Assembly: GCA_044892525.1 (NCBI GenBank)
Contig: CM097885.1
Coordinates: 21,764,001 to 21,828,000, forward strand
Direction: 5' to 3'
DNA length: 64,000 nt
Origin: Schmidtea polychroa
Lineage: Eukaryota
Part shown: in pieces, positions 1 through 64,000 of the stretch
Position numbering within the stretch: the stretch's first letter is position 1
Layout: every line of letters starts with the position of its first letter
Position numbers and translations under genes: made by a program
The notes under the pieces: generated by a model
The model's database searches: none
The model's input: only the letters and a program-made list of their open reading frames with translations
What the model was told of the DNA's origin: nothing

Positions 1-73
1 ATATTAACCATGGTAGAACCTTCAAATGTCTAAGTAACATCATATTGTATAACAATAATAATAAGCATGACTA

Positions 74-1790
<1,717 letters not shown>

Positions 1791-2172
1791 TAATAATATT
1801 AATAATAATAATAATGATAATAATGATTAAAACTTTGAAAATAACAACTTCCGCGCGGGCGTTAATATCTTTTCCAATAATAATGATAAATTAAATTATT
1901 ACGTAATCGATAATTAAAACAAAAAAAATATTATATAATCAACGATTTAAACAAAATTAAATTATTACATATTCGGTAATCAAAACAAAAATATTATTAT
2001 ATAATCAACGATTTAAACAAAAAGTAATTATTTCGTAATCGATAATTAAAACAAAAATAAACCGCTGGAACAAAAATAGATGTCTTTGTTACTAAAAATA
2101 GAACGACCATGATGTCTCAGCGGCTGAATCATGGTCTTTGTTTAAATTACCTTGATAATAAAAAAATTGATG

Positions 2173-2208
<36 letters not shown>

Positions 2209-2344
2209 TTAATAATAAATTTTGAAAATATCTTCGAAAATAATAATAATACTATTGATAATAATAAATAATAATACTATTGATAGTAATAAATAATAAA
2301 TCCAATGAGCGCGTCATTGTCTTTGTTCTGAAAATAAATGATAC

Positions 2345-2612
2345 TCAAATACCTTTCGACTGATATATATATATATATTATAAAGTTTGAAAAAATTCGA
2401 AGGTTTTGACCCTTTGAAGGCCGAGGACCCACCATACACCTTCGAGGGTATAATCATCATACTTACCTCTCAAATACCTTTCGAATGATATAAATATTAT
2501 AAGGCTGGAAAAATATTCGAAGGTTTTGTACCCTTTGAAGGCCGAGGACCTACCAAACACCTTCAAGGGTATGACCATCATATTAACCTCTCAAATACCT
2601 TTCGAATGATGC
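2345..2612 (+). repeat. ~120-bp tandem repeat (CTCAAATACCTTTCGAATGAT...GAAGGCCGAGGACC), also present at about 24700-25130
   Basis: Two full copies and one partial copy visible; the same units recur near 24.7-25.1 kb. Confidence 0.75.
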
Positions 2613-2761
2613 CCTTGACCTTAAAAATATGCCCTTGACATTAAAAATATGACCTTGACCTTTAAATATGACCTTAACCTTTAAAAATATGACCTTGATG
2701 AGTCATAGTATGAGTCATATGACCTTGGAAACGAACTTGATGAGTCATGGTCTTTGTTTCA

Positions 2762-3008
2762 ATGACCTTGGTGAGTCATCGGATGAGTCATATGACCTTG
2801 AATGAGTCATCGGATGAGTCATATGACCTTGAATGAGTCATCAGATGAGTCATATGACCTTGAATGAGTCATCAGATGAGTCATATGACCTTGAATGAGG
2901 CATCGGATGAGTCATATGCCCTTGAATGAGTCATCGGATGAGTCATATGACCTTGAATGAGTAATCGGATGAGTCATATGACCTTGAATGAGTCATCGGA
3001 TGAGTCAT
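2762..3008 (+). repeat. Minisatellite, 8 x 31 bp (ATGACCTTGAATGAGTCATCGGATGAGTCAT)
   Basis: Units start at 2762, 2792, 2823, 2854, 2885, 2916, 2947, 2978. Each has two ATGAGTCAT and one TGACCTTGA, with a few point variants. Confidence 0.95.
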
Positions 3009-3158
3009 GGTCTTTGTTTCAATGACCTTGATGAGTCATATGTCTTTGTTTAAAATTTCACCTTGAGAAAAAAATTAAAATGGCGGGGGGAGGGGAGGGG
3101 GGTATGTCTTTGTCCCAGAGGGCCGCTGGTTTAGTAGGCCGCTATCCCTCTACTAACT

Positions 3159-4230
3159 ATCCCTACTCAAAATTTTAGAAGAGAACAATTGAAAATATCC
3201 GTAATTGAAAACCACAAATAATCTAAAAACAGCATACATAATGAATAATGACGTAAGACCTTCTATCGGCCGTCTAGAACCCGAAGAGAAAATACAATGG
3301 GGAGTAGTTTTTGTAATAGAGCTCACCTGCTCATTGTTTTTCACCTTTGTGTACAGTACCAACATGGTCGTCGCCATGGGTACACAAATGGTTTAAATTG
3401 CAATAGTCATGGAGGTGCTTAGGAAAGAGTCGAACGAATATCTATGATTACCTCTAATGTATTTTAAAATGTAAAAGTGACACACCCCTAAGTAACCAAC
3501 AAAATCAATTAAAATTTACTAAAAATCGAAAATCAATACGGAACTGAGGAAACCGTTGTGGTTGAAAGCCAAATTGAGAAATTATAATGAAAATTTAATA
3601 GGAGTTTCACAGGGAAAGTTATAACGAAAAAACAAATTAAATAAAGTTAATTAATCTGTAATGGGAAGTCTGAGCTAATGAGGAACTCAAAGTGCATTGA
3701 GACCTGACCGACTAGATAGTAAAGTGAACTCACTCGAGCCCCAACAAATTAAAATGATTTAACAACCCTCAAAATATTTACCCAAGATTCTCGAAAGCTA
3801 ATCATTTCAATAATCCTAAATTCTGTAGGCAATTGCCCTCTTAGAAAAGTTTAAAAGAGAGCTCAAAAACAGACAATCCGCCAGTTTTCGAAGAAACAAG
3901 AAAAAAATTGAGTGAATAAGTAAGTCAGCGATCAGAAGATAAAATCTAGTAATTAAAAGCAATTTTAACTCTAGCACCCGAAAAGGTGATTGCCCATTGG
4001 GTTGTCTACCCTAGGGAGCAATATTTATTAGAGAGAAAGGTGCAAATCTAGTGACAAATTGAAATTGTGATTGAAGTTTAATAAAGTTAATCCGTGGTGG
4101 TTTCGATTATTTGTTTAAATAAGAACACGAGTAGTCAGAGAAAACCGACTTGCAAAATATGGAATATTTTCTCTATATCTCAAGGGTTTTGGTACTTCAT
4201 AAGCCCCTCCTTCCCCTTGATTGTAACTGT
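3159..4230 (+). mobile_element. Degraded LTR-like fragment related to the LTR at 57762-60211, interrupted on the left by the Polinton end
   Basis: 3250-3363 matches 58885-58768 (minus) in four conserved blocks. GTAACC(CC)AACA follows at a similar distance in both copies. Right boundary is approximate. Confidence 0.45.
3250..3363 (+). ncRNA. Putative structured cis-acting RNA element, copy A
   Basis: Conserved blocks GACGTAAG-CCTTCTATCGGC-GTC, GGAGTAGTTTT, AGCTCACCTGCT, CAGTACCAAC. Stem ACAATGGG/CTCATTGT covaries with copy B. Confidence 0.55.
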
Positions 4231-4292
4231 ATAACTAATAAATGAGAAAGCAAATTATTATTTGTATTTATTGAAACACCAACAATAAAGTA

Positions 4293-5653
4293 TCAGTTTC
4301 CTTTAGTACTATTTTCTGGATTTTTTTCGCTTTCACTGTTTGTGTAATCTGAAATGTCGATTAAAACAAAATTAAATCTTATATAAGAAATCACCGTAAT
4401 AAACACGACTAAAAGTGATTCCAGGACTTGCTTGATTGGAACTGTAATTTTGATTAAATTATTTCATAACAATAAGTCAACTCTAATCTACCTTCGACAG
4501 AAAATTCCATTGTTCAAGGTTGGATTGACTTCCGATTTGAAAAACGGAACCCTGGGTATTACATATAGGAAATAATTCCCGTTTCCATTGTTACCAAACA
4601 CCTGATGAGCCGCCCAACAAATTGGACTCGCCTGGAAGAGATATTTCAAAAAAGAAAACTCTTTACAAATTTACTGTTGAATAAACTTTGAAGCCGACAC
4701 AAATTGAGGATGAGTTGCAGGTCGTTGGGCAAGAAACACTCACAGGTCCTTCGGTTTGGGAATTCTGCAATTTTTCATTCGTTTCAAATGATTCACGACA
4801 ATCGTCAATCTTCATTGTCGCTAAATTAATTACATTTCAATAGAAAATTAGTAATAAAAATAATGATATTACGGGAATATTGGCAGTTATGCATTACAGA
4901 CAACCTGATGCTTGAGCCTTGCTCTTTGTCTGCATGTAGAACTAGTTTCAGTTCTTCAGCAGGCACCGGGTCAAATATTAAAACTTTATTTTCATTATTT
5001 GCAGAAAGACCGAGATTATATCCCTAAATCAAGTGATTTAGTAAAACAAACATTCAGAACCGAATATAACCAGCTCCCCTGTTGTTGGAACTGCTACAAG
5101 ATTCCAAGGACCTTTTGATGAACCTTTCCATATTATTTCAATAGTTTTAATAACATCCTTTCCATCCTTTCCTGGTCTAATTAGTAAACCACAAACGTTA
5201 CTATTATTTCGTGGCAAAATCACCTTTTTAAAATATATAAATAAAAGCATTAAAATACAAATTTCAAATGAATACGTTAAGAACAATTGGTGTTTCACTA
5301 GGCTTGAATGATATCCCATTTCCCGAATTGAACTTTCCATCATTCTGAATGTTGTCCACAGAGCTTGTAACTGATTCCCCATTGGTTTGGAATTTTAGAT
5401 TTTCCTCGTAAAAATCCGCACCTAAAAGTTATTCTCATCCAATCAAAGTCCAGTAATTTTCTACCTGTCAAAATGAGATCTTTTGGAAGTCCAATTGACC
5501 GTTTTTCTCTCAATTCTCCCGACACGATTTGCCACAAATTCTGATCAGAATCTTTACAATTTATCCCAATTAAACCTTGAGAATAAAATTCAAAATTAAT
5601 GATAAAAATACAAAATATTAACTCAGCGCAATAATTATTAGCAAAAGTTTCAT
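4293..5653 (-). CDS. Secreted protein, 326 aa: signal peptide, furin-like REKR site, discoidin/F5-8C-like domain, C-terminal LCCL domain; 9 exons
   Basis: Exons 5623-5653, 5465-5575, 5276-5421, 5071-5223, 4873-5023, 4675-4820, 4492-4631, 4395-4441, 4293-4348 splice in frame through eight GT-AG introns of 43-52 nt. N-terminus MKLLLIIIALSLIGINC. LCCL pattern CPTTC..CVGFKVYSTASPICWAAH...NGI. AATAAA at 4272-4267. The discoidin call is weaker than the LCCL call. Confidence 0.85.
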
Positions 5654-8600
5654 TTTTGATTACTACTCATAAACAATAAACATATTTCTGGAGCAACCTT
5701 TATACCATTTCTTACCTCCATCTGGTATATAATGTCCAGGTAACACGTGGAGACCTAACTTGATTTTTATTACAAAAATAATATTTTCCCACCAAAAATA
5801 TTCTATAAATGGAACTTTGTTTTTTTTCTGGCGGTTTTATGATTGTTTACGTATGCGATCCTTATGGAGCTTTGACAGCCTTTTATTAATGCACTGTTAC
5901 GTTTATTTATTTGTAAACAATAATTTATTATTATGAAATTTACTATTTTGTTTTGTTGAATGACTCTTAAATAATTTTTCTAGGGAAAAATTAAAAAATA
6001 AACGAAAACTTTCGAATTGAGTTGACGTTTGATGGCTATCGGTTTAAAATTTGTATTGGATATTTCACCCGCCATAAGGATAAAGTGTCGAAGCCTTTTT
6101 TTTGGGATTCAAGAGTTAGAGTTGGGAGTAATTATTGTTTAATTAAAGCATAACGAAATATAAATTTGTCCTCGAACAAACATCACCCTAAAACATTATT
6201 TAGGGCCTATTTTCAGCTCCTTTACATCCACTCTCACCGTGTGATATCTTGAAAGAAACATTGAGGAGGATAATCTTTTTTTGTCATAAAAAACACTCAT
6301 TTAAATTTCATTCAATCCTTTTAGTATTAAATACTTCATCTCAATGTTACCTTTGACTGACTCTTCCTTTCCTAATGAGAATGTGATTGTCATCCGTGAG
6401 TGGTAAGGTCTTACGTATAATATAATAAGGTAAATAATGCCGGGTAAAATTCACCAACATAAATGCAGAGGCACTTTCAATTAAAAAATAACCGAATATA
6501 AAATATAAATCAACAACTAATTTATTCCAATACAAATTAATTAATAAATATGCGAGAATATTTCAACATGATTACATTATGTCAGTGAGTTATCCTTACA
6601 TATCCTTACATTATAATTATTAAAGTATCCTTAACATAGTATTAAATTAAAAATCAAAAATTTTACATGTTGTTAAAAGCATTTCATTGTCTTTATGAAT
6701 TGTAATTTTTATTGTAGACTTCTAAAAAAGGAGAAGATGGATGGTGGGAATCTGTCTTTACCTAAAACAGGATAATGTTTGACCACATGCCTCTTTCAAA
6801 AGCTTAACAATTCCAACTCAATATCTTGCCAACCCCTTATTCACCCGACGTGGTACCGCCAAACTTGTATTTTTTCGCCCCTATGAAAATGGTATTATGT
6901 GGTTAGAGTTTCATCTCTGCTACCGAAGTACAAATAGAGTTTCAAGTGTGCGTTGATTCAAAACCACCCACATTTTTCGAAGGTGCTAATTTTGTTGTTG
7001 TTTATGGTGGAAGCTTTGTGGCCAAACCAGTATATCATCTACCAATGCCATTAGGCAAGACTATTCTTTAAATAATGGAGGAGTCGGGATAATACCTCTA
7101 AGGAAAAAAATAGGCAGATGCGACATAAAAATAAGAAATTAATATAATAATTTCAAGTCCACGGAGAATTCCTCAGTAAAAGTCATTGATGATAAATAAA
7201 TTAATTAAAATATTTGTTGACGACTATAATTGTTTTTGTAGGTAATCACTAAACTCAATTCCACCCACTGTAATTACTTGGCACCATCGGATGTCTTTGC
7301 AAACTTTTAACCATGTTTACACCTCTTTGGTGAAAAAAAGGATTATATGAGTTGCTGATACGCATAGTTTGTAAAATATTAAATGTATTTATACACATTT
7401 CATAAGATTGTTATAACAAATTTTCATATAGGATAGTGGAGTGCCATGTTCTGATGAACTTGATAAAACTTCGGTGAAATTAGAAAATAATTTTAGAAAA
7501 ATAATTGACGAATAAAACAAGAAAATTAAATAAGAATACAGAAATTGTTAGTAAAGTTATAGTTAAAAATATAGTTACCGTTTGAATCTATTTTGCACTT
7601 TAATTACCCAGCCATTTAGAAGACTTCAACTAAGGGCGCAATACCTCTCTATGCGTAAGTACAAAGAAGTTCTCAACCCCTTCCCCACGTTTGAAAAGCT
7701 AATTTACCCAGTCACAAGACATTAAAGATATTATTTTGCATATACCTAATTTTGAATGTCAAGTTCACTCACGTTAGGTTCGCTGGGTAAAAGATAGAAC
7801 TAGAACAATACAAATATTTTGTACAAATAAACACTGGTTGCTAAATATAATTTCTGTTAAACGAGTGATTGTGCAATTTTCGAATTCTGCTCAATTTGTT
7901 TTCGTGTGTCTCTATTGATTGTGTCTCTTTTGAGTTTTCTTGGTGTCTGATTATTGTATCAAAATTTATATCGACTTTTGCGTCTAACTTGATCCTCCCT
8001 TAACTCAAATTTTAATCGCTATTTATATTAATGATTTATAACTTATTCTATAAATAGTGATTATTTAATTACTATTTTTACTTTTATATATTTATTTAAA
8101 TACTATTTAAATATTTATAATTTATTTCTATTTATAGTGATTATTAAATACTATTAATAATTTATTTTGTTTGTTATCTAAAGCTTCCTTATTGTCTTTC
8201 TCCTAGTTCCTACTGAAACCCAACATTCAGTAAAATAGACAAAAGAACATTCAACTTTTAGTTTTTAACTATTTAAAAATTAAACCATAACAATACTACA
8301 CGAAAGCGAAAAATCCATCCATCAATACGTCTATCACCAATTCATACATTATGTTTTCATTACAAGTGTCCTAAAATCATCAATACATTTTCATGGTTCT
8401 AAGCACTATGATGCCTTTAAAATGACCTCAAATCATATCATCTTATTTCATTTTTATTTCACTTATCAATTTCATACTTTTCTTAAAGTTCATCGTTAAT
8501 AAATAATCAAAGAAAGAAGGCAAAGTTTTAATAATAGAGAATCGCCAAACATGTATATTAAAATATAGCATTGCTATATATTTCAACCGTTTAAAAGTCT

Positions 8601-9141
8601 TCTTCAGGCTAGGAATAAAATTAATGACAACAGTTGGGTATTGTGTGGACCCGGGAACAAAGACATATGACGTCATCGATGACGTCAAAAAGGCATATGA
8701 CGTCATACTCCCACCCCCGGGGAGGGGGTTTTTTTTTTAAATTTTTAAATTTTTTTTAAAAAATATATTACGTTGCGGTATTTTAAAATTTATTATATTT
8801 TAATTATTAAATATATTACGTTGCGGTATTTTAAAAAACTTATTTTGACGGTTAAGTTGACAAAATTATTATTACACACAATATAGTCTATCAGACAAGA
8901 TATTCTGTCACACACACAATCTATAAAAAATATTATTAGTGTCCACACACGCAACAAGTTAGTGTTCTCATCGATAGCTATTGATATATTATTATTATTA
9001 TTAATCTATATACTCCGAGTCTATCCGACAAAATATTCTGTCCCCTTATGGGTACTGCTCACAAGGGTACTGGTCACGCTCAACAACTCGCAAGGGTACA
9101 ATGATATTATTAAACAATGTAATAAAACACATATTTTCTAA

Positions 9142-9189
<48 letters not shown>

Positions 9190-9369
9190 GGGTACTGCTC
9201 ACAAAGGTAAAGGTCACAAAACACACTGGGTAAAGGTCATAAAGGTAACTAACAAAACTTTAACATATTATTATTATTACACACAATGTATAAAAATTGT
9301 TCACAAAGTTACTGTTAAAAAATATTCAAGACAATATGACTAATACATTTATTAAATAATTTAAACACA

Positions 9370-12300
9370 TCATCGACAATAATTATCATCTGCTGGATCA
9401 TGGAAATCATCTGTATCATCTGCTGAGATAGCTTCCGTTGAATCTATAAATATATCGGTGTCACCGCCCCTATAATGGCCATATGCCAAACTTTGATTTT
9501 TATCCACACAATTTCGCTTATCATCTCTACATGTCAAGGCTCTTTTATTATTTTTAATACTAAAAAGTTGGTGATTTTTTGACGTTATTCTAAACTGAGG
9601 GACTGTGTATATTTTATCATTTAAATAACAATCTAGATACGACTGATGTGTTAGTCCAGTATCTTTCATACTTATCTCCTTAGCGTTCATACTTTCCTCG
9701 ACACCCATCAAACTGTAACATTTAGGTCTCAAGAACACCCAATCTTTATATAATAACCCTTTATTCTCGTCTTTGAATTTACCAATGACAGAATCAAGGT
9801 TCCTACTATATAAAGGATGATTTGGGTCATAATTCGAAGTATCTAATAATTGATCTCTAATCATCGCAGGTAAAAGAATGTTAAGACTACAATGTTTAAT
9901 TTCCAAGAAGAAGGAATCTGTGTCTCCAGCAACGATATTAATTTCGCAGTTGAATTCGTCGCGATATTTTTGCAACTCTTCATACTGCAGCTGGTACATC
10001 CTGAGTTTGGATAAATCAAGTACGGTTTGACCAATGTAACTAGGTCTATTCAAACACACTATGTCCTTCCTCAATAAAACCGAAATCAAGTCATCATCGA
10101 TTTTCGTGGATTTACGAAAAGTCGGTTTCGAACAGAATGTTAATAATCTCTGTGAAGAATTACACAGACGTAAATTAATACGTTTTTTAAGATTTTCAAC
10201 AGTCTTGCCGTAAAGACTGTTGTTTAATAATTTATAAAAATTTTTATCGAGTTTATTTGTCGACGCTGCTCGTAACGCCGTATTTGTGTAAATATAATTT
10301 TTGAAAATTTTATCTTGTTTAAATTTAATTGCTCTATGTGTTTTTGATATTTTAACACCTAATTTAATAAATATTTGTAGAAGCCTCCAATGAAGAACAT
10401 AGTTCCTCTTGGGGCTGTGTGTAAGCAACAGCTTCTCTATTTTCGAACCCGGTACACACATCTTTTCAGCGGCAACGGGAAGATCGTCCAGTTTGTCGTG
10501 AATTGACGTCGGTATTTCTAAATCCACTTCTATGGTATAACCATAATCAAGCAGATCTAAATCTACCGTTGTGCATTCAACAATTATATTATTTAATAAA
10601 TTATCATCAGTAACCCATTCAAAGTCACTGCAAGGTAATGGTTGACTTAAAGCCCAACCGTATAAATTATTTATATCTATGTAAAGCAAAGCGGTATCCG
10701 GGTCTGTTTTTACATAATGTTTAATTACAAAAGTTAGTCCGCCACGGATACCGCCCTCGAAAAAGTTATACATCTCCATATCGGTGAGGAGCTCAATTGG
10801 AGAGTTTAAAGTTAATAAGGCTGAATTCCAAGACATACCTGGAATCCCTAAGAAATTTAATGGCTCTAGTCGGTTATGAGCAATGGACTTAGCTCTAAAT
10901 TGCTGGAAAAAATCGGCTAAAAGGAAAACATCAAGTTTTAAATAAACCATCATGTAATCGAAAAGTGAAGTACATGAAGTTTCAACCCAAATTCGCTGAG
11001 CTGTCTCATATTCAGCGGGAGTCACATCTTTCCAAATAGGAGGTAACTGACGAGTGTTATGTAAAACCTCTAATGAAGTTTCGGCATCATAAGGAAAAAT
11101 CCCCTTTGCAGTTATTATTGTACCCTGAAATTCTGATTCGGTCAAGGGTAAAGATGATAAAGTTTTGACAGCATTATTTAAAGACTCGCTGACAAATTGA
11201 TAAGAGTCTATAAATTTAACAGTTAATGAGTCAATCCTAGCAAAAAGACTAAGGAATTTCTCGCTGGTTAAAGGAATACAACTAATATTCCATGAATGAT
11301 ATTTTTGAAAAGCCAAATTTCAAGATATGATGCAGATCATAACCCTTTAAATTATGAAATACTACAGGAAGGGTATGTCTAATTTGCCTCGACAGATTAC
11401 AAGTTGTACAAGCGGCACCGAGATATAGACCGGTAAAATGATCATGGTCCCTAACTGGACTAACTAAAGGCTTATTGCACAAATAGCATGGTGTGCTGTT
11501 TTCAAACATTAATTGTTGCTCATCTGTAATTATCATTTTCTTTTGATAATTTTTATAATAATAAGGAGTTACAATATATTTCCCTATCATTTCAATTTCA
11601 GTAAGAAATTGATCGACACAATCTAAACCGGTGAACGACTTATAAATTTTTACGCCCGTAAAATTATTAATAAAAAGCATACCGGCAGAAATAGGCAGAT
11701 GACGTTGAAAGTAGTGAGTGTCTTTAGGTAAGATAGCCTCAAAGTCAGCGTAAATAACAAAAGGAGGAGTGACTGTTTTACTCCAATCAGTAAATTCTAA
11801 ATATTTATTTTTAGGCAATGTGTACAAGGTAGTACCAAGCTGATTTTTATCGCAAAGACCCTTATGTCTATTAAAAGCGTCATCATTTCTAAAACCGTTT
11901 AAACATCTAGGGCACCACTGACTACAAATCCTAACAGGAGTGATTGAACTATTCCTACAATTAAGGAATCTATTTAGGTCTGTGATTCCAAGATAATGAT
12001 AATTATCATTCTTTTCAATTAATAATAAATTGATAGGTATGGCTCCTACTATCTTACTCCTGTATATTATATCAATAAAGGGATGTTTCATAACTGCATC
12101 TTCATCGGAAATGTCAATCAAAGCCTTTTCGTTATAAGTAAGAACATTTATACTATAACCTGGATTTTGTTGTTCAAATTTACTTATATTTGATAGTTTC
12201 ATCGGCATATCATTAGGATCAAATTTAATTTCAGAAAGATTGTATGAATTAGGGCGATTTCTATATTGCCTATTTATACTATCATATTTAATAATTGACA

Positions 12301-13260
12301 AGAAACTATACAAAAAACAGAAGTGGTCATTATTAACTACATTAACGAGACAGCTTAAGTTTCATAAAGATTTTGGGGTTTCAATAAAACTTCTACCACT
12401 TAACCGACTTATTTCAGCAAATTTAGTCAGAACAAAGCTTATGTATTCTATTTTATTGATAGTCCAATTACTACCTTTCTCATTAATTTTAATTATTTTT
12501 TCATTTAAACGAGCAATACCTTCGTCAATGAATGTATCGCTCCAAACTCGGGCGGAATTCGAGATTGCAAAAGATTGTAACTCATCATCTTTTATAAATT
12601 CCACCTTTAGACAAAATTGAATTTTACATGATATTTATTTATTTATTAAAATGTCTGGTACAGAGACCGTTTTTAAATCTAAAGACGAAACGTCCATTTT
12701 TAATATAATATGATTATTATTTAAATCACTGGTGACATCTACGACACCATAACCTATTTGATTAATATTATTATAATTATTATTATTACCATTATTATAA
12801 TAAATATTACTACTACTACTACTATTATCAATTTCATCATCACTTATGTTGATTATTTCATCATCACTTATTGTAATTACATCAATAACTTTAGATTTTT
12901 TACTTGGTATTGAATTTATTTTTTCATTATTTTTTCTTTTATTCATATTAATTAGATTATTTATTTGATCATTTAATTTATTTACTTGATCTTTTAGTTT
13001 AGTTATTTCGTTTATATCATTATTATTGGTGTTGTTAGTATTATTGTTGATGATATTATTATTATTATTATTGTTGTTGATATTATTATTATTGTTGTTG
13101 ATATTATTATTATTGCTGTTGATATTATTATTATTGTTGTTGTTGATATTATTATTGCTGTTGATATTATTATTATTATTGTTGATATTATTATTATTAT
13201 TATTGCTGTTGATATTATTATTATTATTGTTGTTGTTGATATTATTATTATTGTTGTTGA

Positions 13261-13303
<43 letters not shown>

Positions 13304-14024
13304 AAACGATTCATATAAGCTATAGAAAAGAGACTTCTTAGAAGGTTTAAATTGTTGGAGATGGAGTCCATGCTTATTATAAAATTCCTTATACGTTATA
13401 ACTTCAATAACCTCACATTTAGGGCATAGAATGTAGGTGACACCGTTATATTTATGACTATAATATCTTTCCATTATATCATCGCAGTCATTATGATATT
13501 GACTATTACAAAAGTTTTGGTATTTCAAACCTATGAAAATATTTTTATCATAAAATGTTTAAAAAATATTAAGATAATTTTAATAATCATTTTTAAAGTT
13601 TAAGATATTTTTCGTAAGATATTATTCAAAATTGTCTTTTAAATAGTATCTTATAAAAAATATTATAAAAAAATATATAATTTAATTCGTTTTCATAAAT
13701 AATTTAATTCATTTTCATAAATAAATAATTCATTTTCTAAAATAGATTTTATTTTCATAAATAATATATAAAAGTTATTAATTATAATGTTCAAAATCAT
13801 CATATTTAATAAATCTTCTTTTCAAAATCATCATAAATAAATAAAGAAATCTTCTTTTCATAAATCTTCTTTTCAAAATCATCATAAATAAATCTTCTTT
13901 TCATGAATAAATCTTCTTTTCATAAATAATCCTTTCAAAATCATCATAAATAAATCTTCTTTTAAAATATCTTCTTTTCATGAATAAATCTTCTTTTCAT
14001 AAGTTTCTTTATAATCTTCTTTTA

Positions 14025-14060
<36 letters not shown>

Positions 14061-14388
14061 ATTGTTTAAAAAACTTAAAAACTTATAACAATAAATAAAT
14101 ACTTACATTTTCGTCCTTTCGAAAGAAATTTTCCAGCATCAGAACCAGCAGAAGTATTTATTACATTTCCATCTAAAAGCATAATAAAAATAATAATGAT
14201 TATAATAGTAAACTATTACCATTTATTCTATTCATGTCTACAGCTTGTCCGTCGATATTCATTTTAATTTGTTGATTAGTACCTAATAATCATATTAAAA
14301 ATAATAAAATAATAAATTTACCATTAATTCCTCCAACGATCTTTCCGTCAACTCTTTGAATATTGTTGTTGTTGTTGTTGTTGTTCAT
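9370..14388 (-). pseudogene. Protein-primed family B DNA polymerase (pPolB) with spliced N-terminal leader, TP-like region, OTU-like and EndoVII/HNH domains; disrupted
   Basis: Motifs VIYADFE, VFHNLKGYD, KGIFPYD, YLKLDV, YIDINNLYG, KLLNNSLYGK, GDTDS, GKFKDE, DDKR; CYLC..RDHDH..CTTCN; NNDHFCF..HY. The four ORF-track pieces join through in-frame TAA (12635-12637), TGA (12362-12364) and a 1-nt frameshift near 11302-11310. Leader exons 14322-14388, 14220-14282, 14107-14172, then 13530 onward. AATAAA at 9353-9348. Confidence 0.9.
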
Positions 14389-14414
14389 GTGTTAAATATT
14401 ATTAATAGATTTTT

Positions 14415-14452
14415 AAAAGTGATGAAAAAATGAAAGTGTAGACTATATAAGA
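14415..14452 (-). promoter_or_regulatory. Candidate Pol II core promoter of pPolB: TATA (TTATATAG) plus Inr-like TCACTT
   Basis: TATATA at 14449-14444, TCACTT about 25 nt downstream, ATG at 14388. Confidence 0.5.
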
Positions 14453-14731
14453 GAGATATTACAGGTTTTATTAACCGAACAATGAAAATAGAGATAGGAT
14501 AGGAAAAGACACTACATGTTTGTTTATACAAACCATTACGAAATAATGACCTTTACAAGTCTTTATTACTCAGTGCTTTGTTACTTTGCACTGTGCATGC
14601 ACTGAACATGTAATAGTATTACATAATATTTTTAAACATAAAATAATAATATTTAACAAATAATAATATTTAACAATATTTAACAAATAATTAAAATAGT
14701 CAACAAATAAAAATCATACAGTATACATTTA

Positions 14732-15143
14732 TTAACCATCAAATTTTTTATACAACAACCATGCCAAACAGTGTTGACCACATGTTTGAGTCAATGGATT
14801 TTGAAACATAGTTTTATTATATACAATAGGTTTCCCAATTGTTTGAAGTTTTGATATCAACAAAGCAGGATAATAGAAACCCATAGGATCGAATACGAAT
14901 ATATTACTAGGTTTCACATATATAGCTATCCAATGTTCTCCACCAAGATGAGACGAATGAGTATTGACGATTATGGCTTGATTATTGCTCAAATAAGGAA
15001 TTTTATCGAGAGGAAAAACACCTACAAATTCATTTCCTAATATTTGTTTTCCAATTCGATTAACCTGAACAGAACTACTTTAATAAAATTAAACAGTATC
15101 AAAAAACTTACTCCATGACAACTTTTTGTGTTTCTGTATACAT
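14732..15143 (-). CDS. Adenain-type (C5) cysteine maturation protease, probably two exons
   Basis: FVGVFPLD, VNTHSSHLGGEHWIA, FDPMG, QNPLTQTCGQHC (His/Asp/Cys/Gln). An ATG is reachable only by removing intron 15075-15111. Stop overlaps AATAAA. Confidence 0.85.
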
Positions 15144-16367
15144 TTATACTAGCACGGTTCTATTTGCAGTAATTTGAACTTCATTTTCAAATACTCCATA
15201 TATTATAACATGTACCGGTTCAGTAATGGCCTTTGCAAACTTAATATCCAGTCGTAAATTTCCGTTTTGTGGTAGTTGACTCTGATTTAAATCAAAATCG
15301 GGAGCTAAAACAAATGTGAAAAATGGATATTTGCTTTTAAATTCTTCTAGAGTTATTCCACAATTCAAGTTTTTATCTAAGTAACCCAGATTTTTAACAA
15401 TACTCTGCATATATGTCGCACAGTAATTATCGCTTTCGAAATCTTGAGTATATGTTTCTCTATAATCAGTATTTTTCGACAAAGTCAATGAAGTAACACC
15501 AAAATTTTTGAAAATTGAGCTGGAAGCAGTATAAGATCCATTATATTGCGTTTCACTTTGAAATGTTACCAGAATAAAATTAGGCATTCTTCTGTCACCA
15601 AATATTTGTTCTTTATAGAATGATGAAGCACCTTTAGCAATAGCAAATTGTACAATTTCCTTTGTTTTTAAAGGATAAATTGCATGTTTTGAATTAAGAC
15701 CCAATTGATGACCAGGTAATACTGACGGGTCTACTCGAACTCTTCTCACCAATAATTTTGCATCAACTAATTGCCATATTGGTGCACCAGTAGCACTAGT
15801 AAGAGATAATGCAGAATCGGACCTTTTCAATCTAATATGTATATTAACTCCTGGTAGTAAATATTTCGGTTGATCCATAAAATCAAGTTGTAATGATGAG
15901 CACATAGTGAATACTTTTGAACCTTTAACCCACTTTTTTCTTTCATCATCTGTTGCTGCATAACCCATAGGTGTAAGACAGGTATCTTTAGTATCGGAAT
16001 TGTAATTTAAAATAGTTTCTATCAAAGCCTTGTGAATGAATGTATTATTTCCGCCCTCAATCTTGATATTATTAAATCCCAACACTGCATCTTTAAACAG
16101 AGTATGAAACAGGAAATTGTTTGGTAATACATCTGCATTGGCATCCAAAACTTTTCTATCTTTATCTACAACTTTGATCTGAACAGTCAATAAAGTATCG
16201 TTCAAATCTAAATATTCAGTTTGCGAACCATTAATATAAAACTCGATATCATTTCTACTATCAGTAATCGAATTCATAGGAAAAACTTCTTCAAATGCTC
16301 CAAATTCTATTACAGCCTGGGGCGATGGTCTATCAAATATACATAATTCGGATTTACCACAAATCAT
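15144..16367 (-). CDS. Polinton major capsid protein (double jelly-roll, hexon-like), 407 aa, intact
   Basis: KSELCIF..P..Q, IEFYING..EYLDL..TLL, DF..QPKYLLPGV, GNLRLDIKF are typical of Polinton MCP. Confidence 0.9.
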   Translation of the reverse strand: MICGKSELCIFDRPSPQAVIEFGAFEEVFPMNSITDSRNDIEFYINGSQTEYLDLNDTLLTVQIKVVDKDRKVLDANADVLPNNFLFHTLFKDAVLGFNNIKIEGGNNTFIHKALIETILNYNSDTKDTCLTPMGYAATDDERKKWVKGSKVFTMCSSLQLDFMDQPKYLLPGVNIHIRLKRSDSALSLTSATGAPIWQLVDAKLLVRRVRVDPSVLPGHQLGLNSKHAIYPLKTKEIVQFAIAKGASSFYKEQIFGDRRMPNFILVTFQSETQYNGSYTASSSIFKNFGVTSLTLSKNTDYRETYTQDFESDNYCATYMQSIVKNLGYLDKNLNCGITLEEFKSKYPFFTFVLAPDFDLNQSQLPQNGNLRLDIKFAKAITEPVHVIIYGVFENEVQITANRTVLV

Positions 16368-16658
16368 TTTGCAAATATAGTTCCATGTCCTTTCATTCGT
16401 TTGTTTATACGTGATATTCCATGTCCTTTACGTTTTGGAGCTGGGGCTGGAGGCGTATCTTTTTGAAACATACCAGCAACTCCAGGTAGAACCTTACCTA
16501 ATTCAGCTAAAGCATTTGTTTTTGGGGATGGTAATATTTTCTGTTCATTCATAATCACATCTTTTGCAGTTTTCATACCAAAACTAACCAATAAAATATG
16601 GTAATTCACCGCCAGATTGGCTATCACTATTCATACTAATAATATCGGAATTAGCCAT
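16364..16658 (-). pseudogene. Small basic core protein with protease cleavage motifs, frameshifted or internally deleted
   Basis: ATG at 16658 gives MANSDIISMNSDSQSGGELPYFIG*. A different frame continues FGMKTAKDV...KRKGHG...MKGHGTIFAK*. Confidence 0.7.
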
Positions 16659-17663
16659 CTACTTTACGAAAATGTAGTGTCAAATGAGTTTTTGAGTCTT
16701 TTGGGAAGTTTATAAGTTTTCCACTATCGTCACGAATATTTATTTCTATATTGTTTATACATGAGCTTGAAATTGGTAAATACATGGGATTATCTATATT
16801 TATATTGACAACTTCATCATGTTCATATTTTCCAATCCACACCGATTTCAATAGAGGAACACTGGAATCACCAACAATTATAGGCTTAATAATATTAGTA
16901 TATATGAACATTTGTTGATGATGTTCAAGTATTCTTGGTTTACGTATACCAGCCGATTTTTCCCGATATTGCTGCTTCTCTAATCCAAGTGTATTTGTCA
17001 AATTTTTATCAAATGTAACTTCGCAAATATCATCATTCAAACTGAATGTAAACATCAAATCTTTCACAATGTCCAAACTTTTAAATATGTGTGAACAATT
17101 GTACTTTAAATATTTAAGTAATACATCAAGTTTATCAATATATAATTCGTCAGCGAAGGTGAATGATTCTTCAACTTCATTATTATACGACACTGATATT
17201 TTGATTTCTTCTCTCATTACACTGTTTGCTTCAAATAGATCAAAGCGTAATAAATATTCTGTTTCCATAACTTCATTTTTCAACTTATTGCAGCCCATTC
17301 GTCTGGCATCTTCAATATATTCGAATGTTATTGTAAATGGTTTAAAATCACAACTGATATTTAATCCATCCTTGTAAAACATAGAGCAATGCGGATCTAA
17401 TATTTGATTCGGAATATGATATGTTTTATCATAATTACTGATAATAAAGATACCACTACATGTTTTCATAGCATTCCTTTTGAAATCAATCTTACATTGA
17501 CTATAAAATGGGAATGTATTGTACACGAATGTAAAATCTTGCAGTGCAACTTCCCAGTCACCATTTAAAGAAATCGGATTCTGGAGATTGACCATGAATT
17601 TACTGGCTTGATTATCTGGATGAATAAGCGGGCAACTATTGCTTGGTAAAATAGTATAAAAAT

Positions 17664-17667
<4 letters not shown>
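16651..17667 (-). CDS. Polinton minor capsid protein (penton); start probably GTG at 17667 (mutated ATGA overlap) or upstream ATGs at 17694/17718
   Basis: FYTILPSNS..N..SKF..L..L.GDWEVAL; IYTNII..VGDSSVPLL; PMYLPI..IEINIRD.SG..INF..LTLHF. Confidence 0.85.
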
Positions 17668-18393
<726 letters not shown>

Positions 18394-19029
18394 TTTGCAT
18401 AATAATGATAATTATGGTTATAATAATATTCAATGAAAAAGGTAGAAAGTAAAATTTAGAAATTCTGTTAGTGTTGTCTTTTAGCGTTTATTTTAAAGAA
18501 ATTTCTGGTACTTCCTTGTCAAAATGACTGTTGTAAAAGTTTTGCACTTTCCATAATAATATATTTATGAAGAAGTATATTCAAATAGTTTGAGAATGTG
18601 TAATAATCATTATTGGAAATATTTCCCAGATTATCTGTTAGAGTGGCTTAGGCGATTAAATTTATTTGTAATAAAGAATAATAATCTATTTTTATTTCTT
18701 TTTAAACCATTACTGCTAAAAGATAAGTCCAGAGTCACACATTTTAAAATTCGATTTCATTGAATAAATCGGAATTTCTAAAATGAGATAAAATTAAACT
18801 TTCTGAGTCAAATTGTGTGTCAATTATTAAATTATAATATATAATGTTGCAATTCTTTGAATTTAAATTTATTAAAATAGCTGAGTGTATTTTTATTAAA
18901 GTCAATTGCATTTTCTTGCGTTTATTTATATTCATCAGTCAATAGAGCAGTTATATAAATAGCCCTATCAAACATGCCATTGATATTGATAACTTTTTTA
19001 CATGCACTTGTTAGTGATTGAGGTGACAT

Positions 19030-19475
19030 CACAGCCGACTCAGAGATCGGGACTTCGGGGATTATTCCCGAGGCCCGGTGCTTTCATATATAGTACTGAG
19101 AATTATGCTAACAGCGCTTATTTTAGTATCTTCCTCCGAACCATGCAACAAGATAGGTTAGAGGGGGTGTCTATGTTGTCAATAGAGCATGAAGTAACAA
19201 AACAAATAAATTTTGGTGATATTATCGAGGAATTAGCAGTAAAAAAAGTTTGAACGAAATAAGAATAAAAAATATTATGTTTATGAATATTTATATATTT
19301 ATATATATATGAATATTTATATATTTATATGTTTATATTATTGAATATATTGAAGAAATAAATATTTCATTAAATAAATTGATAAAATTATGTTCATGTA
19401 TCATTTCTTCCTTTTTGGGAAGGAGCCCCGTATACAATATTTCCCGAGGATACACAAGACCAACAGCCGGTCTTG
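19030..19475 (+). mobile_element. Non-autonomous hAT derivative retaining the transposase C-terminus
   Basis: LRTMQQDRLEGVSMLSIEHE..INFGDIIEELAVKK. Degenerate CA..CCG/CCGG..TG ends. Imperfect 8-bp TSD GGTGACAT/TGTGACAA. Confidence 0.65.
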
Positions 19476-19894
19476 TGTGACAAAATGGTTTTTTTCTAAA
19501 TCTATCAATTTTTATATAATTTAATTTCGTTTAGAATTTTCAATCATTGTTTCTATTTACTTGAAATTGATCAAAAATATTAAATGCCCAAAAATCAAAA
19601 TTAAACTTTAATTAAATAAAAAATAAATAAAATTCAAAATATAATGCAAATTGTTATTTTGAATCCTTCAAAAAATGATCTATCTCGGATACTTCTTCTG
19701 TGATCTATTACAATAATGGTTTTTCATTTCCTATGTTATTTAATCCATTTCAATTAATAGTTTCATAATTTGCTAATTAGAGTTTCAATTAGCATTTTCT
19801 CGAAAGTATCTTCTATTTTAAGAGTAATTATTTAATTCAATAAATTTAATCGATTAGATTTTTGAAAACCATTGATCCAAAATTGTTGATTTAA

Positions 19895-20186
19895 CCTTTT
19901 CGCGACGTGCTTTTTTCCTATTAACTTTGATTATAAGACTGACAGTTTTCGAGGTTTTCGGAATCGTACGGTTCGTGTGCCCATTATGAAATAAGAACTA
20001 ATACTGCCAGATTTAAACATGACAAATAAAATGACAGAAGTTTAAACTTACATATAAACATATCTAACACACAAAACGGAAACGTCCGGCATTCGTCGCT
20101 TAAATATAATGAAATCAGATAAATACGGTCTTGGGCTATTTATCACGATTTGTTTACGGCATTATACATTCTTCATCGCGAAAAGG
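19895..20186. mobile_element. piggyBac-type MITE
   Basis: TTAA on both sides; TIR CCTTTTCGCGA. Confidence 0.85.
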
Positions 20187-20300
20187 TTAAAAGGTTTTCA
20201 AGCTGTTTAGTTATTCTTTATTTCATATTATATAACGGTTAGTACCGTTAATTTATGAATATATAAATCTTTCTCGGGTATTATATAATTTGATTTGCAG

Positions 20301-22778
<2,478 letters not shown>

Positions 22779-22974
22779 TAGTGCTAATGAGATTATTGTT
22801 TTTTGTTGTATTGATTGATTGAGTTGTGTTGTTTTCCCAATCTATTGAGATTCGTGTGATTCATTAGATTATATTATATTTGTATATGAGTGCTCACATA
22901 TTATATTTATCGGAGGAAATCTAATGATTATTGTTGTTATTATTAATATTAAAGTACAGCTTAACACAGTAATA

Positions 22975-23277
22975 GAGATGCAGACATTTCCAATGCCAAA
23001 CATAGACGAAATATTAGATTTGTTAGGAGGATCCATTTATTTTAGCTCAATCGACCTTGGTAATGCATATAATGCAGACGAAGAAGAGCAAGAGAAAACA
23101 GCCTTCTCAACAAAGAAAGGCCAATACTGTTTCATTAGAATGCCGTTCGGAATTGCTGCAGCACCAGGTACGTTTCACGAAATGATGACAAAGGTAATAG
23201 GCAAAATAAATGGAGCAATGGTGTATTTGGATGGCATACTGATTTATTCGAGCAGCAAAGAAACCCGTTTTGAGTAG
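22975..23277 (+). mobile_element. Ty3/gypsy reverse transcriptase fragment
   Basis: FPMPNIDEILD, FSSIDLGNAY, KTAFST..GQY.F.RMPFG, VYLDG (degenerate YLDD). Confidence 0.85.
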
Positions 23278-23715
23278 TCATTCTTCACCAGTAATTCAAC
23301 TAATTTATCTACACTTTTTACTGAATTTTTAAAGTGGAAGATGATCGTGATACCATGATCGATAAACCAATCCTTTTACCATGTTTCTTTTATATTTAAA
23401 TTCACAAAAACTCTCTGTGGTAGTATAGAGGCCGGTATCTGTTGGTTTTCTGTAAATTTCTGTCTCATATTGTTATTCTTTGCGTTTAATTAACAAGTCA
23501 AGAAATGCTATGGATGAATCCTTCTCAGTTTCACATGTTCCTTATTTTTAAATATTAGAAAAATATCATAAAAAAATACCTTTAATACACAATTGGTTTT
23601 TCACATTGAAAAGAAGCAATTTTCTTTTCTAAACATGCCAAAAATATTGACGCCATTGTTGGTGCTAAGGGCGAACCCATAGCCACTGCATCAATTTGTT
23701 CATACCATTCATTAA
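23278..23715 (-). mobile_element. Penelope-like retroelement RT fragment
   Basis: Minus strand reads YEQIDAVAMGSPLAPTMASIF and SIAFLDLLI..YETEIYRKPTDTGLY..YKRNMVKGLVYRS, with stops. Confidence 0.8.
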
Positions 23716-24498
23716 CTACTTTGTTTCAAGGCATTCCATATCAAGCATATTCTGGTAGTCAATATGGTTGCCTTCAATAATTTGTTCGGTCCGATTGATT
23801 AGGAAACTGAGGCTTCCATAATGTTTCTGTTGATGAGCTCGTTTAACAAGTTTTCTATGAAATTTGTTTGAGACATATTTTATAGTAATTAAAAATATAA
23901 TGTTTTAGTAATAATGTTTATGAATCTGATTGGTTGATAAACTATAAATGTAAAACATAATAAATTTGATTTGATACAATATGAATACAATATTTCTATT
24001 GGTAATCAGATAATGTATGTGTGCTCACACAATACAACAATAACGGTGGAGACTTCAAATAAATCAATACGTGTCTGTCCAAATACCGCCAAGTTGATGG
24101 ATATTTTAACTATTATTGATGGACCAGACTGGTTAAAACCTCCAGGAAAAAGAATATCCGAAAGATTGGAGAATTTAGAAAATAGCCATGAATATATACA
24201 AAAGATAAAACTTAATTTACTTGATCATATTGATGATTTCAAAAAATCAATTGTTGAAAATAAAAGGAATATGAAAATTATTGATAAGAAACATGATCAT
24301 ATGTTAAGAAATATTGAATTAATAATAAGCGAAATTCAAACAATCAAAGGATCAATAGAAAATCTGAAAAACAATTCAATGTTGCCAGTTTCAAACACTA
24401 TGGTAGCGAATATGAGTACATCAATATTTAGATTACCATTGTTAATTTTAAATTATTTTATTGTTTAATAAATCTATTAATCTGTTTTATTGAATTAC

Positions 24499-24576
<78 letters not shown>

Positions 24577-25135
24577 CCCTTTTGAGTTGTTGAGTGTGAA
24601 CAATACCCACAGGGGGATAAAATATTTTGTCGAATAAACTCTGACTATATATAATAAAACTATATATAATAATAACTCCCGCGCGCGTAAATTTGAATTT
24701 CAAAGGCCTTTTATAGGTTGAGAACATACCATATACCTTCGATGGTATGACCATCATACTTACCTTTGAATTACCTTTTGTTTGATATGTATATTATAAG
24801 ATTTTAAAAATTTTGAACCTTGGACGTTTCAAGGTTATGACCTTCGAACTCACAATCAAAAGTCCTTTTGAATGATATATATTATAAGGTTTAAAAAATA
24901 TTTAAGTTTGGACACCATTTGAAGGTTATTGACCCTGCATAAACCTCCGAGGGTATGACCATCATACTTGCCTCTCAAATACCTTACGAATGATATATAT
25001 TAAAAGGTTTGAAAAAATTCGAAGGTTTTTGACTTTTTGAAGGTTGAGGACACACTATATACCTTCGACGGCATGACCATTGGAGAGAGCTCTTCAAGAT
25101 CTTTCGAATGATACCCATAAAGACCTTTAATATAT
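23716..25135 (+). mobile_element. Fragment of Polinton family A subterminal region with probable accessory ORFs
   Basis: Contains the 75-bp motif (24575-24646), CCCGCGCG and the ~120-bp repeats seen at 2345-2612. Inclusion of the ORFs left of 24500 is inferred from adjacency. Confidence 0.55.
23981..24468 (+). pseudogene. Hypothetical coiled-coil protein, possibly with a frameshifted signal peptide and hydrophobic C-tail
   Basis: ATTGG and TATAAA upstream. MNTIFLLVI reads into IMYVCSHNTT after one frameshift. Heptad-rich core; AATAAA at the stop. Confidence 0.4.
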
Positions 25136-25149
25136 AAATTTGAAAAATT

Positions 25150-26650
25150 TTTAAATTTAAAATTTAGTGAAGGGCGTATAGAATAGAATTCTACCTGGAT
25201 ACATTTTCTACTCGAGAATTCGGGACTATGTAACAAGTGCAAAAGATGTAGCAAGGAAATTAAAACAATGAAAGGTTCAACAAGTGTAGTTCATAAACAT
25301 TTAAGAACTTCTCATAGTAGTAATCTTTTGAAGAGAATCTCACTAGAAACAGTTCCTCCAACCTCATCCAGTGGATCTATCAACCAGAATCCTCTAAAAT
25401 CAAAGCTTAATGACTATTTGATTATTAATGATGAAGAATCCTTTGCAGCTGTTATATTGAAATTGACAGCGGTTGATGTCATTCCATTTAGCATCTTTTT
25501 AACTTCAATTGAATTAAGAAAATCGCTTATGGCAGAAGTTTCCAGGTACCTAAATCCTCTTCCACAATATTTGAAATCGTTTTGAACTATGGAAAATCTA
25601 TCAAAGGAAAAGTGGCAACAGATATTTCTATCATAAAATTGCAAGAAAAAGGGTTGATTCTAACGCTAAGACATCTCTTAGAAACCGACGGTATATGTTT
25701 TTGAACTTACAAACATATGATCAATTTTGATCATGAATCATTAACAGCAGAAGGTTAAAATAATTAAAATTAGATCGTGATATTATTTGCAAAACATCAG
25801 ATGGTGCTTCTGTTCTACAAAAGGTTAGAAGACTAACCAAATGTCACAAACAAATTTTCTTTGCTAATGCAATTAATCTATCAGTAATAGATGTTTTGTA
25901 TAAATGTAAGCATTATGGAGGAACTGTGTCGTGTCACACTAAGAGAGAATTAAATAGCGATACTGATAGTGATATTGACAGTTCCGGCTTTCTCCATGAA
26001 TGGGCCCGGGTGCAAATATTTTTTTGGGACCCTCAACATAAAAAAGAATAGTAATACCAACGTAAACGTCCTTTTTAAAAAAAATTACTTAATTTTTGTA
26101 CAAATTTCTTTATAAGAAACTAATAAATTCATCAGTATTTAAAATAAAACATAAACAATACATAAAAAATAATTAACATTTACTAAACTTAACTTTTTTC
26201 TATGTAAAATATAATTTTTTTTCTCTTATTGGGGGTCCCTGTAAAAAGTGGGCCCCGGGTGCTCTGCAACCGCTGCACACCCCCCCCCCCCACAAGGCCG
26301 ACCATGGATATTGAAATTAGAGAAAATTTCGATGGTTTTGATGTTATTCCGTGAAATTGAAATTGAAATGAATTATCAGATGATTCACATCCGCTTATTA
26401 TTAAGGTACAAAAAGTAGTAGACCTTTTTGGCATTCTCCGGTATAAAATGAAACCAATCTTCAAAGCTGACCTTGTGAATGAGATGAATTTAATTCTGGA
26501 AACAAATTTGAAATAGTCTGTTTTTAATGTTGGAACGTTTCTACCAACTTAGAAATTGCATTTAAAGGGCATTATTAGATCTAAAATCTACAATTAATTT
26601 CAATGATTTGAAAAAATACCACTATCCATTCAAAATCGAATTCATTAAAA
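25150..26650 (+). mobile_element. Degraded hAT transposase (BED finger plus catalytic remnants)
   Basis: KCKRCSKEIKTMKGSTSVVHKHLRTSH; TSDGASVLQKV; many stops and frameshifts. Boundaries approximate. Confidence 0.7.
25979..26306. mobile_element. hAT-type MITE nested in the hAT remnant
   Basis: Perfect 8-bp TSD GATATTGA (25971-25978, 26307-26314); CA..CCGGCTT / AAGGCCG..TG ends. Confidence 0.8.
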
Positions 26651-27946
26651 GAAAAGCTAGTTGTAGCTATAAGTAATTAAATTGCACCAAATTATCATCA
26701 AATCTCAATACCGAAATTTGTTAAAGTTTTGCAAGCTCTAGTTATGACTACTCGACGAGTCCACTGTGGATATTGGACTCCTTGGACTTTAATCACGTTC
26801 AATAATCTGATCCTGATTCAACCCTAATAGATCTATTAACTTCGTTCTATTTAGCGTTTTTTCCAAAATATTCATTGAAATTATGACCTTTTAAAATAAT
26901 TTAGTTTTACAACCACAGACGAATGTAAGAGATTCCCTTCCCTGTCGTAGCCCATTATCAGTGTAATCTCAATTAGTTGAATCCTTTGCTTTGCCCTAGT
27001 ACCGTTTTATTGTTCTAGATCAGTGATTCTCAACCTGGGCGATATAAGAACATCTTAGAGTGGGCGAATATTTGACTATACGCTTTTAAGGGGCGATAAT
27101 TATTTTGCGTGAACGAAATAATTTTAAATACCCGCTTATAGTTATGGCTCATCCAATTTATATATAAGAGATTCCACTGCATTTTTATATTGCGTTGCGG
27201 CCGGGCATAATGTGGGCATATCTTTGATTCGCTTTGCGTGTTCAACGGTTTCAAACATTTATTCGAGTTTAGTCAAGAAGTCAGTAATAAGTAGTTAGTA
27301 ATAAGTAGTGTTCAATTTAATTTTAATGTTGTCTGTTGTGCTAACGCCATATAATTTCAATTATTTTTAAAATAAACGTATTTCATTTTGTTCTGTATAT
27401 CATAGGTAAGTTAATTATTACTTATACCTATTGATTTATAAAATGATTTTATTGATTTTATAAAATTTAACCTAGATGAACGAAACTGAATAAAAGTTCA
27501 TTTTAATCCAACATTAATGAATCCACTTCACATTCGTATGAATAGTAATAATAATAAAACTATTAATTTAATCATATTTAAAATCAAGAAAATTCCTGGC
27601 ATTTAATAAAATATTCTATATATTCCTATTATTTTTAAAAAGTAAATTTTCATCATTTTATTGTTATAATCTAATTTTTAGAAACTTTCAATGGAATACA
27701 CACAAAATTGCAATAAAATTTTCAATATTTAATTTTCTAAGAATTTTCCATTTATACTTAAATTTATTCTTTTAAAATATTTAAATGAGCAAAATTCTTG
27801 GCGATGATAAAGTAATAACAATTAAAAATTAACTGTGATTTCACAGTAGTTTATATTTTGTTATAAACATTTTTATTTTAAAGCGCCAATCTTAATTTAT
27901 TTGTTAAATACTGTTAAATAATTCATTTGAATATAATTTTCATTTT

Positions 27947-56455
<28,509 letters not shown>

Positions 56456-57109
56456 ACGTAAATCCGGATTTATTGATTGCTTTACATGATTTAATTTTGT
56501 TGAGATGTATTATTATTTTCTACTGAAATTTCTCTGAAAATTTATTTCCATTCACGATTTCTCCTGCGGTTTAGTTCATTTCCAAGATTTGTAAATTGAT
56601 TCTTTCAGAGATTCCGTAAAAATAAATTTGCGATTACTTTCCAAATTTTCAGTCCAATTCATTCGTGTTAGAAATTCAAATGGTGCTAAAATCGATGGAT
56701 AACGAATATTCCTAGCTCCTATTGATTGAGATTATAAAATTGAAATTATTTTAAAATTGTAGGATAACTGTAAATAATACCTATTTGAAATAATATTAAT
56801 GCATGTTGAATTTGTATGACTGAATATGTCTGGATGTCAAAGGTACGATATTGTATTATACATGTGTCATTAGAAAAGAAGTGTTAGACGCGCTTGAAAA
56901 TTTAAAAGTTGAAAATACTGGTAAAATGTTCAAATGAGAGCTTAGAAATATTAGGAAAATTTTGTTAAAATTAAATCAAGAAAAAAGGACGATTTCTTTA
57001 TAGTAAATAAAGTTTCGCCAAGTGTAATATTGAGCCCACGAATAATGATCAAATTAGTCGAGATATAACTTTGAATAAAATAATTATAGAATATGAAATA
57101 TATTTATGA

Positions 57110-57761
57110 AACATAAATGGGATGTAGGCAAAATGAATTTTGTAAAACATTGAATATTAACCAAAAGTGAATATATTGTTATTAATCCTATGTGCTAAAT
57201 ATTTCATCTAATTGAGAAAATTGGAAAAAAATATTAAAGATATTGAGGAAAACGGAATAATAAGTGAATGTGAGTCTCCTTGGAACTGACCTTTAGTGTG
57301 TTTAAAAAAAAGATGTTTAGATTTTAGAGCGTTAAATAGGATGATAGAAAGACTAATATTTTCAATTCTGAATACTCAACAAATATTAGATATTTTGTAT
57401 GACGCCGAATATTTAATCACTCTTGATTTAGGAAATACTTATTATCAAGTGAAGCTACAAGATAAATTTAGATTAAAAGCAGCATTTTTCACAAATAATA
57501 CTCAATATTGTTTTAAGCGTGTGCCTTTTTTTGGCATTGCAGCTGCGCCTACAACATTTCAAAAGTCATGAATAGAGCATTATGACTATCGAATTGAAAA
57601 TAAGATGTTGTTTATCTTGATGAGCATTAATATTTTTATCTTCTTTGTAAGAGCACTATAAGATAATTGGTAAAGTATTTCAGAGAATAAGTGATTCTGG
57701 GTTAAAGATAAGTCCAGAAAGATGTTATTTTATTAAAAAGCAGATAAAATGTTTAGGACAT
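57110..57761 (+). mobile_element. Gypsy RT remnant, cut by the LTR insertion
   Basis: GIISECESPWN, CLDFRALN, TLDLGNTYYQV, VVYLD, GLKISPERC..IKCLGH. Confidence 0.8.
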
Positions 57762-58767
57762 TGTTAGGTTGGTAAGTGGGTCGTGCGACTAACACACACT
57801 CTTTTGATCTGACTCCAAAGATTTATGTTCAAAAATGAGAACCCAACACTATTTGGTACGACAATTTATTCATGTGACTTTTATAGATACAAATATTATT
57901 TACAAAATAACAATAAAACTTGCTACCAAAAAACTTGTCGCAATTAAGAAAAGGTATCGGTTGTACAAAGCGTTCTCAGGTATTTCAAGGACGGCGAGTG
58001 CAGGATCTTAATTGATCGACAGCACCGCTCAACAATGACAGATAAAAGACAAGGGATGCCCGAAATTTAACACGATCTCTTACTACCCAGAATTTAGTAG
58101 TAACGTTTCCTAGATAACCTACCCTTTGCTATTTCAAATGGATTTACAAGCAAAATAGTTCCCCTAGAAAACTGATGCTTATTCCCAGTTATAATTTAAA
58201 CCTTACTAAAACTGTTACAATTGGTCTATCAAATACTTGATAACTAAATTCTATTTTTTTGAAAATATGGTTTTCGATTATCTTATGGTACTTATCGATA
58301 GCAAATGTTAATACCTTTTGATTATTTTGTTTTTATTTTGAACAATCTGCAAACAGTCTTGGCTCTCTTTCCAAAAATATAATAATAATAATTCTGACAA
58401 TTATAATTTCCAAGATTTGCTTCGAATTGACTATTGCTAATTAGATTTCCCTGGGATTTTACCTGTGATAGTTGTGACTAATTACTATATATAATTGCTC
58501 TCTAAAATAATTCTAAGCTGTTTTTAATCGTCCGTCTCTCCGAGAATTCTATTCTTTTTATATTAAATTTTAAAATTAAAAGTTCAATAAAAATTACTAT
58601 TTTTATTTTTTATTATTGTTGGGGTTACACCTCGGCTGACTACTCTACCATATTGTCTGGTCTAAGGGTTGATTGTCCATCTCGAATAAAATGTGCCGCC
58701 GCTTTGTCAACCTGGAGTGAAACCTTACATAACTTTCTTCCAGCATAGTGCCCGTGAATTACTTCAC

Positions 58768-58885
58768 GTTGGTACTGCACCATGCAGGCGAGACGCCAGC
58801 AAGCAGGTGAGCTTCTGCCTTAAAACTACTCCTTGCTGAGGCCTCGACTTCCCATTCCTGACTGCCGATAGAAGGGCTTACGTCC
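58768..58885 (-). ncRNA. Putative structured cis-acting RNA element, copy B, containing a 5' splice-site consensus (AC|GTAAGC at 58881)
   Basis: Same four blocks as 3250-3363; stems TCAGCAAG/CTTGCTGG and GAGGC/GTCTC. Confidence 0.55.
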
Positions 58886-59114
58886 ATTTCATTACACCAC
58901 CGGTTGCCAGAATTCCACGAGAATAAATCGGGGATTATTCGTTAACTCTCGAAGACGCTATATTCAACTTATTTAATTAAAATCTGACAGTTTATAAACG
59001 GAAGTAAACGACGAAATTTATTAGTATTCAATATTAATACACAAGGAGTTAATCGTACACATCACGAGTATTCGTGGAGAAAAAGAAATGTCACAATAAA
59101 TGCGATACGACTTC

Positions 59115-59882
59115 CTAACGGACTTCATGAATCTCATGTTCCCATTCGGTGTCGGCGAGCAACTCGTCCAGATCAAAGAATTCGGAGGCACTTTCCTCCC
59201 ATGTCACGCCAGCCGCCGAGATGATGCGCGCTGGGGCCCCTGTTGTCAAGTCGATGGACACTCGAGAACTACCACCGCCAGTAGAGTCTTCTATTGACAG
59301 GAGGCTTGGCTTGGTGGACGCACGCTCACGCTGCCTACGCTTTCGTTCCGCACGCGATAATTGTTTGCGCTTGGGTTTGCTCGTAGTTGTGGTGGTTGGA
59401 AGCGCAGTGGGTATAGAGATGTTAGCAGCTGAAGTCTTGCTAGTACCCGGGAGGACAACGTCCGGTCGCCCAGGTGAAAGTTCGGTTTCCACGCAGTCTC
59501 GACACGGTCTCTTGAACGGCGGAGATGGATCCGAGGAAGGGTTGTGATGAGGCGGAAAGATGTTATCGGCCTCTTTGATAGGAATCTGCACTATTTTTCG
59601 GGTTGTAGCCGCCTGCACGTAGACTTTGTGCAGTGCCTCTGACTGTTCTTTGATGAGACTTCTTTGGGCACGGCTCTCAGATATTAGCGCGTCCCGGCAA
59701 TGCTCGCTACGATCGAGCTTCTTTTGGATCTCTTTCATCCGAGCGGGACTAAACCATGTCCCTTCTAGCTCATCTATCTTCCTTTTGTAACGTCCAATCT
59801 GGGTTTGCAGATCTTTGATGATGGCGTTTTTATCCGCACAAGAGAAGCACGGACGTAACGCAGGTTTGGTAGTTGGTATCAT
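59115..59882 (-). CDS. LTR-encoded hypothetical protein, 255 aa (CxxC, coiled coil, Arg-rich motif, acidic tail)
   Basis: Uninterrupted GC-rich ORF; ATG at 59882 preceded by acceptor-like TTCTTTATAG; AATAAA about 95 nt after the stop. Confidence 0.7.
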   Translation of the reverse strand: MIPTTKPALRPCFSCADKNAIIKDLQTQIGRYKRKIDELEGTWFSPARMKEIQKKLDRSEHCRDALISESRAQRSLIKEQSEALHKVYVQAATTRKIVQIPIKEADNIFPPHHNPSSDPSPPFKRPCRDCVETELSPGRPDVVLPGTSKTSAANISIPTALPTTTTTSKPKRKQLSRAERKRRQRERASTKPSLLSIEDSTGGGSSRVSIDLTTGAPARIISAAGVTWEESASEFFDLDELLADTEWEHEIHEVR

Positions 59883-60637
59883 GCTCGCTATAAAGAATGA
59901 GGTTAAGACGTAATATGTACATGGTTGAAGAAAATACGTGGAATACGAATAATCGACTGCCCGTGGATATCCAGCCATCAAACAACAATGAATGTCCTTA
60001 CTCGTCGATTTAGATTATGTACAAAATTACTTAATTCCATTAAATAACACTAGGTTGACGGAATACAATTCTTTACCTAATCGAACTATACTGATTTGAC
60101 GAATGCAATTCGATTAATACAGGTTCAGGGGTACCTTTACAAACCCTAAAATTTTCCTATTGACCTAGAATTTCATTTATGATCAAAATTTACGAGACCT
60201 CGACGCTAACAACCTTTCCAATGCTCGTGACCCTGTCACCCACTCGCACAACCTTATATGTGATAGTTTAAAGATTGACGATATTTGGAAAATTATTAGA
60301 AATAATGGTAATATTATGTTGTCTAATAAAAACTTCGATACATTACTTATCGCGCTTTGTTAAAATTTTATATGATTATTTATGTGGTCTGCTAAATGAG
60401 ATTATTAATATTACCTAACGTCTAATTTTAAATATTTCTAATTATCTAAAATCTAAATAATTTATAATTAATTTAAAATTCCTATTGGTGATTAAAAGTG
60501 AACTTATCAATATTACCTAAAAATCTAATTTGAATTATTCTAATATTCAAACATCAATACTTTATAATTAATTGAAAATTTCTATTGGTGATCGGAAATG
60601 GTTATAATTGTCCGTGATTATCTCATGATTAATCTAG

Positions 60638-63600
60638 TAGGGTGGAGTGAAAATTTTTTTTTCTTAATATCTTGTTTGGATAGCTATAAAAACTTGGTAA
60701 CACATGCAATTAGTAATGTGGCAAACAATTAGACAATTTAAAGCATATCTTGAGGTTCCACAATTGACCTAAAGTATAGGCATATTTCGATAAAAAAGCA
60801 ATAATCTTTAAAAAAAACATTTTTTTATAAGTAACATATTTATGTTATGGTTTAACTTTTTAACAGTCTGTACATAACATTACAAGTAATAAGAACCATA
60901 TCTGTGAAGGGAAACCACATGCAAACTGTCTAACATGTTTTTATAACTACAAATGATGTTGGGCTTTGGTGTCCAGTTTTGGCATTTTCGATCTCGATTC
61001 CAAGCGTGCTCTAATGAATCCGTCGCGTTTTTCTGGACCACACACCATTTCGGATGCTTCTGTCACTAGCTTGATATGTCTCTCTACTGCCTGGGTTTGA
61101 CAAGGATAGCGGGCGAAATCCAGTCTTGGCGTTTCTTCTTCCCGGATCATGGTTAACAAAGTATCTTCGTCAATGTCCACTACGATTGGAGGCTCTGTGA
61201 TCGGAGTTTTCTGCCAATCGATCATGTCTATGTAGCTAGTAGCTTCAAAGTTGATTACTGGCACGCAGAAAGATCTAACTGAAGTCGTACGTTTCTGCTT
61301 TCTGGATTTCAGTATGCGTCGCAGAGCTAACTCGCGTATATCTGATCTTTCATCGGTAAGCATCGCAAGCAACAGATTTTCTGGATGACTAAAGAATGCG
61401 TTGCGTTGAATTACCGGGTCAACAACTTTCTTCAGCTCGTCTGTGAGGTAGCGTGATTTCAGTATCGTACTGTGGACATGTCAAGCGCCGTCTTTACACG
61501 AAGGGGTATTCTTTATTTCAAACCATGCAGGTGCATAAACTGTTACGATAAAGGTAGCAAGCGTCTTTAGTTCATCCGACGGGCTTCTTGTGGCAACATA
61601 CAGACGTAGTATGCGATTAGCCGTGGTTAACCATCTCGAATGGTTGATAAGACCAGGATTGCGAAGTGAATGGTCGACAGGACAAATACCAACACTTACA
61701 GCAGTACACAAATCGAACAGGTATTTCTGATCTGTACTTAAATCGTCGGAATTTGCACTTGACGGTAGAACACAGTTTATCGGCATGTAGTCAACGATGG
61801 GAAGCTTCTCACAATTCAACAATGACTTTCCAATGGGACCAGAAAATCCTTTTGGACCATTGGTAGGTCCATCAAGATACTGAAACAAATGTCTTAACGG
61901 TAATTCGTTTGCATGCAACTGACATACGAACCACTGTAGTGGTCTGTGTAACGTCACTTCAAGTAATCGAATGATGCCTCCTCGAATGCCCGTATTAGTG
62001 GCTGTCCCATCACAACCTATTGCTTTTATGCCACTCGTGTCAACATTTCTTTTATTCAAATATGCAATCAACTCAGCCGTGATAACTTTGCTTGACCCTG
62101 CAGTTGGTGTAATGTGACCGAAATATGTAGCTCCTGGTTCGGCTATAATCGATATATGTTCTTCAGTTATTATTTTCCGATGAAATTTACCATCGCATTC
62201 TTTAATTTGGGTCATTGTATTGTCTTTTCTGCCGTCAAAATATAACCCAGTGATTGTGTTACTGACTTCGGCACATAATGCGCCACGCTTATTACAACGT
62301 TCTCGACGCACTTTACTTCTGTCAATCACTTTAGAAACATCATGTTCGTGGATTATTCCAACATCTTGAAGAACAGCACTGGCGATTCCTGCTGCCGCCC
62401 TGTCGGATACGCCATGTCGATCACACGCTAAAGCCAACGACGGTAGCTTAACTCTCATCTGCTTGTCATTCAATTTTCGCTGTTGTTTAATTTGGCTTAT
62501 ACAATCGTCATCAGAGTCATCATCGCCGGTATCCATTTCCTCTTCCATTCCAGAAATCTCGTCACAGACATCCGACTGTTTATCACCGATGTCATCAATG
62601 GCAGATTTGGTACACATCTGCCTCTGTGTCGACTCTTTACGGATATACCGCTTTTGTAATCTACTGGATTCAACCTCATCAACTCCAGCTATGATCATAC
62701 TGCGTGAACCCCGCTGATCTTCTAGAAAGTCACGTTCAATTGTGGGTATCTTTCTTGACTTCTCACAGTGACACTGAGACATACAAGAGCACTTGCAGGA
62801 GCAAATGTCAAAGAGTTTAATCGATTCATCTTTAAACTGCGATATTTTCTCTCTGTATGGTTCTGAGTCCTTCCTAGATTTATACGGCTTCAGCAATTTC
62901 ATGAACGTCTTGTGGTACACGTTCAACATTTCATGAACACGGCGGTAGCTTACATGTGGTATGGAAGCTTTGTCCCATATTTGTTCTACTTTCATTGACA
63001 CTGTTTCTGCCACGTTGCGATGTGAAGGATCTTTATTGTTCAATTCGCATTTCAGTCTCTGCTTTGTCAGGTTGTAGAATTTCATAACATCTGCATAAGT
63101 CGGTAGTTGATTGTCGGGCATCTCGGATGGACCACCAAAGATGACACAAGACACTTTCTTTCTGGTTACAGCCATTGCAACTCTAAAAAGGAAAACCAGA
63201 GGCATTTTAAATCCATATTATTTAAATGCCATCAATGACTTCAATAATATGTTATAATATTACCTCTTATAATGAAGTATCGTAGTGGAGTAATTATTTA
63301 TCACTAACAATACTACATACAGCGATTCAAAAAAAATACAATGTTATGCAATATGTATGCAATAATCCGTCTGAATTGACTCTAGAAACAGGAAGTGCAG
63401 CGTGTGAATGCGTAGAAAAGTGAACTAATAATGATCTTTTAGTTAACAGTAAGTAACGATAACGTATTAGTGGAAGCAAAAAGTTGCCAATTCCTTGTAA
63501 TGAAAAGAACACCGGATAGCAAATACATTATCGTTTTCTTATCAATGGTTACATTTTAAAGTTGGTTGTGGAACCTCAAGACATTATTTAAATTATTGTT

Positions 63601-63703
63601 TTTCTTTACAGAGTACTTCATTTGACCTCATAGCAAGTTTTTATAACTATCCAAAGTCTACTAAGTCAAAAAATTTTTTTTCGGTCATTTTCACTCCACC
63701 CTA
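60638..63703 (-). mobile_element. Full-length hATm-type DNA transposon
   Basis: TIR TAGGGTGGAGTGAAAA at both ends; perfect 9-bp TSD TTAATCTAG (60629-60637, 63704-63712). Confidence 0.92.
60947..63175 (-). pseudogene. hATm transposase, about 742 codons, one in-frame TGA at 61481-61483
   Basis: YFDGRKD, GCDGTATNTG, WFVCQLHANELPLRHL, HSRWLTTANR, TQAVER. The two ORF-track pieces are in the same frame. Confidence 0.9.
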
Positions 63704-64000
63704 TTAATCTAGGTCACATCGTTATCTAGTGATATATGTGAAGCGATAGCCTGAGTACAATCGTCTCAGACCAGTTGCTATCCATTCGTCATTATCTCAT
63801 AGAGAGGAAAGATTATTATCAATATGGCATATTGTCGAGTATGTCGCTGAAGATATTTACCTGAGGATTTACTCATGCCTCTCATGTGAATGTTCTCCAT
63901 GCCGGGGTGTTATATGTATGCGTTATGTGAACTCTCGTATGTTTGCCGTATCAATGTGAATTTGCGTGTGGTTGTTTATCACTTGAAATGAATTTTGGAT

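Follow-up and report, generated by a model that had tools for sequence, protein, structure and literature searches.

The window analysed here, a stretch of 64,000 nucleotides from a Schmidtea polychroa contig (CM097885.1), carries on its minus strand a member of the Polinton/Maverick group. Its polymerase is recognized by PF03175 (E 1.4e-24) together with PF02945 in a Pfam scan, the pieces of the gene contain vOTU-, Exo- and Pol-type motifs, and most of the gene lies in exon 4 (9370-13530), which holds the body of a protein-primed family B polymerase (pPolB) polyprotein. Upstream of it are an adenain-type protease, whose exon 2 (15074-14732) matches PF00770 (E 1.6e-6), a single-frame gene for a major capsid protein of the double-jelly-roll type (15144-16367; Atlas feature score 0.97), and the 3' part of a retroviral-type integrase (17664-18400), for which the match to PF13683 (E 0.0027) is below the cut-off. 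The capsid belongs to an Atlas cluster in which 65% of members carry PF21738, with a recognition value below the tool's mark of 2300, and sister copies have frames of about 390 aa at the place of the integrase. Downstream of the polymerase, a terminal repeat region on the same strand (8632-9250) is common to 26-31 of 40 flanking loci and to none past about 8630, which puts the element end near 8632. The pPolB, the integrase, the adenain-type protease and the double-jelly-roll capsid are the traits of a Polinton/Maverick; intronless core ORFs, a described trait of the group rather than a formal criterion, are predicted not to extend to this element.

The window copy is a decayed member of its kind, unable to make a full polymerase. 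The polymerase frame is broken by stops at 12635 and 12362 and by a frame change near 11300, so that the spliced frame described below would end after about 360 codons. A reading made earlier from the letters alone (the sequence-only reading) had described the start of the polymerase gene as we find it but had missed this downstream break. The element is truncated inside the integrase near 18400, where similarity to other copies stops; the opposite element end is absent, and so is the packaging ATPase, for which sister copies have a candidate, a P-loop ORF of ~213 aa upstream of the integrase. The cut falls at a long ATT run (18290-18400), and sister copies have shorter runs there. An integrase intron at the trinucleotide run near 18290 was considered and rejected, as sister copies read through the run.

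The 3' exons of the host PI4KA gene lie at 20304-22778 on the plus strand, and the homologues of highest identity are cestode, trematode and monogenean proteins (72-75%). As 1-20300 yielded no upstream PI4KA exon, the Polinton probably sits antisense inside a long PI4KA intron. At 100-1500, a stretch resembling a Polinton terminal region, in the orientation opposite to that of 8632-9250, is probably the end of another Polinton copy. Elsewhere in the window, long open frames of 528, 299, 177 and 578 aa at 34864-36450 (plus strand) and 59115-63217 (minus strand) had no Pfam match at the cut-off.

The polymerase gene is predicted to begin not in its large exon but in three small ones upstream of it. 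A predicted TATA box (14443-14449, with TATATA at 14449) stands 29 nt before the A of an initiator-like element (14417-14422), which would set the start of transcription near 14420. TATATAG is kept in 29 other copies of the same family (family A), and a TATA-to-initiator spacing of 29-31 nt recurs in families A, B and D. The ATG at 14388 opens coding exon 1 (14322-14388; 67 nt, that is 22 codons with an Asn run, plus 1 nt), which is followed by intron 1 (14283-14321; 39 nt), exon 2 (14220-14282; 63 nt), intron 2 (14173-14219; 47 nt), exon 3 (14107-14172; 66 nt) and the repeat-rich intron 3 (13531-14106; 576 nt). All three introns are GT-AG and phase 1, with donors GTAAAT, GTAATA and GTAAGT, and they have the features of U2-type introns: GT-AG ends, a GTAA-type donor, a T-rich acceptor and a host-sized length. 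GC content is 30-34% in the exons and 8-15% in the introns. No stop codon occurs in exons 1-3, and their splicing would give one open frame, with a predicted leader of 65 coding residues, that runs into the large ORF; read unspliced from ATG 14388, the frame ends after 32 codons at an in-frame TGA inside intron 1. The last base of exon 3 is base 1 of a conserved Cys codon, and exon 4 starts with a Cys/His-rich domain (13316-13530) that is predicted to bind zinc.

These exons and introns, the open spliced frame, the stop in intron 1 and the position of the ATG downstream of a TATA/initiator pair had all been put forward in the sequence-only reading, and each of them holds on the minus strand with every coordinate unchanged. 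Its remark that the short introns are near host size also stands: the PI4KA intron within the window is 42 nt long, so 39-47 nt falls in the host range. The planarian intron length peak, in the available part of PMC13594981, is 45-85 nt; the 39 nt of intron 1 is below that peak, and introns 1 and 2 are at or below it. With strong donors only, 14450-13531 contains seven open chains from an ATG to the acceptor. The longest is the three-exon chain, with 196 coding nt; each of the other six is either a part of that chain or begins at an ATG further in. A tandem duplication as the source of exons 1 and 2 in family A was considered and rejected, with 64 and 108 of 1000 shuffles scoring equally well.

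Family A is large and young, with at least 150 polymerase-core matches, all of those listed being 98-100% identical. Between its exact exon flanks, intron 2 is present at 203 genomic places and missing at none; a search with patterns that had no positive control found no intron-less genomic copy of intron 1 or 3. Conservation was scored in the 29 copies closest to the leader, a choice that favours intact copies, and part of the conservation is therefore ascertainment. The ATG is present in all 29. Exon 1 measures 58, 61, 64 or 67 nt, always 3n+1, exons 2 and 3 are 63 and 66 nt throughout, and frame-shifting length changes were found in none of the three exons (0/29 in each). Intron 1, by comparison, is 31, 39 or 47 nt long, with a frame-shifting change in 15 of 29 copies, and intron 3 ranges over 474-832 nt and all three mod-3 classes, with a frame-shifting change in 14 of the 26 copies alignable at acceptor 3 (counts for this intron omit L002, L010 and L014). 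Intron 2 is 47 nt in 29/29 copies and hence offers no indel test. GT is kept at all donors in all 29 copies, and AG at the acceptors of introns 1 and 2 (29/29 each) and of intron 3 (26/26). The comparison among copies that the sequence-only reading had suggested thus finds splice dinucleotides and exon frame kept, and free indels in introns 1 and 3. The same reading had expected ORF callers to miss a spliced start, as indeed they would: each of 20 copies has a long frame that starts just 7-10 codons ahead of acceptor 3, in a stretch with a Met in 1/20 copies and no Cys. The distinct variants in the leader, nearly all in single copies, comprise 28 non-synonymous and 2 synonymous changes and 1 stop, a pattern that would fit decay after insertion and offers no evidence that the leader peptide is under selection.

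Seven further Polinton families (B-H) were reached in the same genome via neighbouring insertions. In six of these (B, C, E, F, G and H) the domain is 38-44% identical to that of family A, and an AG|GY acceptor falls at the same codon as in A, two residues before a conserved Tyr/Phe. AG stands at the shared acceptor position in 66 of 70 loci, a set in which three loci have no usable domain start and one is frame-shifted. In all seven families with this last leader intron, A included, a T stands just before its donor, and the codon that the intron interrupts encodes Cys. The last leader intron is long in each of them (373-1442 nt), and the other introns are mostly near 50 nt. The coding leader exons number one in B (plus a 5'-UTR intron), two in F, three in A, four in C, E and G, and five in H, the model for G being partly by eye; coding introns range from one to six per family. 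The leader peptides are of low complexity and unrelated between families. Among leader introns modelled by script, with one family G intron left out of the count, 21 of 22 are phase 1, the exception being intron 1 of family F (phase 0); with this and the phase-2 intron of the protease, a rule that all introns are phase 1 was rejected. GT-AG is kept in 59 of 60 introns in family C and in 26 of the 27 introns found among 30 loci of family B. Could the splice-like signals be chance matches in AT-rich repeat DNA? The leader region has 13-25% GC, and GT/AG pairs are common in it. However, the same acceptor, phase and split residue are found in seven divergent families, with a contrast between exon and intron GC in every family modelled, and we regard a chance origin as next to incredible.

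The families also differ in ways of their own. The family H leader contains two near-identical consecutive exons of 93 and 99 nt (L184 1940-2185), which at the level of sequence is direct evidence of exon duplication. An identical frame of 1314 codons recurs in many family C copies, and this family must therefore be very young. The last intron of family B, of 1.1 kb (L108 399-1497), carries on its antisense strand two open frames, 76 and 49 codons long, that resemble a nested and possibly spliced gene.

Family D lacks the shared last leader intron, yet is very abundant. Six introns interrupt its polymerase gene, one inside the ATG, two after the domain and three in the conserved body, and all six are phase 1 as read by eye (L158 1020-2160 and L198-L207). 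Removing the three body introns restores colinearity with the uninterrupted polymerase of the window, which argues that the introns in these polymerase genes are real. One of the body introns varies between 41 and 116 nt among 10 copies. Many of the 150 family D matches listed form head-to-head pairs 2-10 kb apart.

A profile of the exon 4 start retrieved 51 homologues among 1.84 billion proteins. The full core motif is present in 33, of which 32 have room upstream, and in all 32 of these scorable homologues a Cys precedes the next Cys by 5-7 residues, often 2-4 residues after a Met. In family D the same Cys is present in an unsplit codon; in family A the unspliced frame has Gly at this position. 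Since the Cys is unsplit in family D and present in 32/32 outside homologues, it is likely to be ancestral and the leader a later addition. Some homologues carry the domain in two or three tandem copies. A structural model of one homologue (P0008) reached a pLDDT of 87; it had no Foldseek match at E 0.001, the closest rows, aligned over 33 columns at E about 2, being C2H2 fingers, and its best VIA Z was 2.4, values that speak neither for a novel fold nor for a known one. Pfam gave no match for the domain, Atlas matches were all <0.9, and we consider the domain to be an undescribed module that, from its Cys/His pattern, probably binds zinc. In thirteen of the 51 homologues the protein stops a little past the domain, with a tail resembling read-through of a phase-1 donor (one further match was judged false); like the nine homologues called from an inner Met, described below, these hint at such introns in other hosts, which would trip ORF callers there. 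A word-index search of protein databases found no longer relative of the exon 4 start, a read-through query of exon 1, intron 1 and exon 2, which is a weak test, found no database protein with the leader, and among viral contigs neither P0005 nor the polymerase core had a relative.

The conserved positions of this domain also bear on where translation begins. The upstream exons might be untranslated, or form a separate tiny gene, and the polymerase might start at ATG 13474, the first in-frame ATG of exon 4, which is located inside the Cys/His domain. That leader peptides show neither kinship between families nor a selection signal within family A would suit such a start, and 9 of the 51 homologues are called from the equivalent inner Met. 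However, a start at this ATG loses four conserved Cys/His positions, the leader of every family is open from its ATG into the polymerase frame and supplies the same Cys, and exon 1 changes in length only in threes. An inner start is in our judgement very improbable.

The protease gene is predicted to be spliced as well. Its first coding exon measures only 5 nt, the ATG plus 2 nt (15116-15112), and is followed on the minus strand by a predicted GT-AG intron of 37 nt in phase 2 (15075-15111). Families B (41 nt) and C have an intron at the corresponding position. Because this intron, too, is near the start, introns close to the start codon seem to be a general trait of these elements. One family C locus (L134 3000-3140) has a protease gene that is cut short after ~13 codons, immediately ahead of the polymerase leader.

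Four sequencing runs were used, as contigs only; three were guessed to be RNA (X1-X3) and one is DNA-like. The 15 joints listed all come from the DNA-like run and none is at the three leader introns (78 further joints are unlisted). One X1 contig, of depth 20, is unspliced across acceptor 3 (13320-13621), the RNA status of X1 being a guess, and a guessed-RNA contig is unspliced across the protease intron (15024-15160). Such contigs could represent pre-mRNA, read-through or DNA, and they count weakly against splicing, or for intron retention; the one over the protease intron may reflect read-through from the capsid gene or speak against that intron. Cover of the leader in X1-X3 is low or none and was not used as evidence.

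What would the element gain from a spliced polymerase? The third intron of the P element is a model for a control switch limited by splicing, and by analogy the last leader intron might be removed only in some cells, or its removal blocked by piRNAs, so that polymerase is made only when licensed. Several features would agree with such a switch. The base needed for Cys is supplied by the end of exon 3 alone, and chains without that exon keep the frame but encode Gly; it is the last intron that is long in all seven families, and the unspliced contig of guessed RNA status spans it. Planarian Polintons are piRNA targets, and more precisely SMEDWI-2 targets, in the available text of PMC8532177. However, the splice sites are strong consensus sites, the length of intron 3 is free and no conserved interior was seen between families, and family D is very abundant without this intron. 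We hold a switch of this kind to be improbable. A broader proposal, that a Polinton lineage, probably spanning several hosts, is intron-rich in its core genes with a strong bias to phase 1, and that excision of the last leader intron serves as a licence, appears rather doubtful to us. If it were true, only fully spliced RNA would complete the first metal ligand of the undescribed domain, and host or element would gain a post-transcriptional switch on replication.

Taken together, the evidence from family A copies, from the comparison of families, from the conserved Cys and from family D makes it very likely, as judged from sequence, that splicing of the polymerase leader is real and inherited across a lineage. 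The account we strongly favour is that host Pol II and the host spliceosome would produce one mRNA for the leader and the polymerase polyprotein, and that the last intron is inherited. Transcription would proceed from a host-type TATA promoter, the spliceosome would remove three ordinary GT-AG introns, and splicing would add the 65-residue leader and complete the first Cys of the predicted zinc-binding domain. The polyprotein would then read leader, Cys/His domain, Asn-rich linker, terminal protein, vOTU protease, exonuclease and polymerase, an order that follows the available text of PMC11161782 and in which the terminal protein is assigned by position only.

From these comparisons, rather than from a phylogenetic tree, we infer that the original protein started only a few residues ahead of the Cys, that a phase-1 intron entered the Cys codon in an ancestor of the seven families, and that each family then grew its own low-complexity leader of one to five mostly symmetric phase-1 exons, by exon duplication in at least one family. 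The common exon phase would keep the frame as the leader grows. With the intron inside the Cys codon, ignoring it loses a metal ligand, and since the element copies as DNA the last intron would rarely be lost. The element probably tolerates the leader peptide as an appendage, and probably benefits from the 5' introns in its expression, as host genes do from theirs.

The sequence-only reading had confined its claim to a polymerase leader, and this proved too narrow: the trait runs through a whole lineage, whose families have one to six coding introns each, and it extends to the protease. The prediction is one of spliced core genes in Polintons, whose core genes are otherwise described as intronless. 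If the lineage needs host splicing, ORF pipelines would truncate or miss polymerase and protease and may score working elements as broken, and the element, like adenoviruses, would depend in its cycle on Pol II transcription and splicing in the nucleus. Eight families with shared and private introns would offer a system for intron gain in a virus-like element that replicates as DNA. The host is of planarian type, with rich RNA data and with Polintons as piRNA targets, which makes the splicing question directly testable.

Intact vertebrate Mavericks are without introns in the accessible portion of PMC8097293, where Kapitonov and Jurka 2006 is cited in agreement, and endogenous viruses of protists are assumed to be intron-free, their genes being called with prokaryotic ORF finders, in the available text of PMC10120064. 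Group I introns occur in PLVs according to the part of PMC12220804 at hand. In the literature available to us, partly as excerpts, we found no report of inherited spliceosomal introns in Polinton core genes; an earlier annotation, for example in Repbase, is possible. The available parts of PMC8502044, PMC11161782, PMC6431247, PMC11296320 and PMC11244446, and likewise of 10.1101/2023.08.22.554363, 10.1101/2024.03.25.586562 and 10.64898/2026.07.28.741278, contain nothing on spliced Polinton core genes.

The closest known system is formed by the Polintons/Mavericks (eupolintoviruses, 'adintoviruses') with an OTU domain and a PF03175 Alpha-type pPolB, as far as the available text of PMC8502044 and PMC11161782 describes them. 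The element analysed here resembles them in its vOTU-type Cys/His and Exo/Pol motifs, rve integrase, adenain-type protease, double-jelly-roll capsid and terminal repeats, and in the putative packaging ATPase of its sister copies. It differs from them in the predicted spliceosomal introns of polymerase and protease, and in the extra N-terminal Cys/His domain ('zinc' is absent from the main text of PMC11161782).

The adenovirus E2B mRNAs for polymerase and pTP encode a related protein-primed polymerase and have the start codon in a small upstream exon; their leaders are distant and shared and contribute few coding residues. The leader predicted here, by comparison, has 65 coding residues in adjacent, gene-specific exons with host-type introns of 39-47 nt. 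The sequence-only reading had called it an adenovirus-like multi-intron leader. The multi-exon start of the polymerase is upheld, but the adenovirus part would be an analogy rather than a claim of homology in leader or intron position. A derivation of adenoviruses from polintons is the view given in the available text of PMC11161782.

Two further systems join Polintons with host splicing. Dinoflagellate eupolintoviral introners likewise place spliceosomal-type introns inside Polinton-like elements, but the available text of PMC12166617 presents them as copies of transposons that generate introns, most of them acquired once the element had integrated, whereas the last intron here appears ancestral to seven families, is shared by hundreds of element copies and interrupts a conserved codon; no repeat common to the introns came to notice here. 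In nematodes, Mavericks spread genes that need host splicing (wasp and krma); there, in the available part of 10.1101/2022.07.12.499685, the core genes are intronless and introns occur only in cargo, wasp and krma being host-derived cargo, whereas in the planarian families the gene that would depend on host splicing is the element's own replication gene.

Follow-up and report, generated by a model that had tools for sequence, protein, structure and literature searches.

The window, a 64,000-nt stretch of the Schmidtea polychroa genome (GCA_044892525.1, CM097885.1, positions 21,764,001–21,828,000, forward strand), contains two copies of a structured element about 55 kb apart. We compared the feature in question (58885–58768, minus strand; copy B) with its counterpart at 3250–3363 on the plus strand (copy A). 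The four sequence blocks described in the original prediction as common to both copies are all in place, with divergent spacers between them; the inner stems differ by three double changes and two wobble changes, as claimed, and the outer stems of both copies fold as proposed. The earlier bounds enclose these blocks and stems correctly but are too narrow: the element reaches further 3′, to a third hairpin (H3, 3344–3391 and 58788–58740) that had been missed, and 3′ of H3 a fourth, predicted helix (H4) extends to the end of the long terminal repeat (LTR). The observation is real and larger than first described. The core pattern has two matches in the window compared with 0.00 in 100 shuffles. 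Single-copy folding energy inside the earlier bounds is unremarkable (z of −1.42 for copy A and −0.39 for copy B), so the evidence is covariation, not stability. The features of the two copies, including the primer-binding site (PBS) where relevant, are as follows.

3159..3501, plus strand: 3′ fragment (343 bp) of an A-type LTR (gag-only family), host of copy A; 90–93% identity to A-type LTR ends, in this span only
3250..3274, plus strand: H1 of copy A, with a 3-bp stem, a GTAAG-containing internal loop, a 2-bp stem and a TTCTA apical loop; pair 3252–3272 covaries (E<0.01)
3277..3283, plus strand: linker GAACCCG of copy A, complementary to the 5′ strand of the tRNA-Pro T arm, putatively like a primer activation signal (PAS); 36 of 74 copies
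3288..3342, plus strand: H2 of copy A, with a long covarying stem, a conserved internal-loop core (3302–3307 with 3322–3329) and a short capping stem
3295–3299 with 3336–3332, and 3309–3320, plus strand: covarying pairs of H2 in copy A (E<0.01)
3344..3391, plus strand: H3 of copy A, with a long stem, an 8-nt by 1-nt asymmetric loop ending CCAA and a short upper stem
3353–3381 and 3364–3377, plus strand: covarying pairs of H3 in copy A (E<0.01)
3404..3501, plus strand: H4 region of copy A; RRTYRT box and arm (3404–3424) predicted by single-sequence folding to pair with the LTR end
3501, plus strand: end of the copy A host LTR (...AACA), with no PBS after it
58617..64000, minus strand: host of copy B, a solo LTR (Burro-like B family) with a DNA transposon inserted in it; 97% identity to a PBS-bearing LTR
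58617..58734, minus strand: H4 region of copy B; RRTYRT box (58734–58729) and arm predicted to pair with the LTR end
58740..58788, minus strand: H3 of copy B
58789..58846, minus strand: H2 of copy B
58860..58884, minus strand: H1 of copy B
59017..59022, minus strand: AATAAA followed by a T/G-rich stretch, a likely poly(A) signal from positional enrichment
59115..60014, minus strand: open reading frame within the B LTR, spanning 299 codons from stop to stop and matching no Pfam family

The 5′ end of the copy B LTR lies 1,766 bases past the window edge, and a 4-bp target duplication (ATAA) is present on both sides. Its open reading frame ends 93 nt before the AATAAA and is 79% identical to the LTR frame of an intact B element and 51% identical, over 121 aa, to that of clade C; such frames of about 260 codons, without a Pfam family, are present in B and C LTRs (L031:7144–7935; L247:1341–2102; window 59115–60014, minus strand). 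The DNA transposon in this LTR (60638–63703) has terminal inverted repeats, a 9-bp target duplication, and frames of 578 and 177 codons with one stop between them and no Pfam match; it is presumably hAT-like. Elsewhere in the window, a Polinton-like element (~8987–24674) has frames for a protein-primed DNA polymerase B, an endonuclease VII-like protein and an integrase-like protein. Its inverted repeats are at ~8987–9188 and 24500–24674, related repeats are found at 49–568 and 1282–1458, and a reverse transcriptase (RT)-like fragment lies within its region at 22849–23277. Just upstream of the copy A fragment, outside the A-type LTR match, is a 31-nt tandem repeat rich in TGAGTCA (2710–3070).

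Covariation and the RNA fold

The two copies belong to a module of ~145 nt with three hairpins and more than 3,300 pattern matches in the genome (0–4 in controls). Three non-overlapping patterns for H2 matched the 781-Mb genome 1,907, 408 and 1,077 times (reversed controls: 0, 4 and 0), a fourth version of the H2 pattern matched 54 times, and an independent H1 pattern matched 3,451 times compared with one control match. Same-strand pairs separated by ~14 or ~26 kb are frequent among the matches. The LTR context first proposed is retained; what was described as a pair of divergent elements is replaced by thousands of copies.

A first alignment of 31 copies gave rise to the three hairpins, with 90.9% of cells paired compared with 35–42% when the partners are slid, and with double changes at 28 of 38 pairs. 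The model built from this alignment produced 99 hits in 97 sequences. After removal of the nine weakest copies, rows with >8% gaps and rows >93% identical to a kept row, 74 copies with a mean identity of 59% were retained. We analyzed covariation on a structure-blind MAFFT alignment using a G-test with average-product correction against 120 simulations of independent columns on the tree, a custom tree-based null rather than R-scape. Nine canonical pairs covary at E≤0.008 (one in H1, six in H2 and two in H3). Three non-canonical column pairs at E≤0.05 were set aside as likely phylogenetic or alignment signal. In this larger alignment of 74 non-redundant copies, the covariation first read from two copies exceeds the tree-aware null in all three hairpins.

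There are 333 cells with G-U pairs against 67 with A-C, and in 34 of the first 40 copies the sense strand gives a better fold than its antisense (mean z of −2.1 versus −0.8), indicating that the constraint acts on RNA in the coding sense. The G-U excess, along with compensatory changes that keep helices and not sequence, argues against an element that operates at the DNA level with no RNA function, either as factor sites or as single-stranded hairpins in reverse transcription or integration. We consider such an element highly improbable, although H4 involves the LTR terminus and the module core contains CACCTG, which we take to be E-box-like.

Many unpaired bases are conserved in the three internal loops. 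Part of the apparent invariance of the H2 core stems from the search pattern. Among 30 loci selected by H1 alone, 16 have the exact core, 13 differ from it by at most two changes per side and one has no match. Conserved unpaired bases and a retained core are features that would suit a new self-cleaving or branching ribozyme, processing the transcript as hammerheads do in retrozymes, and ribozymes borne by LTRs do exist (available portions of PMC4918200 and PMC6765202). We nevertheless regard a ribozyme of this kind as improbable: the 74-copy analysis found no covarying pseudoknot, the module matches no Rfam ribozyme family even at E 10, the hammerhead core CTGANGA occurs in one of the 74 copies (two on the opposite strand), and cleavage in U5 would be expected to cut R from the PBS-bearing RNA and hinder strand transfer. 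Like retrozymes, the module is a conserved structured RNA in the LTRs of Ty3/gypsy-type elements, non-autonomous ones included, but it has no hammerhead core and its elements are protein-coding and 14–30 kb long. The earlier failure to fit the hammerhead, hairpin, HDV-like and twister cores is borne out by the lack of an Rfam hit to any of these families, and likewise to twister sister, pistol and hatchet. With Rfam 15 as a whole, the window gave 0 hits at the gathering cut-off; copy B had none at E≤10 and copy A had two chance hits on the opposite strand.

Two further readings of the loops are not supported. The segment suggested as the partner in a kissing loop is the 3′ strand of a covarying stem (pair 3309–3320), and the true apical loop offers at least four pairs in 8 of 74 copies. 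Dimerisation palindromes of at least 6 nt in the apical loop occur in 5, 2 and 1 of the 74 copies for the three loops. The suggested retroelement leader element survives as a covarying sense-strand RNA structure in the LTR, without an Rfam match and plausibly serving replication, without support for its kissing loop or for the TATA box and splice donor considered below.

Two patterns gave 0 matches in viral contigs. Metagenomes yielded 33 pattern matches, none with a full-length model score; the best (E 0.011) lies on the pattern itself, and we took these matches to be chance. Judged by these sequence searches, the viral and metagenome collections appear to hold no true homolog of the module. 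A search of sequencing runs listed no RNA data set as carrying it. Weak model matches of 24–46 bits (L002:2216–2388, L015:2357–2512, L056:964–1138, L102:1572–1731 and L044:7425–7580) may represent old or more distant versions of the module.

Host elements and position within the LTR

In ~30-kb Burro-type Ty3/gypsy elements and in their gag-only relatives, the module is found within the final ~250 nt of the LTRs, in the coding sense, and ends ~110–125 nt before the LTR end. One 26-kb match pair corresponds to the two 3,859-bp LTRs (99.8–100% identical) of a ~29.8-kb element (B type) that has the hallmarks of an LTR element, TG...CA ends and a 4-bp target duplication. It encodes gag, CCHC knuckles, a fusion glycoprotein, protease (PR), RT, RNase H, integrase (IN), ankyrin repeats and a RING-MATH protein; a Pfam search of the element at E 0.01 found no BIR or BCL2-like domains. 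The polyprotein of a second 26-kb element (clade C) is 83–93% identical to that of the B element.

Burro (GYPSM1), in the available portion of its description (PMC6431247), is likewise ~30 kb long, with a polyprotein comprising gag, CCHC knuckles, a fusion glycoprotein between gag and pol, PR, RT, RNase H, IN and ankyrin, and with RING and MATH domains. The B element has the corresponding domain order (gag, fusion glycoprotein, PR-RT-RH-IN, ankyrin, MATH) at ~30 kb. Because domain content and length fit this description, the host family is likely the planarian Burro elements. That portion of the description is silent on LTR RNA structure, the PBS and gag-only relatives. A role for Burro in planarian regeneration has been reported, as cited in the available part of PMC13465017.

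Match pairs 14 kb apart correspond to the 1,645-bp LTRs of A-type elements. All three A-type elements examined lack an RT or integrase match and are left with a gag-like frame only, ~35% identical to B gag where aligned; pol is lost in these three elements, and the module, spacer and PBS are kept. The 14–15 kb gag-only element is an abundant, non-autonomous Burro relative (L035–L037, L245–L246, L250–L251) and is unmentioned in the available portion of PMC6431247. Five PBS junctions with a regular spacing of 13.55 kb (G000:C1:77268877–77323122) suggest a tandem array of this element.

The TATAAA noted upstream of copy B is present, at 58996–58991 rather than 58997–58992. Its proposed role as a promoter is not sustained: it is missing in L005 and L014, and TATA-like words show no positional peak. 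The word AATAAA is enriched 180–220 nt upstream of H2, with 21 of 74 copies in one 45-nt bin versus 1–4 in upstream bins. Promoter-like boxes lie 0.8–3.2 kb upstream of the module, with a CCAAT box and a TATA-like stretch near the 5′ end of A, B and C LTRs. Given AATAAA before the module and promoter-like boxes near the LTR 5′ end, the module probably belongs to U5; it would then not be a TAR-like hairpin at the cap and would follow a long R (0.8–3 kb, unusually long). The U5 placement itself is drawn from the AATAAA enrichment, and many A-type copies have no AATAAA. Contigs of four sequencing runs on the A-type LTR had A-tails at two A-rich places and, in one run, higher depth over the module; these were set aside, as contigs cannot show ends or level.

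The GTAAG in H1 is conserved at 88–99% per position downstream of the enriched AATAAA, as might be expected of an RNA-processing or export element. Such an element could act by CTE-like export of unspliced genomic RNA, or by binding U1 through GTAAG and so damping the poly(A) signal ~150 nt upstream in the 5′ LTR. Short strings in the module resemble what we take to be a constitutive transport element (NXF1-binding internal loops), non-autonomous elements need export too, and a consensus donor near the putative promoter would place the module inside an intron. The base at −1 of the proposed splice donor, however, is C in 44 of 74 copies and covaries with its stem partner; the splice-donor reading is not supported. 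The short stem bearing the CTE look-alike loop covaries as a hairpin, the module has no Rfam match, and its presence in both LTRs provides no asymmetry without H4. We therefore consider a processing or export element unlikely. Position and retention in themselves fit export or packaging equally well.

The primer-binding site and a predicted fourth helix

A, B and C types have the same 7-nt spacer after the LTR end, followed by 19 nt complementary to the 3′ end of the host tRNA-Pro(TGG). Exact LTR-spacer-PBS junctions number 579 in the genome. Among the PBS-bearing LTRs at the first 30 of these junctions, 28 have the module; the other two share one deletion, and a genome search added one further deletion copy and one unrelated match. 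Since the three deletion copies share flanking DNA and have neither an LTR start nor a partner LTR, they are duplicated fragments with no sign of retrotransposition, and the deletion variant was ruled out as a natural knock-out that had transposed.

An RRTYRT box follows H3 in 57 of 74 copies, compared with 9% of control windows. Of 12 folding predictions, made for 12 of the 28 PBS-bearing copies, 11 have the box paired (P≥0.75) with the LTR end and spacer. For the 48 of 74 copies having both the box and the LTR end, the arm pairs with its own LTR end at −20.2 kcal/mol versus −12.8 kcal/mol with the ends of other copies, and is predicted to pair better with its own in 45 of 48. The corresponding value for copy B is −20.9 kcal/mol, and the box-spacer pairing has P 1.0 in the 97% identical L233. 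These predictions point to a helix that spans the U5/leader junction beside the PBS. Folding of the alignment failed to recover H4, as the three clades cannot be aligned in this region. H4 would explain the invariant spacer, and its full closure is predicted only in the 5′ LTR.

The usual LTR-to-PBS spacer is 0–3 nt. The 7-nt spacer, invariant at L207–L236 and at the 579 genome places, may need unusual end processing by integrase.

A multi-domain fold with conserved loops and a very long leader could also be expected of an IRES or another element controlling translation of the polyprotein. The predicted fold closes at the LTR end and PBS rather than at a start codon, and the gag-pol frame of the B element starts ~2.9 kb after the LTR end; we find translational control very unlikely.

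No polypurine tract was found before the 3′ LTR in the A, B and C elements, which have in common a non-purine, hairpin-forming stretch instead. In the 45 bases before the 3′ LTR (L032, L036, L245, L247, L250) this conserved stretch ends in TGATT, the same as the PBS spacer. A pairing of the module linker with the stretch before the 3′ LTR was considered and rejected (clade C keeps the linker and not the partner). Plus-strand synthesis has to begin at the start of the 3′ LTR, to which the H3 loop sequence CCAAC is complementary. Conceivably, H1–H3 pack together as a compact RNA of a new class that is catalytic or generates primers, being either a ribozyme (self-cleaving or branching) or a component of a priming system used in place of the polypurine tract; we think this quite unlikely.

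A proposed replication domain

Our preferred reading, with a probability of roughly 0.6, is that the module is part of a predicted four-helix U5/primer-site RNA domain, lineage-specific and needed in cis for replication, namely for tRNA-primed reverse transcription and Gag packaging. It draws on analogy with HIV-1, Ty1 and Ty3 (available portions of PMC1865047, PMC3592414 and PMC5371799). The domain would act in cis at the 5′ end of the genomic RNA, setting up tRNA-Pro priming of reverse transcription, and would be recognized by Gag for packaging. H4 would zip the LTR end and the 7-nt spacer, fully only in the 5′ LTR, so that the PBS would begin at the base of the helix. The conserved internal loops within H1–H3 would present a surface for tertiary contacts or for binding Gag/NC or RT, rather than one for pairing with the tRNA; additional contacts with the D and T arms of the tRNA may come from short flanking boxes. 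We infer which replication step the module serves; its retention in gag-only elements would be compatible with a packaging signal.

Extended primer contacts and U5 stems are known from HIV-1, Ty1 and Ty3 (available portions of PMC1865047, PMC11251516, PMC3592414 and PMC5371799). As in the U5-PBS domain of HIV-1 and RSV, a structured U5 would lie directly upstream of an 18–19-nt PBS, with a stem across the U5/leader junction and a stretch that may match the T arm of the primer on its 5′ strand. The module differs in having no sequence or Rfam similarity to that domain, in its three large hairpins with conserved internal loops and in its 7-nt spacer, and its PAS-like linker is ~230 nt from the PBS and missing in one clade. 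With the Ty1 extended PBS region and the Ty3 bipartite PBS it would have in common a PBS-adjacent RNA structure tied to priming and packaging, and possible D-arm and T-arm contacts. Here, in contrast, the PBS is contiguous and full length, the structure is contained in the LTR, and neither a pseudoknot nor a conserved palindrome was found.

The PAS pairs with the primer T arm (available portions of PMC11251516 and PMC1865047) in the way that the linker could; the linker is absent in the B clade, which uses the same PBS, and 29 of 100 shuffled tRNAs match it as well as tRNA-Pro does. The H1, H2 and H3 loops (82, 64 and 74 of 100 shuffles as good) and the RRTYRT box (42 of 100) fare no better. 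Since the conserved loops are not above shuffles, they probably bind protein or each other. The upstream flank is complementary to tRNA-Pro at a level reached by 0 of 100 shuffles, and the LTR end at a level reached by 1 of 100, a value confounded by H4; three control tRNAs score lower for both, and both windows were chosen after the matches were seen.

We found no description of this LTR structure in literature searches; the original Burro genome paper, the 2026 Burro1 regeneration paper and their supplements may describe the LTR. The fold is real and apparently uncatalogued, and of a functional kind already known. Cis-acting RNA structures have been mapped for few LTR elements beyond retroviruses and yeast Ty1/Ty3, and the thousands of natural variants and strong covariation make this fold immediately accessible to modelling and probing. 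Its occurrence in a lineage that has an env-like domain and a 7-nt PBS spacer and lacks a polypurine tract raises the question of how the RNA of a 30-kb retroelement is primed and packaged. In annotation, the module is a good marker of Burro LTRs, solo LTRs and gag-only families.

The genome also contains very long tandem arrays of single tRNA genes (G000:C1:130901010 onward; C4:76658343 onward; C140, C333 and C474). The spacing is 475 bp for Pro(TGG), which has 1,555 pattern matches across the genome, 424 bp for Lys(TTT) and 278 bp for Arg(TCG).

Follow-up and report, generated by a model that had tools for sequence, protein, structure and literature searches.

A protein gene under purifying selection in the long terminal repeats of giant Burro-type elements of Schmidtea polychroa, with a possible Rev-like role

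Long terminal repeats (LTRs) are usually read as non-coding control sequence. Retroviral ORFs that overlap the LTR are MMTV sag and HIV nef; both are located in U3, on the 5' side of the promoter, and it is the 3' LTR copy that is expressed. Complex retroviruses also encode Rev-like proteins (HIV Rev, HTLV/BLV Rex, MMTV Rem and JSRV Rej), which carry a CRM1 export signal according to parts of PMC3856414, where Tas is named among the retroviral transactivators. The nearest invertebrate case appears to be sORF1 of the MDG1 group (Drosophila 412, mdg1, Stalker and Blood), which sections of PMC11952523 describe as a small selected accessory gene standing first in the transcription unit, upstream of gag; its transcripts are reported to be unspliced, and its product of about 110 aa has a predicted helix-turn-helix. 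According to the same sections, the sORF1 RNA is short and ends at a poly(A) site just after the gene, and the protein is nuclear and thought to act early. The Burro/GYPSM1 elements of planarians, giant and gypsy-like, were described in PMC6431247. No LTR gene of Burro was described in the literature searched, and sections of PMC8532177 and PMC11410931 do not mention one; its annotation in Grohme 2018, Lee 2026, figures or supplements is possible.

In this study, we analyzed an open reading frame (ORF) in a 64-kb stretch of Schmidtea polychroa DNA, hereafter the window, and found protein genes under selection in at least three LTR types. The LTR family of the window copy is called family A, and families B and C are two further, Burro1-like LTR types. 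Relatives were sought in the same genome (781 Mb). The coordinates of the features are collected in Table 1.

Table 1. Positions of the LTR gene, its protein motifs and the surrounding signals (a slash marks a predicted splice cut)
Feature	Position	Strand	Remarks
LTR gene, 255 aa	59115..59882	-	CxxC, coiled coil (aa ~15-98), Pro-rich part with second CxxC
Basic helix and acidic-aromatic tail of LTR gene	aa 169-188; aa 228-248	-	Sequence, AlphaFold model
EGTWFSP kink between two helices	59745..59765	-	Common to family B homologue
Arg/Lys-rich motif	59322..59378	-	K-x-K-R-K-x-L-x-R...R best kept across three LTR types
Acidic-aromatic tail	59139..59201	-	Family A only; omega 0.04 (aa 209-248)
Twin hairpin	Window-equivalent 64902 to about 64770	-	Predicted long intron of family A LTR
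Structured 3' block, predicted U5/genomic leader	58617..58885	-	Covaries across A, B, C
Invariant AGTACCAA bulge on stem	58776-58769	-	Within U5 block
Predicted splice acceptor	59888..59900	-	YAG 5 nt before ATG
Second donor NNA/GTAAG	GT at window-equivalent 65148	-	Predicted partner of 59888 acceptor
CCAAT box	Window-equivalent 65436	-	LTR part outside window
TATA	Window-equivalent 65409	-	LTR part outside window
AATAAA, then GT/T-rich tract	59017..59022	-	Predicted polyadenylation signal, end of R
Solo LTR, window copy	58617..64000 in window, on to window-equivalent 65766	-	About 4.1 kb without inserted transposon
DNA transposon inside LTR	60638..63703	-	TAGGGTG termini, 9-bp duplication, 574-aa ORF; foreign to element

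The LTR and its host element

The first-pass annotation of the window had placed the ORF in an LTR of 2.45 kb at 57762-60211, with TGTTAG..CTAACA ends. These limits had to be abandoned: none of 42 other matches passes query base 1620, so that 57762-58590 is flank, and the TGTTAG at 57762 was rejected as an LTR end, being unrepeated and directly following a decayed gypsy-type reverse transcriptase fragment (window 57290-57760, +) that it adjoins. The expectation that the ORF is carried by an LTR pair was borne out within other limits. Paired LTRs of family A measure about 4.0 kb and have the ends TGTTGGG...CCCCAACA, and in six full-length elements with paired LTRs (98.3-99.98% identical, 25-30 kb apart) every LTR holds the ORF or a damaged copy of it; the element at C3:70694243-70724064, for example, spans 29.8 kb and has LTRs of 3,975 nt. 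The window copy itself is a solo LTR flanked by a TTAT target duplication and split by a 3.07-kb transposon, and 4-bp target duplications were found at 9 of the solo copies compared. Since the genome holds 240 exact copies of a 38-mer of the family A hairpin described below, against 86 junctions of LTR and primer site, many copies are solo LTRs. A gene inside the LTR is consequently present twice per element and in solo LTRs as well, and these could still make protein.

In the internal region a RING gene is followed by a frame of 4,732 codons, after which come RING-TRAF-MATH and three genes of unknown kind. Within the 4,732-codon frame, which consists of three overlapping open stretches, Pfam gave the order Gag, CCHC, env-like fusion domain, PR, RT, RH, IN and ankyrin. 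RING-TRAF-MATH is a separate gene in family A, and BIR-RING is present in family C; Pfam returned no BIR match among the family A ORFs scanned, and BCL2-like and dUTPase cargo was not seen by Pfam. By the described architecture, we assign the window LTR to a giant Burro-type gypsy element of ~30 kb.

A primer site, which we take to be of tRNA-Pro type, follows the 5' LTR in family A elements and begins about 7 nt past the LTR. TGATT stands after the 5' LTR and again before the 3' LTR (L029:7322-7345, L032:5313-5342), where no polypurine tract is evident. In 4/5 elements the polyprotein frame extends, open and conserved, over 115 codons ahead of its first ATG, from just after a TAG, and it may be entered by splicing or at a non-ATG start (L095:8500-8844, L022:847-1191). 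Tandem arrays were also observed, with three LTR-ORF matches evenly spaced (G000:C2:177677k-177733k, 26.2 kb; C4:12790k-12813k, 11.1 kb); these arrays, together with LTRs up to 99.98% identical, point to very recent activity or unequal exchange. Another family, young and abundant, measures about 17-24 kb and has LTRs of 0.6-1.1 kb (L130-L131, L135-L137, L145-L147). One long frame of this family includes an env-like fusion domain that shares 35% identity with its counterpart in the giant family, and the ORF profile found no homologue in the short LTRs. Elsewhere in the window, an ORF cluster at 9370-17718 (-) matches protein-primed DNA polymerase B and endonuclease VII and is probably a Polinton/Maverick remnant.

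The LTR-encoded protein, its conservation and its relatives

The ORF runs on the minus strand from the ATG at 59882 to the stop at 59115 and falls in the highest-GC 1-kb bin of the window (49%). The coordinates and motifs given for it earlier, namely an intact GC-rich frame of 255 aa with CFSC, a coiled coil, a basic motif and an acidic tail, were all confirmed: CFSC occupies aa 12-15, the Arg-rich stretch KPKRKQLSRAERKRRQRER aa 169-187 and the acidic C-terminal stretch WEESASEFFDLDELLADTEWE aa 228-248. The tail contains 11 acidic residues in the last 27, in addition to W, F and L, and presumably resembles acidic activation domains. The AlphaFold model (pLDDT 59, pTM 0.23) has helices at residues 15-42, 46-98 and 177-189, of which the two long ones reach a pLDDT of about 67-92, and is of low confidence elsewhere; the Arg-rich motif is helical in it. 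In the kink between the two long helices, W is invariant and P nearly invariant in families A, B and C. Another in-frame ATG farther upstream, at 59978, was rejected as the start, because the copies from paired LTRs compared do not share it.

No homologue with known function was found for the protein among the sequence and fold databases searched. Pfam had no match to the 255-aa protein, and a set of 5.8 billion proteins yielded no homologue, whether it was queried with the window protein, with the alignment of the B/C homologues or with the second LTR gene described below. For the LTR protein, HMMER over 1.84 billion representative proteins and a search of PDB sequences (best E 0.14) likewise gave no homologue. 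A BFVD fold search with the low-confidence model yielded no E below 0.001, and the ESM Atlas returned only unnamed or generic coiled-coil clusters, with delta antigen at 0.78, below the level that counts.

Neutral evolution and absence from other LTR copies had been named as the findings that would speak against a functional ORF, and both were tested. Among the best 149 of 6,947 candidates, 143 genomic matches lack an internal stop, a share biased to intact copies because these matches are the best-scored ones; in 47 of the 52 copies examined the ORF is intact (at least 245 aa). On a tree of 23 copies omega was 0.18, and fixing it at 1 (MG model) lowered the log-likelihood from -3971.7 to -4213.4, a cost of 242 units. 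Pooled over five pairs, omega was 0.05 both for the CxxC with the coiled coil and for the basic motif; in the C-terminal 40 residues it was 0.04, and in the two linkers 0.28-0.37. The ORF is under purifying selection and is found in both LTRs of elements and in solo LTRs. That the ORF is merely incidental to GC-rich or structured sequence, or to an overlapping antisense frame, and yields no useful protein, could be argued from the empty database searches and from a 138-aa antisense frame that overlaps the ORF in the window. In seven other copies this antisense frame proved shorter, and the remaining sense frames over the ORF are interrupted by 6-15 stops. Besides omega itself, a dS of up to 1.27 between subfamilies with dN near 0.1, and homologues in other LTR types, also speak against a by-product, so we regard this explanation as already refuted and leave it next to no probability. 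These comparisons indicate that the window ORF is a real protein gene.

The homologues were reached through a profile of the ORF, which matched a distant frame in the LTR of another giant family (E 2.4e-8), and HHalign supported the relation between the A and B/C LTR proteins (95.7%, E 8.8e-9). The LTRs of B and C are about 5-7 kb long, and one A LTR compared with one B LTR showed no nucleotide match, though the basic motif is common to both. The LTR proteins of A, B and C are 20-30% identical, against 88-89% between the RT of B/C and that of family A. What the three types share is a core made of a coiled coil with the W-x-x-P kink and the motif K-x-K-R-K-x-L-x-R...R; both CxxC motifs and the acidic tail are conserved in family A and absent in the B/C homologues. 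The CxxC and the tail are the features on which the analogy with Tat and VP16 rests, and this analogy finds no support in the B/C homologues.

The LTRs of B and C contain a second gene of 120-123 aa (L174-L210; e.g., L174:5915-6277), about 600-715 nt upstream of the homologous ORF and with its own acceptor and AATAAA; this second gene is lacking in family A LTRs. Its product has a conserved H-x-W-x-x-G-x-D-L-D core, a helix-like stretch and a C-terminal RKRGRPRK, and it is under purifying selection (omega 0.11-0.31); the Pfam AT_hook model matches 5/16 members (best E 0.012). The internal regions of B and C are 94-98% identical to each other, and their LTR proteins only about 45% (L021-L040, L095-L098, L211-L216). 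In the window LTR itself, two subfamily types are combined as a mosaic. It appears that LTR modules have been exchanged.

Transcription signals, splicing and RNA structure

Three blocks of the LTR are conserved (bases 1-396, 836-991 and 2720 to the end). The first ends with a CCAAT and a TATA box, and an exon of ~27 nt with the donor AG/GTAAG follows at a distance of about 30 nt from the latter. These conserved promoter elements and the donors lie 2.1-2.4 kb upstream of the ORF ATG in the same LTR. A TATA box had also been suggested behind the ORF (TTTATAAA, 58998-58991); this word is kept in 4/21 LTRs only, whereas the AATAAA after the ORF is present in 21/21 family A LTRs and at a fixed distance in 26/27 B/C LTRs, which places the ORF downstream, not upstream, of the conserved promoter. 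Lying 3' of the promoter and 5' of the poly(A) signal, the ORF would belong to an R region of roughly 3.2 kb and not to U3, and the positional analogy with sag and nef is lost, as the conserved promoter sits upstream of the ATG. AATAAA also stands ahead of the downstream accessory genes.

In the window LTR, exon 1 is followed by a mini-intron of 46 nt. The donor of exon 1 is present in 23/29 LTRs, and in 21 of these 23, representing five sequence types, exon 1 is identical to the 3' end of the mini-intron; five of the 29 have a single exon-1 copy and one lacks the region. Such an identity would be expected if reverse transcription copies the spliced 5' end here, and slippage between close repeats may be an alternative source of the duplication. 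One element (L025 vs L028) has a 5' LTR exactly without the 54-nt mini-intron and a 3' LTR with it.

The predicted acceptor, TTCTTTATAG, ends at 59888, 5 nt before the ORF ATG, as the first-pass annotation had it, and it proved to be conserved: by inspection, YAG stands 5-10 nt before the ATG in 52/52 copies, across at least five unrelated upstream sequence types, and a strict acceptor-context test was passed by 5/7 ORF ATGs vs 8/308 other LTR ATGs. YAG also precedes the ATG of three internal genes by 1-2 nt. The donor proposed earlier was GAC/GTAAG at 58881, spliced from the 5' LTR to the acceptor in the 3' LTR. We replace this scheme, because conserved donors lie upstream in the same LTR and the 58881 GTAAG is not kept where the block has its counterpart in B and C LTRs. 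The second donor, NNA/GTAAG, occurs once in 25/25 family A LTRs, 231-246 nt before the hairpin. With promoter and donors situated 5' of it in one and the same LTR, the gene probably belongs to R, and its splicing probably involves a single LTR; judged by these signals, its expression by splicing is very likely. A search for intron-less family A LTR copies gave 0 genomic matches to the first-donor or second-donor junction patterns. In one possible RNA run, 51 contigs match the 3' region and LTR, none of them 99% alike; the ORF is not covered, and no joint was seen among the contigs listed; three of the four sequencing runs compared with the 3' region and LTR behave as DNA. Trans-splicing of the host spliced leader was rejected as the source of the start codon, since the spacing to the ATG varies from 5 to 10 nt.

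The homologues in B and C begin with YAG/TG (20/20 B and 12/12 C copies), and 29/30 lack a Met before codon 31; codons 2-28 are nevertheless conserved (pS 0.70, pN 0.10). A leader donor was found in 18/23 B/C LTRs and is preceded by A in 17 of the 18; counted by distinct contexts, as related copies are not independent, A precedes 8/9 leader donors vs 18/53 chance donors. With a leader ending in A/GT and an exon beginning AG/TG, splicing would create an in-frame ATG. The single genomic match to the spliced B/C junction pattern has a genomic ATG at the very codon of the predicted start and was rejected as a spliced copy, being a variant of that kind. In family A, where the ORF has its own ATG, the A before the second donor is invariant too (25/25), and no acceptor needing that A was found there; being unneeded, it may be inherited or reflect a host preference.

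Two structured RNA segments lie on either side of the ORF. The twin hairpin starts about 450 nt after the predicted transcription start, has z scores of -4.5 to -7.2 and is more stable on the sense strand; 5/52 pairs show two-sided changes, amounting to about one event common to four sequences. B and C have their own, different conserved intron block. In the U5 block, 19/39 pairs covary across families A, B and C. The hairpin was also considered as a hammerhead, which was rejected because the core order does not fit and Rfam was empty; Rfam gave nothing in one stretch and three loci.

Possible roles and comparison with known systems

At a probability that we put somewhat short of even, we tentatively favor an LTR gene for which a short spliced RNA is the likely messenger and whose product is likely a nuclear RNA-binding switch favoring the intron-keeping, full-length RNA, as Rev and Rex do. 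Transcription would start about 30 nt after the TATA box, at LTR base ~390, the leader would be spliced over the intron of ~2.1 kb that holds the twin hairpin, and the RNA would be polyadenylated just after the ORF, making the protein the default, first product of the LTR promoter. Genomic RNA would have to retain the long intron, which is present in every full-length LTR examined and missing from no copy found, and to read through the poly(A) signal of the ORF and several internal ones. The coiled coil is predicted to oligomerize and the basic helix to bind the intronic hairpin or the U5 structure, and the bound protein might then promote retention, read-through or export. The conserved core and the order of promoter, donor, acceptor and AATAAA can be read directly from the copies; binding is a prediction. 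A first-made, Arg-rich coiled-coil protein, with structured RNA in an intron that its own mRNA lacks, corresponds to the Rev/Rex layout, and we prefer a Rev-like role because the part common to the three LTR types is the coiled coil and basic helix, not the acidic tail. The earlier proposal of a regulator like those of complex retroviruses therefore remains a fair reading as to an LTR-encoded, selected protein and its likely splicing, and is not supported as to the U3 position, the TATA box and the splice from 5' to 3' LTR.

Several points weigh against the Rev-like role: no export consensus, an A that is invariant also in family A, about one hairpin event, no nucleotide match between an A and a B LTR that nevertheless have the basic motif in common, and no homologue with known function. 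Searched with the consensus classes of CRM1-type export signals, the 23 family A proteins showed none that is conserved (one pattern occurs in 7/23, in a variable linker), and the matches in B/C proteins fall in the coiled coil. Lacking a conserved export-signal consensus, the LTR protein falls outside the Rev family in the definition given in parts of PMC3856414. It may act on retention or read-through instead of export, and the basic motif may be merely a nuclear or nucleolar localization signal.

An activator of the LTR promoter, similar to Tas, Tax or Tat, would use the coiled coil to dimerize and the tail to recruit the transcription machinery, with the basic helix binding DNA or nascent RNA or only importing the protein, and with the AT-hook-like gene filling the role in B and C. 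The strongly constrained acidic-aromatic tail of family A suggests such a function, as does the distribution of the second gene, which is selected and has an AT-hook-like end in B and C and is lacking in family A, where the tail is present; very different LTR modules on internal regions 94-98% identical also fit a target that travels with the LTR. However, the B/C homologues have neither the tail nor the two CxxC motifs, so activation is not the shared function, the hairpin lies about 450 nt after the predicted start, unlike TAR at the 5' end of its transcript, and the first exon varies among five sequence types. We consider this activator somewhat unlikely. A protein that acts on the host, for instance one that counters silencing by piRNA or chromatin or that serves as an adaptor, would match the RING, RING-TRAF-MATH and ankyrin cargo of these elements and the BIR-RING of family C, as well as the far faster divergence of the LTR protein relative to RT, and a host-benefit role of Burro1 is reported second-hand in a section of PMC13465017. 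Selection within families is strongly purifying and not diversifying, however, and the place of the gene as first cistron, flanked by two conserved RNA structures, agrees with a cis-acting circuit; we hold a host-directed role to be distinctly unlikely. Decidedly improbable, in our view, is an RNA chaperone or particle component that would serve packaging or reverse transcription of the 26-kb genome by binding the U5/leader: the covarying U5 block with its invariant bulge and the invariant basic motif would suit it, and capsid proteins have similar basic arms, but Gag already carries CCHC knuckles, a structural protein is needed late and in bulk rather than from a separate first transcript, and Gag, RT, IN and tRNA explain the conservation of U5.

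If the protein does control splicing, read-through or export, this would explain how full length is attained by an RNA of 26 kb that contains numerous poly(A) signals and acceptors, and it would extend Rev/Tat-type logic beyond Retroviridae. More broadly, and on the whole doubtfully, Burro LTRs could be swappable, self-contained modules, each with promoter, spliced leader, kilobase R and response RNAs, a Rev-like switch in all types and, in the Burro1-like types, an AT-hook transactivator together with a splice-built start codon; a two-regulator circuit would then have evolved independently in a gypsy-type element, and solo LTRs would supply regulators in trans.

Compared with described Burro elements, the present ones agree in their LTRs and size of ~30 kb, in a polyprotein of ~4,600-4,700 aa with Gag, CCHC, env-like, PR-RT-RH-IN and ankyrin parts, and in the TRAF/MATH and RING genes, including BIR-RING in family C. 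They differ in that family A has no BIR match in the ORFs scanned, and the section of PMC6431247 on Burro names no LTR protein gene, splicing scheme or kilobase R. With sag, nef, Tat and Tas the LTR gene shares an ORF in LTR sequence, a likely spliced RNA and, in family A, an acidic tail. Unlike sag and nef, it lies downstream of a conserved promoter and upstream of a conserved AATAAA; unlike the Tat system, it has no conserved 5'-end hairpin, and its first exon varies in five types. As for the Rev-like proteins, there is no sequence or fold match and no conserved CRM1 consensus, and the gene is encoded wholly in a Metaviridae-type LTR; the likeness consists in the Arg-rich motif, a predicted oligomerizing helix, a likely spliced mRNA and structured RNA in a predicted intron that would be absent from that mRNA. 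sORF1 resembles the LTR gene in that the latter, too, would be the first accessory gene, on a short RNA predicted to end early at the AATAAA conserved in all three families. Unlike sORF1, which is present as a single copy upstream of gag, the LTR gene sits in both LTRs, has a conserved donor and acceptor and is likely spliced.
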